DNA of 64,000 bases from an uncultured Pelagibacterium sp. (GTDB lineage Bacteria > Pseudomonadota > Alphaproteobacteria > Rhizobiales > Devosiaceae), in NCBI GenBank assembly GCA_964429025.1, contig CAYSBF010000002.1, positions 12,249 through 76,248 on the forward strand, read 5' to 3'. This document shows positions 1-64,000 of the stretch, piece by piece. The position numbers were made by a program, and so were the translations under genes. Each line of letters opens with the position of its first letter. Within the stretch, counting starts at the first letter, position 1. A model generated the notes under the pieces. The model saw nothing but the letters and a program-made list of their open reading frames with translations, made no database searches and was not told the origin of the DNA.

Positions 1-1
1 G

Positions 2-124
2 GCCTATAAGGCGCTGGTCAAGCTCCACCACCCCGACGCCAATGGCGGTGACCGCAGCTCGGAAGACCGCCTCCGCGCCATCATTACCGCCTATAACCAC
101 CTCAAGAGCCGGGGGCTGGTTTAG
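2..124 (+). CDS. J-domain (DnaJ family) protein, 3' end only
   Basis: Manual translation from nt 2: AYKALVKLHHPDANGGDRSSEDRLRAIITAYNHLKSRGLV*. HPD motif; position upstream of cobS. Confidence 0.85.
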   Translation, partial: AYKALVKLHHPDANGGDRSSEDRLRAIITAYNHLKSRGLV

Positions 125-163
125 TCGACTCAGCGGCATCAATGCTTTTGGTCGGCACAGCAG

Positions 164-201
164 CCCACCCCCAGCCCCTCTCCCACGAGGGGAGAGGGGG
201 G
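164..201. repeat. REP-like palindrome, copy 1
   Basis: cccacccccag followed by perfect 10-bp stem cccctctccc (175-184) / gggagagggg (190-199) with 5-nt loop. Confidence 0.75.
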
Positions 202-401
202 CGCCGAAGGCGCAAAACCATGCTCATCCAGCACCACCCGGCACCAATTAACCCCGCCATCCCCTTGCGGCATCCGCCCATATGGGCATATGGCAATATC
301 GCTGTTATAAGCGCACCCGCATTTTCCCGAGAGCATGGCGAAACACCGAGCGCCTGCAACGCATTCCCGTGGCATGAGCGAGCGCCACAACGAGGCAAAT
401 C

Positions 402-1382
402 ATGACTGAATATTCGAACCTGCCCGACACCGAGTACAAGGTCCGCGATCTCTTCGGCATCGACAGCGACATGGTGGTCAAGGGATATGGCGCGCGCACC
501 GATCACGTGCCCGAGATCGACCCCGACTATCTTTTCGACCGCAACACAACGCTCGCCATTCTCGCCGGCTTTGCCTTCAACCGCCGCGTCATGGTGCAGG
601 GCTATCACGGCACGGGCAAGTCGACCCATATCGAGCAGGTGGCCGCGCGCCTCAACTGGCCGCTGGTTCGCGTCAATCTCGACAGCCATGTCAGCCGGAT
701 CGATCTCGTGGGCAAGGATGCCATCGTGCTCAAGGAAGGCAAGCAGGTGACCGAGTTCCGCGACGGCATCCTGCCCTGGGCCGTCCAGAACAACGTCGCG
801 CTCGTCTTTGACGAATATGATGCGGGCCGCCCGGACGTGATGTTCGTGATCCAGCGTGTGCTCGAGGTTTCCGGGCGCCTGACGCTGCTCGACCAGAACC
901 GCGTCATCCGCCCGCACCCGGCCTTCCGCCTGTTTGCAACGACCAACACGATCGGTCTGGGCGATACCTCGGGCCTCTATCACGGCACCCAGCAGATCAA
1001 CCAGGGCCAGATGGACCGCTGGTCGATCGTGGTTACCCTCAACTACCTGCCGCACGAAAAGGAAGTCGGCATTGTCCTGGCCAAGAACAAGACCTATGCC
1101 GCGACCGAGGAAGGCCGCAAGCTCGTCTCCAACATGGTGCGCGTTGCCGATCTGACGCGTTCGGCCTTCATCAATGGCGACCTTTCGACCGTCATGAGCC
1201 CGCGCGCTGTCATCACCTGGGCGGAGAACGCACAGATCTTCGGCGATATCGGCTTTGCCTTCCGCCTGACCTTCTTGAACAAATGCGACGAGCTCGAACG
1301 CCCGGTGGTGGCCGAGTTCTATCAGCGCGTCTTTGGCGAAGACCTGCCCGAATCGGCGGCCAATCTGGCGATCTCGGCTTAG
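402..1382 (+). CDS. cobS: Cobaltochelatase subunit CobS (MoxR-type AAA+ ATPase)
   Basis: Walker A GYHGTGKS, Walker B LVFDEYD, QGQMDRW; adjacent to cobT. Confidence 0.95.
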
Positions 1383-1417
1383 GGCAGCAAGGCCTCCCAT
1401 CCACTAGAGCGGCACCA

Positions 1418-3301
1418 ATGGCCCAGCCACCGCGCAGCAGCAAAGCCAACAAGCCCGATCCCACCATGGCGTTCAAAACCGCCGTGGGGGCGCTGGTGCG
1501 CACTGTCGCGGGCAAGCCCGATCTCGAGGTCTCCTTTACTGCCGACCGACCGATCCTCACCACCGACAAGGCGCGTCTTGCCGCGCTGCCGCGCCTGCCG
1601 ACCTCGCGCGACATCGCCATCGCTCGGGGGCAGGGCGATGCCATGGCCATGCGCATGGCGAGCCACGACCCGGACGTTCACCGGCGCCTGACGCCAAAGG
1701 ACCCCGATGCCCGCGCCGCTTTCGATGCGCTCGAGCAGGCGCGCGTCGAGGCGCTGGGCTGCGCCCGCATGGCAGGGATGAGCGGCAATATTGGGCAGAT
1801 GCTCGAGGACAGGCTGTTCCGCGCCAATTACGCCAATGTCACCGATATCGAGGATGCCCCGCTCGCCGAGGCGCTCGGGCTGATCCTGCGCGAAAAGGCT
1901 GCCGGCATCCCCATCCCGCCCTCCGGCACCCCGGTCGTCAATCTCTGGCGCGACAGGATCGAGGCACGCACGGGCACTTCGATCGAGGCGCTGGCGGGTC
2001 TGCTTGACGATCAGGCCGCGTTCTCGAAAGCCGCGCGCGCCATATTGCGCGATCTCGACCTCATTGCCGATGCCGAGATGGACCCCAGCGAGACCGAGCA
2101 GTCCGACAACGCCAACGACGCCCAGAACAACCAGGCGATGAATGGCGATGAGGACGAGCAGCAGGGCGAGTCCGACGGGGCCGAGGCCGAAGGCACCGAG
2201 GAAGCCCCGGGCGAGCACGAGGAAGCGGGCGATGTCGAGGGCATGGATGCCGACACCGCCGAAAGCGAGGAAGACGCAACCACCGAAACCGGCGAGGATT
2301 CCCCCGCACCGCCCCCGCGCGGGGAAGGTGAGCACCGGCTGTCCAACCAGCCTACCTATCGCATCTTCACCGACAAGTTCGATGAGGTGGTGAGCGCCGC
2401 CGAATTGTGCCCCACCGAAGAGCTCGACCAGCTCCGCATGCTGCTCGACAAGCAGCTCGAGAGCCTTGCGGGCGCGGTGGCGCGGCTTGCCAACAAGCTC
2501 CAGCGGCGTCTCATGGCCCAGCAGAACCGCGGCTGGGATTTCGACCTCGAAGAGGGCATTCTCGATACGGCGCGACTGACCCGCGTTGTGACCGACCCGC
2601 TTCAGGCGCTTTCCTTCAAGGAGGAACGCGACACCGAATTCCGCGACACGGTGGTGACACTTCTGATCGACAATTCGGGCTCGATGCGCGGACGCCCCAT
2701 CACCATTGCGGCGATCTGCGGCGATATCCTTGCGCGCACGCTCGAGCGCTGTGGCGTCAAGGTGGAGATTCTGGGCTTTACCACCCGCGCCTGGAAGGGC
2801 GGCAAATCGCGCGAAGCCTGGCTCGATGCGGGGCGTCCGCCCAATCCGGGCCGCGTCAATGACATCCGCCATATCATCTACAAGGGCGCGGATGAACCCT
2901 GGCGGCACGCCAAGCGCAATCTTGGCCTCATGATGCGCGAGGGGCTTTTAAAGGAAAATATCGACGGGGAAGCCCTGCAATGGGCGCACAAACGCCTGCT
3001 CGGCCGCCCCGAAAACCGCCGCATCCTGATGGTGATTTCCGACGGAGCGCCGGTCGATGATTCGACCCAAAGCGTCAACCCGGGCAATTACCTCGAAGCC
3101 CATCTGCGTGCCGTGATCGAGGAGATCGAGACGCGCTCACCGATCCAGCTCGTCGCCATCGGCATCGGGCACGACGTCACCCGCTATTACCGCCGCGCAG
3201 TGACGATTCTCGACGCCGACGAACTCGCCGGCGCCATGACCGACAACCTCGCGGCCCTCTTCGACGAAGAACCGCCCTCGGCAGTGCGGAAGCGGTGGTG
3301 A
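1418..3301 (+). CDS. cobT: Cobaltochelatase subunit CobT (acidic linker plus C-terminal vWA domain)
   Basis: MIDAS motif [28 protein letters not shown]; long D/E-rich linker. Start moved to ATG 1418. Confidence 0.93.
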
Positions 3302-3330
3302 TGGCCGAGAGCGCACCGGCTGGCACCGCA

Positions 3331-3426
3331 CCCCCCCACCACCGACCCTTCATCGGCTCCAATCGCTCCACTGGAGCGATTGGTGGCTACGCCACCGCCT
3401 CGAAGTCCCTCAAGGGGAGAGGGGGG
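3331..3426. repeat. REP-like palindrome, copy 2, interrupted by a nested two-hairpin insert
   Basis: ccccccaccaccgacccttc[insert 3352-3405]tccctcaaggggagagggggg. Insert contains aatcgctcca-c-tggagcgatt and ggtggc-tac-gccacc. Confidence 0.7.
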
Positions 3427-3451
3427 CTCAAGAGCCGAAAAGCCCCGGTTA

Positions 3452-3510
3452 CCCTTCTCCCCTCATGGGAAAAGGCGGATCGGGCCAGAGGCCCGAGACC
3501 GATGAGGGGG
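3452..3510. repeat. REP-like palindrome, copy 3 (opposite orientation to copies 1 and 2)
   Basis: cccttctcccc-tcat-gggaaaagg, small hairpin cgggcc-aga-ggcccg, terminal gatgaggggg. Confidence 0.65.
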
Positions 3511-4473
3511 CTGCGAAGCATCCTCATGCTCGCAAGCCTGCTTGTCGTTTCGCCCACCCCCGCTGCCGAACATCTCACCGTCACTTCGGCACCCATCACA
3601 TCGTTCAAGGGCGCCGCACCCGGCGAGCCGGTTGACAGCCTCATCTTTCGTGGGGGATTCACGCTTTCGAGCAGCCATCCCGATTTCGGCGGCTTGTCCG
3701 GCCTTTCCTTTCTCGACGCCTCCCGCTTCGTGGCCGTTACTGACACCGGCAATTTTGTCTCCGGTCGGCTGAGCGCCGATGGTGTTCACGATGTCGGGAT
3801 TGAAATCATCCGCAACTCGGCTGGCGACCCGCTGCCTACGAAATTTTCAAGGGATGCCGAAGCCGTCGAAGTCATTTTCCGGGACGGAGCGCCCGTAGCG
3901 GTGCGCGTGGGGTTCGAGCACCTTGCCCGCCTTGCCGACTTCGACCTCGTTGACGGCCGCCCCACCGGCCCTGCCCGGCCTGTCGCCATCCCCGATTGGG
4001 TGACCGCCCTGCGCGACAATGATTCGATCGAATCCGTCTGCATTGCCTCCCCGGGATCGCCCATTGCAGGTTCAACCCTCATCATCGCAGAGGGTCATTC
4101 GCGGCAGCCTGGCACCTGGGCGGCGACCCTGCTCGGGGTGCGCGACCGGGGCGATCTCCATCTCGTCCAGTCCCCAGGCGTCAACCCGACCGATTGCGCC
4201 TTTCTCCCTGATGGCGATCTGCTAGTCCTCGAGCGAGGCCTCGGCTTTCTCAACTTTACCATGCAGATCCGCTGGATCCCTGCTGGCGAAGTCCGCCCCG
4301 GCGCGGCCATGGATGGCGAGGTGATCCTGCGCGCCTCGGGCGGCGAGGTCGACAATTTCGAGGGTCTGGGCGTGCGCACCATGCCCGATGGAGAAATCCG
4401 CCTCACCATCATTTCGGACGATAATTTCCGCGGCTTTCAGCGTACGCTGCTGCTCGATTTCGCCCTGCCTTGA
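3502..4473 (+). CDS. Exported esterase-like-activity-of-phytase family (beta-propeller) protein
   Basis: Signal-like N-terminus MRGLRSILMLASLLVVSPTPAA; FGGLSGL, DNFEGL and IISDDNF motifs. ATG 3526 is an alternative start. Confidence 0.75.
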   Translation: MRGLRSILMLASLLVVSPTPAAEHLTVTSAPITSFKGAAPGEPVDSLIFRGGFTLSSSHPDFGGLSGLSFLDASRFVAVTDTGNFVSGRLSADGVHDVGIEIIRNSAGDPLPTKFSRDAEAVEVIFRDGAPVAVRVGFEHLARLADFDLVDGRPTGPARPVAIPDWVTALRDNDSIESVCIASPGSPIAGSTLIIAEGHSRQPGTWAATLLGVRDRGDLHLVQSPGVNPTDCAFLPDGDLLVLERGLGFLNFTMQIRWIPAGEVRPGAAMDGEVILRASGGEVDNFEGLGVRTMPDGEIRLTIISDDNFRGFQRTLLLDFALP

Positions 4474-4492
4474 TTCGCTCTGGAGTTCTCCC

Positions 4493-5536
4493 ATGAATAT
4501 CGATCTCCTCCGCACCCTCTGCGAAACCCCTGGCGCGCCGGGACGCGAGCACCGCGTTCGGGCGCTCATCGAAAGGGAAATCGAGGGCCTGTTCGATGAG
4601 ACAAGAACCGATCCCATGGGCTCGCTGCTTTGCGTCAGGAAATCGCGCACGGGCGCCGAGAACCCGCTCAAGATCATGCTCTTGTGTCATATGGACGAGA
4701 TCGCCTTTCTCGTGACCCATGTGTCCGAAAAGGGCCATATCCATATCGATCCGGTCGGCGGGTTCGACCCGCGCAATCTCTTTTCGCGCCGTGTCCTCGT
4801 CTGCACGCGGGATGGCGACTATAAGGGCGTGATGAACCCCGGCGGCCGACCGATCCATATTTCAGGACCCGATGAGCGCAAGAAGGTTCCCGAACCCAAG
4901 GAGTTCTTCGTCGATATCGGCTTTGGCAAGGAAGCGCGCGACAAGGTCAAGGTCGGCGATTTCGTCGTCATGGACGAGCCCCTGATCGAGATGGGCAACA
5001 AGATCGTCTCCAAGGCGCTCGACAACCGCATTGCCTGCTGGCTGGGCATCGAGGCCATTCGCGCGCTCGACAGATCCGGCGCCAGCCATGATTGCGAAAT
5101 CCATCTCGCCTTCACCGCCCAGGAAGAGGTGGGCCTGCGGGGGGCCCGCACCGCCGCCTATGCGATCAGGCCGGACATCGGGCTCGGCATCGACACGACG
5201 CTGGCCTGCGACACGCCCGGCGTGCCGGACAATGAAACGGTCACCGTCCAGGGCAAGGGCTTCGGGCTGCACGTCAAGGATTCCTCCTTTATCGCCGATC
5301 TCGACCTGGTCGAGGAAATCGAGGCGCTGGCGGCAAACAAAGACATCCCCTGCCAGCGCACCATCCTCGCCTCGGGCGGGCAGGACGGCGCCGCAGCGCA
5401 ACAGGCGGCCGCCGGAGCGCGCGCCGTGGGCATTGTCGTGGGCACGCGCTATATCCACACCGTCACCGAAATGGTCGACAAGACCGACCTTCAGGCCGCG
5501 CTCGACATTCTTGTGGCGTATCTGGGTGAGAAGTAG
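4493..5536 (+). CDS. M42 family metallo-aminopeptidase (TET/FrvX-like)
   Basis: Metal-ligand motifs HMDEI, KALDNR, QEEVG, GIDTT, RYIHT all present. Confidence 0.9.
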   Translation: MNIDLLRTLCETPGAPGREHRVRALIEREIEGLFDETRTDPMGSLLCVRKSRTGAENPLKIMLLCHMDEIAFLVTHVSEKGHIHIDPVGGFDPRNLFSRRVLVCTRDGDYKGVMNPGGRPIHISGPDERKKVPEPKEFFVDIGFGKEARDKVKVGDFVVMDEPLIEMGNKIVSKALDNRIACWLGIEAIRALDRSGASHDCEIHLAFTAQEEVGLRGARTAAYAIRPDIGLGIDTTLACDTPGVPDNETVTVQGKGFGLHVKDSSFIADLDLVEEIEALAANKDIPCQRTILASGGQDGAAAQQAAAGARAVGIVVGTRYIHTVTEMVDKTDLQAALDILVAYLGEK

Positions 5537-5583
5537 GCGGTCGGGGCCAATCGAGACCCGGCGATCGCGGAAGTACCGCGCAC

Positions 5584-5607
5584 GCCTCTCCCCTTGAGGG
5601 TGAGGGG
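5584..5607. repeat. REP-like palindrome, truncated copy
   Basis: gcctctccccttgagggtgagggg joins the cctctcccc arm directly to the terminal ggtgagggg motif seen in the other copies. Confidence 0.45.
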
Positions 5608-5651
5608 TGTGCGGTGTTCACCAGGAGCACCAGCTGTCGCGACGGGACGCC

Positions 5652-6053
5652 TTAAACCGACCGCGCCAGCGGCACGATTTCGGCCGGACGTCCGGCCAGG
5701 GCGTCGGCGACTTTTTCAGTCAATTGGGCGAGCGAAAAGGGCTTGCTCAAGACGTCATAGACCAGCGCGTCCAGCCCATGCGCGCGTTCGCGCTGATCGG
5801 CAAAGCCGGTCATCAGGACGATGGTTATGTCGGGATAGGCGGAACTGACCGAGAGCGCCAGTCCGATCCCGTCCATCACCGGCATCTTGATATCGGACAA
5901 AAGCAGATCGAAGGTGCCGTCATGTTCGGCGACCGCTTCGAGGGCAAGACCGCCATCTTCGGCAAAACTCACCTCATGGCCCGACATCTCGAGCGCGCGC
6001 ACGACGAAAGCGCGGACATTGTCATCGTCTTCGGCAACCAGGATCCTTGCCAT
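5652..6053 (-). CDS. cpdR: Single-domain response regulator, CpdR-like
   Basis: MARILVAEDD, phospho-Asp in LLSDIKMPVMDG, SKPF; lies next to zinc-ribbon gene and ftsE. Confidence 0.7.
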   Translation of the reverse strand: MARILVAEDDDNVRAFVVRALEMSGHEVSFAEDGGLALEAVAEHDGTFDLLLSDIKMPVMDGIGLALSVSSAYPDITIVLMTGFADQRERAHGLDALVYDVLSKPFSLAQLTEKVADALAGRPAEIVPLARSV

Positions 6054-6092
6054 TCTTTTCCGTCCCTGTTCTCTTTGTTCGGCCCGACCGGC

Positions 6093-6941
6093 TCAGCCCG
6101 AGCCTTCAACGAAACTCAGCCGCACCGTTTGCACCCCGTCCGGCGGCGAGGTCAGTTGCGTGTCGATCGCCAAGACGTCCCCGGGCAGAACATTGCGCAC
6201 CGATGGGGTGACGCTCCACTCGTAAATGACCCGGCCGTCGGCCCCCAGAAGGCTCACCAGCACATTGGGAACATAGGCTAGGCGATTCGTGATATTGGAA
6301 ATCTTAGTGTTGACCACGATGACGGGATTTCCATCACGCGTGGTTCGCAAAGTCTTAAGCTCGGTGAAATCGAGCCCGATGACATTGGTGCCAAGGCCGA
6401 AGAACCGGTAGAGCGCGTTCATTTCGGGGTATTGGCGGACGATGTCGGTCCGGTACCAGATCCCGCTCGCGGCCACGGCCAGCACGAGAAGCGCAAGCAC
6501 AGCCCTCGCGCCCATGCGGTATCGCGCCATGGGCAGCTTGCGGATGACTTCGTTACGCCGCTTGGCGAACTCGTCCATCCGTTCGCGCACGAGCCTGCCG
6601 TCGATCCCGCGGTCGCGCGGCCTGGGGCTGGGCGGCCCTTTGGGCGGCCTTGGTCGCTGCGCCGGCCCGACCGGCCCGTCAATGGATGCGTCGGTCGATG
6701 CAAAGGCTGCATCAAGCATGACCTCGTCGGCTTCGCTGAAGAGCGTATCTCGATCGGCCCGGAAATCGAGCTCGTCATCGTCGGGGTCCGGATCATCGAA
6801 ACTTTCGGCAGGCGGCGGAAAGCCCGGCATTGCCACCCACTGGGTCGCGCAGGTAGCGCACAGCACCTGCCGGCCCGCAGCGCTCAGCGCGTCCGTGGCG
6901 ACGCGATAGCTCGTGTGGCAGTTGGGGCAGGTGATGATCAC
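6093..6941 (-). CDS. Zinc-ribbon (MJ0042-type)/DUF3426 bitopic membrane protein, ZitP-like
   Basis: N-terminal CPNC...CATC...W zinc finger, acidic/Pro linker, single TM, C-terminal periplasmic domain; divergent from ftsE. Confidence 0.8.
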   Translation of the reverse strand: MIITCPNCHTSYRVATDALSAAGRQVLCATCATQWVAMPGFPPPAESFDDPDPDDDELDFRADRDTLFSEADEVMLDAAFASTDASIDGPVGPAQRPRPPKGPPSPRPRDRGIDGRLVRERMDEFAKRRNEVIRKLPMARYRMGARAVLALLVLAVAASGIWYRTDIVRQYPEMNALYRFFGLGTNVIGLDFTELKTLRTTRDGNPVIVVNTKISNITNRLAYVPNVLVSLLGADGRVIYEWSVTPSVRNVLPGDVLAIDTQLTSPPDGVQTVRLSFVEGSG

Positions 6942-7094
6942 TGGGCGTTGGACCCCGCGGACAATGGCTTTGATGATTGCCGCACCCTATTGCGCTTTGG
7001 GTTAAAACTCTAAAAACACGGCCCCAATACCGCCATTCCGGCCCGAGACTGGTACTATCCCGCCGATCAGGTGATTCGGGACAAAGAGGCATGA

Positions 7095-7754
7095 GTGATC
7101 GCGTTTGAAAATGTCGGGCTGCGCTATGGGCACGGACCCGAAATTTTAAAGGACCTGACCTTCACCATCGATCCGGGCTCCTTCCACTTCCTGACCGGCC
7201 CGTCGGGTTCGGGCAAGACCTCGCTGCTGCGGCTGCTGCTGCTCTCGCTCAAACCCTCGCGCGGCAAGGTCTCGATGTTCGGCGAGGACGTCACCCGGCT
7301 CGACCGCGACAGGCTCTTGCAGATGCGCCGCCATATCGGCATCGTCTTCCAGGAATTCCGCCTGCTCGACCATCTAACGACCTTCGAGAACGTCGCGCTC
7401 CCCTTGCGCGTGCGGGGCCAGTCCGAGGCGAGCTATCGGGCCAATGTCGAGGAGCTGCTCGACTGGGTGGGGCTTGGCGACCGGATGGACGCCTATCCGC
7501 CCCTGCTCTCGGGCGGGGAAAAGCAGCGCGCCGCCATCGCCCGCGCCGTCATTGCCAAGCCGGACATCCTTTTGGCGGACGAGCCCACGGGAAATGTCGA
7601 TCCAGGGCTCTCCGAAAGGCTGCTGCATCTTTTCGAAGAGCTCAACCGCATGGGAACGACCATCATCCTGGCGACGCACGAACTGGCCCTGCTCGACAAG
7701 TTCGACTATCCGCGCATGCTTTTGAACGACGGGGAACTGATCATCCATGAGTGA
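7095..7754 (+). CDS. ftsE: Cell division ATP-binding protein FtsE
   Basis: GPSGSGKT, LSGGEKQR, LADEPTGNVD; followed by ftsX. Confidence 0.93.
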   Translation: MIAFENVGLRYGHGPEILKDLTFTIDPGSFHFLTGPSGSGKTSLLRLLLLSLKPSRGKVSMFGEDVTRLDRDRLLQMRRHIGIVFQEFRLLDHLTTFENVALPLRVRGQSEASYRANVEELLDWVGLGDRMDAYPPLLSGGEKQRAAIARAVIAKPDILLADEPTGNVDPGLSERLLHLFEELNRMGTTIILATHELALLDKFDYPRMLLNDGELIIHE

Positions 7755-8667
7755 GGGTCTAAGGCTCGGCTTTTCCCGCCCCGGTCCCATCGTGCCCGCC
7801 CAATCTGTCGCCGGGCGCACGCTGATGCTGCTCATTGGCATCATGACCTTTCTGTCCTGCGTGACCTTCGGCGGCGTGCTGCTGGTTCAGAAGTCCGCCG
7901 TGGGCTGGTCCGCCGACGTGGGGCGGGAGGTGACGATCCAGATCCGGCCCGTCGATGGAGAAGTGCTCGACAGCAATATAAGGCTCGCCATTTCACTGGC
8001 CGACGCCATTCCCGGCGTTGCCGATGCGCGCGCGCTGACGCTCGAGGAGAGCCAGGCCCTGCTCGAGCCCTGGCTCGGCGCCGGACTCGATCTTTCCGAT
8101 CTCTCGATCCCGCGCCTCGTGATCGTGCGCCTGTCCGATCCCAACACCGCCGACATCGCCCGGCTTGAAAGCGAGATCGCCGGGATCGCGGGTGCGAGCC
8201 TTGAGACCCATGCTGCCTGGCGCGTGCAGCTCAACACCATGGCCGGCACCATCATCGTTTCGGGCATCCTGGTGCTGGCGCTGATCCTTGTCGCCACCGC
8301 GCTGGCCATCGTTTTTGCGACCCGTGGCACCATGTCCACCAATCGCGAGATCGTTGATGTGCTTCACTTCATCGGCGCCTCGAACCGGTTCATCGCCGGC
8401 GAGTTCCAGGGGCGGTTCCTGATGATCGGGCTCAAGGGCGGCGCGGTGGGCGGGCTGGCGGCGATCGGCTTTTTCATCGCCATCGGAACGGTCATGAGCG
8501 CGGTTATGCCCGAGCCGTCTTCGGCCCAGCTCGGCTTCTTTTTCGGCCAGTTCGCGCTCGGGTTCAACGGGCTTCTGGGCATAGCCGGGGTCGTGCTGGT
8601 CATCGCTGCGCTGACCGCCATCACCTCGCGCCTGACCGTGAGGCGCTTCCTCTCCCAGATCTCCTGA
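7747..8667 (+). CDS. ftsX: Cell division permease FtsX
   Basis: Four TM segments with large periplasmic loop; EIVDVLHFIGASNRFI motif; overlaps ftsE. Confidence 0.9.
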   Translation: MSEGLRLGFSRPGPIVPAQSVAGRTLMLLIGIMTFLSCVTFGGVLLVQKSAVGWSADVGREVTIQIRPVDGEVLDSNIRLAISLADAIPGVADARALTLEESQALLEPWLGAGLDLSDLSIPRLVIVRLSDPNTADIARLESEIAGIAGASLETHAAWRVQLNTMAGTIIVSGILVLALILVATALAIVFATRGTMSTNREIVDVLHFIGASNRFIAGEFQGRFLMIGLKGGAVGGLAAIGFFIAIGTVMSAVMPEPSSAQLGFFFGQFALGFNGLLGIAGVVLVIAALTAITSRLTVRRFLSQIS

Positions 8668-8738
8668 TCATTCTCCCGCTTGCTCTCGGCCGGCCGCGGG
8701 GATAATCACGGGGCCGCGTTTATCGGAGGACCGGCGGG

Positions 8739-9548
8739 ATGATCGTCCAGACCATTCGCTCGATCGTTTTCTATCTGCTCTTTTTTGCCCAGACCGCGGT
8801 CCTTGCGACCATTATGGGCCTCATGAGCAAGCTCATGCCCGGCGCCTATAATGCCGGCTGGGCCATCGCGCGATACTGGAACGCCTCCAATGTCTTCATG
8901 CTGCGCTGGATCGTGGGCATCCGCACCGAGGTGACGGGCGCCGAAAACATTCCCCAAGGCGGCTGCATCATCGGGGCCAAGCACCAGTCGGACTGGGACA
9001 TATTCGCGCTTCTGCCCTATGTCGGCAAACCCGCCTTCATCGCCAAGAAGGAATTGCTCGACATTCCGCTCTTTGGCTGGGCGGCGCGCTGGATGAACAC
9101 CATCTCGGTCGACCGCAAGAAGGGGAAGGACGCGCTGCCGGCCATGATGGAGGAGGCGCGCGATGCGCTCGACCGCGGCTGCCGCGTCATCATCTTTCCC
9201 GAAGGGACGCGCCGCGCCCCCCTCGATGATCCGGCCTATCGCTCCGGCATCGCCAGAATTTACGCAGCGCTCGAAGTGCCGGTGGTTCCCGTCGCGCTGA
9301 CCTCCGGGCTCTATTGGGGCCGCAACAGCCCGGTGCTCTGGCCGGGCACTGCCCGCGCCAGATTTCTTCGCCCCATCGAACCGGGACTGGCACAGGATCA
9401 GTTCCTTGCGCGGCTCGAAGAGACGATAGAAGCCGAAACCCGCCATATGATCCTTGAGGACTACCGCGCCGGTCTCGCCAGGCCGATCCCGCCACAACTG
9501 CGCGAAAAGCTCATTGCGCTCGAGGCAGAACTCGGAAACACGCCATGA
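8739..9548 (+). CDS. plsC: 1-acyl-sn-glycerol-3-phosphate acyltransferase
   Basis: KHQSDWD (HxxxxD), FIAKKEL, IFPEGTR motifs. Confidence 0.88.
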   Translation: MIVQTIRSIVFYLLFFAQTAVLATIMGLMSKLMPGAYNAGWAIARYWNASNVFMLRWIVGIRTEVTGAENIPQGGCIIGAKHQSDWDIFALLPYVGKPAFIAKKELLDIPLFGWAARWMNTISVDRKKGKDALPAMMEEARDALDRGCRVIIFPEGTRRAPLDDPAYRSGIARIYAALEVPVVPVALTSGLYWGRNSPVLWPGTARARFLRPIEPGLAQDQFLARLEETIEAETRHMILEDYRAGLARPIPPQLREKLIALEAELGNTP

Positions 9549-9641
9549 CGCTGTCGTCGCACAGATTGTGCTAGCGACACATCCGAGACACAATATGTTG
9601 ACAGACTCGCCGCTATAGGTCCTAATCAGGCAGGCACAGGC

Positions 9642-9670
9642 TTGACGGCGTATAAAATTTGTTCTAACTT
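9642..9670 (+). promoter_or_regulatory. Sigma70-type promoter TTGACG-N17-TAACTT
   Basis: -35 at 9642-9647, 17-nt spacer, -10 at 9665-9670, about 100 bp upstream of ORF 9770. Confidence 0.65.
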
Positions 9671-9675
9671 TGTTC
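9661..9675 (+). promoter_or_regulatory. Alphaproteobacterial LexA (SOS) box
   Basis: Exact GTTC-taacttt-GTTC straddling the -10 element. Confidence 0.8.
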
Positions 9676-9769
9676 TTTCCTGTCGCGCTACCCTGCGCAA
9701 GGCGTGCGGCCTCAGGATGGAGCGATTTGCCGGGGCATGGGCCCGGAACTGGTCCCTGGAGGGGTGGCC

Positions 9770-10114
9770 GTGAATCAGGAAGCGAAATGGGCGCCAGAAA
9801 GCGCCACCGAACCCTTGCGGGTGTTGTGGACCGGGCGATCGGGACGGCGCTATGTGCTGACATCTGTCGAGCTCGAAGGCTTCGCGCTGCGCGAGGGGCA
9901 TCTTTATGCGCTTGCCGCTGGTGGCACCATCCGCTGGGCCGGTGTTTCCGAGGATCTGGTTTCCGACCATGCCAGCCGCACGCGTTTCCGCGCCGCGCTG
10001 GCCGAAGGCGCCCTGGTCCTTACCCTCCCCGCGCCCGCCGATGAGCTGGCGCGCATGACGCTTGTCTGGGACCTCGAGGGTACGCGCGCGCGGCCCAATC
10101 TTACTGCGGCGTGA
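9770..10114 (+). CDS. Hypothetical 114-aa protein, predicted SOS-regulated
   Basis: GGAGG RBS before GTG 9770; own promoter; WTGRSGRRY motif; C-terminal AA. Confidence 0.7.
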   Translation: MNQEAKWAPESATEPLRVLWTGRSGRRYVLTSVELEGFALREGHLYALAAGGTIRWAGVSEDLVSDHASRTRFRAALAEGALVLTLPAPADELARMTLVWDLEGTRARPNLTAA

Positions 10115-10128
10115 GAGCCTTTTTTTCG

Positions 10129-10671
10129 CTATCCGTTTGCGCGCAGCATTGCGCTCAGCGCCAGCACGGGCCGGTCGATGATCCCAAGCTCGGCCAGATG
10201 CTCGGCGGTGTTGATGACATAGTCTTCATTGGCTCCCGACGCGCCGCGGGCGCCGCGCACATAGGCAAGCTGCTCATCGAGCGTCAACCGGCCGGCATAT
10301 TGCTCATGGGCCGGATCGGCGAGAAAGACGAGCGCAGTCGCCACCTCCCCGCTCGCCAGCGTCACTGCCCTCAGCGCCTCCCGGTAGACCCCCGTCACCT
10401 GTTCGCGCTCGCGCAGATATTCGCGCACCTCTGGCCAGGCGTCCGGCGCCACCTTGAAGGCCCGCCCCACACAGGACCCGCCGCGCTCGAGCCCGAACAC
10501 CAGTCCCGGCCGCTCGGGCGTGCCCCGGTGCCGGTGCGAAAGAATGCACAGCCGCCTATGCGCCCCGCGCAGCAGGGCCCGCTCGGCGCGCAGATAGGCA
10601 AAGCCGGGCGACCAGATCAAGGATCCGTAGCCAAAGACCCAGGGAACTGAACTGTCGTCAAGATGAGACAT
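10129..10671 (-). CDS. chaC: Gamma-glutamylcyclotransferase (ChaC family)
   Basis: WVFGYGSLIW, HRGTPERPGLV, YLRERE motifs. Confidence 0.9.
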   Translation of the reverse strand: MSHLDDSSVPWVFGYGSLIWSPGFAYLRAERALLRGAHRRLCILSHRHRGTPERPGLVFGLERGGSCVGRAFKVAPDAWPEVREYLREREQVTGVYREALRAVTLASGEVATALVFLADPAHEQYAGRLTLDEQLAYVRGARGASGANEDYVINTAEHLAELGIIDRPVLALSAMLRANG

Positions 10672-10784
10672 GACCATTCGATGCCATGAGTTGGGGTGCG
10701 CCCGCAAGCTGGTGGCCGCATGGCAGGCCTGCACGCCCGACATTGCCTCATGACGGCCACGCACTGGCGCGATAGAACATCTCC

Positions 10785-11750
10785 ATGAAGCGATTCCTTG
10801 TTCTCATCATTGCCGTCCTCGCCATTGCAGCCATCTGGACGGCCGGGTGGCTTTACGTGGCTGGGCTGATTTCCGACGAAGCGCAGCGCCTGGCCCAGGC
10901 CGATGGGGTGACCCAACCGCGCATCGTTTGCGAAGAGTTCAGCGTTTCGGGCTATCCCTTTCATTTTTCGCCCATCTGCACCGGCGCCGAAATCTCTTCA
11001 GGCGATTTGACGCTCACCACCCCCCGGGTGAGCGCGACCGCGCTCTTTTACCGGCCCGCGCACCTTCAGATCTTCGTCACCTCGCCCGCCCGCCTCTCGG
11101 ACGCCTTTACCGGCAGTGCGCACCAGCTGGCCTGGGACAATCTGCGGGCGAGCCTGCGGCTCGAGAACAACCGGCTCGCGCGTTTTTCCGCGATCGGGGA
11201 CAATCTCGTCCATACCGACGCGCTTTTCGGTGAGACCACGCTTGGCAGCGCCGATCATTTCGAGCTTCACCTTGTCGATGCAACCCCGCCCGATACCCCA
11301 TCAACCGGCGGCGCAGTGCTCGATATCTTCGCCCGGCTCGATGGTGTCGTCGCGGAAGGCTTCGAGATCGTCAATGGTGCTGCAACTCTTGACGCCCGGC
11401 TCACCGGCGTGCCCCCGCTCGACCTTCTCGGCCGTTCGGACGTCATGCGCCTTTGGCAGACGGCCGACGGCACGCTGACGCTCAGAAACGTTACCGCCCA
11501 GGACCAAGGAACGGAAATTTCAGCGAGCGGGGAAGCGTTTCTTGACGGGACCGGTCGCGTCAACGGAACGCTGAGCGTCTCATCGCGCGGGCTGGTCGAG
11601 CGCTTCGAGGGTCTTGCGGAGGATCCCGTGGCCGCGCTTTTCCTCGGAACACCGGATGCCGACGGCACCTATAGCCAGAACCTTTCGGTGCGCGCGGGCA
11701 CGGTTTTCATCGGCATCCTGCCCGTCATGGGGCTCGACCCGCTGTTTTGA
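10785..11750 (+). CDS. DUF2125-like envelope protein
   Basis: N-terminal TM anchor with W..GW, SGYPF motif; position between chaC and tyrA. Confidence 0.7.
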   Translation: MKRFLVLIIAVLAIAAIWTAGWLYVAGLISDEAQRLAQADGVTQPRIVCEEFSVSGYPFHFSPICTGAEISSGDLTLTTPRVSATALFYRPAHLQIFVTSPARLSDAFTGSAHQLAWDNLRASLRLENNRLARFSAIGDNLVHTDALFGETTLGSADHFELHLVDATPPDTPSTGGAVLDIFARLDGVVAEGFEIVNGAATLDARLTGVPPLDLLGRSDVMRLWQTADGTLTLRNVTAQDQGTEISASGEAFLDGTGRVNGTLSVSSRGLVERFEGLAEDPVAALFLGTPDADGTYSQNLSVRAGTVFIGILPVMGLDPLF

Positions 11751-12671
11751 CTACTCCCCCGGCGCGGAACCGTGCGGCCGCCCGAAATCGGGCGCGTCCG
11801 TTTCCTGCCCCGCCTCGATGATCGAGCGGCGAATGGCTCGGGTGCGGGTAAAAAGCGCTTCAAGGGCAGGACCGTCGCCCACGCGCACCGCCCGCTGGAG
11901 CACCGAAAGGTCCTCGAGAAACCGCCCCAGCATCTCAAGCACCGCGTCGCGATTGGTCAAAAACACGTCTCGCCACATCACCGGGTCAGAGGCCGCGATG
12001 CGGGTGAAATCGCGAAAGCCCGAGGCCGAGAACTTGATGACCTCCGATTTCGTGTGCGCCTCGAGATCGGCGACCGTGCCCACGATGTTGTAGGCCACAA
12101 GATGCGGCACATGGCTGGTGATCGCGAGGACGAGGTCGTGATGCTCATGATCCATGGTCTCGACATTTGACCCCAGCGCCCGCCAGAAGGCGGTGAGCGT
12201 CTCGATTGCTCCGGCATCGGTACCCGCCTCGGGTGTCAGCACGCACCAGCGGTTCTCAAAGAGCTCCGCAAAGCCCGCCGAAGGGCCCGAATGCTCGGTG
12301 CCCGCCAGCGGGTGGCCCGGCACGAAATGCACCCCCTTGGGCACCTTGGGGCCCAGCACCCGGTGGACATGGCCCTTGACCGAGCCGACGTCGGAGAGAA
12401 TGGCGCCTTTTTCGAGCGCAGGCGCGATGGCATCCATAACCGCCTCATAGGCGCCGACCGGCGTGCACAGGATGACGAGATCGGCGCCGCGGACCGCTTC
12501 GGCCGGGTCCCGCGTATAAAGATCGCCCAAGCCCAGGGCTTCGGCTTCGGCCAGGGTCTCGGCCTTGCGGGTGGAAATGGCAATGGTTCGGGCGATGTCC
12601 TTGGCCTTGACGCCGCGGGCGATGGAGGAGCCGATAAGCCCGATCCCGATAAGAGCGAGTTTTTCGATCAT
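11751..12671 (-). CDS. tyrA: Prephenate/arogenate (cyclohexadienyl) dehydrogenase
   Basis: IGIGLIG Rossmann motif, SDVGSVK, GHPLAGTEHSG, SHVPH, FRDFTRIA; TGATG overlap with hisC. Confidence 0.92.
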   Translation of the reverse strand: MIEKLALIGIGLIGSSIARGVKAKDIARTIAISTRKAETLAEAEALGLGDLYTRDPAEAVRGADLVILCTPVGAYEAVMDAIAPALEKGAILSDVGSVKGHVHRVLGPKVPKGVHFVPGHPLAGTEHSGPSAGFAELFENRWCVLTPEAGTDAGAIETLTAFWRALGSNVETMDHEHHDLVLAITSHVPHLVAYNIVGTVADLEAHTKSEVIKFSASGFRDFTRIAASDPVMWRDVFLTNRDAVLEMLGRFLEDLSVLQRAVRVGDGPALEALFTRTRAIRRSIIEAGQETDAPDFGRPHGSAPGE

Positions 12672-13783
12672 CAAGCGTCCATGAAGGTCTTGAGGCATCT
12701 GGCGACGGCGCGCATGGCCGCCTCGCTGCCGATTGAAATCCGCAAGCCGTTGGGTATGCCATAGCCGCCCATCTCGCGCACGATGAGCCCGGCCTCGAGC
12801 AGCGCCCGGTTGGCGTCCGCCGCCGTCTGTCCCGGCGTGTCGGCAAAGAGGACGAGAATGAAATTGCCCTGGCTGGGCAGGACCCGCATGCGGTTGCCCG
12901 AAAGCTCTGCCGTCAGCCACTCACGCCATTTGGCGTTGTGGTCGCGCAGGGCCCGGGTAAAGGTCAGATCGCGCGCTGCGGCCGCCGCGGCCACCTGCCC
13001 AGGTACCGAGACATTGAACGGCCCCCTGATGCGATTGACCGCATCAACGACATGGGAGGGGCCGTAGAGCCAGCCCACCCGCGCCGCAGCGAGACCCATT
13101 TTCGAAAAGGTCCGTACCATGACCACATTCTCGCTGCGCTCCACCAGCGATATGCCGACCCCGTAATCCCCGGCGGTCACATATTCGGCATAGGCCGAAT
13201 CGATGACCAGCAGCACGTCAGAAGGCAGCCCGGCATGCAGGCGGTCGAGTTCGTCCGCACCAAGATAGGTGCCGGTGGGATTGTTGGGATTGGCGAGGAA
13301 GACGACGCGCGTTTTCCCGCTAATCGCGGCCAGTATGGCATCGACATCGGCGCGATAATCGGTCTCGGCCGCAACGACCGGCACTCCGCCGGCCGCCCGC
13401 GTGATGATCGGGTAAACCATGAAGCCATATTGGCTCATGATCGCCTCGTCACCGACCCCGATATAGGTCTGGGCGAGAAGATGCAGCACCTCGTCGGACC
13501 CGGCGCCGACGACGATACGGTCCGGGTCGATGCCATTGACCTCGCCAAGCGCCTCGCGCAATTGGCGCGAGGACCCATCGGGATAGATCTCGAGCCGTCC
13601 GGCAACCTCCTTATAGGCAGCGATCGCCTTGGGGCTCGCGCCGAGCGGGGATTCATTGGCCGAAAGCTTGATTTCCGCACCCTTGCCAAGCCCTTTGGAA
13701 CGCCCCGGCACGTAAGGAGCGATTTCGAGAATCCCCGGTTGCGGGGTCGGTCTGTCGAGCGGCGCGGTCACGGATGGTCCCAT
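12671..13783 (-). CDS. hisC: Histidinol-phosphate aminotransferase
   Basis: KLSANE, ANPNNPTG, DSAY, RTFSK (PLP lysine). Confidence 0.92.
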   Translation of the reverse strand: MGPSVTAPLDRPTPQPGILEIAPYVPGRSKGLGKGAEIKLSANESPLGASPKAIAAYKEVAGRLEIYPDGSSRQLREALGEVNGIDPDRIVVGAGSDEVLHLLAQTYIGVGDEAIMSQYGFMVYPIITRAAGGVPVVAAETDYRADVDAILAAISGKTRVVFLANPNNPTGTYLGADELDRLHAGLPSDVLLVIDSAYAEYVTAGDYGVGISLVERSENVVMVRTFSKMGLAAARVGWLYGPSHVVDAVNRIRGPFNVSVPGQVAAAAAARDLTFTRALRDHNAKWREWLTAELSGNRMRVLPSQGNFILVLFADTPGQTAADANRALLEAGLIVREMGGYGIPNGLRISIGSEAAMRAVARCLKTFMDA

Positions 13784-13892
13784 CGGTCAAGGCGGATGCC
13801 CAAGGGGGCGGGAGAAAACCGGGCGGACCATAGAGCAGTTGCAGAAAAGTGGGAACCGGCTTTTTCCCTCATGCGTCCCAGGCACCGCAAGG

Positions 13893-14627
13893 TCAGAGTT
13901 CCAACCGCGCGGTCTGCGGGGCCAGCCCCGGCTCGCCCTGATAACGCTCGGCGGGTTTGCGCCGGGCGATGGCGGGGAACTGCTCCTTTTTTGCCCGCAC
14001 GCACATGACCGAGGAAAGGGTCGGCCCGAACAGCCGCCCGGTGCGTTCGAGAAGCCGCGCCGAGCGCAGCACCGGACCGGAGCGGAAGGGCGGGAAATAG
14101 ATGCAGTCGCGCCAGGCTTCGGGCGTAAAGGAATGCCCACGCAGCAGGGCGTCCATCTGCCCGCGAGAATAGGGGTGGCCGAAGCCTAAGGGCGTGTTGT
14201 CGATGCCGGCCCAGAGCCCGCGCCGCTTGGGTACGGCAATGACCAGCCGGGCATTGGGCGCGCAAACCCGCCAGAGCTCGCGCATGAATTCTTCGGCATC
14301 GACCACATGCTCGAACCCGTGGACGATAACCACGAGATCGACCGCAGCATCGGTCAGCGGCATTTCGAGCGGGTCGCAGAGAACCGTGTGGGACGGCCCT
14401 TCGCGCGGCCAGGCCGAAGCACCCTGCCGGGCCGGCATGAAGGCCAGCACCCGCTCGGCGCCCTTGAGCGCCCCACGCAGATAGGGGGTGGCAAAGCCCA
14501 GGCCAAGAATGCGCAGCCCGGTCACGTCCCCGGCAAGCGCGCTCACCTGCTCGCGGATATAGTGCCGCGTCAGTCGCCCCAGGGGGGACTTGTAAAATTT
14601 GATCAGCCCCTCGACATCGGGTGTCAT
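13893..14627 (-). CDS. Class I SAM-dependent methyltransferase (type 11-like)
   Basis: LGLGFATPY SAM-loop variant; divergent from gloB. Confidence 0.8.
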   Translation of the reverse strand: MTPDVEGLIKFYKSPLGRLTRHYIREQVSALAGDVTGLRILGLGFATPYLRGALKGAERVLAFMPARQGASAWPREGPSHTVLCDPLEMPLTDAAVDLVVIVHGFEHVVDAEEFMRELWRVCAPNARLVIAVPKRRGLWAGIDNTPLGFGHPYSRGQMDALLRGHSFTPEAWRDCIYFPPFRSGPVLRSARLLERTGRLFGPTLSSVMCVRAKKEQFPAIARRKPAERYQGEPGLAPQTARLEL

Positions 14628-14735
14628 CTGCCCTCCGCAATTTGCGCCACTATGTGGGCGCGAGCGATCAAAGGTCAAACCCTTGCCCCATCGCCTCCGG
14701 GTTTCTATGTTCGGGGCAATCAGGAAAGGAACGTA

Positions 14736-15503
14736 ATGACTGTTGAAATCGAGCTCTTTGGTGCCCTCGAGACTAATTTCGGCGTGCTGATCCGCGACGG
14801 TGGGACCGGCAAGGTCGCAGCGATCGACGCACCGGAAACCGCACCCATCGTTTCAGCGCTCGAAAGGCGCGGCTGGACCCTCGATCTCATTCTCATCACC
14901 CACCACCATTCCGACCACACCGACGCCATCCTGCCCCTCAAGGATAAATACGGCGCGACCGTCTATGGGCCGCGCGGGGAAAAGGACAAGATCGAAGGGC
15001 TCGATCATCTGGTTTCGGGCGGCGACAGGGTGAAGGTCGGCGGAACCGAATTCGATGTCATCGACGTGCCCGGCCATACCAATGGCCACATCGCCTATTA
15101 CGCCCAGGCCGAAAAGCTGCTCTTTGCGGCCGACGCCCTCTTTTCGCTCGGCGTTGGCCGCATGTTCGAGGGCACGCCGGAGATGATGTGGGAGGGGCTC
15201 CTGCGCCTGCGCGCGCTCGATCCTGAAACGAAAGTCTATTGCGGCCACGAATATACCCTTTCCAATGCCGCCTTCGCGCTTTCGGTCGATCCCGACAATG
15301 CTGCGCTCAAGGCGCGCGCCGAAGAGGCCCAGCGCCAGATCGACAATGGCGAGCCCACCATCCCCTCACGTCTGGCCGATGAAATCGCAGCCAACCCCTT
15401 CCTGCGCGCCGACGATGCGGCGATTGCACGGGCCGTGAAGCTCGAAGGCGCCCCGGCAGCCGAGGTGTTCGGCGCACTCAGGAAAGCCAAGGACAGTTTC
15501 TGA
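14736..15503 (+). CDS. gloB: Hydroxyacylglutathione hydrolase (glyoxalase II)
   Basis: THHHSDH, PGHTNGH, YCGHEYT, EIAANPFLR motifs. Confidence 0.93.
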   Translation: MTVEIELFGALETNFGVLIRDGGTGKVAAIDAPETAPIVSALERRGWTLDLILITHHHSDHTDAILPLKDKYGATVYGPRGEKDKIEGLDHLVSGGDRVKVGGTEFDVIDVPGHTNGHIAYYAQAEKLLFAADALFSLGVGRMFEGTPEMMWEGLLRLRALDPETKVYCGHEYTLSNAAFALSVDPDNAALKARAEEAQRQIDNGEPTIPSRLADEIAANPFLRADDAAIARAVKLEGAPAAEVFGALRKAKDSF

Positions 15504-15558
15504 CCCGAACAAAGGGGTTCAATTTACCCCCCGAACCGGTGTATCAGACGTCTCGTGT

Positions 15559-15635
15559 GGTCCCGTAGCTCAGCAGGATAGAGCACAAGATTCCTAATCT
15601 TGGGGTCACAGGTTCGAATCCTGTCGGGATCACCA
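15559..15635 (+). tRNA. tRNA-Arg (anticodon CCT)
   Basis: Acceptor GGTCCCG/CGGGATC, anticodon arm caaga-tt-CCT-aa-tcttg, GGTTCGAATCC T-arm, encoded CCA. Confidence 0.97.
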
Positions 15636-15668
15636 CCCTGTCTTCCACCATCACCCCGGAGCTTGTCC

Positions 15669-15827
15669 ATGTCCGTTGCCGCCCTGGCCAAGCTTAAACG
15701 GGCCACTGCCGAACTCGAGGCCGCGCTTGCCGTTGCCGCCAAACGGTCGGAGGCCGAGCGGCTGGCGCTCAAGTCCGAGCTCGAAGACGTGATCCAGAAG
15801 ATCGACGAGTTGCGGCAAAAGCTTTGA
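15669..15827 (+). CDS. Small coiled-coil hypothetical protein (52 aa)
   Basis: GGAG upstream of ATG 15669; heptad-like pattern LKRATAELEAAL...LKSELEDVIQKIDELRQKL. Confidence 0.5.
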   Translation: MSVAALAKLKRATAELEAALAVAAKRSEAERLALKSELEDVIQKIDELRQKL

Positions 15828-15891
15828 ACACCGCCCCGGTCTTGCCCCGGCACCCGCTTTCGGTGCATGAGGTATCGGACATAACAATTAG

Positions 15892-16386
15892 GTGCCGGGA
15901 CGGCTGATTTCCTTCCCGGCCTCGGGGGCCGAACACTTGGACTGGACGCCAGACTTTGCACCGCTTTGCTCAATACGGCTCGATCTGGGCGAGCCCATCG
16001 AGGTGCAACCGGCGCTTGAGCGCTTCATTCCCGTGCTCGGCGGCACGGTAACGGGCGGGCGCCTGTCGGGCGAAGTCCTGCCCTTAGGCGGTGACCGGCA
16101 GACCGATTCCGGCGCCTTTGCCAGCATCGAGGCCATCCAGTTCATCCGCACCCATGATGGCGCAAGAATCGCCTTTGACAATCGCGGCCTTCGCGCCGCC
16201 TCGCCCGAGATCAAGTCGGCATTGCGCGCCGGCGAGGACGTGCCCTTTTCAAAATACTATATGCGCTTTGCCTGTACCTTCCGCACGTCCGATCCACGGT
16301 ACGATTGGCTTAACACGCGGCTGTTCATTGCCGCGGGCGCCAAGCGTCCCCAATGGGTGGAACTCTCGGTTTTCGAACTTCTCTAG
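15892..16386 (+). CDS. DUF3237 (UPF0311) family protein
   Basis: GGTVTGGRLSGEVLP.GGD, IRTHDGA, YYMR, DPRYDWLN..LF motifs. Confidence 0.8.
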   Translation: MPGRLISFPASGAEHLDWTPDFAPLCSIRLDLGEPIEVQPALERFIPVLGGTVTGGRLSGEVLPLGGDRQTDSGAFASIEAIQFIRTHDGARIAFDNRGLRAASPEIKSALRAGEDVPFSKYYMRFACTFRTSDPRYDWLNTRLFIAAGAKRPQWVELSVFELL

Positions 16387-16409
16387 ATGCCATCAGCTCG
16401 GACCCTCAC

Positions 16410-17654
16410 GTGATCATCATCTCTGGCGCCGGCATCGCCGGTCTTGCACTCGCCCTCAGCTGCCATCAGGCGGGACTGCCGTTCCGGATTTTCGAGCGCG
16501 CTCCGGAAATCCTGCCTCTGGGCGTGGGGATCAATGTCCAGCCACACGCGGTCCGCGAGTTGTTCGAGATGGGGCTTGAGGCCGAGCTTGAGCGCGTCGG
16601 CGTGCGCTCGCGCGAGCTGATTTACTTTTCCAAGCTTGGCAACCGCATCTGGGCCGAGCCGCGCGGCATCAAGGCCGGCTACAACTGGCCACAATATTCC
16701 CTGCACCGCGGCGAACTGCAATTGCTGCTCTACCGCGCCTTGCTCGCGACAGGAAATACGGTGACGCTCGGCGCCGAAATCTTCGATGCCACCCAAGAGC
16801 GGGACGGCGCCATAACCGCTCATATCCGCACGGCCGGGGGCGAAACCGCGGTCACGGGCGACGTGCTTGTCGCCGCCGATGGCATCCATTCGAGTCTGCG
16901 CAGGAAAATGGTCCCCGATGAGGGCGCACCGGTCTGGGGCGGCGCGGTGCTCTGGCGCGGCACGACCACCGGCCCCCAGTTCCTGGGCGGGGAAACGGTC
17001 GCCTATTTCGGCCACCAGAACCAGAAATTCGTGACCTATCCCATTACGCCCCCTGACGCGGAAGGCAATGTGCTGATCAACTGGATCGCGGAATTGCGCT
17101 TTGATCCCAGGACCGCGAGCTACAGGCGCGAAAGCTATAACCGCGTCGCCAATCTCGACGATTTCCTGCCCAGCTTCGAAAGCTGGGCCTTCCCATGGCT
17201 CGACATCCCCGCGCTCGTTAGAGCCGCGGCGCAATGCTATGAATACCCCATGGTCGACCGCGACCCGATCGAGCAATGGACGTTCGGGCGGCTGACCCTT
17301 CTCGGAGACGCCGCACACCCCATGTACCCGATCGGCTCGAACGGCGCGTCCCAAGCCATTCTCGATGCGCGCGTGCTGGTGCGCGAGTTTCTCGCTCACG
17401 GGATTGGTCCCCAGGCGCTCGAGGCCTATGAGGCCGAGCGGCGTCCCGCCACGAACAGGCTGGTGCTCGCCAATCGCGGCAACGGACCCGATCAGGTCAT
17501 GCAGATTGTCGAGGAGCGGTGCGGCGGGGCCTTCGGCAATATCGAGGACGTGCTTTCAATGGGCGAACTTCAGGAGATCGCCGACCGCTACAAGGTCATG
17601 GCAGGGATGGACATCGCCTCGCTCAATTCACGGCCATCGATACTCGCGCTTTAG
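16410..17654 (+). CDS. FAD-dependent monooxygenase/oxidoreductase
   Basis: GAGIAG, ADGIHS and LLGDAAHPMYPIGSNGASQAILD fingerprints; GTG start. Confidence 0.88.
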   Translation: MIIISGAGIAGLALALSCHQAGLPFRIFERAPEILPLGVGINVQPHAVRELFEMGLEAELERVGVRSRELIYFSKLGNRIWAEPRGIKAGYNWPQYSLHRGELQLLLYRALLATGNTVTLGAEIFDATQERDGAITAHIRTAGGETAVTGDVLVAADGIHSSLRRKMVPDEGAPVWGGAVLWRGTTTGPQFLGGETVAYFGHQNQKFVTYPITPPDAEGNVLINWIAELRFDPRTASYRRESYNRVANLDDFLPSFESWAFPWLDIPALVRAAAQCYEYPMVDRDPIEQWTFGRLTLLGDAAHPMYPIGSNGASQAILDARVLVREFLAHGIGPQALEAYEAERRPATNRLVLANRGNGPDQVMQIVEERCGGAFGNIEDVLSMGELQEIADRYKVMAGMDIASLNSRPSILAL

Positions 17655-17829
17655 GGGCGGCCGCGCAAACCCGACAATCTTGATGATTTTTGCCGCAATT
17701 GGGTGCAAACTGGGGCCGGATCGAATCCCGTGCGCTTGGGGGAAGGCGGGCGGTCTTGTTTGCGTCACGCGCCATTCCGGCCGCTAGGATCGGCGAATCG
17801 GAAGCGGTGTACGGCGGCTCGCGAGCGCG

Positions 17830-18666
17830 GTGCGGATTTATGCGGATAGAGGCCTGTTCTTGTTCAGACCCTTGCTTGTGACCGTTTTCGGCCTGGCCGC
17901 GGCTGTGTCATCGCCTGCCCTAGCCCAGTTCTGCAACGAACTTACCCCGGGGCCCACCGGTCGCGTGGTTACGATTTCCGATGGCGACACTTTCGATCTC
18001 GACACCGGGCTGACGGTCCGCCTTGTCGGCATACAGGCGCCCAAACTTCCGCTCGGCCGCCCGGATTTTGAAGCATGGCCGCTCGGCGACGAGGCCAAGG
18101 CGCTGATGGAATCGTTGACCTTGGGCCGGGAGGTCGCGCTGTTTTATGGCGGGGAAAGCCGCGACAGGCATGGCCGCGCCCTCGCCCATATCCTCGTCGA
18201 GCATGATGACGGGGAAAAATGGGTGCAGGGCGAGATGCTGAAGGCAGGCCTCGCCCGCGTCTATTCCTTCCCCGACAACCGCGCCTGCCTCGCAGAACTT
18301 TATGCCGCCGAAAGGCAGGGCCGTGCCGAGCGGCGCGGCGTGTGGCGTGATCCCTTTTACCAGATCCGGGACGCGACCCGACCCGAAGCGCTTCTCGAGC
18401 GCATCGGTCAATACGAACTGGTTGAAGGCCGCGTACTCAATGCCGATCTTACCGGTGGCCGCGCCTATCTAAATTTCGGGCGCCACTGGAAGGAAGATTT
18501 CACCGTCGTCGTCGAGGGCAGCGGGTTGCGGCTCTTTGAGCGCGAGGGCTTTGATATCGAAGGGCTGGAGAACCGCGTGATCCGCGTGCGCGGCTGGGTC
18601 GAATCCCATGACGGCCCGCGCGTGCTCGTCAGCCATCCCGAACAGATCGAGGTTCTGGGCGGATAA
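17830..18666 (+). CDS. Exported thermonuclease (SNase-like) family protein with extra C-terminal domain
   Basis: Signal peptide, ISDGDT, RLVGIQAPK, DRHGRAL, GLARVY. Start may be TTG 17860. Confidence 0.8.
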   Translation: MRIYADRGLFLFRPLLVTVFGLAAAVSSPALAQFCNELTPGPTGRVVTISDGDTFDLDTGLTVRLVGIQAPKLPLGRPDFEAWPLGDEAKALMESLTLGREVALFYGGESRDRHGRALAHILVEHDDGEKWVQGEMLKAGLARVYSFPDNRACLAELYAAERQGRAERRGVWRDPFYQIRDATRPEALLERIGQYELVEGRVLNADLTGGRAYLNFGRHWKEDFTVVVEGSGLRLFEREGFDIEGLENRVIRVRGWVESHDGPRVLVSHPEQIEVLGG

Positions 18667-20141
18667 TGGACAGGACCGGCATCACAAGACGGGCTTTCCT
18701 CACCGGCACCAGCCTCACGCTGGTCGCCGGCATTGCCGGCTGCACGACGCTTCTGGGCGGGAATTCGGACATCGCAACGCGCCAGATCGGCAGTCAGGCG
18801 CCGGCCGTGCCCGCAGGCACCGACCCCGAAGATGCGGTGATCGGGCTGCGCGAGCATCCGCGCATCATCTCGGCCTATGGCGGGGTCTATGAGCACCGCA
18901 GGACGGAAGTGATGCTGGCGCGCATGGTTTCGAACCTGCTGGCTGCCGCCGAACAGCCCAATACCCAATTCACCATCACCATTCTCGATTCGTCGGAAGT
19001 CAACGCCTTCGCGCTTCCGGGCGGCTTCATTTACGTAACGCGAGGCATTCTCGCGCTCGCCAACGACATGAGCGAACTGGCCGCCGTCATCGCCCATGAG
19101 ATTGCTCACGTGACGCTCCGCCACGCCCGGGCGCGCTCCAACAGGGTACGGACCTCAGAGATCGTCGACCGGGTGATCACCGGAGTGCTGGGCGGGGTGA
19201 TCGACCCCAATCAGACCGCGGAACGTACCGCACAATCGCTTGCGGCCTTCTCCCAAGCCCAGGAACTCGAAGCGGACCGCGAGGGTATCAAGATCGCGGC
19301 GCGCGCCGGCTATGATCCCCATGCGGCCGCGCGGTTCCTCACGGCCATGGGCCGGTTCGCCCAGTTCGCCTCAGCGGGCAATGGCGGGGAGGATTTTCTC
19401 TCCTCCCACCCCGCAACGCCAGACCGCATCCAGCGCGCCGCCGAAGTTGCGCGCTCCTACGGCCCGCCCGGCACCGGCGTTGCCGGCCGCGCGGAATATC
19501 TCGAGGCGATCGAGGGAATCGATTTCGGGGACTCGACCAAGCAGGGCGCGATCGTCGGCCAGCGCTATATCAACCCGGGCCAGAGGCTGACCTTTACAGC
19601 CCCGCGCGGCTACGAGCTTCAGATCTCCAACCAGGCGGTGGTGGCCGTCGCCAGCGACGGTGCGGCGCTGCGCTTTGATGGCGCCTCGGTTCCGGCCCAG
19701 ACCGGGCTTGCCGATTATCTGCGCTCGGGCTGGATCGCCGGACTGATGCCGGAAACCGTCGCCACCCGGACGGTCAACGGCATCGAAATGGCCTCGGGAC
19801 GCGCGCGCACCGAGCAATGGCATTTTCACGTGGCGGTCGCGCGCATCGACGGCAATGTCTACCGCTTCATTTTCGCAAGCAAGGAAGACACCGAAGCCTT
19901 CCGCCGCGCGGCCGAGGAAACCACCTCCAGCCTGCGCCGCACCCAGCCCTCCGACCTTGCGGCCATCCGCACGGTCAAGCTCCGCCTCGTTCGGGCCGGC
20001 GCAAATGACGATGCCGATACGCTCGCCACCCGCATGGGCTCGCTCAATCGCGGGCGCGAGCTGTTCCTCGTTGTCAACAATCTCTTGCCCGGCGACCCAG
20101 TGGAATCGGGCGCGCCGTACAAGATCGTGCGGGTGGAGTAG
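18666..20141 (+). CDS. M48 family Zn metalloprotease, Tat-exported lipoprotein
   Basis: TRRAFL twin-arginine motif plus IAGC lipobox; NAFALPGG, HEIAH, ELEAD, SSHP; LysM-like C-terminus; TAATG overlap with upstream gene. Confidence 0.88.
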   Translation: MDRTGITRRAFLTGTSLTLVAGIAGCTTLLGGNSDIATRQIGSQAPAVPAGTDPEDAVIGLREHPRIISAYGGVYEHRRTEVMLARMVSNLLAAAEQPNTQFTITILDSSEVNAFALPGGFIYVTRGILALANDMSELAAVIAHEIAHVTLRHARARSNRVRTSEIVDRVITGVLGGVIDPNQTAERTAQSLAAFSQAQELEADREGIKIAARAGYDPHAAARFLTAMGRFAQFASAGNGGEDFLSSHPATPDRIQRAAEVARSYGPPGTGVAGRAEYLEAIEGIDFGDSTKQGAIVGQRYINPGQRLTFTAPRGYELQISNQAVVAVASDGAALRFDGASVPAQTGLADYLRSGWIAGLMPETVATRTVNGIEMASGRARTEQWHFHVAVARIDGNVYRFIFASKEDTEAFRRAAEETTSSLRRTQPSDLAAIRTVKLRLVRAGANDDADTLATRMGSLNRGRELFLVVNNLLPGDPVESGAPYKIVRVE

Positions 20142-20208
20142 GGTCGGGCCCTGTCGTCCGAGCGTAGACAGGGCTACCTGCAAGAAGGATGCTCTCCGGA
20201 GGCTGGCA

Positions 20209-20565
20209 ATGTCGAAATTTACCGACCATGAGTCCTACATCACTGCAGCCCCTGAACAGTTCCGGCCCCTTCTGAGCCACATGCGATCGCAATTGGCCCG
20301 GGCTCTTCCCGACGCCGATGAGCTGATCATGTACGATATGCCCGGGTTCGGGTACGGAAAAACGATCGTCGCGAGCTATGCCGCCTTCAGCAAGCAATGT
20401 GGCGTCTATTTCGGCAAAGGCGCCATTGCCGCGCACAGCGACGAAATAGCCGCCGCCGGGCTCAAGGCCACAAAGACCGGCATTACCTTTTCGCCACGCA
20501 ATCCCATACCCGACGCGCTGCTCACAAAGCTCGCCCACGCTTCGCGCAAGGAAGCCGGCTTCTGA
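20209..20565 (+). CDS. DUF1801 (YdhG-like) protein
   Basis: Size and pattern: YITAAP..., E.I.YDMPGF, AAFSKQCGVY, PIPDALL. Confidence 0.7.
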   Translation: MSKFTDHESYITAAPEQFRPLLSHMRSQLARALPDADELIMYDMPGFGYGKTIVASYAAFSKQCGVYFGKGAIAAHSDEIAAAGLKATKTGITFSPRNPIPDALLTKLAHASRKEAGF

Positions 20566-20614
20566 AGGTCCGGGGCCATTGTGGCGCGATGAGTGCCACT
20601 CAGATAGATGAAAC

Positions 20615-20644
20615 AAAAAAGGCCGGTCCCGATGGGCCGGCCTT
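20615..20644 (-). terminator. Intrinsic terminator after carD (likely bidirectional)
   Basis: aaggccggtccc-gat-gggccggcctt hairpin with A6 (U-tract on minus strand). Confidence 0.8.
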
Positions 20645-20667
20645 GTTGCTTCAAACCGAGACAGCGC

Positions 20668-21225
20668 CTACGCGGCTTCCTCGGCCGCTTCATCGGACTT
20701 GGCGGCCCGGCGCGGGTTCTTTGAAAGGTTCTTGGTGATGAGCTTGACCGCCTCGGTCAGCGTGATCTTGTTGACGGCGGCGATTTCGCGGCTCATGCGG
20801 TCCATGGCCTGCTCGAACAGCTGGCGTTCCGAATAGGACTGCTCGGGCTGGTCCTCGGAGCGGTAGAGATCGCGCACGACCTCGGAAATCGCAATGAGAT
20901 CGCCCGAATTGATCTTTGCCTCATATTCCTGGGCGCGGCGGCTCCACATGGTGCGCTTGACGCGCGCGCGGCCGGTCACGGTCTCCAGCGCCTTGGCAAT
21001 GGTCTCGGGCTCGGCGAGCTTGCGCATGCCGACGGAATTGATCTTGGCAACAGGTACGCGCAGCGTGAGCTTGTCCTGCTCGAAGCTGATGACGAACAGC
21101 TCGAGGCTCAGTCCTGCTACTTCCTGCTCCTCGATTGCATTGATAAGGCCAACACCATGAGCGGGGTAAACGATATACTCGCCGGTCTTGAACCCCGCAC
21201 GCTGCGTGGTCTTTTTAGTTGCCAT
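20668..21225 (-). CDS. carD: CarD/CdnL RNA polymerase-binding transcription factor
   Basis: YIVYPAHGVG, GMRKL, WSRRAQEYEAKINSGD motifs; C-terminal AA. Confidence 0.93.
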   Translation of the reverse strand: MATKKTTQRAGFKTGEYIVYPAHGVGLINAIEEQEVAGLSLELFVISFEQDKLTLRVPVAKINSVGMRKLAEPETIAKALETVTGRARVKRTMWSRRAQEYEAKINSGDLIAISEVVRDLYRSEDQPEQSYSERQLFEQAMDRMSREIAAVNKITLTEAVKLITKNLSKNPRRAAKSDEAAEEAA

Positions 21226-21390
21226 GGGGCTACTCCTGTTGACGCCTTTTATGGACACGTTCGATTAAGGCCGACGCGTCTCACAAATGATACCTGGACA
21301 GTCCGGGATGGGCCGTCGCGCCAATCGCATTGTCCTCCTGGCCGGACCAACAAACCCGGCCAGTTCTGCACCCGTTTGACATTCTGTCAC

Positions 21391-21411
21391 AAAAAAATGC
21401 CCTTAGGGCAT
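21391..21411 (-). terminator. Terminator-like hairpin within the predicted carD 5' leader
   Basis: Minus strand ATGCCC-TAA-GGGCAT followed by T7. Confidence 0.5.
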
Positions 21412-21447
21412 GGTTCGGAGCGAGGAGTTCAACGACTGGTTGTGGAA

Positions 21448-21476
21448 ACAATACCACAGTTTTGCGACAAAATCAA
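21448..21476 (-). promoter_or_regulatory. Sigma70-type promoter upstream of carD
   Basis: Minus strand TTGATT-N17-TATTGT with TG extended -10. Confidence 0.55.
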
Positions 21477-21562
21477 AAGTTACGAATCAGCGCTCTAGCC
21501 GGGCCGGCAACTGACGCCGGACCCTGATGGAAAGCAAAGGCGGATGCCGCACTTTCTGCGGC

Positions 21563-21901
21563 CTAGTCACCCTCGCCCGGCGCTTCGGAAAAATACTTCT
21601 CGAACTTGCCCTCGACCCCGTCCATCTCGGCCGCCTCCGGCAGCGGCTCGCGCTTTTCGGTCAGATTGGGCCAGACCGAGGCATATTTGGCGTTCACCTC
21701 GAGCCAGTGATCGAGCCCGGATTCAGTATCGGGCTTGATGGCTTCCGCCGGGCATTCGGGCTCGCATACCCCGCAATCGATGCACTCGTCGGGATGGATG
21801 ACGAGCATGTTCTCGCCCTCATAGAAACAGTCGACCGGGCATACCTCCACGCAGTCGGTATACTTGCACTTGATGCAGTTGTCGGTAACGACATAGGTCA
21901 T
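21563..21901 (-). CDS. fdxA: Ferredoxin FdxA (7Fe type)
   Basis: [17 protein letters not shown] and [12 protein letters not shown] motifs. Confidence 0.95.
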
Positions 21902-22031
21902 GGAGCCAGGGTCCGATGAGGCAGAAGACTGTGAGGCGCACCGGCACCTTCCGCCGGTCGGGCTTGGTTGCTAAACGGTTTTGACCGGTGTTTCAAGACC
22001 GCTTTGTGCCACATCCGGGCCCGCGAACGGA

Positions 22032-22328
22032 TCAGCTTTCCGCCTTTGGAACGACGGGCGAAATATCCTCGTATAGTGCTGCGGCAACGGTTGCCGACCC
22101 GCGCCGTTCCGCAATCGCGACGACCTTGAGCACCCTCAGCCGCCCATGGACGAGAATGGTCAGTCCGTCACCCGTTCCTACGCGGTAGTCGGGGCCCGTG
22201 ACACGCTGCCCGTTGACCCGCACCGCGCCGCTCTCGACGAGCTTTTGCGCCAAGGTCCGGCTCTTGGTCACGCGTGCGTGCCATAGCCATTTGTCGAGAC
22301 GCTGCCGGACGGGCGCGGGCGCTGTCAC
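22032..22328 (-). CDS. hslR: S4-domain RNA-binding protein (Hsp15/HslR-like)
   Basis: RLDKWLWHAR..KSRTLA...GAVRVNG, ERRGSA; GTGA overlap with helicase stop. Confidence 0.8.
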   Translation of the reverse strand: MTAPAPVRQRLDKWLWHARVTKSRTLAQKLVESGAVRVNGQRVTGPDYRVGTGDGLTILVHGRLRVLKVVAIAERRGSATVAAALYEDISPVVPKAES

Positions 22329-25171
22329 TGCCGCGTCTTGAGCGCGGCGAGCGCCGCGAACGGGGAGTCGGGGTCGATCGGCTTTTCGCGCCGCTCGGGG
22401 CGCGGGCGGTGATCCTGGCGCTTGTCTTCGCGCGGTCCCTTGTTTGCCTGCTTGCCCTTGTTCTTGAACGGCTTGCCGTGGCCATTGGCGCGCTGGTCGC
22501 CGCCCTCACGGCGCCCCTGCGGACGCGAACCCTTGTTGCGCTCGGGGCGCTTGCCACCGGGGAACCAGACTTCGTCAAATTGCGGCTCCTGGGGCGCGAC
22601 AGTCTCGGCATCCCGGGGCTGAACCGCCTCACCTTCCGGCGCTTCCGCCGTAACGGCTTCCGCCGCTTCAGCCGCCGCGGCCGCTTCGCCGGGAACAGGT
22701 TCGGCACCTTCGACCGCAGGCCCTGCCGGTGGCTTGGGCGTGCGGCGCACCCGATAGCCCAGCGATTTGAGCACCGAGGCAAAATCCTCGCCCGCACAGC
22801 CGAGAAGCGAAGTCATCTCGACCGTGACGCGGAACCCATTGGCTTCTGCCGCGCCATCGGGCGGCGGCGTATCGACGGGCCGGTTGGCGTCGTACGCGAT
22901 AAGCGGGCGGATGATGTCGGCAAGCCGCTCGAGGATATCGACCCGCACGATGCGGCCGCCGGCCACCTTGAACCCCCCGACCTCATAGACCCGTGGGTTA
23001 AAGTTCGGATCGATGGGAAAGGATGTGCGGCCAGAAAGGATGATATGGGGCAATTCGGCAATGCCGGGCTGGCGCACCCCACCATTCTTGAGGCCCCACA
23101 GGATCAGCGCCAACTCGCGCGGCGCAGGCTTTAGGCTGAGCGGCACATAGATGTGGTAGGCGCCGAACTTGACCCCGAGCTTGCGCATCTTGGCGCGCGT
23201 GTCCTGATCGAGGCCCTTCACTTCCTCGGCCACATCGGCGCGGGCAATGATGCCGAGATTTTCGCAAAGCCGATAGGCGAGCCCGCGGGCGGTGCCTTCA
23301 AGCTCGGCCGGCTCCCTGAGCGCAAGGATCTGTTCGAGCTGGGTATTGATATGGTGCCGAAGCCAAAGCGACAGCCGCTCCTCGACCTTTTCCAGATCGG
23401 GCCCCGAAAGGCTTTCATCGGCCAGGATGATGATGCGGGGGCTGAAAAGATCCGGCCCCTCGGCAAGTTCGGCCACCACCTCGCCGCGCCAGCGGATGAC
23501 GCCGTCGGTGCTCAGCACGAACTCCTCATTGGGCGCGCCGCCGAGCCTGTCCGCGCGCTTTGCGATTTCGGGCGCGATTACCGAACCGGCGGTCGAGCGC
23601 AGCGTCTTGGAATCAGTCTCCCCCTCGATGCGCGAGAGCGTGAAGCGGAAACCTTCGATCGTGCCGATGGTGTGCCCCTCGACCGTCACTTCGCCGTTTT
23701 CGGTAATTTGCGGTGATACCATATGTTTGTCTCTTAGATGGCGCATCAGGACCGATGTCCGGCGATCGACGAAACGCTGTATCAGCCTTTCATGCAATGC
23801 GTCGGACAGCGCATCTTCTATCTTGCGGGTTCTTTCGCGCCAGTAATCGGGATCTTCCAGCCAGTGCCTGCGATTGGATATGAACGTCCAGGTCCGGATC
23901 TGGCGGATACGGTTGGACAGGGTGTCGATGTCACCTTCCGTATTCTCGCAGAAGCGGACCTGCTCGGCAATCCAGTCCGCATCGATCTTTCCACCCCGCG
24001 CGAGGTCTGAAAAGACCCTGGCGATGATTTCGCCATGAGCGGCGGGCGAGATGTCGCGGTAATCGGGAATCTGGCAACATTCCCAGGCCAGTTCCACGCC
24101 TTTGGTACCGGTGGCAAGACGCCCCTCCTCGCGCCGCATCAGAAATTCGAGCGCTCGCTGGTCGGTCGCCACCGGCACCCGGGTGAGCGCAGGATGTTCG
24201 GGCGTTTTTTCCAGACTCGCATGCAAGGCTGCGAGCGAGCCGAGATCGAGCACGCGGTTACGCCATTGCAGGACCTTGACCGGCTCGAAATCATGCGCTT
24301 CGAGCCGCTCGATCGTCTCTTCATCGAAGGGTTCGCACCCGCCCGTCACACCGAATGTTCCATCGCGCATATGGCGGCCGGCGCGGCCCGCGATCTGTCC
24401 GATTTCGGCCGGGACCAGCGGGCGGTAAAGCCGTCCGTCAAATTTGGAATCCGAAGCGAAGGCCACATGGGTGACGTCGAGATTGAGCCCCATGCCGATG
24501 GCATCGGTGGCAACGAGAAAATCAACGTCCCCATTCTGGAACAGCTCGACCTGAGCATTGCGCGTGCGCGGGGAGAGCGCGCCCATGACCACCGCAGCGC
24601 CCCCGCGCTCGCGGCGCAGCAATTCGGCAATGGCATAGACCTCACTCGCCGAAAAGGCGACGACCGCGGAACGGCGCGGCAGGCGCGATATGCGTTTCGA
24701 GCCCGCCCAGCTGAGCTTTGAAAAGCGCGGCCGGAACTGGATGTCGGCATGCGGGAGCAGCCTGCGGATGACCGGCTCCATCGTCTGAGCGCCGAGCAGC
24801 AGCGTTTCCGTCATTCCCCGCGCATGAAGAATGCGGTCGGTGAAAACGTGGCCGCGGTCGAAATCGATGGCAGTCTGGATTTCGTCAATGGCAAGGAAAT
24901 CGGTCGTGAGGTCGGACGGCATGGCCTCGACCGTCGCCACCCAATAGCGCGCCGCCTTGGGCACGATCCGCTCCTCGCCGGTCACCAGCGCCACGCTCGC
25001 CTCCCCCGCGCGCTCGACGATCCGGGCATAGACCTCGCGCGCCAGGAGCCTGAGCGGCAGGCCGATCAGCCCCGACCGGTGCGCGAGCATGCGCTCGATC
25101 GCATAGTGTGTCTTGCCGGTATTGGTCGGACCAAGCACGGCTTTGACCGATTGGGAAGGCAGCAGGGACAT
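22325..25171 (-). CDS. Suv3-like SF2 ATP-dependent helicase
   Basis: LGPTNTGKT, DEIQ, TDAIGMGLN, QIAGRAGR motifs as in Suv3; low-complexity charged tail. Start set at ATG 25171. Confidence 0.88.
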   Translation of the reverse strand: MSLLPSQSVKAVLGPTNTGKTHYAIERMLAHRSGLIGLPLRLLAREVYARIVERAGEASVALVTGEERIVPKAARYWVATVEAMPSDLTTDFLAIDEIQTAIDFDRGHVFTDRILHARGMTETLLLGAQTMEPVIRRLLPHADIQFRPRFSKLSWAGSKRISRLPRRSAVVAFSASEVYAIAELLRRERGGAAVVMGALSPRTRNAQVELFQNGDVDFLVATDAIGMGLNLDVTHVAFASDSKFDGRLYRPLVPAEIGQIAGRAGRHMRDGTFGVTGGCEPFDEETIERLEAHDFEPVKVLQWRNRVLDLGSLAALHASLEKTPEHPALTRVPVATDQRALEFLMRREEGRLATGTKGVELAWECCQIPDYRDISPAAHGEIIARVFSDLARGGKIDADWIAEQVRFCENTEGDIDTLSNRIRQIRTWTFISNRRHWLEDPDYWRERTRKIEDALSDALHERLIQRFVDRRTSVLMRHLRDKHMVSPQITENGEVTVEGHTIGTIEGFRFTLSRIEGETDSKTLRSTAGSVIAPEIAKRADRLGGAPNEEFVLSTDGVIRWRGEVVAELAEGPDLFSPRIIILADESLSGPDLEKVEERLSLWLRHHINTQLEQILALREPAELEGTARGLAYRLCENLGIIARADVAEEVKGLDQDTRAKMRKLGVKFGAYHIYVPLSLKPAPRELALILWGLKNGGVRQPGIAELPHIILSGRTSFPIDPNFNPRVYEVGGFKVAGGRIVRVDILERLADIIRPLIAYDANRPVDTPPPDGAAEANGFRVTVEMTSLLGCAGEDFASVLKSLGYRVRRTPKPPAGPAVEGAEPVPGEAAAAAEAAEAVTAEAPEGEAVQPRDAETVAPQEPQFDEVWFPGGKRPERNKGSRPQGRREGGDQRANGHGKPFKNKGKQANKGPREDKRQDHRPRPERREKPIDPDSPFAALAALKTRQ

Positions 25172-25279
25172 GAGGGAAAAAAGCCAGGGCTGATATGAGT
25201 CGGGCGCGCGGCGCACATCCAAAGTGGTGTACCGAAACGGGAAACGCAATGGCGGTTTTGATGTCCGAATTAAGATTTC

Positions 25280-25294
25280 GAACGAACAAGGAAC
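25280..25294 (-). promoter_or_regulatory. Alphaproteobacterial LexA (SOS) box
   Basis: GAAC-gaacaag-GAAC on plus strand (GTTC-N7-GTTC on minus), 109 bp upstream of helicase ATG. Confidence 0.7.
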
Positions 25295-25446
25295 AAACTC
25301 GGTCCGAATCGGGCCGGAATCACGAGTCCGGCTTTGTTCTGCACAGCATGTTGTGGGTATGAACACGCGACTCACACAAGAAGGAACGGCACCGCCGCCA
25401 GAACCTCGCCAATGGCGCTCGAAAGGCCACATCGCGTTCATCTTGG

Positions 25447-25462
25447 TTACCACGAGGTTAAC
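25447..25462. promoter_or_regulatory. CtrA-like site
   Basis: TTAC-cacgagg-TTAAC; 7/8 match to TTAA-N7-TTAA. Confidence 0.4.
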
Positions 25463-25655
25463 CACCCGCATTCACGGCCGAATCTTAAGCACTGATTGAC
25501 GCAGAAAATTTTCACGCTGGCGGCGCTGTAAACGGCAAAAACCCGGCAAACCTGGCACCGGATTCGTGTCCTGTTGGCAAAAAAGATTTTGACCGTTCCG
25601 GAATGGGACAGGCCGGCGCGCCCAGGCACGACGGCAGCCGGCGTGAACAGACCTG

Positions 25656-26447
25656 TTACTGGATGGACGTCAGGACCATTGAGAGGTCCCCGAAACTCGT
25701 ACCGATCAGCACGCGGTAGGGGATGAAAAAGCCGCTGTCCCCCAAGGGCGCAAACCACGCCATCATGCGCTGGTTGTTCCTGAGATAGGCCGTGATCTCG
25801 GACGAGTTGAAATGGCCTGAAATCGGATGGTAGCGCATGGCGCAGGCAATGACCGGTCCCTGATAGCCGGTCCGGCTCGAGGTTGCCGTGTCCATCCGGG
25901 CGAAGGAAAGCTGCAGATCGAACCGTTCAATGCCGGTGAATATCGCCATCGAGCGGTTGCAAAGGCTTTCATCGAGCCCCGCCCCGCGCAGGATGAAGCT
26001 TGCAATGGGATCGTTGACCCCACGCCTATGCGCCGCCGTCACCGGCACGCGATCAGGATTTTCTGGCAGGGCCGGGCTGACGCTTGCATGATTGGCATTG
26101 CCGCCAGCATACCGCGCCTCGACCGAAAAGCGTTCGGTACTTGTGCGCGTTTCGAGATAAAAGCGCTCCGAGGCGAGACCTGTTCCGGTGACCCTGCCGC
26201 CCGAATTGACCGCGCCCGATCCTTGCGCGACGATCTGGGCAAGTCCTATGACCTCGGCGGAAAGATCGAGCTGATAGGCGCTCCCCTCGAAATTGAGGCG
26301 CACGCCGAGATAGGCGACATTGATCCCGTTGAGGGTCACCACATATTGAGCGACCGTCCCTGGCTGCTGGGCCAGGGCAGCAAAGGCCGAAAAAAGAGAA
26401 AAGGTGACAACGGCCAGCGACCGGGCAAGGGTATTCAGCACGCGCAA
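25656..26447 (-). CDS. Exported DUF3108-like protein
   Basis: Signal peptide, beta-rich; DPIAS, FTGIERFDL, WFAPL motifs. Confidence 0.7.
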   Translation of the reverse strand: MRVLNTLARSLAVVTFSLFSAFAALAQQPGTVAQYVVTLNGINVAYLGVRLNFEGSAYQLDLSAEVIGLAQIVAQGSGAVNSGGRVTGTGLASERFYLETRTSTERFSVEARYAGGNANHASVSPALPENPDRVPVTAAHRRGVNDPIASFILRGAGLDESLCNRSMAIFTGIERFDLQLSFARMDTATSSRTGYQGPVIACAMRYHPISGHFNSSEITAYLRNNQRMMAWFAPLGDSGFFIPYRVLIGTSFGDLSMVLTSIQ

Positions 26448-26733
26448 AGCTCACACATAACTTGCCGCATCCGGCAGGGAGACGGCGGGCCGCAAACGAA
26501 TCAGGGTGCCAACCAGCCTGCCTGCCCGATTCCCGTCTGTCCAGATTGGGCCGGATCATAAAAGCCACAGGATCAGGACCGTTAATTCGATGCGCACGAC
26601 GCTGCCGGATTTGGCCAGCCCGGCAGGATAGACGTGCAGCGCGTGTTGATACGCGAGCGAAGGCTTGACGCACCGGATAGTCGTTTTCTCCGCCATAGTG
26701 AGTGCGGAATCAGCAGGTCCTGACCCTAGATGC

Positions 26734-26762
26734 TTGACGCGCGGGGCGCCTTTGTCTATTTA
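26734..26762 (+). promoter_or_regulatory. Promoter of rpmB
   Basis: TTGACG-N17-TATTTA. Confidence 0.6.
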
Positions 26763-26844
26763 GCCGCCAACCTTCTAACAAACCCAGGCTTGTGCGCTGG
26801 GGGCTTGCCCCGGCGCCGGTCTTTGATTGACAGGATTTACGATT

Positions 26845-27129
26845 ATGGCTCGGCGCTGTGAATTGACCGGCAAGGGCGTTATGACCGGCAACAATGTGAG
26901 CCACGCGCTCAACCGGACCCGCCGCCGTTTTCTGCCCAACCTTTGCGATGTGACGCTGATTTCCGAGGCGCTCGACCGTCAGGTCAAGCTGCGCGTTTCG
27001 GCTGCTGCCCTGCGCACTGTCGAGCACCGCGGCGGTCTCGACGCCTTCCTGATGAAGGCCAATGATACGGACCTTTCGGACCGTGCCCTCGGCCTGAAGA
27101 AGGAAATCCGCCAGGCGCTTGCCAGCTGA
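26845..27129 (+). CDS. rpmB: 50S ribosomal protein L28
   Basis: [21 protein letters not shown]...TRRRFLPNL. Confidence 0.97.
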
Positions 27130-27307
27130 GCTGGGCCGAGCTTGGGCTTTAAAATATTTCAGCGCCGTGTCCGGCACCCGGGCGCGGCGCTTGGCTTTTC
27201 CCACTTGCTGGGATAAGCACGCCTGCTGTCAGCGCCGGTCACCTGCCGGTTCGCTGCAATGGATTTAACCGGCGGTCACTTGCCGCTTTTGGGAAGGTTG
27301 CGCCAAA

Positions 27308-27943
27308 ATGAGGCGTTTTGTTCTGGCCGTTCTGGCCATGGCGGTCGTTGTGACCGCGTCCAATTTTCTCGTTCAGTTTCCGGTCAAGGCCAGGATCAGT
27401 GGCGTCGATCTCGCCGAAATCCTCACCTGGGGTGCCTTCACCTACCCGCTTGCCTTCATGGTCAACGACCTCACCAACCGCCATTTCGGTCCGGTGGCGG
27501 CGCGCAAGGTGGTTCTGGTCGGCTTTGCCATTGCAGTCGCGATGAGCATATCCCTCGCCTCGCCGCGCATCGCCATAGCCTCTGGCACCGCCTTCCTCAT
27601 CGCCCAATTGCTCGATACGCAGGTCTTCGACCGTTTGCGCGCTGCAAGCTGGTGGAAGGCCCCGCTGGTCTCGTCCACCTTTGGTTCGGCCATCGATACG
27701 GTGCTGTTTTTCGGCATCGCCTTTGCCGCAAGCTTTGCCTTTATCGACACCGGGCTGGGCTATGAGGATTCCTCGCTCGCCTTCCCAGTGCCGTTCCTCT
27801 CGGTCTTCGGCTTCCAGACCCCGCTCTGGATATCGCTGGCAGCAGGCGATTTCATCGTCAAGCTGCTCGTCGCGCTGGTATTGCTTGCGCCTTACAGGAT
27901 GTTGCGCGGGGTCATCCCCGATCGCATGGCCAAAGCGGCTTAA
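27308..27943 (+). CDS. Queuosine precursor transporter (VUT/YhhQ family)
   Basis: Multi-TM; TWGAFTYP, RIAIASGTAF..AQLLD, D.VLFF.IAF motifs. Confidence 0.85.
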   Translation: MRRFVLAVLAMAVVVTASNFLVQFPVKARISGVDLAEILTWGAFTYPLAFMVNDLTNRHFGPVAARKVVLVGFAIAVAMSISLASPRIAIASGTAFLIAQLLDTQVFDRLRAASWWKAPLVSSTFGSAIDTVLFFGIAFAASFAFIDTGLGYEDSSLAFPVPFLSVFGFQTPLWISLAAGDFIVKLLVALVLLAPYRMLRGVIPDRMAKAA

Positions 27944-27956
27944 ACGTTGGCAGATT

Positions 27957-28002
27957 CACCTCTCCCTTGGGGGAGAGGTCGACGCGAAGCGACGGGTGAG
28001 GG
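27957..28002. repeat. REP-like palindrome, copy between convergent genes
   Basis: Perfect acctctccc-ttgg-gggagaggt stem, then cgacgcgaagcgacgg and terminal gtgaggg. Confidence 0.75.
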
Positions 28003-28036
28003 AATGAGAGCACTAGCTGCTGAATAGCAACTCTAC

Positions 28037-29308
28037 CTAAACCCAGTCCGGCACGCTATCGAGCCCGATGAGTTGATCGAGCGTCTGGCGCGGGCGGATC
28101 ACGTGCCAGCGTCCGCCCTCAACGAGAACCTCCGGGACCAGCGGGCGCGTATTGTAGGTGCCGGACATTACCGCGCCATAGGCCCCAGCCGTCATGACCG
28201 CAAGAAGATCGCCCTCAGCGACGTCGGCCATCTGGCGGTCAAGGGCGAGATAGTCGCCCGTCTCGCAGACCGGGCCGACGATATCGGCGCGGATGGTCTT
28301 TCTCTCGCCCGGTTCCGGGGCGACCACCGGCAGCACGTCGTGATGGGCCTCATAGAGCGTGGGACGGATGAGATCGTTCATCCCGGCATCAACGATAACG
28401 AAGCTCTTTGACGCGGTCTGTTTCACATATTCGACCCGCGTCACGAGGATGCCCGCATTGCCCGCGATCAGCCGCCCCGGCTCGAGGATCAAAGCGCAGC
28501 CGAGCGGGGCGACATGCCGGCGGACCACTTCTGAATATTCCGCCGGATCGGGCGGCGGGGTGTTGTCCTGCTGGTAGGGTATGCCGAGCCCGCCCCCGAC
28601 ATCGACGTGCCGGATTTCGTGTCCGGCAGCACGCAGCCTTCCGACCAGTTCCGCCAGAAGAGCGAATGCGTTTCCGAATGGTTCGAGATCGGTGATCTGG
28701 CTCCCGATATGCATGTCGACGCCGACAGCATTGAGGTTCCTGCTGGCTGCGATGCGCGCATAGACCGCCTCGGCGCGTTGATAGGGAATGCCGAACTTGT
28801 TTTCGGACTTGCCGGTCGAGATCTTGGCATGGGTTCTGGCATCGACATCGGGATTGACCCGCACCGAAACCGGGGCGACTGTCCCCATCTCGCCGGCCAC
28901 CCGGTCCAGCCGCTCGAGCTCAGGCTCGCTTTCCACGTTAAAGCAGAGAATGCCGGCTCCGAGCCCACGCCTCATCTCGGCCTCGGTCTTGGCGACGCCC
29001 GAAAAGATGATCCTGTCCGGCGCGATCCCGGCCCTGAGCGCCCGTTCGAGTTCGCCAAGCGACACCACATCCGCGCCGGCACCCTCAGCCGCAACGAGCC
29101 TCAGGATCGCCTGATTGGAGTTGGCCTTCATCGCATAGGCCACGAGCGTATCGATCCCGAAAAAGGCCTCGCGCATCACCCGCACATGACGCCTGAAGGT
29201 TGCCGACGAATAGCAGTAAAAGGGCGTGCCGACCTCTTCGGCCAGCGCAGTGAGGTCCACATCCTCGGCGTGGAGATTGCCGTCGCGATAATGGAAATGA
29301 TGGACCAC
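28037..29308 (-). CDS. lysA: Diaminopimelate decarboxylase
   Basis: YAMKAN (PLP lysine), HIGSQI, DVGGG, EPGR, GPVCETGD, GAYG. Confidence 0.95.
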   Translation of the reverse strand: MVHHFHYRDGNLHAEDVDLTALAEEVGTPFYCYSSATFRRHVRVMREAFFGIDTLVAYAMKANSNQAILRLVAAEGAGADVVSLGELERALRAGIAPDRIIFSGVAKTEAEMRRGLGAGILCFNVESEPELERLDRVAGEMGTVAPVSVRVNPDVDARTHAKISTGKSENKFGIPYQRAEAVYARIAASRNLNAVGVDMHIGSQITDLEPFGNAFALLAELVGRLRAAGHEIRHVDVGGGLGIPYQQDNTPPPDPAEYSEVVRRHVAPLGCALILEPGRLIAGNAGILVTRVEYVKQTASKSFVIVDAGMNDLIRPTLYEAHHDVLPVVAPEPGERKTIRADIVGPVCETGDYLALDRQMADVAEGDLLAVMTAGAYGAVMSGTYNTRPLVPEVLVEGGRWHVIRPRQTLDQLIGLDSVPDWV

Positions 29309-29314
29309 TTGCCG

Positions 29315-30703
29315 CTATTCTCCCGCACCCAGCCGCTCGCGCCACAGCGCAACCTGCTTGAGCACATTTGCAGGGGCCGTGCCGCCATAGCTGGTGCGTG
29401 ACTTGACCGAGTTTTCCACCCCCAGCACCTTGTGGACCGCGCTTGTGATGCGTTCATCGATCGCCTTGAAGTCCTCGATCGTCAGCCCCTCGAGGCCGCA
29501 CCCCTTTGCCTCCGCCGCCGCCACGGCGCGGCCGGTAATGTGGTGCGCCTCGCGGAACGGTACATTGGCCGCCCGCACGAGCCAGTCCGCAAGATCGGTG
29601 GCCGTGGAAAACCCAGCGCCGGCCGCGTTTTGCATCTTGTCGCGGTCGACTTCGAGATCACTCACCATGCCAGTCATCGCCGCAAGCGAGAGCGAAAGCG
29701 TGTCGAGCGCGTCGAACGCCACTTCCTTGTCTTCCTGCATGTCCTTGGAATAGGCGAGCGGAAGCCCCTTCATCACCATAAGGAGCGAAGTGAACGCACC
29801 GAAAATCCGCCCCACCTTGGCCCGGATCAGCTCGGCCGCGTCCGGATTGCGCTTTTGCGGCATGATGGACGAGCCGGTCGAGAACTTGTCCGAAAGCCTG
29901 ATAAAGCCGAACTGGGCGGACGACCAGATGACCAGCTCTTCGGAAAAGCGCGAAAGATGCATGGCGCAGATTGAGGTTGCAGCCAGCGTTTCAAGCACGA
30001 AATCGCGGTCCGAGACCGCATCGAGCGAATTGGCCGTCGGCCGGTCGAATCCCAGCTCGTTCGCCGTCATCTCCCGGTCGATCGGAAATGAAGTTCCGGC
30101 AAGCGCCGCCGAGCCAAGCGGGGACTCGTTCAATCGCGCACGCGCATCCAGAAAGCGCCCCCTGTCGCGCGAAAACATTTCCACATAGGCGAGCAGATGA
30201 TGACCGAAGGTTACGGGCTGAGCGCTCTGAAGATGGGTGAAACCGGGCATGACACTGCCCGCTTCCTGCTCCGCCCGCTCCACCAGCACGCGCTGGAGCG
30301 TTTCGATCTGGGCCGCCAGCATGTCAATGCAGTCGCGCACATAGAGCCGGAAATCGGTCGCCACCTGATCATTGCGCGAGCGTGCGGTATGCAGCCGCCC
30401 CGCTGGCTCGCCGATCAGCTCTTTCAACCGGCTCTCGACATTCATGTGAATGTCCTCGAGCGCTCGCGAAAAGGTGAACCTGCCCTGCGCGATCTCGTCG
30501 CGGACCGCCTCTAGACCCGAAATGATGGCGTCTCTATCTTCGCCCGTCAGTATACCGGTGGCGGCCAGCATTTTGGCGTGGGCGATCGAGCCCGCAATGT
30601 CCTGCTTGTAAAGCCGCTGATCGAACCCTATTGAGGCGTTGATCTCTTCCATGATGGCGTCGGGACCGGACGCGAACCGTCCTCCCCACATGCGATTGCT
30701 CAT
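29315..30703 (-). CDS. argH: Argininosuccinate lyase
   Basis: [33 protein letters not shown] signature. Confidence 0.97.
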
Positions 30704-30744
30704 CGGCGCCCCTAAGATTTCTGGCGGTAACAAACCGGACGGAT

Positions 30745-31392
30745 ATGACCCAAACGCAGACCAAATCCCGCCGCCCGCTCATTCTCGGCGCAGGGCTTTT
30801 CGCTGCGGCGACAGGTATAGCGGCGGCAATCTGGCTTAGCAATGCCGGGACTGGCGCCGCCAATGAGTGTCCGGCCCGGGCCGAGGCCGCTGCCGCGGTC
30901 AATGGCGTTGCCGGAGGCGAGTTGGCCGCCCTCATGCCTTCGAGCCAGTGGCGCAATTATGCCGACCTCGCCTTCATCGACGCCGGGGGCGCCGAGCGCA
31001 CGCTGGCCGATTTCGCGGGCAAGAAGCTGCTGGTCAATTTTTGGGCCACCTGGTGCGCCCCTTGCCGGGAAGAAATGCCCGATCTTGATGCCATCGAGGC
31101 GCGTTTTGGCGGTGAAAATTTCGAGGTCGTCGCCATCAGCCTCGATATCGGGAGTGACGGCCCGGTGGCGGCGCAGGAATTCCTCGAAGAGATCGGCGCT
31201 GAAAATCTGGCGCTTTATGCCGATCCCAGCTACCGCGTCTTCGAGCGCCTGCGCAATGAGGCAGTGACCCTGGGCCTGCCCGCGACAATCCTGCTCGACG
31301 AAAAAGCGTGCGAAATCGCCGTGCTCCAGGGTCCCGCTCACTGGGACAGCGAAGACGGCTATCGCGTGATTGAAGCGCTGCTGGAAATTTGA
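30745..31392 (+). CDS. tlpA: TlpA family thiol:disulfide oxidoreductase
   Basis: N-terminal TM anchor, [17 protein letters not shown]; divergent from argH. Confidence 0.88.
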
Positions 31393-31410
31393 GAGGCCGA
31401 ACCGGCCGGG

Positions 31411-31602
31411 TCAGGCGTTCCTGTCCACAAGCCCCTCTGCCGCCTCGATTTCGTTTTGCGGCGCCCTGTGTGCGTCCGCCGCGATGTCAATTGCCATTTG
31501 CGAACGCATCTTCGCCACCAGCGCCAGCATGGTCTGGGGCGAGCGTGCTTCGCCTTTGGCGAGTTGGTGAACGATGGAGGCCGGGGAGTGCTTGATGAGC
31601 AT
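31411..31602 (-). CDS. Small hypothetical protein (about 63 aa)
   Basis: Co-oriented 17 bp after ORF 31620-31802; helical composition; ends EGLVDRNA. TTG 31611 is an alternative start. Confidence 0.5.
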   Translation of the reverse strand: MLIKHSPASIVHQLAKGEARSPQTMLALVAKMRSQMAIDIAADAHRAPQNEIEAAEGLVDRNA

Positions 31603-31619
31603 GGGCGGCAAGCGCCTGC

Positions 31620-31802
31620 TCAGGCGCTCTTGTTGACGATCGTACCGGTGCCGTCGGGCCGTGGGGCGTTCTCGACGGCCTGGGTCAGCATGTTGACGAG
31701 GCTCATCTCCATCTCATGCTGCTTTTTGACCATGGCGATCTGGGCCGTATGCAGGGTCTGGGCCTGCTTTGTGGCCACCAATGCCGGTGCAATATCGCTC
31801 AA
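31620..31802 (-). CDS. Small protein resembling YjfB-type putative motility proteins
   Basis: GGAG RBS with TTG start; pattern Q..Q....QIAMVKKQ.E.E..L...L.....P..G..VNKSA. Confidence 0.65.
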   Translation of the reverse strand: MSDIAPALVATKQAQTLHTAQIAMVKKQHEMEMSLVNMLTQAVENAPRPDGTGTIVNKSA

Positions 31803-31862
31803 CGCACCGCTCCGGAAACTTTGACTGTCCCCCGAGCCTAAGCCTGCGGCCCTAACAAATCC

Positions 31863-32540
31863 TTACCCTGCAGCCAGCGGCTTGCGGCGCCGGAAGACCA
31901 AGACCAGCGCTGCGCCTGCGGCAACCCCGCCGATATGCGCCCACCAGGCGACCCCGTCATCGGTGCCGGCCGAAATGTAAAACAGTTGGGTGAGGATCCA
32001 GATGCCCAGGACTGCCCAGGCCGGCAGGGCCAGCGGAAACATGATGATGATCTTGTTGAGCACGAACACCCGCACATGGGGGTACAGCACGAGATAGGCG
32101 CCGATAATCCCGGCCACCGCCCCGGATGCGCCGACGAGGGGTCCGTAGCTGTCGGGATAGATAACGAGGTGGGCGAGCGCTGCCAGCACCCCGCACAGAA
32201 GGTAGAAGACGAGATATTTCACATGCCCCAGCGCGTCCTCGACATTGTCTCCAAAGACCCAGAGAAACAGCATGTTGGAAAGAAGATGGAAGATGTCGGC
32301 GTGCAGGAATATATAGGAAAGAAGCGTTATCTGGTCCGGCAGCCAGGGCACCGGACCCTCCACCACATTCCGCACCACAACCGGGATCATGCCATATTCG
32401 ACATGCGCCCGGTCGAGTCCGGCCTGCCCGCCGGCCCACTGGACGAGAAAGACGAGCACGGTGACCCCGACAATCCCGTAATTGACGTAAGGGAATTCGA
32501 TATGGGCGATCTTGTTGCTGTCATAGAGCGGCAGGAACAT
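31863..32540 (-). CDS. Rhomboid intramembrane serine protease
   Basis: FLHADIFHLLSNMLFLW.FGDNVE, GASG catalytic Ser, AHIGG catalytic His. Confidence 0.92.
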   Translation of the reverse strand: MFLPLYDSNKIAHIEFPYVNYGIVGVTVLVFLVQWAGGQAGLDRAHVEYGMIPVVVRNVVEGPVPWLPDQITLLSYIFLHADIFHLLSNMLFLWVFGDNVEDALGHVKYLVFYLLCGVLAALAHLVIYPDSYGPLVGASGAVAGIIGAYLVLYPHVRVFVLNKIIIMFPLALPAWAVLGIWILTQLFYISAGTDDGVAWWAHIGGVAAGAALVLVFRRRKPLAAG

Positions 32541-32598
32541 TGCGCAATCCCCTTTAACGCTTCCCGGTCCCTTGGCCCCAGCCCTTGGAGACAGCAGG

Positions 32599-33192
32599 TC
32601 AGCCGGGTCTGTTCTCGCCCGTATGGCGCCCCGGCTCCCAGAGAACATCCTTGGTTCCGTTGGAATTGGCAACCCTTGCCAGAACGAACAGCAGGTCCGA
32701 GAGCCTGTTGAGATAGCGGATGGCTTCGGGGTTGACGTCTGGCTCGGCGCGCCTGAGCCCCACCGTAATCCGCTCGGCGCGGCGCGCCACCGTACGCGCC
32801 AGATGGAGCGCCGCCGCAAGCTGCGTGCCGCCGGGAAGAACGAAGCTCTTGAGCGGCTCGAGCGGGGCGTTGAACATGTCGATCTGGTTTTCCAGCCATT
32901 CGACCTGCCGCCCCGTTATCCGCAAGGCCCTGTATTGCCGCCCTTCGTCCGGACCGGGCGTTGCAAGGTCCGAGCCGAGATCGAAGAGATCGTTCTGGAT
33001 GCGCGAAAGCGTGTGGTCGACCCGGGCCATGTCCCTGGTGTGCAGCCGCGCCAGCCCGATCGCGGCATTGGTCTCATCGACCGTACCATAGGCCTCGACC
33101 CGCAGATCGTCCTTTTGCCGACGCGGCCCGTCAACCAGCCCCGTCGTGCCGTCATCGCCGGTCTTGGTATAGATCTTGTTGAGCTTGACCAT
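32599..33192 (-). CDS. PduO-type cob(I)alamin adenosyltransferase
   Basis: KIYTKTGDDGTT, YGTVDE, ARTVARRAER, YLNRLSD. Confidence 0.93.
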   Translation of the reverse strand: MVKLNKIYTKTGDDGTTGLVDGPRRQKDDLRVEAYGTVDETNAAIGLARLHTRDMARVDHTLSRIQNDLFDLGSDLATPGPDEGRQYRALRITGRQVEWLENQIDMFNAPLEPLKSFVLPGGTQLAAALHLARTVARRAERITVGLRRAEPDVNPEAIRYLNRLSDLLFVLARVANSNGTKDVLWEPGRHTGENRPG

Positions 33193-33199
33193 ATTACGC

Positions 33200-33397
33200 C
33201 TATCGCTGCGGGCCGAAGAAATAGAGCGCGGCCATTAAAAGCGCCACCGCGAGCGCCTGAAGGATCACCCGCGCGCGCATCAGCTTTTGCGAGGTATTGC
33301 CTGACCCGCCCTTGAACATGTTGTAAAGCCCCATGCCGAGCACGACGGCGACCGCGCCGACCGCGAGGACGAGAGCAATATTGACGAGGGCTTCCAT
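33200..33397 (-). CDS. Twin-transmembrane-helix small protein (HIG1-like)
   Basis: Two TM helices with SQKLMRARVILQ. Confidence 0.85.
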   Translation of the reverse strand: MEALVNIALVLAVGAVAVVLGMGLYNMFKGGSGNTSQKLMRARVILQALAVALLMAALYFFGPQR

Positions 33398-33433
33398 ATT
33401 CAAGATCTCCGGCGCCGGGCTTTGCCAGGGCGC

Positions 33434-34366
33434 TTATAGTGTGTCGGGCTCCTCGGGGGATACCATTTTTCCCTTCCCGCTGCCCAGCCAGGCGCTGAGC
33501 AATTCCCCCAATCGGTCGTAAACAGCCCTGATGCGCCGCGAGGTATAAAGCTCGCGGTGGCTGGTGAGCCAGACCTCGAGCGGGGGAATGGGCAGATCGA
33601 GCTCGATCACTTCCATGCCCTCGGTCTCAAGAACAATGTTCTCCTGCGCGAATCCGATCCCGCCCCCGGCCTTGAGCAATTCCCAAAGCGCACTCTGACT
33701 GTCGCAGCGCAGGGAGAAATGCTTGCGCTCGAGCGGATAGCCGAGGGAACGCGCCACCGCGATCAACATGTCCGACCGGTCAAAACCCACAAGATCATGT
33801 TCGGCCAATTCTTCGGGCGATTCGGGCTTGCCGTGCCGGGCGATGTAGTCGCGATGCGCGCAGGCGATGATCGGGCTTTCGCCAAGCTTGCGCGCGATGA
33901 GATCGAGCTGGGTTGGCCGGAACATGCGCACTGCAATATCCGCCTCGCGCATCAAGAGGTTTTCCGCCGAATCGGTCGGCACCAGTTCGAGCGCGATCAA
34001 GGGGTACTCGCTCCGCAACTGCGTCAGTATTTTGGGCAGTGTGTAGTGGGAGGTGACAACGCTCGCCGTGATCCTGACACTTCCCTCGAGCGCCCCGCTT
34101 GCCCCGGCTGCGAATAGCTCGGCTTCCGCAATGGCGCCCGCCGCCTTGCGCACCGGTTCATAGGCCCGCATGCCAAGTTCGGTGGGCGTGAAGCCCGAGA
34201 CGGAGCGCTCGAAGAGCTTCACCCCCAATTGGGCTTCCAGCGCCTCGATATGCCGCCCCACCGTCGGCTGGGACAGGCCCAGCGCCCGTGCGGCCGCCGA
34301 AAGCGAGCCGTGTTCGGCAACGGCGGCAAAGCTGCGCCAAAGGGACCAGTCGGCAATCATATTCAT
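33434..34366 (-). CDS. LysR family transcriptional regulator
   Basis: N-terminal HTH GSLSAAARALGLSQPTVGRHIEALE, LFER; divergent from its likely target gene. Confidence 0.92.
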   Translation of the reverse strand: MNMIADWSLWRSFAAVAEHGSLSAAARALGLSQPTVGRHIEALEAQLGVKLFERSVSGFTPTELGMRAYEPVRKAAGAIAEAELFAAGASGALEGSVRITASVVTSHYTLPKILTQLRSEYPLIALELVPTDSAENLLMREADIAVRMFRPTQLDLIARKLGESPIIACAHRDYIARHGKPESPEELAEHDLVGFDRSDMLIAVARSLGYPLERKHFSLRCDSQSALWELLKAGGGIGFAQENIVLETEGMEVIELDLPIPPLEVWLTSHRELYTSRRIRAVYDRLGELLSAWLGSGKGKMVSPEEPDTL

Positions 34367-34452
34367 TATTGAATACTAATTCTGCAGTTTCTGTCAATTC
34401 TGCTGCAAATGTGAATGATCAAAGATGCTCCTGTCAACATAGGAGCATCACA

Positions 34453-35403
34453 ATGGCAACCGGCACCATCACTATCCTCGGCATCAACGGCGCCATCGGC
34501 CGCGCCACCGCTAAGGCCTTCCTCGCCCGCGGCTGGCGCGTCATCGGCTTTGGCCGGTCCAACAGATTTCCCATTGAAGGCATCGAGTTCGTCAAAGGAG
34601 ACGCACAAAGCATCTCCGACATGAGCGCTGCGACCCGGCAAGCCGATGTGGTCTTCAATGGACTGAACCTCCCCTATCACCAATGGGGTAATGGCGCGGC
34701 CGAAGGCCTGATGGCGCGTGTAATCGCGGCCTGCGGGAGGACCGGCAAGACCCTGCTCTTTCCCGGCAACATCTATAATTATGCCCCCACCGATCGCGTC
34801 CTCACGCCCCAACTGCGCCAGAACCCGCCCACCGAGCGTGGACGCATCCGGGTCGCAATGGAAAAGCAGCTGGCCGATGCCGCCGGGCGCGGCGATGTCC
34901 GCGTCATCATCCTGCGTGCAGGCAATTTCTTCGGCACCGAGACTGGCGGCGATTTCTTCGACCAGTTGATCCTGCGCGAGCTCGCCAAGGGCAAGGTCTG
35001 CCTCAACCCGGCGCGCGGCGTTAAAAATGCCTGGGCCTATCTTCCCGATCTCGGAGAAGCCTTCGCCATTCTTGCCCAACGGCGCGCGGATTTCGCGCCC
35101 TTTGAAAATTTCCACTTCAGGGGACATTTCAAGACCGCTGACGAGACCTTCGCCGCCATTCAGGCGGTGGTACCCCGCAAGCTCGCCCGCACGGCCTATC
35201 CCTGGCTGATGTTCAGGGTGCTGGGCGTCTTCATGCCGATCATCGGAGGGCTCGTCGAAATGCGCTACATCTGGGACTTTGAATTAGGGCTCGAGGACCC
35301 CCGCCTCGACGCCATTCTGGGCGAGGATTTCGGCACGTCCTATCAGGAGGCGATTGCAGACATTGTGCGCCGTCACGCCGCAATGCAGCAGCACGCAGCC
35401 TAG
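34453..35403 (+). CDS. NAD-dependent epimerase/dehydratase (extended SDR)
   Basis: ILGINGAIG Rossmann motif, FPGNIYNY, RAGNFFG, WAYLPD; AGGAG RBS. Confidence 0.85.
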   Translation: MATGTITILGINGAIGRATAKAFLARGWRVIGFGRSNRFPIEGIEFVKGDAQSISDMSAATRQADVVFNGLNLPYHQWGNGAAEGLMARVIAACGRTGKTLLFPGNIYNYAPTDRVLTPQLRQNPPTERGRIRVAMEKQLADAAGRGDVRVIILRAGNFFGTETGGDFFDQLILRELAKGKVCLNPARGVKNAWAYLPDLGEAFAILAQRRADFAPFENFHFRGHFKTADETFAAIQAVVPRKLARTAYPWLMFRVLGVFMPIIGGLVEMRYIWDFELGLEDPRLDAILGEDFGTSYQEAIADIVRRHAAMQQHAA

Positions 35404-36257
35404 AATCCCAGCTCTGCCCTCACTTTCTCCGGCGTCCAGCCTTGCGCGCGCAACGCGCGCAGGCTGGTCGAGCCTTTGGATTTGGAGAGCTTTTCCCGAT
35501 CCTCGTCGACGATCAGCGCATGGTGGCAGTAAAGCGGCCCGGGCAGATCAAGCAACGCCTGGAGCAGCACATGGATGTCGGTTGCGGCATGAAGGTCCAT
35601 GCCGCGCGTGACATGGGTTACGCCCTGCGCGGCATCGTCGACAACAACCGAAAGATGATAGCTTGTGGGAGTGTCCTTGCGCACGATCACGACATCGCCC
35701 CACCGAGCCGGATTGGCCCTGCGCGAGGAGATTGGTGCGGAAGGGTCGGGCTGGGTCTCGCGGATGACGGTTGCACCGGCTTCGGAGATCGCCTTTTCCA
35801 TATCGAGCCGCCATTGCACGGGCACGCCGCGCTCCAGACGCGACGCACGCTCCCCGGCGCTAAGACCTCTGCACGTTCCGGGATAGAGCGGCGCGCCTTC
35901 GGGGTCGGTCGCCTTGCCTGCCGCCACTCGAATTTCAGCGCGCGAGCAGAAGCACGGATAGAGCAATCCTCTCGTCCTCAACCCGTCAGCCGCACGGGCA
36001 TAGTCCGCAAAATGCTCCGACTGCCGCCGCACCGGTTCGGGCCAGGAAAGACCAAGCCAGTTGAGGTCATCATGGACGGCTGCGACGAATTCGGGCCGGC
36101 AGCGCGCAGTATCGATGTCCTCCATGCGCAGCAGCATGGTTCCGCCCGATTGTTCTGCCCAATGCGCGGTAAACAGCGCCGAATAGGCGTGACCGAGATG
36201 CAGATAGCCATTCGGGCTTGGCGCGAAGCGGAAAATCGGATGAGATGACCCGGACAT
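35400..36257 (-). CDS. gluQ: tRNA glutamyl-Q(34) synthetase GluQRS
   Basis: RFAPSPNGYLHLGH, C.CSR zinc motif, KLSKS; no anticodon-binding domain. Confidence 0.9.
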   Translation of the reverse strand: MSGSSHPIFRFAPSPNGYLHLGHAYSALFTAHWAEQSGGTMLLRMEDIDTARCRPEFVAAVHDDLNWLGLSWPEPVRRQSEHFADYARAADGLRTRGLLYPCFCSRAEIRVAAGKATDPEGAPLYPGTCRGLSAGERASRLERGVPVQWRLDMEKAISEAGATVIRETQPDPSAPISSRRANPARWGDVVIVRKDTPTSYHLSVVVDDAAQGVTHVTRGMDLHAATDIHVLLQALLDLPGPLYCHHALIVDEDREKLSKSKGSTSLRALRAQGWTPEKVRAELGF

Positions 36258-36302
36258 GTCCCTCCTGCGCAAATACGGCCTTTGTCGGCCACGGCTCCTA
36301 GC

Positions 36303-36962
36303 ATGACGTTCCTCTCCGCTCCAGCGCGACTCGATTCGGCCGAGGCGCTTGCGATCCACCTTGAGGGACTCGCTGCGCGCGATGAGCGCCTTGCCATTGC
36401 CATTGCGCGGGCTGGCGAGGTGAGACTGCGCGACACTCCGCGCGGCTTTGAAGGCATGGCCCGCATCATCTGCGGCCAGCAGCTTTCAGTGGCTTCGGCA
36501 CGCGCGATCTGGGGCCGCGTAGAGGCGCTGGGTGCAGTGACGCCACAAGCCTATCTCGCGCTCGACGAGCCAACGCTGCGCGCCACAGGCCTTTCGGGCG
36601 GAAAATATGAGACGATCCGGGGCTTGGCCCTTGCCTGCGCCCAAGGGCAGCTCGATTTCGAGACGATCGACATGCTCCCGCCCGAGGAGGCAATCGAGGC
36701 GCTGATTCGGCTCAAGGGCATCGGCCCTTGGACCGCCGAGATCTATCTCCTGTTCTGCGCGGGCCACCCCGACATCTTTCCCGCCGGCGATCTGGCGCTG
36801 CAGAAGGCGGTCGAGCACGCCTTCTCGCTTCCTGCGCGCCCCGCCATCAAGGAGTTGATCGCGCTTGCCGAGCCCTGGTCGCCCCATCGCGGCGCGGCTG
36901 CGCTGATGTTCTGGCGCTATTTCGCCGCCATGAAGAATGCCGATGCGTGGGAAGCGCTCTGA
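36303..36962 (+). CDS. alkA: DNA-3-methyladenine glycosylase II (AlkA family)
   Basis: QQLSVASA, HhH LKGIGPWTAE, DIFPAGD. Confidence 0.85.
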   Translation: MTFLSAPARLDSAEALAIHLEGLAARDERLAIAIARAGEVRLRDTPRGFEGMARIICGQQLSVASARAIWGRVEALGAVTPQAYLALDEPTLRATGLSGGKYETIRGLALACAQGQLDFETIDMLPPEEAIEALIRLKGIGPWTAEIYLLFCAGHPDIFPAGDLALQKAVEHAFSLPARPAIKELIALAEPWSPHRGAAALMFWRYFAAMKNADAWEAL

Positions 36963-36976
36963 ACCAGAGGACGAAA

Positions 36977-37630
36977 ATGACTGACCCTGTAAAACTCTCC
37001 GGCCCCATGCTGCCCCCCGCCTCGGGAACGGCGCGCCAGCTTGTTGTGCTTTTGCACGGCTATGGCTCGGACGGACGTGATCTTATCGCGCTGGGCCAGT
37101 ATTGGCGCAGCACCTTTCCCGATGCTATGTTCGTTGCGCCCAATGCTCACGAGGTGTGCGGCGGCAACCCCTATGGCTATCAGTGGTTTCCGCTCGACCT
37201 CGACCGCGACATCGCCCGCCTTGTCGGGGCAGAAGTGGCTCGGCCCGTTATCACGGGTTTTCTGGAAGATCTCTGGGACCAATCCGGTCTCGGTCCCTCA
37301 GACACGGTGTTGGCCGGCTTCTCGCAAGGGGCCATGATGGCGCTCGATACAGGCCTCCGTCTCCAAGACCCTCTCAGGGGCATCATCGCCTTTTCAGGCA
37401 TGATCATATCGCCTGAACGGCTCGAGGCGGAGCTGGCTTCGAGGCCGCCCGTTCTGCTCATTCACGGCGATGAGGACGAGGTCGTGCCGGTTCAGGGAAG
37501 CGAAGCGGCGTTGCCGCTGCTTACCGGGCTTGGCGTCCCGACCGAGCTCCATATCAGCCGCGGCGCAGGTCATACCATCGCCCAGGACGGACTTGATGCT
37601 GCGACCGCCTTCCTCAGGACCCATCTTTAA
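36977..37630 (+). CDS. Phospholipase/carboxylesterase (alpha/beta hydrolase)
   Basis: LHGYG, GFSQG nucleophile, HG..D.VV, GHTI. Confidence 0.88.
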   Translation: MTDPVKLSGPMLPPASGTARQLVVLLHGYGSDGRDLIALGQYWRSTFPDAMFVAPNAHEVCGGNPYGYQWFPLDLDRDIARLVGAEVARPVITGFLEDLWDQSGLGPSDTVLAGFSQGAMMALDTGLRLQDPLRGIIAFSGMIISPERLEAELASRPPVLLIHGDEDEVVPVQGSEAALPLLTGLGVPTELHISRGAGHTIAQDGLDAATAFLRTHL

Positions 37631-37807
37631 ATTCGTTAACAAAAATCTTCACAGCACTGTCACTTAGCGCATAGAATATGGCGGTGGATTCGTTTGGCTC
37701 TTCTGGCCAATCCCGGTCCGGACGAGCCGGGCGCCTCCCGATTGTGAGTGCGCGCCAGTGGGCTTTTGACTGCCGTTCGGGTGCGCCCAAAGTGCCCGGA
37801 GACCCGC

Positions 37808-38365
37808 GTGACCGTTCACGTATCGCCGCAAGCCTGCCCAGCGCTGGTCCTCAACGCGGATTTCAGGCCGCTCAGCTATTATCCGCTTTCGCTCTGGAGC
37901 TGGCAGGACGCCATCAAGGCCGTCTGCCTCGACCGGGTCCACATTGTTTCCGAATATGACAAGGTAGTGCGAAGTCCGAGCTTTGAGATCCGCCTGCCCA
38001 GCGTCATCTCGCTCAAGGACTATGTCCAGCCTGCCAAATACCCCGCCTTTACCCGTTTCAACGTTTTCCTGCGCGACAAATTCCAGTGTCAGTATTGCGG
38101 CTCGCGCCACGATCTGACCTTCGACCACGTCATACCACGCTCACGTGGCGGGCGCACCACCTGGGAAAATGTCGTCGCCGCCTGCTCGCCCTGCAATTTG
38201 CGCAAGGGCAACCGCATGCCCCGCGACATCGGCATGATTCCGATCCAGAAGCCCTTCCGGCCGACCGTCCACGACCTCCACAACAATGGCCGCGCCTTCC
38301 CGCCCAACTATCTGCACGAGAGCTGGCTCGACTATCTCTACTGGGATATCGAACTCGAGCCGTAA
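37808..38365 (+). CDS. HNH endonuclease
   Basis: VLNADF N-terminus; CQYCG, DHVIPRSRGG, CSPCNLRKG. Confidence 0.9.
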   Translation: MTVHVSPQACPALVLNADFRPLSYYPLSLWSWQDAIKAVCLDRVHIVSEYDKVVRSPSFEIRLPSVISLKDYVQPAKYPAFTRFNVFLRDKFQCQYCGSRHDLTFDHVIPRSRGGRTTWENVVAACSPCNLRKGNRMPRDIGMIPIQKPFRPTVHDLHNNGRAFPPNYLHESWLDYLYWDIELEP

Positions 38366-38368
38366 CGC

Positions 38369-38869
38369 TCAGCGGGCCAACTGGCGCCAAAGGCTCAGTC
38401 CGAGAAGAACCACAATCGCCGCCGAGATCAGCGCGTTGAACCCGGCGAGCGAAATGCCGAACAGCTCCCACTGCACCGCATTGCACGCAACGACCTGCGC
38501 GCCCGACAGGTCGCCGAGCATGTCGAGGCTCACCGCCACATCGCCTGTCCCCGAACACGCAGTGGGGCCCTCGAAAAAGCCCCACTCGACACCTGTGTGA
38601 TAAATGCCGAGCCCTGTGCCCCAGACGAAAAGCCCGCCCACCAGGAGGGTAAGGGCAAGCCGGACCGGTCTTGGCAGCACATTCCAGAGCAGGACGAGCA
38701 GGCCGAGCGCCGGCAGGCCGACATAATAAGGCAGACGCTGGGTGAGACAGAGCTCGCACGGATAGAGCCCCCCGATATGCTGGAAGGCCAGCGCACCCAG
38801 AATAGTTGCAAGCCCCAGCACGAAGCCACCTATGGCAAGCCCGCGATCGGGCAGGGAGGTGAGGGTCAT
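38369..38869 (-). CDS. dsbB: Disulfide bond formation protein B family
   Basis: Four TM segments, PCELC..QR, H.GVEWG..EGP..C, second Cys pair. Confidence 0.85.
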   Translation of the reverse strand: MTLTSLPDRGLAIGGFVLGLATILGALAFQHIGGLYPCELCLTQRLPYYVGLPALGLLVLLWNVLPRPVRLALTLLVGGLFVWGTGLGIYHTGVEWGFFEGPTACSGTGDVAVSLDMLGDLSGAQVVACNAVQWELFGISLAGFNALISAAIVVLLGLSLWRQLAR

Positions 38870-38877
38870 AACAGATC

Positions 38878-39459
38878 CTAACGCAGATATCGCAAGACGA
38901 CGAAGCCGCCCACCAGCACGACGGCAAAGACGACCGTCACGAGGCCAAGGCGCTTTTCAATGAAGGCGCGGATCGGCTCGCCATAGAGATATAGCAACCC
39001 CGCCACGAGGAAAAAGCGCGCTCCCCGAGATATGATCGACCCCAGAACGAAGACGGGGAAGGCCAGCCCGGCAAATCCCGAGGCAATGGTGAAGACCTTG
39101 TAGGGAATGGGGGTAAAGCCGGCGACAAAGACGATCAGCAACCCGTAAGCCTCGAACCATGCCTGGAGTGTCTCGAAGGCGCCTTCATAGTGATAAAAGG
39201 CGATGATCGGCCGGGCCAGCGGCTCGAACAGATAGGCGCCGATGAGATAGCCGAATATCCCGCCAAGGACGGATGCGACCGTGCAGATGAGAGCGTGCCG
39301 CAAGGCCGCCCGGCGTTCGGCAATGACCATCGGTATGAGCATGACATCGGGAGGAATGGGAAAGAACGAGCTTTCCGCAAAGCTGACCCCGGCCAGAGCG
39401 TAGGGAGCCTGGCGGCCCGATGCGAGGGCCATCACCCAATTATAAAGTCGGCGCAGCAT
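38878..39459 (-). CDS. YqaA/DedA family membrane protein
   Basis: SFAESSFFPIPPD, FTPIPYK, RGARF motifs. Confidence 0.88.
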   Translation of the reverse strand: MLRRLYNWVMALASGRQAPYALAGVSFAESSFFPIPPDVMLIPMVIAERRAALRHALICTVASVLGGIFGYLIGAYLFEPLARPIIAFYHYEGAFETLQAWFEAYGLLIVFVAGFTPIPYKVFTIASGFAGLAFPVFVLGSIISRGARFFLVAGLLYLYGEPIRAFIEKRLGLVTVVFAVVLVGGFVVLRYLR

Positions 39460-39579
39460 GTCGTTTATGGCGTCCCATGAGGCTGGCGCGGCAAGCCATG
39501 CCCCACGGCGAGCGTGTGTTCAAGCGAAATTGCGCCCGTTCCACCCCTGAGCGGCAAAAGGACACGCGGGAGAAGGCGA

Positions 39580-39607
39580 TTGACGGGATGGGGCCAACTC
39601 ATATAGT
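39580..39607 (+). promoter_or_regulatory. Promoter of tRNA-Leu
   Basis: TTGACG-N16-TATAGT ending 20 bp before the tRNA. Confidence 0.65.
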
Positions 39608-39626
39608 CCGCTCCCGGATGACCGTC

Positions 39627-39713
39627 GCGGGCGTGGCGGAACTGGTAGACGCGCCAGACTCAAAATCTGGTTCTGGAAACAGAGTGTCGGTTCGATTCCG
39701 ACCGCCCGCACCA
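39627..39713 (+). tRNA. tRNA-Leu (anticodon CAA)
   Basis: GCGGGCG/CGCCCGC acceptor stem, ccaga-ct-CAA-aa-tctgg, long variable arm, GGTTCGATTCC, CCA. Confidence 0.97.
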
Positions 39714-39747
39714 CTACTCCTCACTAAGTCGCGACGACTTTGCCGGC

Positions 39748-40164
39748 TCAGGCGCGCCGCACGACCGGTTCATCGGCATCATATCGGGCGCGGGCCTCGG
39801 CGATATCGTCCTGGTGCTCGCTGACCCAGTCCCAAAGCGCTCTGATTGGGCCGAGCAGCGTCTGGCCCAACTCCGTCAACTCATACTCCACCCGCGGCGG
39901 CACCTCGGCAAAGATTGTGCGCCTTACCAGCCCGTCACGCTCGAGATTGCGCAGCGTAAGCGTCAGCATGCGCTGGGAAATGCCATCGACGGCGCGGCGG
40001 ATTTCCGAGAACCTCATGGTGCCCTTTCCCAGATGGGCCACCACCATGACGCTCCACTTGTCCCCGATCCGGTTCAGGATGTCGCTCATCACGAGACAGG
40101 TTGTACCGTCCCGCGCCGTAAGAGGCGAGGTCGGCAATTTTGCCGCGACAGTCGTGGTGCTCAT
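39748..40164 (-). CDS. HxlR family winged-helix regulator
   Basis: IGDKWS, RFSEI, ISQRMLTLTLR.LERDGLV, PPRVEY.LT.LG. Confidence 0.9.
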   Translation of the reverse strand: MSTTTVAAKLPTSPLTARDGTTCLVMSDILNRIGDKWSVMVVAHLGKGTMRFSEIRRAVDGISQRMLTLTLRNLERDGLVRRTIFAEVPPRVEYELTELGQTLLGPIRALWDWVSEHQDDIAEARARYDADEPVVRRA

Positions 40165-40343
40165 CGGCAGCTATCCCCTCATCGAACGCTCATGATAAAC
40201 CAGCTTGCCGGCTCTGGCCAGCGTGGCCAGATCGGCATGGGTCCGGCAAGAGTTGTGGCATCTGCCTGCCGCGGCATTGTTCTGCCATATTGGGGCTGTT
40301 AAGAGATCGCCCAACCGCAACACCTGACCTCCGGAGCCTGACG

Positions 40344-41519
40344 GTGACGTTTGTGAGAAACGCCATCCTTTCGGCGATCCTTGCCTTCGGCTTCGTGCTG
40401 TCGGCCCTGTCGCCCGCCGCCGCCATCCCCCAGCTTCTGGTCGACATGCGCACCGGTGAGGTGCTCTATGAGCAGGATGCGGGCGTGCCCTGGCATCCGG
40501 CATCGCTCACCAAGCTCATGACCGCTCTCCTCGCGTTCGAGGCGATAGAGCGCGGCGAGGTCGATCTTGCGACCCCAGTCATCACAAGCGCCAATGCGCT
40601 GAGCGTTCCGCCCTCCAAGATGGGATTCCCGGTCGACACCGCTATCAGTCTTGAGGACGCGCTTTATCTCCTGATCGTCAAATCGGCCAATGACATTGCG
40701 GTCGCCGTGGCTGAAACCATTGGCGGGAGCGAAGCCAACTTTGTGGCCATGATGAACCGGCGGGCCGCCGAAATGGGCCTTACCGCCACCCATTTCGTCA
40801 ATCCGCACGGGCTACACGACCCCGCCCAGGTAACGAGCGCCCGCGACATGGCGGTCCTCGCGCTTACCATTCGCGCCCGCTATCCCCAATATGACGCCAT
40901 CTTCAATACCCAGACCGTCGAGCACGGTCAGTCGCGCTCGCACACCAACAATGCGCTTCTGAGCCGGTTCGCCGGCACCAACGGCATGAAGACCGGCTAT
41001 GTCTGCGCCTCCGGGCTCAATATCGTGGCCACCGCCGAACGCAATGGGCGGCATCTGATGGCCGTCACCCTTGGCGCCAGTTCGGCGCGCGAGCGCGGCG
41101 AGATGACGGCCCAGATGCTCTTTTCCGGTTTTGCAGGGGGATATCGCGGGACCGGCCAGAATGTCGTCTCACTTGCCAACCGGGCCGGCCTCGCGCCGGT
41201 CGATATGCGCCCCAATATCTGCGGCTCGGGTGCCGCCGAATACAATGAGGCGCGCATGGAGGATTTCCCGGTCGGGCTCGAAGGCCAGATCAGCTATCTC
41301 ACTGACAAGATCACCCCGCCCGTCCACCGCATGACCATTCTGGGGCGGCTGCGCGATGTGCCCCTGCCGCGCCCGCGGCCCGGCTTTGACGCCCCGCCCG
41401 TTATCGCCTCGGCCGGTTCGCCCGCGCTGATGACGCTCGATTTCGGCGATGGCACGCCGCCCGACCCCTCTATAAACGAACCGCTCGTTCCCCTGCCGAG
41501 GCCTCGCCCGGCTTTCTAG
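40344..41519 (+). CDS. D-alanyl-D-alanine carboxypeptidase (peptidase S11)
   Basis: Signal peptide; PASLTK (SxxK), SAND (SxN), MKTG. Confidence 0.9.
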   Translation: MTFVRNAILSAILAFGFVLSALSPAAAIPQLLVDMRTGEVLYEQDAGVPWHPASLTKLMTALLAFEAIERGEVDLATPVITSANALSVPPSKMGFPVDTAISLEDALYLLIVKSANDIAVAVAETIGGSEANFVAMMNRRAAEMGLTATHFVNPHGLHDPAQVTSARDMAVLALTIRARYPQYDAIFNTQTVEHGQSRSHTNNALLSRFAGTNGMKTGYVCASGLNIVATAERNGRHLMAVTLGASSARERGEMTAQMLFSGFAGGYRGTGQNVVSLANRAGLAPVDMRPNICGSGAAEYNEARMEDFPVGLEGQISYLTDKITPPVHRMTILGRLRDVPLPRPRPGFDAPPVIASAGSPALMTLDFGDGTPPDPSINEPLVPLPRPRPAF

Positions 41520-41782
41520 CTCGCGCCGCCACAGACGATCTCGAAGCGCAGCACCCCCTCCTCTTCGCTGAGTTCGACACCGTGCCCGTGCTGCTTGCAA
41601 TAAAGCGGGATGTCGATGCGCGCGACCGGGTCGGTCGCAAGAACCGCGAGCCGTTCGCCCGGATCGAGGCGCGCCAGCATCTTTTCGGTCCGCAGCACCG
41701 GAAGAGGGCATTTTTCCCCACGTGCATCGACAAGAAAAGTTTCCGGCCCAAGACCCGGTTCAGACTGCATTGCGGCCACCAT
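41516..41782 (-). CDS. TusA family sulfur carrier
   Basis: VDARGEKCPLP, ATDP...DIP..C. Confidence 0.88.
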   Translation of the reverse strand: MVAAMQSEPGLGPETFLVDARGEKCPLPVLRTEKMLARLDPGERLAVLATDPVARIDIPLYCKQHGHGVELSEEEGVLRFEIVCGGAS

Positions 41783-41945
41783 CTACAAACGTCGCAGAAA
41801 TATTGAATGGATAAAAATCCAATAAAGCGGGAAACCGGCTATTGTCGCTGAACGTCGAACAGCAAAGGCCTTTCCCGGCAAGAAGCATTTTTTTACCCCG
41901 CAATGTTACCGATGAGACCAGTACCTAGGGAAAGGAACTGCCGCA

Positions 41946-42599
41946 ATGGCTGTGAGGGGACAGGCCACAGCGCAGAGTCAGAGCCAATCGGCACTGGACG
42001 ACCGGCTTCGCCATCTGGCGAATATGCCGGGGCGGTATTACCTCGAAAAATGGCGCGCGCCTGAAGACGGGCAGGTGACGAGCTTTGCCTGCCGAATCCA
42101 GCGCATTTCCCCGCGGATGATGACGCTTTCCGCCCCAGTCGGCGGCACGGTCGGAGACTGGGTAACCACCCATTTCGACGAGTTTGGCGTGCTGCGCGGC
42201 CAGATCACGCGCGCGCTGGGCTTCGGCTTTGTGATGTCGCTCAAAATGCGCGACGCCGATCGCGCCAAGCTCGCCTCCAAGGTGCTCTGGTTCGAAAGAC
42301 GGCGCAATTTCGAGGTCTCGGATCTGCGCCGCCACCGCCGCATCGTCCCGCGCAACCCTCAATCGACCCTCATCCTCGCCGACGGGTCCACTCTGCCCTG
42401 CTTTGTCATCGACATGAGCATCTCGGGCGCCGCCGTTTCCGCCAATATCGTCCCCAGGATCGGCATGCCCATGGCATTGGGGACTGTCGTTGGACGGATT
42501 GTGCGGATTCTTGACCCCGGCTTTGCGCTCGAATTTGTCGAAACGCTGGATGTCGACGATCTCGAGCACCGGCTGATCCGCGCCGATATGGCCATCTGA
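41946..42599 (+). CDS. Tandem PilZ-domain protein
   Basis: C-terminal domain has RRHRR and DMSISG motifs; N-terminal repeat is degenerate. Confidence 0.8.
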   Translation: MAVRGQATAQSQSQSALDDRLRHLANMPGRYYLEKWRAPEDGQVTSFACRIQRISPRMMTLSAPVGGTVGDWVTTHFDEFGVLRGQITRALGFGFVMSLKMRDADRAKLASKVLWFERRRNFEVSDLRRHRRIVPRNPQSTLILADGSTLPCFVIDMSISGAAVSANIVPRIGMPMALGTVVGRIVRILDPGFALEFVETLDVDDLEHRLIRADMAI

Positions 42600-42600
42600 C

Positions 42601-43086
42601 CTATTGCGCGAGCACCATCACCCAATGGGTGCCATAGGCCGAATTGGGATTGTAAACCACCGCAAGGCCCGCCCGTCTTGCCGCCGCTGACGCCAGCACA
42701 TCGGCATCGGCCGGTGAATTGCGCCAGCCGGAAAATGTCTCGGCGAAATTCTCATAGCCCGCGCTCAGGCGCATCGCGCTCGTTCCAGCCGGAAGCGCGG
42801 GCGGATTGCCGCTCGATGCATATTGGCTGGCAAGCGCCTGTGCCTGCTGGTCGAGCGCAGCATCGGCGCTGAGCGCCGCAACGCCGCGCGTGGCGCGATA
42901 CTGGTTGACGATCGAAAGCGCGGCCCCGCGATCCATCTGCGCACCGGGCGTATTGATCGCCTGGGTCAGCCCCGGCGCAAGCCCGCCCCCCGAAGACCCT
43001 CCCATGCATCCGGTGAGCGCGGTCGCGATCAGCAGGCTCGCGGCAAGCGCGGGGCCGGTGGAACGAAGACGGAAGGTTAGCGGCAT
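42601..43086 (-). CDS. CAP (SCP-like) domain lipoprotein
   Basis: LTGC lipobox; NQYRATRG, FSGWRNS, YW-like HWVMVLA end. Confidence 0.8.
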   Translation of the reverse strand: MPLTFRLRSTGPALAASLLIATALTGCMGGSSGGGLAPGLTQAINTPGAQMDRGAALSIVNQYRATRGVAALSADAALDQQAQALASQYASSGNPPALPAGTSAMRLSAGYENFAETFSGWRNSPADADVLASAAARRAGLAVVYNPNSAYGTHWVMVLAQ

Positions 43087-43119
43087 GGAAAGGGTCCGGT
43101 CTCTTGTAAAAATCATCGT

Positions 43120-43134
43120 CCGCAACCCTTGCCG
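43120..43134. promoter_or_regulatory. ftr-like (FlbD-type) enhancer candidate
   Basis: CCGCAA-ccc-TTGCCG, one mismatch from the palindrome CGGCAA-N3-TTGCCG, about 115 bp upstream of the sigma54 site. Confidence 0.4.
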
Positions 43135-43164
43135 CAACAAGGGCGCGAAATTGCGGCGGTTTTC

Positions 43165-43180
43165 CTAACCGGACATTAAC
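43165..43180. promoter_or_regulatory. CtrA-like site
   Basis: CTAA-ccggaca-TTAAC (7/8); further TTAAC half-sites at 43198 and 43230. Confidence 0.45.
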
Positions 43181-43230
43181 GCTCGCCCGGTGGGGGCTTA
43201 ACCATGAAACGCGATCATTGGGTAAAGCGT

Positions 43231-43243
43231 TAACAAAAGGTTG
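43231..43243 (+). promoter_or_regulatory. IHF-like site
   Basis: TAACAA-aagg-TTG, one mismatch from WATCAA-N4-TTR, just upstream of the -24 element. Confidence 0.45.
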
Positions 43244-43248
43244 CCAAC

Positions 43249-43264
43249 TGGCACGCTGCCTGCA
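43249..43264 (+). promoter_or_regulatory. Sigma54 (-24/-12) promoter
   Basis: TGGCACG-ctgc-CTGCA: GG-N10-GC spacing, one mismatch from TGGCACG-N4-TTGCW. Confidence 0.65.
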
Positions 43265-43340
43265 ACCTGATGGGCAGGCAAGGGCAAAACCCGTTTCAAA
43301 ACGGGACAAATGTGCCAAAATCGGAACAGGAAGGGTCATC

Positions 43341-43589
43341 TTGCGCGCGGATCGCAACAACGAGAAGCCCATTTCGGCACAAAGGCTGCCCATCAGCATC
43401 GCTGCGCCGCGCCCGCGCGCCTACCCCGCCGCTGCCCGCCCGGCCGCCGCCTTCCTTGCTCAATTGCTCACCGGGCGCCCCAATATCGCACCTGCCAGGG
43501 CAAACCAGGCCGATTGCAGCTATCGGCGGGCCGAGCAGAGCGACATCAAGCGCGTCCCTCCTGGCTACCGCACAAATCGCAGCGCCTGA
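43341..43589 (+). CDS. Hypothetical 82-aa protein downstream of the sigma54 promoter
   Basis: AGGAAGG RBS 6 nt before TTG 43341; RPAAAFLAQLL core; ends RVPPGYRTNRSA. Confidence 0.6.
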   Translation: MRADRNNEKPISAQRLPISIAAPRPRAYPAAARPAAAFLAQLLTGRPNIAPARANQADCSYRRAEQSDIKRVPPGYRTNRSA

Positions 43590-43654
43590 TCGCCTGATCC
43601 CCCGCGTCTGAACCCCCACGCAGCACCGGCGGGCGCGGTCTGTCCGATCCGCAC

Positions 43655-43692
43655 GTCATGTTTTTCTCACCCAATGTATGAAAAACTTGACA
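43655..43692 (+). promoter_or_regulatory. Inverted-repeat operator overlapping a TTGACA -35
   Basis: GTCATGTTTTTC-N13-GAAAAACTTGAC (11/12); TTGACA at 43687-43692, N17, CATAAG. Confidence 0.55.
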
Positions 43693-43755
43693 TCGATCGC
43701 CCACGGCTGCATAAGGAGCCTCACCAACCCAACGCTTCTCTCGGAGGCAGGCGCG

Positions 43756-44187
43756 ATGAGTTACAAGGAATGGACGGCTGTCGTTCAGCTTTTCGGTGCC
43801 GCCGTCATCGGCATCTGGCTGGCGTTCGACGCTTTTGGACCCGGGCTGGGGGACGGCACGACGGCCGGGCTCGCCATCCGGCTGCTCTGGGCTGTGGGCG
43901 GGATCATCGCAGTCAACGTGATCGGAATGATTGTCGTGACCATCGTCGTGACGGTGGTGCGAAAGCGCGAATTTGCCGACGAACCCGCCGATGAGCGCGA
44001 CGACATGATCGACGCCCGCTCAAGCCGCATCGGCTACATCGTTACCTCGTCTGTTGCCGCGCTCGTGCTCATTCCCCTGGCCATGGGCGCGGACCCGAAG
44101 CTTGCCATTGCCGCGCTCTTTCTTGCGCCAGTGGCGGGCGGTGTCGCCCATGCGGCGGCCCAGCTCGCCTTTTACCGGATGGGGTAG
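43756..44187 (+). CDS. Four-TM membrane protein (DUF2178-like)
   Basis: GGAGG RBS; hydrophobic helices; ADERDDMIDAR motif; precedes XRE HTH gene. Confidence 0.7.
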   Translation: MSYKEWTAVVQLFGAAVIGIWLAFDAFGPGLGDGTTAGLAIRLLWAVGGIIAVNVIGMIVVTIVVTVVRKREFADEPADERDDMIDARSSRIGYIVTSSVAALVLIPLAMGADPKLAIAALFLAPVAGGVAHAAAQLAFYRMG

Positions 44188-44192
44188 GACCC

Positions 44193-44423
44193 ATGGGCAA
44201 GGGCAAGGCGAGGATCGCCAACACGATCCGTACCTTGAGATTTCATGCCGGTGAGATGACCCAGGCCGAGCTCGCGGAAAGGGTCGGGGTCACCCGCCAG
44301 ACCATACTTGCCATGGAACAGGGCCGCTATTCGCCTTCCCTGGAAGTCGCCTTCAGGATCGCCCGCGTCTTCGGCGTCTCGATCGAAGAGGTATTCCAGT
44401 ACGAGGGCGGGCCGGAAAGCTGA
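44193..44423 (+). CDS. XRE/Cro-CI family HTH regulator
   Basis: TQAELAERVGVTRQTILAMEQGRYSPSLEVAF. Confidence 0.93.
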   Translation: MGKGKARIANTIRTLRFHAGEMTQAELAERVGVTRQTILAMEQGRYSPSLEVAFRIARVFGVSIEEVFQYEGGPES

Positions 44424-44444
44424 ACCGAACAGAATCGGAGATCG

Positions 44445-45434
44445 ATGATGAAAGCCGTTGTCTTTGACCGCTACGGCCCGCCCGATGTCATGCGCATCGT
44501 GGACCTGCCTCGGCCCGTGCCGGGCGACGATGAAGTGCTCATCGCCATCCAGGCCTCGGTCGCCACCCCTCCCGACTGCGCCTTTAGAAGCGCCAATCCC
44601 TTCATCATCCGCCTGATGTTCGGGCTCACCCGTCCGCGCAATAACCGGCTGGGCACGGTGCTGGCCGGAATCGTCGAGGCGGTGGGCAAGAACGTCACCC
44701 GCTTCCGGCCGGGCGATAAGGTCTATGGCGCCTCCGACGAGGCAATGGGCACCTACGCCGAGCATTTCGCGCTCAAGGAGACTGCGGTGCTGGCCCGAAT
44801 CCCGGAACGAATTTCCTTTGGCGAGGCAGCCGGCCTCTGCGAGGGATTTTTGACAGCCATGCCGTTCCTGCGCGATGAGGCAAGGCTTGTGCCCGGCCAG
44901 TCGATCCTCATCAATGGCGCCTCAGGCAATATCGGCTCGGTCGCCGTGCAATTGGCAAAGGTCATGGGCGCCGAAGTCACCGGCGTTGCCAGCGCCCGCA
45001 ATCGCGATCTTGTGCTCTCGCTCGGTGCCGATCATTTCATCGATTACGGCCAGGATGACTTCACCGCCCACAAGGGCCGCTATGACGTCATCTTCGATGC
45101 CGTCGGCAAATCCTCGTTTTCTCGCGCGAAACCGGCGCTTAAACCCCAAGGCATCTACATGACCACCGTACCGAGCCTGGGGATCATCATCCCCACGCTT
45201 CAGGCCAGAAAGGCAAAGGGGAAAAAAGGCCTGCTCGCCACCACCGGCCTGCGCAAGCCTGAGGATAAGCTCAAGGACCTGAACCTTCTTTCGGAGATGA
45301 TCGCCGCCGGCAAATTGCGCTGCGTCATCGACCGTACCTACCCGCTCGACAAGATTGCCGAGGCGCATGCCTATGTGGAAACCGGCCGCAAGCGCGGAAG
45401 CGTCGTCATCGAAATGACCAGGGATGCGGCCTAG
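44445..45434 (+). CDS. NAD(P)-dependent MDR-family (quinone-reductase-like) oxidoreductase
   Basis: INGASGNIG, YDVIFDAVG, AEAHAYVETG; zinc-ligand Cys motifs not evident. Confidence 0.88.
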   Translation: MMKAVVFDRYGPPDVMRIVDLPRPVPGDDEVLIAIQASVATPPDCAFRSANPFIIRLMFGLTRPRNNRLGTVLAGIVEAVGKNVTRFRPGDKVYGASDEAMGTYAEHFALKETAVLARIPERISFGEAAGLCEGFLTAMPFLRDEARLVPGQSILINGASGNIGSVAVQLAKVMGAEVTGVASARNRDLVLSLGADHFIDYGQDDFTAHKGRYDVIFDAVGKSSFSRAKPALKPQGIYMTTVPSLGIIIPTLQARKAKGKKGLLATTGLRKPEDKLKDLNLLSEMIAAGKLRCVIDRTYPLDKIAEAHAYVETGRKRGSVVIEMTRDAA

Positions 45435-45512
45435 GCGGGCCGGGGCGCCGGAACAGCGCTGAGGACGCCGGCGCACCCCGGGGCTGTAGAGGAGGCCTTG
45501 GCCTCGGATTTG

Positions 45513-46913
<1,401 letters not shown>

Positions 46914-47035
46914 CGCTTCCTCCGGTTCTCAGTTGCAGCCAGCGAAAAGGCCAGCCCCTTCTTCAAAGGACTGGCCGTAATCGTGATCAGGGCATCACGT
47001 CAATCGCGCTTTGGTCTAAGCGCGACCGCGCGATC

Positions 47036-47218
47036 TCAATTGCCCTTGGGCTCAAGGACCTGACGGCCGCGATACATGCCGGTCTTAAGATCGACATGGT
47101 GCGGACGGCGAAGCTCGCCGCTGTCCTTGTCCTCGACATAAGCTGCGGCCTTGAGGCCGTCGGCCGAGCGGCGGAAACCGCGCTTCATCGGCGTCGTCTT
47201 CCTCTTGGGTACTGCCAT
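47036..47218 (-). CDS. rpmF: 50S ribosomal protein L32
   Basis: MAVPKRKT...RRS...RRPHHV...GMYRGRQV. Confidence 0.96.
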
Positions 47219-47366
47219 TGTCCTGTCTCCGTCTTTTCTGTCTGCACAACCGTCGGCAATAGAAGTCCGCCGCGCCGGTCACGCCAATATCTGCTTCCGA
47301 TTGTCGGATCGTGGCGCTCTATACAGGACCCGGAAGGCTTTGGCTAGTCTCGCTGTGGCCGAAAAA

Positions 47367-48101
47367 TCAAAGCTCGGCCGGCCGGTCGAATACACAATCG
47401 GCATTGGAGGAAAACCTCTGCGCCCGGGCACCGACAATGCTTGCCACCCGCCGCAGCCCCGCGCTCGGATTGGCCGGATTGCGCAGATGAGGGTTGGGGA
47501 GGGTGACCGCAAGCAGGCTCGCGCGTTCCCAGGTGAAGCTTTCCGCGCTCGTCCCGAAGGCGCGCTGCGCGCCAGCCTCGATGCCGAAGGTTCCATCTGG
47601 CCCCCATTCGGCAATGTTGAGGTAGATTTCGAGAATGCGCCGCTTGGGCAGGACAAAATCGATATAGAGCGCCAGCGGCACCTCGATCGCCTTGCGGATC
47701 ACCGACCGGTCGTTCCAGAGAAACAGGTTCTTGGCAAGCTGCATGGTGATGGTCGAAGCTCCCCGCGCGCCCTCTCCGGCCCGCCAATTGGCAACCTCCT
47801 GCCTGAGCGCGCCCCAGTCGACCCCGTCATGGGAACAGAACTGGCCGTCCTCAGACAGGATCACCGCCGTCTTGAGCCGGTCCGAAATGCTGTCGAGATC
47901 ACGCCAGACGCGCGTCACCGGCTGAAAGGTGAGATAACGGGAAACCATCAACACCGAAACGGGATTGACCACCGCATAGACCGGCACCAATACCAGCGGG
48001 ACGGCAATGACAACGGCAATGGCAAACAGGAGCGCTCGCACCAGCCGCCGCACAAAGCTGCGTTTACCTTTCCCTTGTGCTGCCAAACCAGTGCTTCCCA
48101 A
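47367..48101 (-). CDS. mtgA: Monofunctional peptidoglycan transglycosylase
   Basis: SEDGQFCSHDG, GASTITMQLAKNLFL, RKAIE, EIYLNIAEWG. Confidence 0.92.
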   Translation of the reverse strand: MGSTGLAAQGKGKRSFVRRLVRALLFAIAVVIAVPLVLVPVYAVVNPVSVLMVSRYLTFQPVTRVWRDLDSISDRLKTAVILSEDGQFCSHDGVDWGALRQEVANWRAGEGARGASTITMQLAKNLFLWNDRSVIRKAIEVPLALYIDFVLPKRRILEIYLNIAEWGPDGTFGIEAGAQRAFGTSAESFTWERASLLAVTLPNPHLRNPANPSAGLRRVASIVGARAQRFSSNADCVFDRPAEL

Positions 48102-48154
48102 GCTCGATTTTGCGTGCTTTTAGAATGAAGCGCATTTCATTGGCAAATCGTCCG

Positions 48155-49039
48155 ATGTCCACCGATCCGCTCGAAACCCAGATCGCCGCCTGTGCCGCCG
48201 AGACCGAGGCCTTCCTCGAGCGCAGGCTTTCTGGGCGGACGCGCGCCCCGCGCCTTGCCGCGGCCATGCGCCATGGCGCGCTGGAAGGGGGAAAGCGGTT
48301 AAGGCCTTTCCTGTTGCGTGCCAGCGCCGCGCTTTTTGGCGTCCCGCCCACCCAGGTGCTCGCCGCAGGCGCGGCACTCGAAATGGTCCATTGCTATTCG
48401 CTCATCCATGACGACCTGCCTGACATGGACAATGACGAATTGCGCCGCGGCAAGCCAACGGTATGGAAGGCCTTCGATCCTGCGCTTGCCATCCTCGCCG
48501 GCGATGCGCTTCTGACCGAAGCCTTTGTTTTGCTCTCGGACCCCAGGACCCATCCCGACCCAACGATGCGCGCCGAGCTTATTGCAACGCTCAGCCTGGG
48601 GGCCGGACAGATGGTCGAGGGGCAGGTGCTCGATATCGAGGGCGAGACGGCACCGCTCGATGAGGACGGTATTTTCAGGATGCAGGCCCTCAAGACCGGG
48701 GCGCTGATCCGGACCGCAGTCGAGATGGGCGCGATCCTGGGCGCGGCCGATGTCGAGGCAAGAGCCGAACTTCTCCGCTATGGCATTTCCGCAGGGCTCG
48801 CCTTCCAGATTGCGGACGATATACTCGATGTGACGGCAACCTCGGACGCGCTGGGAAAGACCGCGGGCAAGGATGTGGCGCAGAACAAATCGACCATTGT
48901 CGCCCTGCGCGGGCTTGATGCTGCGCACGAAATCCTCGACCAGGCGGTTGATGGCGGGCTTGACGCGCTCAAGGGGTTCGGGTCCGAGGCCGATACATTG
49001 CGCGCCCTCATCCGCCATTTCGCCGAGCGGGGGAACTAG
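48155..49039 (+). CDS. ispA: Polyprenyl (farnesyl) diphosphate synthase
   Basis: GGKRLRP, LIHDDLPDMD...RRG, KTGALI, FQIADD. Confidence 0.92.
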   Translation: MSTDPLETQIAACAAETEAFLERRLSGRTRAPRLAAAMRHGALEGGKRLRPFLLRASAALFGVPPTQVLAAGAALEMVHCYSLIHDDLPDMDNDELRRGKPTVWKAFDPALAILAGDALLTEAFVLLSDPRTHPDPTMRAELIATLSLGAGQMVEGQVLDIEGETAPLDEDGIFRMQALKTGALIRTAVEMGAILGAADVEARAELLRYGISAGLAFQIADDILDVTATSDALGKTAGKDVAQNKSTIVALRGLDAAHEILDQAVDGGLDALKGFGSEADTLRALIRHFAERGN

Positions 49040-49044
49040 GGCCT

Positions 49045-49581
49045 GTGATCATCCTTTCGAGCGACCTTCCCTCAGTGCCTATTATCCAGACCGAGCGGCT
49101 CATCCTTCGCGGTCACCGGCCCGATGATTTCGAGGCCTGCCTCGCCATGCGCTCGGACCCCGGCAACTTTGCTTTCATCTCGGGCGGACCCACCAGCCCG
49201 TCCGAAACCCACTTCAAGATGCTGTGCAGCATCGGCCACTGGGCGGCCTATGGCTGGGGCTATTGGGCGGTGGAACTGAAATCGGCCGGCTTTATCGGTG
49301 AGATCGGCTTCGGCCAGTTCCGCCGCGACATCGATCCCTCGATCGATGCCATGCCCGAAATGGGCTGGGTTCTGATCCGCGAGCACCACGGACGGGGTTT
49401 TGCCGCGGAAGCCTGTCAGGCGGCGTTGGACTGGATGGACAAGGCTATGCCCGGAGTTTCGACCTGCTGCATTATCAATCCCGCCAATACTCCCTCGATC
49501 CGGTTGGCCGAAAGGATTGGCTATAGTTTTTGGGCGCATGGCGCTTTCAAGGGCGAAACGACCTCGATCTACCGGCGCTGA
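49045..49581 (+). CDS. GNAT (RimJ/RimL-like) acetyltransferase
   Basis: TERLILR, EMGW...HGRGFAAEA, N.PS..LAERIG. Confidence 0.85.
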   Translation: MIILSSDLPSVPIIQTERLILRGHRPDDFEACLAMRSDPGNFAFISGGPTSPSETHFKMLCSIGHWAAYGWGYWAVELKSAGFIGEIGFGQFRRDIDPSIDAMPEMGWVLIREHHGRGFAAEACQAALDWMDKAMPGVSTCCIINPANTPSIRLAERIGYSFWAHGAFKGETTSIYRR

Positions 49582-50823
<1,242 letters not shown>

Positions 50824-50888
50824 TTGCTGCTCTGAAATCTTTCCACGCGGATTTGGCTCACACATACGCTCTCGACCTTCGAGGTGCA

Positions 50889-50908
50889 ATGTCACAAGCG
50901 TGTGACGT
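50889..50908. promoter_or_regulatory. Palindromic operator candidate between ispG and ykvA
   Basis: ATGTCACA-agcg-TGTGACGT (7/8 dyad symmetry). Confidence 0.35.
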
Positions 50909-50955
50909 CCTGCCGGAGCCTTGAAACCGGCTGTCCCTTTGCCAATCTAAAGGGC

Positions 50956-51276
50956 ATGATCAAGCGTCTGTTTCCAGCATTCCTTCCCCGCTTCCTGCGC
51001 TTCCGCAAGGAGGCAATCCTGCTCTGGCACGCCTTCCGCACGCCCGAGACCCCGCTTTACCTCAAGGCCGCGACCCTTTTTGCAGCCTTTTACCTTGTCT
51101 ATCCATTCGACATCCTGCCCGACTTCGTGCCCCTGGCTGGCTGGATCGACGACATTGTCATCGTACCCCTTATCGTGAGCTGGATCGTCTCCCGGCTACC
51201 CGTGCCGGCCAAGGCCGGGGCTGGAGGTGGACGACCCGGTCCGGTGATCGACGGCATCGCACGGGAACGCCGATAG
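50956..51276 (+). CDS. YkvA/DUF1232 family membrane protein
   Basis: YLVYPFDILPDFVPLAGWIDD motif. Confidence 0.9.
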   Translation: MIKRLFPAFLPRFLRFRKEAILLWHAFRTPETPLYLKAATLFAAFYLVYPFDILPDFVPLAGWIDDIVIVPLIVSWIVSRLPVPAKAGAGGGRPGPVIDGIARERR

Positions 51277-51331
51277 AGCCTCGCGCCCGGGGCGGCGGTG
51301 GCCATAAATCCGGCACCAAAAAGGCACTATT

Positions 51332-51357
51332 GGAACAAAAGCAGCAGCTCGCGACTT
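51332..51357 (+). promoter_or_regulatory. EcfG/RpoE2-type general stress promoter
   Basis: GGAAC-N19-TT upstream of the DUF3309 gene. Confidence 0.5.
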
Positions 51358-51393
51358 ATTGCTCACACGATTGGACGTGCGAGGAGTTTTCCA

Positions 51394-51552
51394 ATGGGTC
51401 TTTCGACGATTCTGCTGATTATTCTCATTCTGCTCCTGATCGGTGCGCTGCCGACCTGGGGCTATTCACGCAGCTGGGGCTACGGCCCGACCGGGATTCT
51501 CGGGGTTATCCTCGTCGTTGTCCTGATCCTGATGCTCATGGGCATGATATAG
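51394..51552 (+). CDS. DUF3309 family small membrane protein
   Basis: LLIGALPTWGYSRSWGYGPTG; GAGGAG RBS. Confidence 0.92.
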   Translation: MGLSTILLIILILLLIGALPTWGYSRSWGYGPTGILGVILVVVLILMLMGMI

Positions 51553-51589
51553 GCTTTTCGCCCGAAAGCAGTTTCCTCCCCTTTGAGAC

Positions 51590-51619
51590 GGGCGGAACCG
51601 GTTCTCGACGGTTCCGCCC
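51590..51619. terminator. Hairpin between convergent DUF3309 and pyc
   Basis: gggcggaaccg-N8-cggttccgccc, perfect 11-bp stem. Confidence 0.65.
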
Positions 51620-51629
51620 ATTGATTTGC

Positions 51630-54600
51630 CTATTGGAGGCGGATCAGGAGGTCCTTGGCATCGATCTGGTCGCCGGGTTTGACGAACACCTCAGCCACCG
51701 TGCCGCCGGTCTCGGCGTGAATGGCCGTTTCCATCTTCATGGCCTCGATCGACACGAGGACATCCCCGGCCTCGATCGTTTGACCCGCCGCCACCGCCAA
51801 TGCCGAGATGACGCCAGGCATCGGCGCCCCGACCTGCTTTGGGTCGCCCGGAGCCGCCTTGGGGCGGACCACGATCTCGCCGGCCTTGAGACGGTCCGGC
51901 ACGGTTACGGTGCGCGGCTGACCATTGAGGTCAAAGAAGACGCGCACCATGCCCTTCTCATTGGTCTCTGAACGCCCCAGATACTGGACCACGATCGTCT
52001 TGCCCTTTTCGAGATCGACCATGATCTCGTCGGACGGGTCGAGCCCGTAGAAATAGACCGGGGTGGGGAGGACTTCGGTCGGGCCGTACGTCTCCTGGGC
52101 GCGTCTGAAATCGATAAAGACCTTGGGATACATGAGGTAGGAGGCGAGCCGGTAATCGTCGAGCTCGGCCCCGACCGCCTCCTCACCCTTTTTGCGCTCG
52201 GCCTCGAGATCGGCGGGCTTGAGATAGGCGCCCGGCCGCTCGGTCATCGGCACCCTGCCCTTGAGCACCTTTTTCTGCAGCTTTTCTGGGAAACCGCCCG
52301 GCGGCTGGCCCAGATCGCCGGCAAAGAACCCCACAACGGAATCGGGAAAGGCGATTTCCTTGTCGGGGTTTTCGACATCCGGGCGCGTCAGGCCTGAGGA
52401 AACCATCGCCAGTGCCATGTCCCCCACAACCTTCGATGAGGGTGTGACCTTGACGATGTCCCCGAACATCAGATTGACGTCGGCATAGGCCTGCGCCACC
52501 TCATGCCAGCGGGTTTCAAGGCCCATTGCGCGCGCCTGCTCCTTGAGATTGGTGAACTGACCGCCAGGCATTTCGTGAAGATAGACTTCCGAGGCGCCGC
52601 CCTTGAGATCGGATTCAAACGCGCGGTACTGCGTCCGCACCGCTTCCCAATAAAATGAGATCTCGCGGATGACCTTGGCGTCAAGCTCCGGATCGCGTTC
52701 GCTACCGGCAAGCGCTGCAACGAGCGAGCCGAGCGTGGGCTGGCTGGTGGTTCCCGAAAAGGCGTCCATCGCCGCATCCACCGCATCGACACCCGCTTCG
52801 CAGGCGGCCAGAACCGTCGCCGCCGAGGCGCCCGATGTATCGTGCGTGTGGAAGTGGATCGGCAGCCCGATTTCCTCCTTGAGCGTTGCAAAGAGCTTTT
52901 TCGCCGCGGCAGGCTTCATCAGCCCCGCCATGTCCTTGACGCCAAGCACATGCGCCCCGGCCGCCTCGAGTTCCCTCGCCAGCCCCACATAATATTTGAG
53001 GTCGTATTTAGCCCGGTCGGGATCGAGCATGTCCCCTGTGTAGCAGACGACGCCCTCGCAGACCTTGCCGGCTTCATTGACCGCATCCATCGCCACCCGC
53101 ATGTTCTCGACCCAGTTGAGGCAATCGAACACGCGGAAAATATCGATCCCGCCCTCGGCGGCCTTCTTGACGAAGAACTGAACCACATTGTCGGGATAAT
53201 TGGTGTAACCAACTCCGTTCGCGCCGCGCAAAAGCATTTGCGTCAGGATATTGGGCGCTTCCTCGCGCACTTTCCTCAGCCGCTCCCAAGGATCCTCGTT
53301 GAGGAACCGCATGGCGACATCGAAGGTCGCGCCGCCCCAGCATTCGAGCGAGAAAAGGTTGGGCAGACCGCGGCTATAGGCCTTGGCGATGGCGACGATG
53401 TCATAGGTGCGCATGCGGGTTGCGAGCAGGCTCTGATGCCCGTCGCGCATCGTCGTGTCGGTAAAGAGCACCCGGCTCTGCGCCTTCATCCATTCTGCGA
53501 GCCCCTTGGCCCCATGGCGGTCGAGGATCTGCCGGCTGCCCTCGATGACCGGCAGCGGCGGGTATTGGGGAACCACGGGCCGTGGCGCCTGGGCGGGCGG
53601 GCGCGGCCGGTCGCGCACCTCCGGATGACCGTTGACCGTGACATCGGCAATATAGGTCAGGAGCTTGGTCGCCCGGTCCTTGCGCCTGGGTATGTCAAAG
53701 AGCTCGGGCGTCGTGTCGATGAAGCGCGTCGTATAGGAATTGTTGCGGAAGGCGGGGTGGGTGATAATGTTTTCAAGAAAGGCGAGATTGGTCGAAACGC
53801 CGCGGATGCGGAATTCGCGCAAGGCGCGATCCATGCGCGCAATGGCTTCCTCGGGTGTCGGGGCCCAGGTGGTGACCTTTTCGAGCAGCGGGTCGTAATA
53901 GCGGGTGATGACCGCGCCCGAATAGGCCGTGCCGCCATCGAGACGCACCCCGAACCCGGTTGCTCCCCGATAGGCAGTGATGCGGCCGTAGTCGGGGATG
54001 AAGTTTTCCTCCGGATCCTCGGTGGTGACCCGGCACTGCAGCGCATGACCGTTGAGTCGGATATTGTCCTGGGCCGGCACACCGGATTCCGGGGTCCCGA
54101 TCACCGCGCCGTCCATTACCCGGATCTGCGCCTTGACGATATCGATGCCGGTCACCTCCTCGGTGACCGTGTGCTCGACCTGGATGCGCGGATTGACCTC
54201 GATGAAATAAAACCCGTCACTGTCGGCATCCATGAGGAACTCAACCGTGCCAGCGCAGCGGTAATGGGCGGCCTTGCCCAGCTTGAGCGCCGCCTCGGTC
54301 AGCGCCTCGCGCGTGCGTTCCGAGAGATAGGGCGCAGGAGCCCGCTCGACGACCTTCTGGTTGCGCCGCTGCACCGAGCAATCGCGCTCGAAAAGATGAA
54401 CCAGATTGCCGTGATCGTCCCCGAGCAACTGCACCTCGACATGCCGGGCGCGCTCGACGAGTTTTTCAAGATACATCTCATCCTTGCCGAACGCGGCCCT
54501 GGCCTCGCGCTTGCCTTCGGAGACCTCGTGGCGCAATTCCTTGGGCGAGTTGATCCGGCGCATGCCGCGCCCGCCCCCGCCCCAGCTTGCCTTGAGCATC

Positions 54601-55070
54601 AAGGGGTAGCCGATCTCCTCGGCCATCCTTTCGACCTCATTGAGGTCGTCGGGCAAAGGCTCGGTCGCCGGTACCACGGGCACCCCCGCCTTGATCGCCA
54701 TGTTGCGCGCCGCGACCTTGTTGCCCAGATCGCGCATGGTCTGGGGGCGCGGTCCGATAAAGGTGATACCGGCATCTGCGCAGGCTTCGGCAAATTCGGG
54801 GCTTTCCGAGAGCAGGCCATATCCGGGATGAATGGCATCCGCCCCCGAAATGCGCGCCACCCGGATATATTCCTCGATCTGGAGATAGGCTTCGACCGGC
54901 CCTTTGCCCTGCCCGATAAGATAGGCCTCGTCCGCCTTGAACCGGTGGAGCGCAAGCTTGTCCTCCTCGGCAAACACCGCGACCGTCCTGAGCCCCAACT
55001 CATTGGCGGCGCGGAACACGCGGATGGCGATCTCACTGCGATTGGCGACAAGGATCTTCTTGATCGGCAT
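51630..55070 (-). CDS. pyc: Pyruvate carboxylase
   Basis: BC domain (ANRSEIA, GGGGRG, RDCSVQRR), CT domain (RDGHQSL, HFHTH), BCCP EAMKM. Confidence 0.97.
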   Translation of the reverse strand: MPIKKILVANRSEIAIRVFRAANELGLRTVAVFAEEDKLALHRFKADEAYLIGQGKGPVEAYLQIEEYIRVARISGADAIHPGYGLLSESPEFAEACADAGITFIGPRPQTMRDLGNKVAARNMAIKAGVPVVPATEPLPDDLNEVERMAEEIGYPLMLKASWGGGGRGMRRINSPKELRHEVSEGKREARAAFGKDEMYLEKLVERARHVEVQLLGDDHGNLVHLFERDCSVQRRNQKVVERAPAPYLSERTREALTEAALKLGKAAHYRCAGTVEFLMDADSDGFYFIEVNPRIQVEHTVTEEVTGIDIVKAQIRVMDGAVIGTPESGVPAQDNIRLNGHALQCRVTTEDPEENFIPDYGRITAYRGATGFGVRLDGGTAYSGAVITRYYDPLLEKVTTWAPTPEEAIARMDRALREFRIRGVSTNLAFLENIITHPAFRNNSYTTRFIDTTPELFDIPRRKDRATKLLTYIADVTVNGHPEVRDRPRPPAQAPRPVVPQYPPLPVIEGSRQILDRHGAKGLAEWMKAQSRVLFTDTTMRDGHQSLLATRMRTYDIVAIAKAYSRGLPNLFSLECWGGATFDVAMRFLNEDPWERLRKVREEAPNILTQMLLRGANGVGYTNYPDNVVQFFVKKAAEGGIDIFRVFDCLNWVENMRVAMDAVNEAGKVCEGVVCYTGDMLDPDRAKYDLKYYVGLARELEAAGAHVLGVKDMAGLMKPAAAKKLFATLKEEIGLPIHFHTHDTSGASAATVLAACEAGVDAVDAAMDAFSGTTSQPTLGSLVAALAGSERDPELDAKVIREISFYWEAVRTQYRAFESDLKGGASEVYLHEMPGGQFTNLKEQARAMGLETRWHEVAQAYADVNLMFGDIVKVTPSSKVVGDMALAMVSSGLTRPDVENPDKEIAFPDSVVGFFAGDLGQPPGGFPEKLQKKVLKGRVPMTERPGAYLKPADLEAERKKGEEAVGAELDDYRLASYLMYPKVFIDFRRAQETYGPTEVLPTPVYFYGLDPSDEIMVDLEKGKTIVVQYLGRSETNEKGMVRVFFDLNGQPRTVTVPDRLKAGEIVVRPKAAPGDPKQVGAPMPGVISALAVAAGQTIEAGDVLVSIEAMKMETAIHAETGGTVAEVFVKPGDQIDAKDLLIRLQ

Positions 55071-55224
55071 ATGGGCGTGCCCCCTCTTCCTGAACACCTC
55101 TACCCGCATCCGGTCCGGACAAGCCGGGACGATCCATGCGGCTTTGGTCTAAAACGTCAAACAGAGATGCCGCGCGAGCGGCAAAAAGGCAAAACCATCA
55201 GGGAGACCCCTGAGCGGCGCGCAG

Positions 55225-55656
55225 TCACGATAGCGGTTTGTCGAGATGGGCAGCCAGATGGCTGATGTCATACCCGGCATGCGCGGCCGAGGAGATGATC
55301 TCGCCCGCATCGCGCGTCCCCGCCTGGCTCAGCGCCCAGAGCGTCGTTGAGCGCGTGCCCGAGCGGCAATAGCAAAAGACCGGCCCTTGATGGGTTTCGA
55401 AAACGTCACGCGTTGCCGCGATCATTTCGGGCGTGACGCCCTCGCGCCCCATGGGGATTTCGAAATAATCGATTCCGGCTTGACGCGCCGCAGCCGCGAT
55501 CTCGGCTCCCGATGGCTGATCGGGCGCTTCCCCGTCGGGCCTGTTGTTGACAATGGCGGTGAACCCGGCGGCCTTGATCCGTGCAACATCCTCAGGCCTT
55601 ATCTGCCCCGAGACACTCACCTGATCGTTGATCTTCTTGATCTCCAAGATCCTCAC
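55225..55656 (-). CDS. TIGR01244/DUF442 sulfurtransferase-like protein
   Basis: SVSGQI, NNRPDGE, YCRSGTRS (CX5R). Confidence 0.88.
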   Translation of the reverse strand: MRILEIKKINDQVSVSGQIRPEDVARIKAAGFTAIVNNRPDGEAPDQPSGAEIAAAARQAGIDYFEIPMGREGVTPEMIAATRDVFETHQGPVFCYCRSGTRSTTLWALSQAGTRDAGEIISSAAHAGYDISHLAAHLDKPLS

Positions 55657-55745
55657 TCCCCGTCACAAGGCGGCAAAGCCAGCGAGTGCCCTTATAGCCA
55701 TCGGCGGGGCAACAGCGCAACAAGCAAGGAAGTCGTTGGAGGAGG

Positions 55746-57302
55746 TCAGGCGACGCAAAGAACGCCCGGGGACGAGGAGGTGTGCCGTTCGCCGAACTGG
55801 CTTATGAACGCCGCGCGCGGCATGGGGCGTCCTAGAAGATAGCCCTGAAGTCCGGTGCACCCGCTCCGTACCAGCGCTGCGTGCTGATCCTCGGTTTCCA
55901 CGCCTTCGGCCACGACATCCATGCGCCGGGCCCTTGCAATGCCGATGATCGCATCGACGATCATTGCGTCGGTGCGGCTGGTGGTGATTGCGCGCGTATA
56001 GCTCCGGTCGATCTTGACGATGTCGAAATCGAGCTCCCGCAGATAACCCAGGCTCGCATGTCCGGCGCCGAAATCGTCCACCGCGATCCTTACGCCCGTG
56101 GCGCGCAGCATCTCGATGTTCCGGCGTTCGGTCGAATCGTGCTGGAGCGGCACCGTTTCGGTGATCTCGACAACGAGGTTGGACGGCTCCATCCCGGCGG
56201 CTTCCAGTGTCTGAATGAACCGCGCCGCAAAGCCTTCGTGCCGCAGCTCCGCCGCTGAAACATTGATTGCGAGCACCGGCACGCCGAGCCGGGGAAAGTC
56301 CATACAGGCCCGGCGCAGCACCCATTCACCCAGCTTGGTGATGAGATCGCTCTTTTCAGCAATCGGTATGAACCGGTCAGGCGCGATCATGCCGCGCACC
56401 GGATGCATCCAGCGCACCAGAGCTTCGCACGAGATGGGTCTGGTGCTCCCCGGCGCAAAGACGGGCTGGTAATGAAGATCCAGCTCGTCCATCAGGATCG
56501 CCGCGCGAAGCTCGCGCTCGACGAACCGCTTGTGGCGCTCATCGGTCAGAAGCTCGGATTCAAAGCACATCACCGTCTGGCGGCCCGACCGCTTGCCCCG
56601 GTAAAGTGCGAGATCGGCCTTGGACATTAACTCGTCCGCGTCATAGGCATCCTCGGGCGCCGCTGCCACACCCAGCGTGATCGAGAGCCGCATGTCACGG
56701 CCAGCGATCCGGCAGGGCTGGTCGAGCGCTTCGATCATGCGCTGGCCCAGCCGCCGCAAGGCGGGCTTGGAGGAGACTCCTGAAATGGCGATGGCGAACT
56801 CGTCGCCTCCCAGCCGCCCGATCATCGCGCCCGGGACGATGTCGGAAACCGTTGCCACGATGTGCCGCAGCGCCGCATCCCCCGCCCCGTGCCCGTTGCC
56901 GTCATTTATGGATTTGAGATGGTCGACGTCGAACTGGATATAACCCACTGGCTCGCGCTCGGCCTTGCGCACCATCACAGCCAGCTCGTCGCAGAAATGC
57001 CTGCGGTTGAACGCTCCGGTCAGCGCGTCCCTGTTGGCCGTAGCGATCGCCGCACGGCGTTGGCGTTCGGCAAACACGAGGGCGCGCCTGAGTGCCCGGT
57101 ATCCGAACCGGAACAGCGCAACCTGCGCCACGCTCACCAGCGCCGCCCCGATCAGCAGCCAATGAGCATGCTCGCGCGCTTGCCAGGATGCCTCGAGGCT
57201 CGCCAGTACCAGGCCGAACAGGGCCACCGCCATGCCGCCCGCAAATAGCGCGACATTGCGATAAAGAACGAGCACGTTTGTAAGGGATGGGTCGTTGCGC
57301 AT
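55746..57302 (-). CDS. Membrane-anchored GGDEF-EAL protein
   Basis: Two N-terminal TM helices; [12 protein letters not shown]; CEALVRW, DDFGAG, EGVE, QGY. Confidence 0.92.
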
Positions 57303-57353
57303 CGGGCCGCCGGGACGAGATGGGAATTGCCGGCTCACGGTAATGCCCAGATC

Positions 57354-57368
57354 TTAACGGCCGATGAA
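57354..57368. promoter_or_regulatory. CtrA-like site upstream of the GGDEF-EAL gene
   Basis: TTAA-cggccga-TGAA (7/8) at the edge of an AT-rich tract. Confidence 0.35.
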
Positions 57369-57501
57369 TTAGCGGAGAAATATATTTAATATTCAATGAG
57401 TTAGCGAGATACCTCCCGCCCCGATACCTCTATCTCTAATGCGGCTCAATGACAGTTTTGTTGCAGCGCCGCAGACCACGGCACGCCTGGTTAATGCGCC
57501 G

Positions 57502-58575
57502 TTAGCGCCCGTCGGCGTCCTCCGACGGCACCAGCAGATCCCCGCCGGGCTCGCTTCCGGTCCAGCCCTGCCACATTTGCGGGTTGGTGACGATGAAATG
57601 GGTGGCGACCTCGTCGGGCGTTGCCTCGTGCTCGGCCTGCCAGGCCAGCAGCCGGTTCATCTCCTCGAGCGGCATCTGCGCGCGGGACAGATAGGCGGCA
57701 ATCTCGGGCGCGTCGGTAAACACCCATTCGGCCGCCGCGATCACCACCGTGTCCGGCGCGTAGCTCGATCCACCGAAAGGGACACAATCGGCAAGCGCCA
57801 TGCATTGGGCGTTGCCCAGATCGAACGGCCCCATCTCGAGTGGTACGAGGTCAAGCCGCGAAATGAGGGCATTGGGTTGCCAGTAATAGGCGAGGACCGG
57901 CTGGCGTTGAGCGACCCGCTCGCTGATCGTGCGATCGAGCGTGAACCGGTCGAAGGGCTCGAAAACCTCGAACCGTTCGCCAAGGCCATAGGCATCGACC
58001 ATCTTGGGCGTCGTCATCGCACAGGCCCATTCGGGCGGGCACGAGATGATCTCCGCCTTTTCCTCACCCTCCCCGGCAAAGACCTCCCAATAGTCGGCAA
58101 GCTGGTCTGCCGCGGTGAGCCCGGGATGGTCCCCGATGACGTAACGCGGGACGAACCAGGCTTCGAGCGGACCGCTCCCGAACGTATCCCCAGCCGCCCG
58201 AACGCTCTGGGCGCGCAAGGCCCCGTTCCAGAGATCGGCATGGCGAGACGCCCATATTTCCGGCGCCATCGCGGGCTGGCGTGTCGTCGTCATCGACGAA
58301 AGGGTGGCTTCTGGATCCCCTGCCACCACCCGCACCGGGCAATCAAAACGCGCCACGATCACCTTGGCATGGATATGGGCGAGAATGGCCGCCGAGGGCC
58401 AGCCCATCTCCGCAATGGTGAAATCGTCCGATGCGCAAGGATTTGCAGGCACGGCGCGCTGGGCACCGGCGCCCCCGAGTTGGCGCGTCTCGAGCATCTG
58501 GACTTGGGCCATGGCAGGCGCGGCCGCAAGCGCAGCAAGAAGGGCCAGGACGAGTGCGGCTTTTAGACGGCCCAT
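57502..58575 (-). CDS. Glycine betaine/proline-type ABC substrate-binding protein (ProX-like), no adjacent transporter genes
   Basis: Signal peptide; MGWPSA, PEIW, WFVP, CPPEWAC, YYWQP. Confidence 0.8.
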   Translation of the reverse strand: MGRLKAALVLALLAALAAAPAMAQVQMLETRQLGGAGAQRAVPANPCASDDFTIAEMGWPSAAILAHIHAKVIVARFDCPVRVVAGDPEATLSSMTTTRQPAMAPEIWASRHADLWNGALRAQSVRAAGDTFGSGPLEAWFVPRYVIGDHPGLTAADQLADYWEVFAGEGEEKAEIISCPPEWACAMTTPKMVDAYGLGERFEVFEPFDRFTLDRTISERVAQRQPVLAYYWQPNALISRLDLVPLEMGPFDLGNAQCMALADCVPFGGSSYAPDTVVIAAAEWVFTDAPEIAAYLSRAQMPLEEMNRLLAWQAEHEATPDEVATHFIVTNPQMWQGWTGSEPGGDLLVPSEDADGR

Positions 58576-58813
58576 CGGCGAGTGCGAGCTCCAAATCTCT
58601 CCCGATCCAGAAACTTGCAAATGACGGGCTGTTAAGCAACTGACAGAGCGGACAAAATCGCGCACGAAATCTGGTGACTCCTGGGGCAACAATGTGCAAT
58701 CCTGTCTTGTGGAGGGGCGTCAGCGAGTGGCCCCCGGTCCTGCGGCATCACGCTTCCAGAACAGCCGTCAGCCGGCGCGGACGCGTGTGCCGTATCGAAC
58801 ATTGAGGGATATC

Positions 58814-60022
58814 ATGCAACAACTGAAAAAAGCTCTGACCCTTGCGGTCGCAACCGGCGCCCTGAGCGTCGCCGCTCCGGCCATGGCACAGGACGTCACG
58901 ATCGGCTTTCTCGGCGGCCTGACCGGCCCGATCGAATCCATGGCGCCCGGCATTGTCGCCGGCGCCCAGCTCGCCGTCGACCAGGTCAATGCCCAGGGCG
59001 GCATTCTCGATGGCGGCACGCTCAACATGGTCACCGCCGACTCCGCATGTGACGCGACCGGCGGCGCCAACGCAGCCGATCGTCTGGTCAACACCGAGAA
59101 TGTTACCGCGATCGTGGGTGGTCTGTGCACCGGTGAAACGATCGGCGGCGCCAACGCAGCCGGCATTCCGGGCGGCGTGGTGATGGTCTCTCCGGCTTCC
59201 ACCGCTCCCTCGCTGACCACACTCGATGATAACGACCTCGTCTTCCGCACCACGCCCTCGGACGCCTTCCAGGGCGTCAAGCTCGCCGAACTGCTGCTCT
59301 CCAAGGGCATCGAGGACGTTGCGCTGACCTATGTCAACAACGATTATGGCGTCGGTTTCGCCCAGGCCTTCACCGAAGCCTATGAAGGCGGCGGCGGCAC
59401 CATTCTCGCCAACCTGGCCCACGAAGACCTCAAGGCCGACTACCGCGCCGAACTGGGCAATCTCGCCTCCTCGGGCAGCCAAAACCTCGTGGTCCTCGCC
59501 TATGCGTCCTCTTCGGGCCAAACCCTGCTTCGCCAGGCGCTGGAATCGGGCAATTTCACCACCTTCGTCGGCGGTGACGGCATGGTCGGCGAAGATCTCT
59601 TCACCGGCACCGACGCATCTTCGCTCGAAGGCATGATCATTACCCGTGCCGGCGCCTATGAAGGCGAATCCGCAACCGTCTTCGCACAGCTTGCCGGTGA
59701 AGCCGGTGTTGCCGCCGATGCGGTCTATGCGCCTCAGGCCTATGACGCAGCCTTCCTGCTGGCCCTTGCCATTGAGAAGAACGGCACGGCTGACCGCGAG
59801 GGCCTCTCTGCAGCCCTGCGCGAAATCGCTTCGGCGCCGGGCGAGATCATCCTGCCGGGCGAGTGGGAAAAGGCCAAGCAGCTGATCGCCGCTGGCGAGG
59901 ACATCAACTATGAGGGCGCCGGCGGCACACTCGACTTCGACGAGGCCGGTGACATCGAGGGTGTGATCGTCGAACTCGCCGTCCAAGGCGGCCAGTTCGT
60001 AGAGGTCGGCGTCATCGAATAG
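58814..60022 (+). CDS. Branched-chain-amino-acid-type ABC substrate-binding protein
   Basis: Signal peptide; GLTGP, DSACD, SPASTAPSL, RTTPSD, NNDYG, AYDA. Confidence 0.88.
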   Translation: MQQLKKALTLAVATGALSVAAPAMAQDVTIGFLGGLTGPIESMAPGIVAGAQLAVDQVNAQGGILDGGTLNMVTADSACDATGGANAADRLVNTENVTAIVGGLCTGETIGGANAAGIPGGVVMVSPASTAPSLTTLDDNDLVFRTTPSDAFQGVKLAELLLSKGIEDVALTYVNNDYGVGFAQAFTEAYEGGGGTILANLAHEDLKADYRAELGNLASSGSQNLVVLAYASSSGQTLLRQALESGNFTTFVGGDGMVGEDLFTGTDASSLEGMIITRAGAYEGESATVFAQLAGEAGVAADAVYAPQAYDAAFLLALAIEKNGTADREGLSAALREIASAPGEIILPGEWEKAKQLIAAGEDINYEGAGGTLDFDEAGDIEGVIVELAVQGGQFVEVGVIE

Positions 60023-60047
60023 CACCGCCAGGCGTCCAGCTTGTTGG

Positions 60048-60079
60048 AAGCCCGGGCCTTGCGCCCGGGCTTTACTTTT
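60048..60079 (+). terminator. Intrinsic terminator
   Basis: aagcccgggc-cttgc-gcccgggctt followed by tactttt. Confidence 0.75.
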
Positions 60080-60125
60080 GCTGGCGGGAAGAGAACCGGT
60101 GTGATCTCTGCCGCGCCGTCGAATC

Positions 60126-61409
60126 TCAGTCGTGGCGTCTGATGAATTCGGGCAGCAATCCGCGGGGCGCAAAGCGCAGCGCGATTGTGACGATCAGCCC
60201 CATGACGAAGACACGCATCTGGACGGCCCGGCTTTCAATGTCTGGAATGGCGCCCCAGCCCATATCGAGCGAAAACAGCGAGAGGCGGGTAAACAGTGCC
60301 TGAGCAAGGGGCTCGGACAGCATCCAGACGAGATAGATGAAAATGCCGCCGAACAACGCGCCGAAATTATTGCCCGCCCCACCCACGATCAGCATCACCC
60401 AGATAATGAAGGTGTGGTTGATCGGCTGATAGCTCGAGGGGTCGAAGATGCCGACGAAAGATACAAGTACCGCGCCTCCGATCCCCATCAGAACCGAACC
60501 GAAGACGAAAATCTCGAGCTGGCGTCCCGTGACGTCCTTGCCCATGGAGGCTGCGGCAATGTGATTGTCGCGGATGGCGCGCATCATGCGGCCCCAGGGT
60601 CCCATATAGGCGCGATGGATAAGGAACAGCGCGACAGCGACCACGGCCACCACGAGCGCCAGAAACCCTCCGCGCGCCAGAATAAAGCTCGTTGTCGCGT
60701 CCGCACCGCCCGCCTGATAGGCCTGAGGATTGGGCACGGGCCAGGGAATGGGCGAAACCGTGAGCGTACCGCGGGTCAGCCATTCCAGGTTTTTGATCAC
60801 CGCGCGCAGGATCTCGGCGATCCCGATGGTGGCGATCGCAAGATAATCGGCCCTGAGCCCGAGGCTGACCTTGCCCACGAGGTAACCGATAAGCCCCGCC
60901 AGAATGCCGCCGAACGCCCAGCCGAGCAACACGGGCAGGCCAAGCCCGCCGACCCAGCCGGCTGTCGAGGTAATGTAATTGGCCGCCGGATCCATCTGGC
61001 TGCGGAAGATCACATAGGCGATGAACCAGGCGATGACGATGATCGCGCCGCGCCATTTGCCGGTGATCCCGAAGCGCTGCACCCTATGGGCAAAATAGAT
61101 CAGGACCGCCCCGATCGCGGCCGCTATGAGCGTGCGCCCGAGATAAAGCGGACCCTCGGACCCCCAGAAGGCCATGTTGAGCGGATAGGAGATGAAGGTG
61201 ACCGCAACACCCCCCACCATCAGCATGCCCAGAATGCCGAAATTGAAGAGCCCCCCAAAGCCCCATTGGATATTGAGGCCCATCGCGATGAGCGCAAAGG
61301 CAAAGGCTTCGACCATCAGGCGCACCGTAAAGGGCGCACCCATGACAAGCCCCACCACGACAATCAGCGCAAAGAGCGCCGAAAAAAGACCGATATACCG
61401 CGCGGTCAT
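60126..61409 (-). CDS. livM: Branched-chain ABC permease, LivM-like
   Basis: GLNIQWGFGG, LRADYLAIAT, WGRMMRAIRDN, LIVGGAGN. Confidence 0.85.
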   Translation of the reverse strand: MTARYIGLFSALFALIVVVGLVMGAPFTVRLMVEAFAFALIAMGLNIQWGFGGLFNFGILGMLMVGGVAVTFISYPLNMAFWGSEGPLYLGRTLIAAAIGAVLIYFAHRVQRFGITGKWRGAIIVIAWFIAYVIFRSQMDPAANYITSTAGWVGGLGLPVLLGWAFGGILAGLIGYLVGKVSLGLRADYLAIATIGIAEILRAVIKNLEWLTRGTLTVSPIPWPVPNPQAYQAGGADATTSFILARGGFLALVVAVVAVALFLIHRAYMGPWGRMMRAIRDNHIAAASMGKDVTGRQLEIFVFGSVLMGIGGAVLVSFVGIFDPSSYQPINHTFIIWVMLIVGGAGNNFGALFGGIFIYLVWMLSEPLAQALFTRLSLFSLDMGWGAIPDIESRAVQMRVFVMGLIVTIALRFAPRGLLPEFIRRHD

Positions 61410-62404
61410 GTCGAGGCTCCCTTGAAGATGCCCGTGGGCCGCACCAGAAGCACGACGACCAGAATGACGAACGCCACGGTGAGCTTGTATTCGGACTGCA
61501 CGAGGGTCAGCGTTCCGGGAATATCGAACCACAACAGGTCGCGGAAGGGCCGCAACAGTACCGCCCAGTTGAACACTGCCAGCGTTTCGGCGAAGCCCAG
61601 AACGAAACCACCCGCGATGGCGCCATAAGCGTGGCCAAGCCCGCCGAGAATGGCGGCGGCAAAGATCGGCAGCACAATATTGAAGGCAAGGTCCGGTTTG
61701 AGCGAGACGTCGAGCGCCAGCATGGTGCCCGCAAGGCAGGCCAGCCCGCCGGCAATTATCCAGGTTACCCGAACGACGAGCTTGGTGTTGATACCCGAGA
61801 CCTTGGCGAGATCGGGATTGTCGGCCATGGCGCGCATGCCCTTGCCCAGCCGTGAGCGGGTGAGGAAATAGTGGAGCGCAATGACTGCAACCGCTGTTGT
61901 CCCGATCAGCCAGAGCTGAGGTTCGGTAAAGCTGATCGGCCGCGTCACGCCCTCAATGGGCAGCTCGATGCGGAAGAGCTGCTTGGCTTCGGTGTCGAAA
62001 AAGGAGCGGGTCTCGACGCCGAAAAACAGCCGGATCAGGCCCTGGATCATCATGGTGACACCGATCGAGGCAATGAGCAGCGTCACCGGCCGCGCGCCGC
62101 GTGCCCTGAGCGGCGCATAAAAACCACGGTCGATACCCAAGGCGATCACAGCGGCGATCGCCATGGCCACCGGAACGACGAGGACACCCGTCGGGATCGG
62201 CGCTACAATCCCGGCTGCGGCGGCAAATCCGGCAAGCACGAAGGCAATGAAGGCGCCCATGGTCATCATGTCGCCATGCGCGAAATGGGCAAAACGCAGA
62301 ATGCCGAAAATCAGCGTCACCCCGACCGCCCCAAGCGCATAGATCGAGCCCAGCACGACCCCGCCAATGACCGCCTGATTGAAAAAGAAAATGAGATCGT
62401 TCAT
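61406..62404 (-). CDS. livH: Branched-chain ABC permease, LivH-like
   Basis: GSIYAL, FAHFAHG, GKGMRAMADN, AAILGGLG. Confidence 0.87.
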   Translation of the reverse strand: MNDLIFFFNQAVIGGVVLGSIYALGAVGVTLIFGILRFAHFAHGDMMTMGAFIAFVLAGFAAAAGIVAPIPTGVLVVPVAMAIAAVIALGIDRGFYAPLRARGARPVTLLIASIGVTMMIQGLIRLFFGVETRSFFDTEAKQLFRIELPIEGVTRPISFTEPQLWLIGTTAVAVIALHYFLTRSRLGKGMRAMADNPDLAKVSGINTKLVVRVTWIIAGGLACLAGTMLALDVSLKPDLAFNIVLPIFAAAILGGLGHAYGAIAGGFVLGFAETLAVFNWAVLLRPFRDLLWFDIPGTLTLVQSEYKLTVAFVILVVVLLVRPTGIFKGAST

Positions 62405-62413
62405 CGGTTGTCG

Positions 62414-63118
62414 TTAGCCCCCAAGAAAGCTCTTGGCCACTTCGGGATCATCAAGCAACTCCTGCCCCGTCCCGGTGAACCTGTTTTGCCCATTGGTCAG
62501 CACGAAGCCCTTGGTCGCAAAGCCGAGCGCCTGGCGCGCATTCTGCTCGACCATCAATATCCCGACGCCCGCCTGATTGATCTTCACCACCTGCTCGAAA
62601 ATCTCCATCATGTAGCGCGGGGAGAGGCCGGCAGAAGGCTCGTCGAGCATCAGAAGCTTGGGCCGGCTCATCAGCGCGCGGCCCATGGCCACCATCTGGC
62701 GCTGGCCGCCCGAAAGCTCCCCAGCAGGCTGGCGGCGCTTGGCCTTGAGGTCGGGAAACATCTCATAGACCATTTCAAGACTTTCCGAGATGTCGTCGCG
62801 CCTGACGAAGGCGCCCATTTCGAAATTCTCGTGCACCGACATCGAGGTAAAGACATTGTGCTCCTGAGGCACAAAGCTCAGCCCCTCGGGCACCAGCGCG
62901 TCGGCCTCGAAATTGGTGACATCGCGGCCAGCGAAAACGACGGTACCGGAGGTCACCGTCAAAAGCCCGAAAATCGCCTTGAGTGTTGTCGACTTGCCAG
63001 CCCCGTTCGGCCCGACGATGACCCCGATATCGGATGCGTCGATGGCAATGTTGACACCATTGAGGATCGGCGCGCCGCCATAGCCGGCAACGACGTCCTT
63101 GAGTTCGATCAGGCTCAT
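62414..63118 (-). CDS. livF: Branched-chain ABC ATPase, LivF-like
   Basis: GPNGAGKS, LSGGQRQM, LDEPS, VEQN. Confidence 0.88.
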   Translation of the reverse strand: MSLIELKDVVAGYGGAPILNGVNIAIDASDIGVIVGPNGAGKSTTLKAIFGLLTVTSGTVVFAGRDVTNFEADALVPEGLSFVPQEHNVFTSMSVHENFEMGAFVRRDDISESLEMVYEMFPDLKAKRRQPAGELSGGQRQMVAMGRALMSRPKLLMLDEPSAGLSPRYMMEIFEQVVKINQAGVGILMVEQNARQALGFATKGFVLTNGQNRFTGTGQELLDDPEVAKSFLGG

Positions 63119-63900
63119 TGCGCTGCCTCCACCGGTCCGCCGAAATAGGCTTCGACGATCATCGGATTGGCCCGCAATTGCTCCATCGTGCCCTTGGCGA
63201 TCACTTCGCCCTGCGCCATAACGATCACGGGATCGCAGAGCCGCGCGATCAGATCCATGTCGTGCTCGATGACAAAGAAGGTATAGCCCAACTCGCGGTT
63301 CATGCGCTCGATATTGGACGCAAGATCGTTGAGAAGGGTCTTGTTGACCCCTGCAGCCACCTCGTCAAGCAGCACGACCTTGGCGTCGACCATCATGGTG
63401 CGGCCCAGCTCGAGCAGCTTTTTCTGTCCGCCTGAAAGATTGCCGGCCAATTCGTTCCGCACATGGCCGAGCTTGAGAAAATCGATGACCTCAAGCGCCT
63501 TTTGCCGCACCTCGGCCTCGCGCGATGCTGCCCTGCCCGGACGGAACCAGAGCGTGCCCAGGCTCTCGCCCGGCTGGTCGGCCGGCACCATCATCAGGTT
63601 CTCAAGCGCCGTCATATGCGAGAATTCATGCGCGATCTGGAAGGTGCGCAGCATCCCGAGGCGAAAGAGCTCGTGGGGCTTGAGGCCCGTCACGTCCTTG
63701 CCATCGAAGATGATCGAGCCGCTGGTGGGCGCGAAATTGCCCGCGACCATATTGAACAGGGTCGATTTTCCCGCCCCGTTGGGTCCGATAAGGCCCGTGA
63801 TCGATCCGCGTTCGACCTCAAGCGAACAATCATTGACCGCAAGAAGGCCGCCAAACCGTTTCGAAACGTGGCGGACCTCGATTACCGCATCCAATGCCAA
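63115..63900 (-). CDS. livG: Branched-chain ABC ATPase, LivG-like
   Basis: GPNGAGKS, RTFQ, LSGGQKK, LDE, IEHDM. Confidence 0.88.
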   Translation of the reverse strand: MALDAVIEVRHVSKRFGGLLAVNDCSLEVERGSITGLIGPNGAGKSTLFNMVAGNFAPTSGSIIFDGKDVTGLKPHELFRLGMLRTFQIAHEFSHMTALENLMMVPADQPGESLGTLWFRPGRAASREAEVRQKALEVIDFLKLGHVRNELAGNLSGGQKKLLELGRTMMVDAKVVLLDEVAAGVNKTLLNDLASNIERMNRELGYTFFVIEHDMDLIARLCDPVIVMAQGEVIAKGTMEQLRANPMIVEAYFGGPVEAAQ

Positions 63901-64000
63901 AGCTGACCTAGCCCTTGCGACGTTTTACTTGCATTTCAGGCCCTGTGCCCAAATTCGCGGCATCTGTTCACAAGCGCGCCGCCCGGTCAACCACCCGGAC

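Follow-up and report, generated by a model that had tools for sequence, protein, structure and literature searches.

A putative LexA operator conserved ahead of a Suv3-like helicase and an Hsp15-like S4-domain gene in Hyphomicrobiales

In this work we describe an operon in a 64,000-nucleotide stretch of DNA (the window) from an uncultured Pelagibacterium sp. The operon lies on the minus strand, which the first-pass annotation had not given, and consists of a putative LexA operator, the gene of a Suv3-like helicase (22325..25171, 948 aa) and the gene of an S4-domain protein resembling Hsp15 (HslR) (22032..22328, 98 aa). The helicase start, ATG at 25171, agrees with the P. halotolerans gene call and with an alignment across the genus Pelagibacterium, whereas a longer, 974-aa form proposed by a gene caller (P0001) is not supported. 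The 3' end of the helicase gene reads CGG CAG TGA and ends at 22325, and the GTG start codon of the S4 gene at 22328 shares bases with this stop codon, giving the GTGA overlap (22325..22328) that had been reported earlier. In support of the GTG start, the N-terminus of the S4 protein can be aligned to E. coli Hsp15, beginning at residue 6. Among 61 orthologous loci, about 47 have a distance of -4 to +25 nt between helicase stop and S4 start, with an ATGA, GTGA or TTGA overlap in six. Given the tight spacing kept among orthologues, the helicase and S4 genes are predicted to be a translationally coupled pair. The proposed operon structure is also supported by a metatranscriptome RNA contig bridging the genes, which covers the 3' end of the helicase, the S4 gene and the 5' end of fdxA (21812-23848).

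The fdxA gene, coding for a 7Fe ferredoxin (21563..21901, minus strand; NCBIfam FdxA_Protbact, 173 bits), is the next gene downstream of the S4 gene. A terminator scan found no terminator-like site between the two, and fdxA is at least partly co-transcribed with the helicase and S4 genes. The conserved cluster ends with carD/cdnL, the gene of an RNA-polymerase-binding factor (20668..21258, minus strand; Pfam CarD_TRCF_RID and CarD_C). The contig depth over carD is 220-325, far above the depth of about 16 over the helicase, and carD therefore probably has its own promoter. The order helicase-S4-fdxA-carD is conserved, and helicase-fdxA-carD is also found in distant alphaproteobacteria. No nuclease gene was found in this conserved cluster. 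The S4 gene follows the helicase in most loci with enough downstream sequence, but it is not an obligatory partner. In one Pelagibacteraceae genome a gene with a TerB domain takes its place while helicase-fdxA-carD stays intact, and in two further lineages the S4 gene is unrecognisable with the other three genes still together.

The motifs that had suggested a Suv3-type helicase, LGPTNTGKT (aa 13-21), DEIQ (aa 96-99) and GMGLN (aa 226-230), are all present and invariant in an alignment of 23 family members. The Pfam matches to DEXQc_Suv3 (PF22527; 85.9 bits, cut-off 27) and Helicase_C (44.3 bits, cut-off 23.5) span only aa 13-268 and are shared by all 23 members, none of which has a match to any Pfam family beyond the helicase core, the Suv3 C-terminal family included. 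Among solved structures yeast and human Suv3 match best, over the core only, with 127 and 94 bits when the single protein is searched and 213 and 168 bits with a profile. An AF2 model of the helicase (pLDDT 81.7) has human Suv3 (3rc3) as its best Foldseek match (E 1e-24, TM 0.61 on target). In this match 511 columns are aligned, compared with a core of about 290 aa and a sequence profile match that ends at aa 298, so that the modelled fold similarity appears to extend beyond both RecA domains and to take in the helical C-terminal domain. We place the RecA1/RecA2 core and the putative helical domain at aa 8-~470 (nt ~25150-23762, minus strand). Together, the Pfam, solved-structure and Foldseek matches bear out the naming of the protein as Suv3-like.

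Suv3/SUPV3L1, known from the yeast mtEXO and the human Suv3-PNPase degradosome, acts on RNA in partnership with a 3'-5' exoribonuclease, either PNPase or Dss1. The bacterial protein shares its DExQ-type SF2 core with identical motifs, but differs in several respects. It lacks the Suv3 N-terminal domain, as only 12 residues precede motif I and matches begin at Suv3 residue ~155-180. The similarity in sequence stops near aa 298, and three elements are added on the same minus strand: a family-specific extension of about 350 aa (aa 472-818, nt 23758-22718; AF2 pLDDT 89.6), a disordered basic tail (aa ~819-929) and a conserved terminal peptide DPDSPFAALAALK (aa ~930-948). When the extension was searched separately by Foldseek with its confident model, no PDB fold match was found (best E 0.14). 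The bacterial gene further differs by its place in an operon with an S4 gene behind a putative LexA box. In a protein library clustered at 50% identity, 2274 cluster representatives match the helicase at E<=1e-30, and a second profile search returned the same Devosiaceae proteins again with unchanged taxonomic breadth. A literature search found no experimental study of a bacterial Suv3-like helicase. The proposed kinship with mitochondrial Suv3 is supported by sequence and fold, but it is not new: according to a passage in PMC10253155, the relationship of Suv3 to alphaproteobacterial ('Rhodobacter') proteins was noted in 1999.

The small protein encoded downstream matches Pfam S4 with 56 bits, and among solved structures it is closest to chains of E. 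coli Hsp15 (55 bits, over residues 6-96 of 133), in agreement with its first description as Hsp15-like. The two proteins have in common an S4 alpha-L RNA-binding domain and an RLDKWLW...R N-terminus. Unlike Hsp15, the small protein has only 98 residues instead of 133, and with its last residue aligned to Hsp15 residue 96 it is devoid of the C-terminal tail (E. coli ~97-133). Its score against the NCBIfam Hsp15 equivalog (NF007673) is 60.3 bits, below the cut-off of 148, and B. subtilis YabO/RqcP matches it with 27 bits. There is also a difference in genetic context. In E. coli hslR is paired with hslO, whereas the partner of the S4 gene described here is a helicase gene. Hsp15 is heat-shock-induced and binds 50S-peptidyl-tRNA; at the operon, a sigma-32 promoter could not be recognised.

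The putative LexA operator GTTCcttgttcGTTC occupies 25280..25294 on the minus strand, which reads GTTCCTTGTTCGTTC from 25294 to 25280 and fits GTTC-N7-GTTC, the alphaproteobacterial LexA motif (PMC3323433; PMC12700426), exactly. Measured from its near edge, the box is 109 nt upstream of the start codon of the helicase, as had been noted in the first-pass annotation. The window contains two matches to this motif compared with 1.48 expected, which is not above chance, and the significance of the box therefore comes only from the orthologous promoters. An exact box in the same orientation is found within 400 nt of the helicase orthologue in 52 of 79 loci, the background there being 0.011 hits per 430 nt. 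For an unselected anchor, we located the surrounding promoter modules with a model that leaves the box out and scored the box afterwards in the 63 helicase-proximal modules. In 53 of these 63 Hyphomicrobiales modules the box has the same register, 10 nt past the first YGATTCG, and the same orientation, with many different spacers. Within Pelagibacterium all six loci compared keep TTTGTTC-N7-GTTC invariant, where the mean column identity is 66%. The conservation in orthologous promoters that had been proposed as a check is thus present between genera as well as within the genus.

Some variation is seen around this pattern. In most Devosia, which are the closest relatives beyond the genus, the second half-site carries one mismatch (GTGC, GTAC or GTTT). 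The distance from box to start codon is 150-390 nt in many genera, and five loci of other or unassigned taxonomy whose helicases are more remotely related gave no match to the box. The spacer resembles that of experimentally studied Caulobacter boxes such as GTTCttgttatGTTC (PMC12700426). The promoter shares GTTC-N7-GTTC, the T-rich spacer and the overlap with GANTC with the LexA regulon promoters of Caulobacter imuA, ruvC and ccna_01391. In contrast to these promoters, the operator here forms the 3' end of a larger module, which is also copied without the operator, and it precedes Suv3-like helicase and S4 genes, which are absent from the published SOS gene sets that we found. The helicases in a 2025 Caulobacter SOS supplement are of the Lhr type and uvrD only, and a literature search found no report of LexA binding or induction for this gene in any organism.

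The larger module is a conserved stretch of about 95 nt (25270..25360, minus strand), defined by nhmmer, alignment and consensus and found by nhmmer ahead of the helicase in about 60 of 82 loci. It is composed, in this order, of a cAcATGcTGt-GAACAAA island (GAACAAA at 25333-25339), GANTC sites (25324-25328, 25317-21 and 25306-10), CGATTCG (25305-25311), the LexA box and TTAA (25270-25273), all on the minus strand. CGATTCG or TGATTCG is conserved across modules, and CGATTCG fits YGAKTCK/TGATTCG, the preferred GcrA motif (PMC4647560). The two YGATTCG sites of the module are 11 bp apart, and their context suggests CcrM methylation and GcrA-type recognition. GANTC occurs seven times in the 484 nt from 25172 to 25655, or 14.5/kb compared with 1.5/kb in the window, which is an enrichment of about tenfold, and nowhere in the window are GANTC sites denser over 120 nt than at 25278-25397. 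The promoter shares the clustering of GANTC sites with the GcrA/CcrM promoters of Caulobacter mipZ and ctrA P1 and of Agrobacterium repABC and ddl, and two of its own sites match the preferred GcrA context. It differs from them by a putative LexA operator in fixed register. This combination was not found described for the operon in a literature search. Judged by these sites, the promoter is not a plain SOS promoter, as the predicted box is set within a conserved cluster of CcrM/GcrA-type sites. In the Agrobacterium CcrM-depletion tables the row of the orthologue was not located among the rows listed, and carD is not adjacent there.

The transcription start was tentatively placed from the end of one assembled RNA contig, which stops at 25268, 12 nt downstream of the LexA box, while DNA contigs continue through this position. 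A scan of the promoter region with the sigma-70 consensus gave no promoter match. Further downstream, a leader block CCATTGCGTTTCCCGTTTCGGTACACCACTTTGG (25217..25250, minus strand) is near-invariant in the six Pelagibacterium while its flanks diverge. It shows neither a conserved RNA fold nor a match to the sigma-70 consensus. A reading of this block as a sigma-32-type or extended -10 promoter was rejected, since spacing and consensus would not fit across families.

These observations raise the question whether the GTTC repeats are a LexA operator at all. They might instead belong to a CcrM/GcrA cell-cycle module (GAnTCGTTC, one helical turn apart) without any LexA control, which would drive an RNA helicase with a housekeeping role in RNA decay or the making of ribosomes and a ribosome-associated S4 protein. 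In many lineages a GANTC lies directly ahead of each GTTC (GATTCGTTC...GACTCGTTC). The tenfold GANTC enrichment would fit such a module, as would the expression of the operon in compost metatranscriptomes without any known DNA damage and the lack of a Suv3-like helicase in the published Caulobacter SOS gene list. In numerous lineages YGATTCGTTC includes the first GTTC, whose conservation may then be due in part to the motif of the methylation site, and the extra tandem copies of the module in some genera keep YGATTCGTTC, mostly without the second GTTC. It is this second GTTC that speaks for LexA, however. It is found in 53 of 63 helicase-proximal modules versus 1 of 9 distal paralogous copies (Fisher p 3e-5, without a correction for relatedness). 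Both tetramers also remain where the overlapping GANTC sites are lost, in the window itself and in six other loci (L001, L012, L013, L017, L058, L070). Furthermore, the spacer is always 7 nt long with varying sequence, as expected of a LexA operator, and overlap between LexA boxes and GANTC sites has already been described at genuine SOS promoters (PMC7987155). We therefore consider a pure cell-cycle module unlikely. Less probable still is that the upstream element is a structured RNA leader or a small RNA gene to whose sequence the GTTC repeats belong. Its conservation across families is unusually high for non-coding DNA, it is tandemly copied in some genera, and in a Brucella-like organism RNA-labelled contigs are deeper over the module than over the helicase, although these come from diverged strains and are messy. 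RNAalifold gave 0 and -1.6 kcal/mol for the two strands of the module and -0.4 kcal/mol for the leader, which amounts to no consensus structure, and for this reason a riboswitch or sRNA was dropped for the organism of the window. Rfam returned no family for the window at gathering thresholds, nor for the upstream region and four related loci in a permissive search (even at E<=1), and the organism of the window has no RNA contig over the module upstream of 25268.

A different question is what the helicase acts on. The operon could be SOS-regulated with a helicase that works on DNA, at R-loops, stalled forks or transcription-replication collisions, perhaps with CarD, and the S4 protein would then be a nucleic-acid-binding accessory rather than a ribosome rescue factor. 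SOS regulons consist mostly of DNA-repair and tolerance genes, and the helicase has been linked with fdxA and carD for longer and more constantly than with the S4 gene, whose product has neither the Hsp15 tail nor an equivalog score above the cut-off. On the other hand, the closest relatives of known role (Suv3, Ski2 and Mtr4) are RNA-decay helicases, the best matches of the S4 protein are Hsp15 chains from ribosome complexes, and the far stronger transcription of carD makes it likely to be independent. We see a DNA-acting helicase as a possibility to be taken seriously, if not the favoured one.

The reading that we prefer, and think reasonably probable, is that of a minus-strand operon that is LexA-repressed from a complex promoter and encodes a Suv3-type helicase together with an Hsp15-like S4 protein. 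Of its parts, LexA control is a well-supported, strong comparative prediction. As the predicted operator is kept in place across most of the bacterial order, this is probably an SOS-response operon that has so far gone unrecognised. The proposal of an SOS-inducible RNA/ribosome quality-control module is supported in part, namely in its predicted LexA control, and the S4 gene is not a constant partner. The role in RNA or ribosome quality control, the substrate and the joint action of the two proteins are conjecture.

In the mechanism that we propose, the LexA operator would lie over the spacer and the -10 region of the promoter, and LexA would hold the operon at basal expression. Upon DNA damage, RecA-stimulated cleavage of LexA would let the helicase and the S4 protein rise together in a fixed ratio, while GcrA, by reading whether the GANTC sites are methylated, might add cell-cycle or replication timing. 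Judging by homology only, the helicase may move 3'->5' and unwind RNA or RNA-DNA duplexes in damaged or stalled transcripts and R-loops, and the S4 protein may bind structured RNA. By analogy with Hsp15, its target could be 50S subunits carrying peptidyl-tRNA. A more far-reaching version, which we put forward as speculative and improbable as a whole, is an unrecognised arm of the damage response. Here a composite LexA and GcrA/CcrM promoter would join damage and replication-state signals to an RNA/R-loop helicase, the alphaproteobacterial counterpart of Suv3, and to an Hsp15-type ribosome-rescue factor, with operator-less promoter copies in some families. If this were true, SOS induction would reach beyond DNA to transcripts and stalled ribosomes.

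The Suv3-like helicase is among the most widespread alphaproteobacterial proteins and, of all bacterial proteins, stands closest to a helicase on which the turnover of mitochondrial RNA depends. The conserved putative LexA operator offers an inexpensive and specific starting point, as it names a condition under which a phenotype can be searched for, namely DNA damage, and a co-expressed partner, the Hsp15-like protein. GcrA-type sites and a LexA box in fixed register would provide a model for the integration of epigenetic and damage signals at one promoter. If LexA control is true, the SOS regulon of the Hyphomicrobiales, which include rhizobia, Brucella, Bradyrhizobium and Methylobacterium, would gain a member directed at RNA or R-loops.

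The operon is encoded by the minus strand of a chromosome segment from Pelagibacterium (Devosiaceae, Hyphomicrobiales), whose nearest named proteins, at 75-84% identity, are those of Pelagibacterium species. It consists of a helicase gene of 948 aa (ATG at 25171, stop at 22325) and an S4-domain gene of 98 aa (GTG at 22328 to 22032). An intergenic region of about 485 nt separates the helicase gene from the upstream DUF3108 gene (26447-25656), and fdxA (21901-21563) and carD (21258-20668) follow on the same strand. This order, DUF3108-helicase-S4-fdxA-carD, is kept in most Hyphomicrobiales loci. We consider ATG 25171 to be the right start because the equivalent codon is called in the P. halotolerans gene and the genus shows no protein-level conservation directly 5' of it. 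A 974-aa form from a gene caller had no comparable support and was set aside.

The first-pass annotation had reported an exact LexA box 109 bp upstream of the helicase ATG. We read it on the minus strand at 25294-25280 as GTTCCTTGTTCGTTC, with its near edge 109 nt from the ATG, and it fits GTTC-N7-GTTC, the direct repeat to which LexA of alphaproteobacteria binds (PMC3323433; PMC12700426). The pattern is not enriched inside the window, where it occurs twice against 1.5 expected, so the box is meaningful only if it is conserved in other genomes. The only other exact occurrence, tGTTCtaactttGTTCtt at 9661-9675 on the plus strand, is intergenic and lies close 5' of a small plus-strand ORF (9704-10114, up to 136 aa) without a Pfam match, which may be a further LexA-controlled gene.

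Conservation in orthologous promoters, which had been proposed as a check on the box, was indeed found. We compared 80 orthologous loci, one genome per species, together with Pelagibacterium genomes. An exact box in gene orientation is present within 400 nt 5' of the helicase in 52 of the 79 loci with enough upstream sequence, against a background of 0.011 per 430 nt in the remainder of those loci; as the loci are not phylogenetically independent, formal p-values overstate the case. Loci with the exact box include those of Mesorhizobium, Brucella/Ochrobactrum and Bradyrhizobium. The box ends a conserved module, which we located with a model restricted to its left part so as not to select on the box itself. 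In 53 of 63 helicase-proximal modules GTTC-N7-GTTC stands in a single fixed register, 10 nt past YGATTCG. The spacer is 7 nt long throughout and its sequence varies by lineage (cagactc, tagagtc, gccgcac, cgttttc, cttgttc and others). All six Pelagibacterium species keep TTTGTTC-N7-GTTC within non-coding DNA of 66% mean column identity, and their next relatives, Devosia, mostly show one mismatch in the second half of the box. Constant tetramers at constant spacing around a free spacer are the pattern that a LexA operator should produce. No box was found in five loci whose helicases are more distantly related; one of these loci is from a Pelagibacteraceae genome, and the other four are of unknown taxonomy. 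In L083, a locus from a SAR11-type Pelagibacteraceae MAG, TGATTCG is followed by AATC-N7-GTTC at the usual register.

Alignment of the upstream regions gives a module of about 95 nt with the layout ...cATATGTtGccGTGAACaAA - about 20 nt - (GAGTC)aGCGATTCG-4 nt-yGATTCGTTC-N7-GTTCc-N5/6-TTAA. Three to four GANTC sites, which the CcrM methyltransferase targets, lie in the module at intervals of one helical turn. Two of them have the context CGATTCG or TGATTCG, and YGAKTCK/TGATTCG is the preferred context of GcrA (PMC4647560). The intergenic region of the window contains 7 GANTC in 484 nt (14.5/kb vs 1.5/kb overall), and 25278-25397 is the 120-nt stretch richest in GANTC of the entire 64 kb. Since neither strand of the module gave a consensus RNA structure and no Rfam family matched, we read it as protein-binding DNA. 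Further upstream, 170-190 nt 5' of the box (25440-25470, minus strand), are GGTTAACC and GGTAACC, which resemble CtrA/SciP-type TTAAC half-sites; P. halotolerans has a similar pair, GGTTAACC-GGCAACC.

LexA boxes that overlap GANTC sites are on record for known SOS promoters (PMC7987155). Tandem repetition of the module, with two to four copies at intervals of about 250 nt, is seen in Rhizobiaceae, Phyllobacteriaceae, Brucella and Hoeflea. The copies distal to the helicase keep YGATTCGTTC, but the second GTTC is absent in 8 of 9 of them and present in 53 of 63 proximal ones. Moreover, both tetramers are retained where the box-overlapping GANTC sites have been lost, as in the window. We therefore argue that the direct repeat is probably selected in its own right rather than as a by-product of the methylation-site motif. 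Tandem copies lie on the same strand 5' of the helicase in, for example, loci L038 (~1980-2780), L058 (~2240-2880) and L074 (~2330-2700), and also in L005, L035, L046, L049, L052 and L056; several GTTAAY motifs follow each copy. In Brucella/Ochrobactrum-like contigs of a strain related to L074, from insect gut samples in runs labelled RNA-Seq, depth is 15-58 over the module region (2370-2700) vs 3-5 over the helicase gene, an excess that could reflect abundant small intergenic transcripts, repeated sequence or DNA carry-over.

The organism of the window is present in compost metatranscriptomes, and one RNA contig (21812-23848) runs from the 3' part of the helicase gene through S4 into the beginning of fdxA; no terminator-like site was found between S4 and fdxA. 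Another RNA run gave a contig over the helicase 5' end that terminates at 25268, 12 nt 3' of the box, and a metagenome DNA contig passes this position without break or variant. This single assembled RNA contig suggests that transcription starts just 3' of the box; the operator would then cover the -10/spacer region. A sigma-70 consensus was not found for the operon promoter. Compost contig depth is about 16 over helicase and S4, 26-73 over fdxA and 220-325 over carD. At 10-20 times the depth of the helicase, carD very likely has its own promoter, and the higher depth of both downstream genes points to stronger promoters of their own, read-through notwithstanding. In the helicase leader, a 33-nt block at 25217-25250 (minus strand), CCATTGCSTTTCCCGTTTYGRTACACCACYTT, is nearly invariant in six Pelagibacterium species and its flanks diverge; neither a conserved RNA fold nor a promoter consensus was found in it. 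A related motif, TGTGATACAG, occurs 37-58 nt past the box in Xanthobacteraceae and Bradyrhizobium.

The helicase stop and the S4 start overlap in a shared GTGA, as had been noted from the sequence. In about 47 of 61 loci the S4 start lies -4 to +25 nt from the helicase stop, and six loci show four-base overlaps; such short distances speak for conserved translational coupling. In five Bradyrhizobium loci (L042, L057, L061, L062, L063) there is no in-frame ATG, GTG or TTG between the helicase stop and RLDKWLW, and the S4 protein must use a non-canonical start codon or reinitiation past the helicase stop. The S4 protein had been identified with Hsp15. It aligns to residues 6-96 of E. coli Hsp15 at 55 bits, better than to B. 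subtilis YabO/RqcP (27 bits), but it stops where the Hsp15 C-terminal tail would start and scores 60 bits against a curated Hsp15 cut-off of 148. The protein is thus Hsp15-like by sequence, which does not imply equivalence. Conservation of the gene cluster, a further claim of the first-pass annotation, holds for most Hyphomicrobiales loci, but S4 is missing from three loci of more distant lineages, all with helicase, fdxA and carD together. L083 has a TerB-domain gene (6494-6925) in its place between helicase and fdxA-carD, and no S4 gene could be recognised in L084 and L085, from two other distant lineages. Another two distant loci carry S4 directly 3' of the helicase. The S4 gene is dispensable in more distant lineages.

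The Suv3-type motifs LGPTNTGKT, DEIQ and GMGLN are present in the helicase and invariant across the family; with them, all three original observations (box, motifs and overlap) are confirmed. Residues 8-298 clearly belong to the Suv3 type, with Pfam matches to DEXQc_Suv3 and Helicase_C. Yeast Suv3 is matched at 127 bits by the single sequence and at 213 by the family profile, human Suv3 at 94 and 168, and Ski2 and Mtr4 rank after them. The AlphaFold model (pLDDT 81.7) has human Suv3 as best match (E 1e-24, 511 columns), and the modelled similarity runs past the two RecA domains into the helical domain. In contrast to Suv3, the helicase lacks the N-terminal domain and has a predicted extension (aa 472-818), confidently modelled at pLDDT 89.6, for which we found neither a PDB fold match (best E 0.14) nor, across 23 family members, a Pfam family. 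About 110 residues of disordered basic tail, rich in Arg, Lys and Gln, follow (with the terminal peptide, aa ~819-948, 22328-22720, minus strand). The protein ends in the conserved peptide DPDSPFAxLxxLK, with F938 invariant and a short helix predicted, which looks like a docking motif for a partner. The 800-residue body is widely conserved in Alphaproteobacteria: 2274 protein-cluster representatives (50% identity) match at E<=1e-30, and one matching cluster includes a Pelagibacteraceae protein. A Suv3-like helicase of purple bacteria was published in 1999, according to passages citing it in PMC10253155 and PMC5818665.

Our analysis reveals a coupled helicase and S4 operon, a conserved box at a fixed place in a promoter module rich in GcrA-type methylation sites, and RNA contigs bridging the genes. 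We have fair confidence that LexA would repress the operon promoter and that DNA damage would lift this repression, and less that GcrA and CcrM would add replication-linked control. By homology, the helicase may act 3'->5' on RNA or RNA-DNA duplexes and the S4 protein may bind structured RNA, possibly 50S-peptidyl-tRNA complexes; these substrates are conjecture. The SOS-inducible RNA and ribosome quality control originally proposed is one role in which both proteins could act. A role of the helicase in clearing R-loops or collisions fits equally well, and both the predicted SOS-regulon membership and the old linkage to carD agree with it.

Previous work had already described the helicase family and its kinship with Suv3, the Hsp15-like family, the LexA motif and GANTC/GcrA promoters. 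The operon is absent from the SOS gene sets that we compared, within incomplete coverage of the literature, where we found no experimental study of this helicase. What appears to be new is the predicted place of the operon in the LexA regulon across Hyphomicrobiales, and a composite module of fixed register with operator-less tandem copies. The predicted operator offers a clear starting point for experiments on this widespread helicase.

Follow-up and report, generated by a model that had tools for sequence, protein, structure and literature searches.

A conserved sigma-54-type promoter and a folded leader ahead of a gene for a small basic protein in Pelagibacterium and related Alphaproteobacteria

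Positions 43229-43589 of the 64,000-nt stretch of Pelagibacterium DNA analysed here (the window) very probably form a self-contained, single-gene transcription unit, in which a sigma-54 promoter and a folded leader precede a gene for a basic protein of 82 residues. The same module of promoter, leader and ORF recurs in Devosiaceae, in Stappia and Breoghania, in Cohaesibacter and in one Rhodobiaceae MAG, and Maricaulis probably has a distant version of it. Alphaproteobacterial sigma-54 regulons are poorly charted beyond nitrogen and flagellar control, and the 82-aa gene is apparently a new regulon member. Pfam, NCBIfam, Rfam and the PDB have no entry for the protein family, the candidate RNA motif of the leader or the conserved pair of genes that the locus adds, and its single promoter, single leader hairpin and single 9-kDa product make it a compact, deeply conserved and easily tested target. 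From the left, the features of the window locus are as follows.

43120-43134, plus strand: CCGCAA-N3-TTGCCG, 'ftr-like' site 1, an exact match
43142-43157, no strand: GGCGCGAAATTGCGGC, imperfect version of a 16-bp palindrome (GCCGCAA-AA-TTGCGGC), some 125 nt upstream of the predicted start
43147-43156, within the palindrome copy at 43142-43157: GAAATTGCGG, the second partial site of the original prediction
43165-43180, no strand: CTAA-N7-TTAAC, a repeat resembling the CtrA box at 8 of 9 positions, read from the sequence
43198-43205, plus strand: TTAACCAT, similar to a half-site for CtrA, some 75 nt upstream of the predicted start
43229-43245, plus strand: GTTAAC-AAAAGG-TTGCC, an IHF-like or CtrA-box-like element (TTAA-N7-TT), 3 nt before the -24
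43249-43264, plus strand: TGGCACG-CTGC-CTGCA, putative sigma-54 -24/-12 promoter, the sole match with at most one mismatch in the 64,000-nt window
43275, plus strand: predicted transcription start, 12 nt past the C of the -12 GC, from promoter geometry
43277-43316, plus strand: predicted two-tier leader stem-loop, outer GGCA/UGCC plus inner hairpin, from MFE folds and a covariance model
43290-43305, plus strand: inner hairpin CCCGTT/AACGGG, listed in the original prediction
43293-43307, plus strand: inner hairpin in the family-wide register GUnnC-loop5-GnnAC, from the covariance alignment
43316-43334, plus strand: second A-rich GGrACA copy AAAATCGGAACA, then the Shine-Dalgarno sequence AGGAAGG (43328-43334), read from the sequence
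43341-43589, plus strand: gene for the 82-aa protein, TTG start, stop at 43587-43589, 9.0 kDa, pI 11.5

The -24/-12 element (TGGCACGCTGCCTGCA at 43249-43264) has one mismatch to TGGCACG-N4-TTGCW and carries GG (43250-51) and GC (43262-63) in the arrangement GG-N10-GC. By itself such a match is not rarer than chance within the window, where 0.73 sites with no more than one mismatch are expected and one was observed; of 100 shuffles, 50 held at least one. The element was judged to go beyond chance because it is conserved across related loci, and not from window statistics. Sixteen related loci were found independently of the promoter sequence (five close, four distant and six further protein-found loci, plus Cohaesibacter via a neighbouring gene), and all 16 have TGGC-N8-TGC about 75 nt ahead of the start codon, with the GG and GC invariant and the 4-nt spacer variable; the Cohaesibacter version reads TGGCCCG-N4-TTGCT. 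A scan of 185,579 genomes with a 17-base pattern returned 122 matches, half of which (61) have the family ORF downstream, and the positions left free by that pattern also agree with the sigma-54 consensus cTGGCAcg..g.TTGC. Judged by this conservation, a genuine sigma-54-type promoter precedes the 82-aa ORF, and the TGGCACG-N4-CTGCA that had been proposed at 43249 is upheld. No sigma-70-like hexamers were found, and the promoter-proximal TTAAC repeat ends 3 nt before the -24.

By its substitution pattern, the 82-aa ORF from TTG 43341 is a real coding sequence under purifying selection, as the original prediction had it. Its dN/dS is 0.29-0.47 in frame, shifted frames lie mostly above 1 and exceed 0.9 in 18 of 20 pairs, and GC3 is 0.76. 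A search for homologues, suggested along with that prediction, found about 118 clusters of homologues similar in length, and the start is shared as well. The ORF is conserved across several alphaproteobacterial families, and homologues in RefSeq genomes are called 'hypothetical protein'. The ORF listing carries only a longer version (123 aa from 43218), as had been noticed earlier. That start was rejected: relatives have stops 2-5 codons ahead of the shared start (in L013, L052 and L055 the frame opens within 2-5 codons of it), and the first 41 codons of the 123-aa version, with a GC3 of 0.44, overlap the conserved promoter and leader. A minus-strand ORF at 43296-43619 (GC3 0.63) was also rejected. 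Pfam-A and NCBIfam profiles gave no family for the window protein and just noise for 29 family members, and a PDB sequence search with the protein family found no significant match (best E 0.96). The family medians are 11.3 for pI and +7 for net charge, and AlphaFold2 on a 29-sequence alignment (pLDDT 64, pTM 0.19) placed helices at residues 34-43 and 54-66; the 82-residue protein is strongly basic and predicted to be mostly disordered, with two short helices.

The leader is roughly 66 nt long and folds as a stem-loop inside a stem-loop. MFE folds gave a mean z of -1.84 over 63 loci, and the covariance model finds one matching site per locus, the window match starting at 43273. In the leader 73% of the cells form pairs, slid controls reaching 35-44%, and CG/UA/UG covariation is seen; the outer helix is only 60% paired in the fixed alignment. 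On this comparative evidence the leader hairpin, already pointed out in the original prediction, is conserved as an RNA structure and shows compensatory changes. The conserved structure begins at about 43273-43277, close to the predicted start at 43275. Devosia leaders carry the same GGrACA repeat twice, as UUUGAGACA, and the AGGAAGG that had been proposed as the ribosome binding site, 6 nt upstream of TTG 43341, is present and conserved in relatives. Rfam 15 gave no leader match at the gathering threshold in a search of the whole window, and a search of 1 kb with E up to 10 gave nothing but two matches at chance level on the opposite strand (E 2.5-3). A NifA site of the form TGT-N10-ACA was rejected as a reading of the inner hairpin, the spacing being N11 and the arms covarying as RNA pairs. 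One contig from a compost metatranscriptome, of low depth and possibly including DNA, matches 43295-43454 with 100% identity, and no metatranscriptome contigs were found over the promoter region 43084-43294. A look for RNA runs of P. halotolerans turned up none.

Several further motifs lie upstream of the -24. In the promoter-proximal element, TTAA-N7-TT is kept in 15 of the 16 promoter-independent loci, the exception (L141) reading TA. The TAACAA-N4-TTG (43231-43243) that the original prediction had called IHF-like lies inside it, and both the sequence and its conservation stand (TAACAR-N4-TTR is conserved in most loci), but IHF is only one of two equal readings: the element fits a CtrA box about as well as an IHF site, and may bind either protein. 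Some way upstream, 26 of 63 loci have a TTAAC exactly 31 nt ahead of GTTAAC, and 18 of 63 have the complete TTAACCAT at -30 to -33 from GTTAAC; the latter is invariant among close relatives of the window locus. The TTAAC of the repeat at 43165-43180 lies 53-54 nt (about five helical turns) before the promoter-proximal TTAAC. Pelagibacterium loci carry a TTAC/CTAA-N7-TTAAC counterpart of this repeat, which may serve either divergent gene. The CtrA-like sites of the window are, altogether, CTAA-N7-TTAAC at 43165, TTAACCAT at 43198 and a degenerate TTAA-N7-TTGC at 43230, which makes a poor full site for CtrA.

Two sites still further upstream had been taken for ftr-like enhancers. The sequence of site 1 is present at 43120, but it overlaps a window-specific 18-nt hairpin (CCCTTG-CCGCAA-CAAGGG) and is not conserved in the closest relatives L007, L008, L010 and L013; going by this comparison, it probably lies outside the promoter system. 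The second site, present at 43147, is conserved inside Pelagibacterium but not in other lineages: the palindrome that contains it is perfect or near-perfect in the Pelagibacterium loci L013, L016, L040, L052, L055 and L120, at -85 to -109 from GTTAAC, and absent in the Devosia, Maritalea and Stappia loci. The intergenic region holding the palindrome is, in Pelagibacterium, common to a divergent CAP-lipoprotein gene, and the copy at 43142-43157 is a candidate enhancer or a candidate operator of that gene. No activator site or palindromic enhancer common to all lineages was found among the loci compared. Unlike the promoters glnHp2 (NtrC) and nifH (NifA), the Devosia and Maritalea loci have only about 50-100 nt of noncoding DNA upstream of the proximal element, and an enhancer would therefore have to be very close, in the upstream gene, or downstream.

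An uncharacterised four-helix membrane protein of about 135 aa is encoded next to the module in 59 of 72 loci. Its gene is absent from the window and from the closest relatives of the window locus, and the pairing is therefore not obligatory in cis. Among ten large window ORFs scanned, none specifies an enhancer-binding protein or RpoN.

A working model can be put together from these parts. RNA polymerase with sigma-54 would bind at 43249-43264 and start near 43275 only upon the action of an AAA+ enhancer-binding protein. The sequence TTAAC-N6-TTRnC, 3 nt before the -24, would bind either IHF, bending the DNA, or CtrA, gating the promoter by the cell cycle, and the in-phase TTAAC(CAT) copies three and five helical turns upstream may likewise bind IHF or CtrA. 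The leader hairpin could tune translation or mRNA stability, and the 82-residue protein would act via partner binding, the best candidate partner being the ~135-aa membrane protein, which is absent at the window locus. In its fullest form, this would be an undescribed ancient alphaproteobacterial regulatory unit made up of a sigma-54 promoter gated directly by CtrA at the in-phase TTAAC repeats beside the -24, a new cis-acting leader RNA motif and a disordered, basic microprotein acting on the membrane protein; it is unlikely that all of this will hold, but if it does, dimorphic Hyphomicrobiales and Maricaulales would have their cell cycle linked to sigma-54 signalling through the unit.

How the unit is controlled can be read in different ways. 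The TTAAC repeats may be CtrA sites, with CtrA beside the -24 blocking or assisting the closed complex so that the protein is made in one cell type; this is possible, if short of an even chance, and would place a cell-cycle master regulator directly at a sigma-54 promoter. It draws on the CtrA motif definitions TTAA-N7-TTAA and TTAACAT (PMC4287350) and on the TTAAC-N6-TTAAC (TTAA-N7-TTAAC) that stands, 3 nt before TGGC, in perfect form in seven Devosia loci and in Cohaesibacter, in the latter of which the IHF reading fails. As at CtrA-regulated promoters, a direct TTAAC repeat at 11-bp pitch is combined with TTAACCAT, which many loci keep at a fixed 31 nt upstream, and with a third TTAAC, in whole-helical-turn phasing (three and five turns). 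The carriers of the module, budding or asymmetrically dividing alphaproteobacteria, also speak for CtrA. The window differs, however, from promoters with the full site TTAA-N7-TTAA and the half-site TTAACAT/TTAACCAT in that its second half-site is degenerate; in Pelagibacterium, the window included, this is usually TTGCC, closer to the TTR of IHF, and the element follows an A-rich tract, as IHF sites do. Stappia lacks TTAACCAT, and the repeat adjoins a sigma-54 -24 instead of replacing a sigma-70 -35, the position for activation, or overlapping a -10, the position for repression. We also know of no description of, or precedent for, CtrA acting directly at a sigma-54 promoter, which counts against this reading. 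A nitrogen- or metabolism-responsive regulon, with an NtrC-like activator, an IHF bend and no cell-cycle link, is unlikely. The layout recalls glnHp2 and nifH in having a candidate enhancer, a bend site near -45 and then the -24/-12, and, by the known sigma-54 mechanism, in needing an AAA+ activator. NtrC is, as far as is known, the most widespread GAFTGA-loop sigma-54 activator in this order, and in Stappia the module lies directly downstream of an ammonium transporter gene (amtB) and beside a gamma-glutamyltranspeptidase gene (ggt), both of which favour a nitrogen response. So does GTTAACA-N5-TT at the same sigma-54 spacing before what looks like a glutamine synthetase gene (L049) and before a gene of apparent IscA/HesB type (L046), each in an unrelated bacterium and each identified from N-terminal sequence only, but these matches are within chance expectation for the pattern in 596 Gb. 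No NtrC-type site was identified, NtrC is not known for in-phase TTAAC repeats, and the neighbours of the module vary by lineage (gloB/fumC, CAP lipoprotein/PilZ, phaR, GGDEF-EAL).

The original prediction had FlbD, at ftr enhancers and together with IHF, activating a class III/IV flagellar-type promoter for a late flagellar or motility microprotein. A flagellar role of the protein is not indicated by the present comparisons, and the FlbD scheme is distinctly improbable; the case also shows that a sigma-54 promoter by itself does not justify calling a gene flagellar. It is true that Caulobacter late flagellar genes are reported to combine a sigma-54 promoter with an IHF-like element (PMC3930126), and that 33 Caulobacter start sites are reported to have an RpoN motif and to fall into two classes, one of them flagellar (PMC4287350). 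The locus resembles the class III/IV promoters in its -24/-12 of the GGCNC-N4-CTTGC type, in the conserved IHF-like element directly ahead of it and, for Pelagibacterium alone, in a palindrome at the usual enhancer distance; a small disordered protein would also suit some secreted flagellar regulators, and the genera that carry the module are mostly motile. Against this, site 1 is not conserved, the palindrome is genus-specific and also upstream of the divergent gene, and no conserved ftr-type enhancer was seen across the module family. Instead of an IHF site, the element next to the promoter may represent a CtrA box. The 82-aa gene was never seen in a flagellar cluster: no flagellar neighbour occurs at the loci with annotated neighbours (among about 70) or among the window ORFs scanned. 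For its product, Pfam, NCBIfam and the PDB gave no match to a flagellar family, and a net charge of +7 is unlike that of typical flagellar chaperones and export substrates. FlgM-type anti-sigma factors are, by analogy only, comparable in size (about 80-100 residues), in low predicted order with short helices, and in that a single-gene unit here stands under an alternative sigma factor, but they share no sequence or profile similarity with the 82-aa protein, which is strongly basic (pI ~11). It is very improbable that the sigma-54-like motif is no working promoter at all, with transcription from a CtrA-activated sigma-70 start or mainly as noncoding or antisense RNA. CtrA-like boxes do usually occupy the -35 of sigma-70 promoters (PMC4287350), and the Devosiaceae loci have the ORF and the membrane-protein gene running towards each other, their 3' ends abutting or overlapping, so that read-through of the ORF would be antisense to the latter. 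The sigma-54 promoter remains the preferred reading: the invariant bases are precisely those of the sigma-54 consensus, no -10-like A/T element lies at a suitable distance, the ORF has a strong coding signal, and in Stappia the two genes are arranged in tandem and not convergently.

The gene at the centre of this analysis had been predicted from sequence as an unannotated 82-aa ORF driven by a sigma-54 promoter of flagellar type. All of the motifs named in that original prediction are present in the window at the positions given, and are listed here together with the flanking genes:

42601-43086, divergent from the small ORF: CAP-domain lipoprotein gene
43120-43134: CCGCAA-N3-TTGCCG, exact match, first of two sites proposed as ftr-like
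43147-43156: GAAATTGCGG, second proposed site
43231-43243: TAACAA-N4-TTG, proposed as IHF-like
43249-43264: TGGCACG-N4-CTGCA, -24/-12 element (GG 43250-51, GC 43262-63, ten bases between)
43290-43305: CCCGTT/AACGGG, leader hairpin
43328-43334: AGGAAGG, Shine-Dalgarno sequence six bases ahead of TTG 43341
43341 to stop codon 43587-43589, forward strand: open frame from TTG, the small ORF
Downstream of the small ORF: genes for a DUF2178/DUF6442-like membrane protein, an XRE-type regulator, a zinc-type dehydrogenase and fumarase C
Further flanking genes: PilZ protein and TusA

The 82-aa ORF is a real gene, as borne out by its codon usage, its substitution pattern and homologues with the same start. 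Its third-position GC (0.76) is similar to that of neighbouring genes, and is 0.44 in the extra 41 codons of the 123-aa version from 43218, the only one in the mechanical ORF list for this region. That longer version is impossible in the related loci L013, L052 and L055, since the frame there opens just 2-5 codons ahead of the shared start; four close homologues share this start and are 82-83 residues long. Pairwise dN/dS is 0.29-0.47 in frame, whereas in the two shifted frames 18 of 20 pairs exceed 0.9, and differences between homologues are concentrated at third codon positions. An exhaustive profile search returned 25 representative clusters with lengths of 62-99 residues, in most cases 77-99, and a profile search of a larger collection found 118. 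Source-named homologues, from Pelagibacterium, Maritalea, Devosia and a Devosiaceae MAG, carry the names 'hypothetical protein' or 'Uncharacterized protein'. The family shares the motifs R-x-SAH-RLP (N-terminal), RPxAAFLAQLL (central) and AYRxxExSDxKRxPxGYRKxLSA (C-terminal), is strongly basic (median pI 11.3, net charge +7), and has no match in Pfam, NCBIfam or PDB. AlphaFold2 predicts, at low confidence (pLDDT 64), two short helices with the remainder unstructured. What is conserved is a coding sequence for a basic, predicted disordered 9-kDa protein.

A transcript is present in an environmental sample. Among named genomes, that of Pelagibacterium sediminicola (Devosiaceae) is closest to the window. 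Manure and compost metagenomes contain near-identical DNA, and one compost metatranscriptome includes a 160-nt contig matching 43295-43454 at 100% identity. In the same data, contigs cover the divergent CAP gene up to 43083 and none lie over 43084-43294; this low-depth, contig-level coverage is compatible with a start between 43084 and 43295, the predicted start site being 43275.

Within the window, the sigma-54 pattern occurs once with at most one mismatch (0.73 expected, and at least one in half of shuffles) and eight times with at most two (11.5 expected), so the case for the promoter rests on comparison across genomes. Across five close loci, only the four spacer bases of TTGCCAACTGGCACG-N4-CTGCAAC vary. 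P. halotolerans, P. nitratireducens, Maritalea and Devosia, four more distant loci reached solely via the protein, keep TGGCA-N7-TGC at an equal distance from the start codon. Six further protein-found loci (Pelagibacterium, Rhizobiales) likewise retain the promoter, and a Cohaesibacter locus, reached through a neighbouring gene, has TGGCCCG-N4-TTGCT. Altogether, the -24/-12 element is present in 16 of 16 loci found without using promoter sequence, with the shared start codon, where unambiguous, 72-80 nt downstream of the -12 GC. A 17-base pattern combining the upstream element with -24/-12 was then scanned across 185,579 genomes and gave at least 122 matches, of which chance alone would produce about 70, as we estimate from the length of the pattern and the size of the collection; the family ORF lies just downstream in 61 of the matches listed, including Stappia, Breoghania, Cucumibacter and a Rhodobiaceae MAG, and positions left free by the pattern also agree with the sigma-54 consensus. 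By this conservation, 43249-43264 is a sigma-54-type promoter, as predicted, of a class already well known.

The pattern was also matched, with an identically spaced GTTAACA-N5-TT element, ahead of an apparent glutamine synthetase gene in a Chromatiales MAG (L049) and an apparent IscA/HesB-type gene in a Rhodospirillales MAG (L046), identities judged from N-terminal sequence only and in a number compatible with chance.

By the established mechanism of sigma-54, a closed complex at 43249-43264 would need an AAA+ activator, which could be FlbD, NtrC or another. The layout resembles Caulobacter late flagellar promoters, and also generic NtrC or NifA promoters using IHF. Membership of the FlbD/ftr class fails on its one directly testable defining feature, the flagellar identity of the gene, as no flagellar neighbour was found in any locus with annotated neighbours, a context that argues against the proposed motility role. 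Conservation of the first ftr-like site does not extend even to the closest relatives. The second is conserved, as half of a 16-bp palindrome, GCCGCAA-AA-TTGCGGC, with perfect or near-perfect copies some 125-130 nt upstream of the predicted start, or at about 150 nt in regions lengthened by a 22-nt insertion, but it is found in Pelagibacterium only, in an intergenic region that also serves the divergent CAP gene. In Devosia and Maritalea, where the upstream gene gloB usually stops no more than about 100 nt short of the proximal element, upstream regions share no palindrome, and comparison of the family loci found no common activator site. The palindrome and an adjacent CTAA-N7-TTAAC box (43142-43180) lie 57-95 nt upstream of the CAP gene, and may belong to its promoter rather than to that of the small ORF.

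The proximal element (43229-43245) is strongly conserved as (G/C)TTAA(C/T)-N6-TTRnC, ending 3 nt before TGGC with an A-rich tract ahead, and would be a protein-binding site shaping or gating the promoter. This arrangement fits the IHF site originally proposed, but a CtrA-type reading fits too. By the CtrA motifs described in PMC4287350, the element is a perfect TTAA-N7-TTAAC in seven Devosia loci and also in Cohaesibacter, whose sequence does not fit the IHF reading. Of 63 loci, 26 have TTAACCAT or TTAAC at exactly 31 nt upstream, and Pelagibacterium has a third TTAAC 53-54 nt upstream, spacings of three and five helical turns. The element could be an IHF site or a CtrA site. A CtrA-gated sigma-54 promoter is possible and, if true, would be a new variant of the class.

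Most of 63 leaders fold as an outer stem around an inner hairpin (mean z-score -1.84; 27 of 63 below -2), and the outer stem varies by clade yet stays complementary (GGGCCAG/CUGGCCC, GAGCCAUG/CAUGGCUC, GGGCA/UGCCC). A covariance model built from 40 leaders has exactly one forward-strand match per locus in 0.48 Mb, that in the window at 43273-43343. On the model-based alignment, which is biased to its own structure, 73% of cells are paired against 35-44% with partners slid 1-3 columns, and both sides have changed in 67 cells against 16-37. For the inner hairpin, GUnnC-loop5-GnnAC, the paired fraction is 87% of cells, and its variable positions switch among CG, UA and UG; RNAalifold recovers this hairpin from an independent MAFFT alignment. 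A protein-binding DNA palindrome was considered for this hairpin and rejected because the arms covary, as expected of RNA pairing. This covariation identifies the leader as a conserved RNA structure, and the hairpin might adjust translation or stability.

The sequence AAAA-N1-2-GGrACA occurs twice in the leader, in the 3' arm of the hairpin (43298-43310) and abutting the Shine-Dalgarno sequence (43316-43329); the Devosia form, UUUGAGACA, is likewise present twice. Since the second copy (AAAnnGGrACA) lies beside the Shine-Dalgarno sequence, the repeat could allow alternative pairing, or the copies could be a pair of candidate protein-binding sites. In the leader of one Pelagibacterium MAG (L138, approximately 1330-1480), an insertion of some 117 nt, itself containing inverted repeats, separates the inner hairpin from the outer-stem 3' arm. 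In a Maricaulis MAG (L056:3768-4150), the same upstream element and sigma-54 pattern precede, by about 12 nt from the -12 GC, the ATG of a 109-aa ORF with weak family similarity (9 bits), and the convergent gene for the membrane protein described below is also present; this is probably a leaderless, distant family member outside Hyphomicrobiales.

The sole recurrent neighbour is an uncharacterised protein of about 135 aa with four hydrophobic helices by inspection, which begins MFIPPLLALPL..YN, contains LLFGEILKATRFG and DHMLST, and has no significant match in Pfam or NCBIfam. Of 72 family loci, 59 have its gene at a distance of 0.1-1.9 kb from the promoter. The gene is convergent with the small ORF in Devosiaceae, Cohaesibacter, the Rhodobiaceae MAG and Maricaulis; Stappia, Breoghania and an uncultured Hyphomicrobiales MAG (L095) have it upstream in the same orientation. 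Examples among the related loci are:

L013:6264-6671, reverse strand
L016:6260-6664, reverse strand
L053:952-1458, forward strand
L136:5001-5420, forward strand

That linkage is kept despite changed orientation suggests a functional pair. More speculatively, the small protein may act by binding a partner, for which the linked membrane protein would be the best candidate. None of the curated libraries searched contains the protein family, the leader RNA motif or the gene pair. Hoeflea has the membrane protein but lacks the small ORF, and the membrane-protein gene is missing at this locus from P. sediminicola, from two related metagenome contigs and from the window itself. In the window, the place it holds in P. 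halotolerans is occupied by the genes for the DUF2178/DUF6442-like protein, XRE-type regulator and zinc-type dehydrogenase (43678-45434), which separate the small ORF from fumC; the TTGACA-N17-CATAAG of this block (43687-43715) is kept in two related loci (L008 and L010) and was not flagged by the promoter scan. The gloB gene (hydroxyacylglutathione hydrolase), directly upstream in Devosia and Maritalea, lies 28 kb from the small ORF in the window (14307-15503), indicating that the intervening region has been rearranged in the Pelagibacterium lineage.
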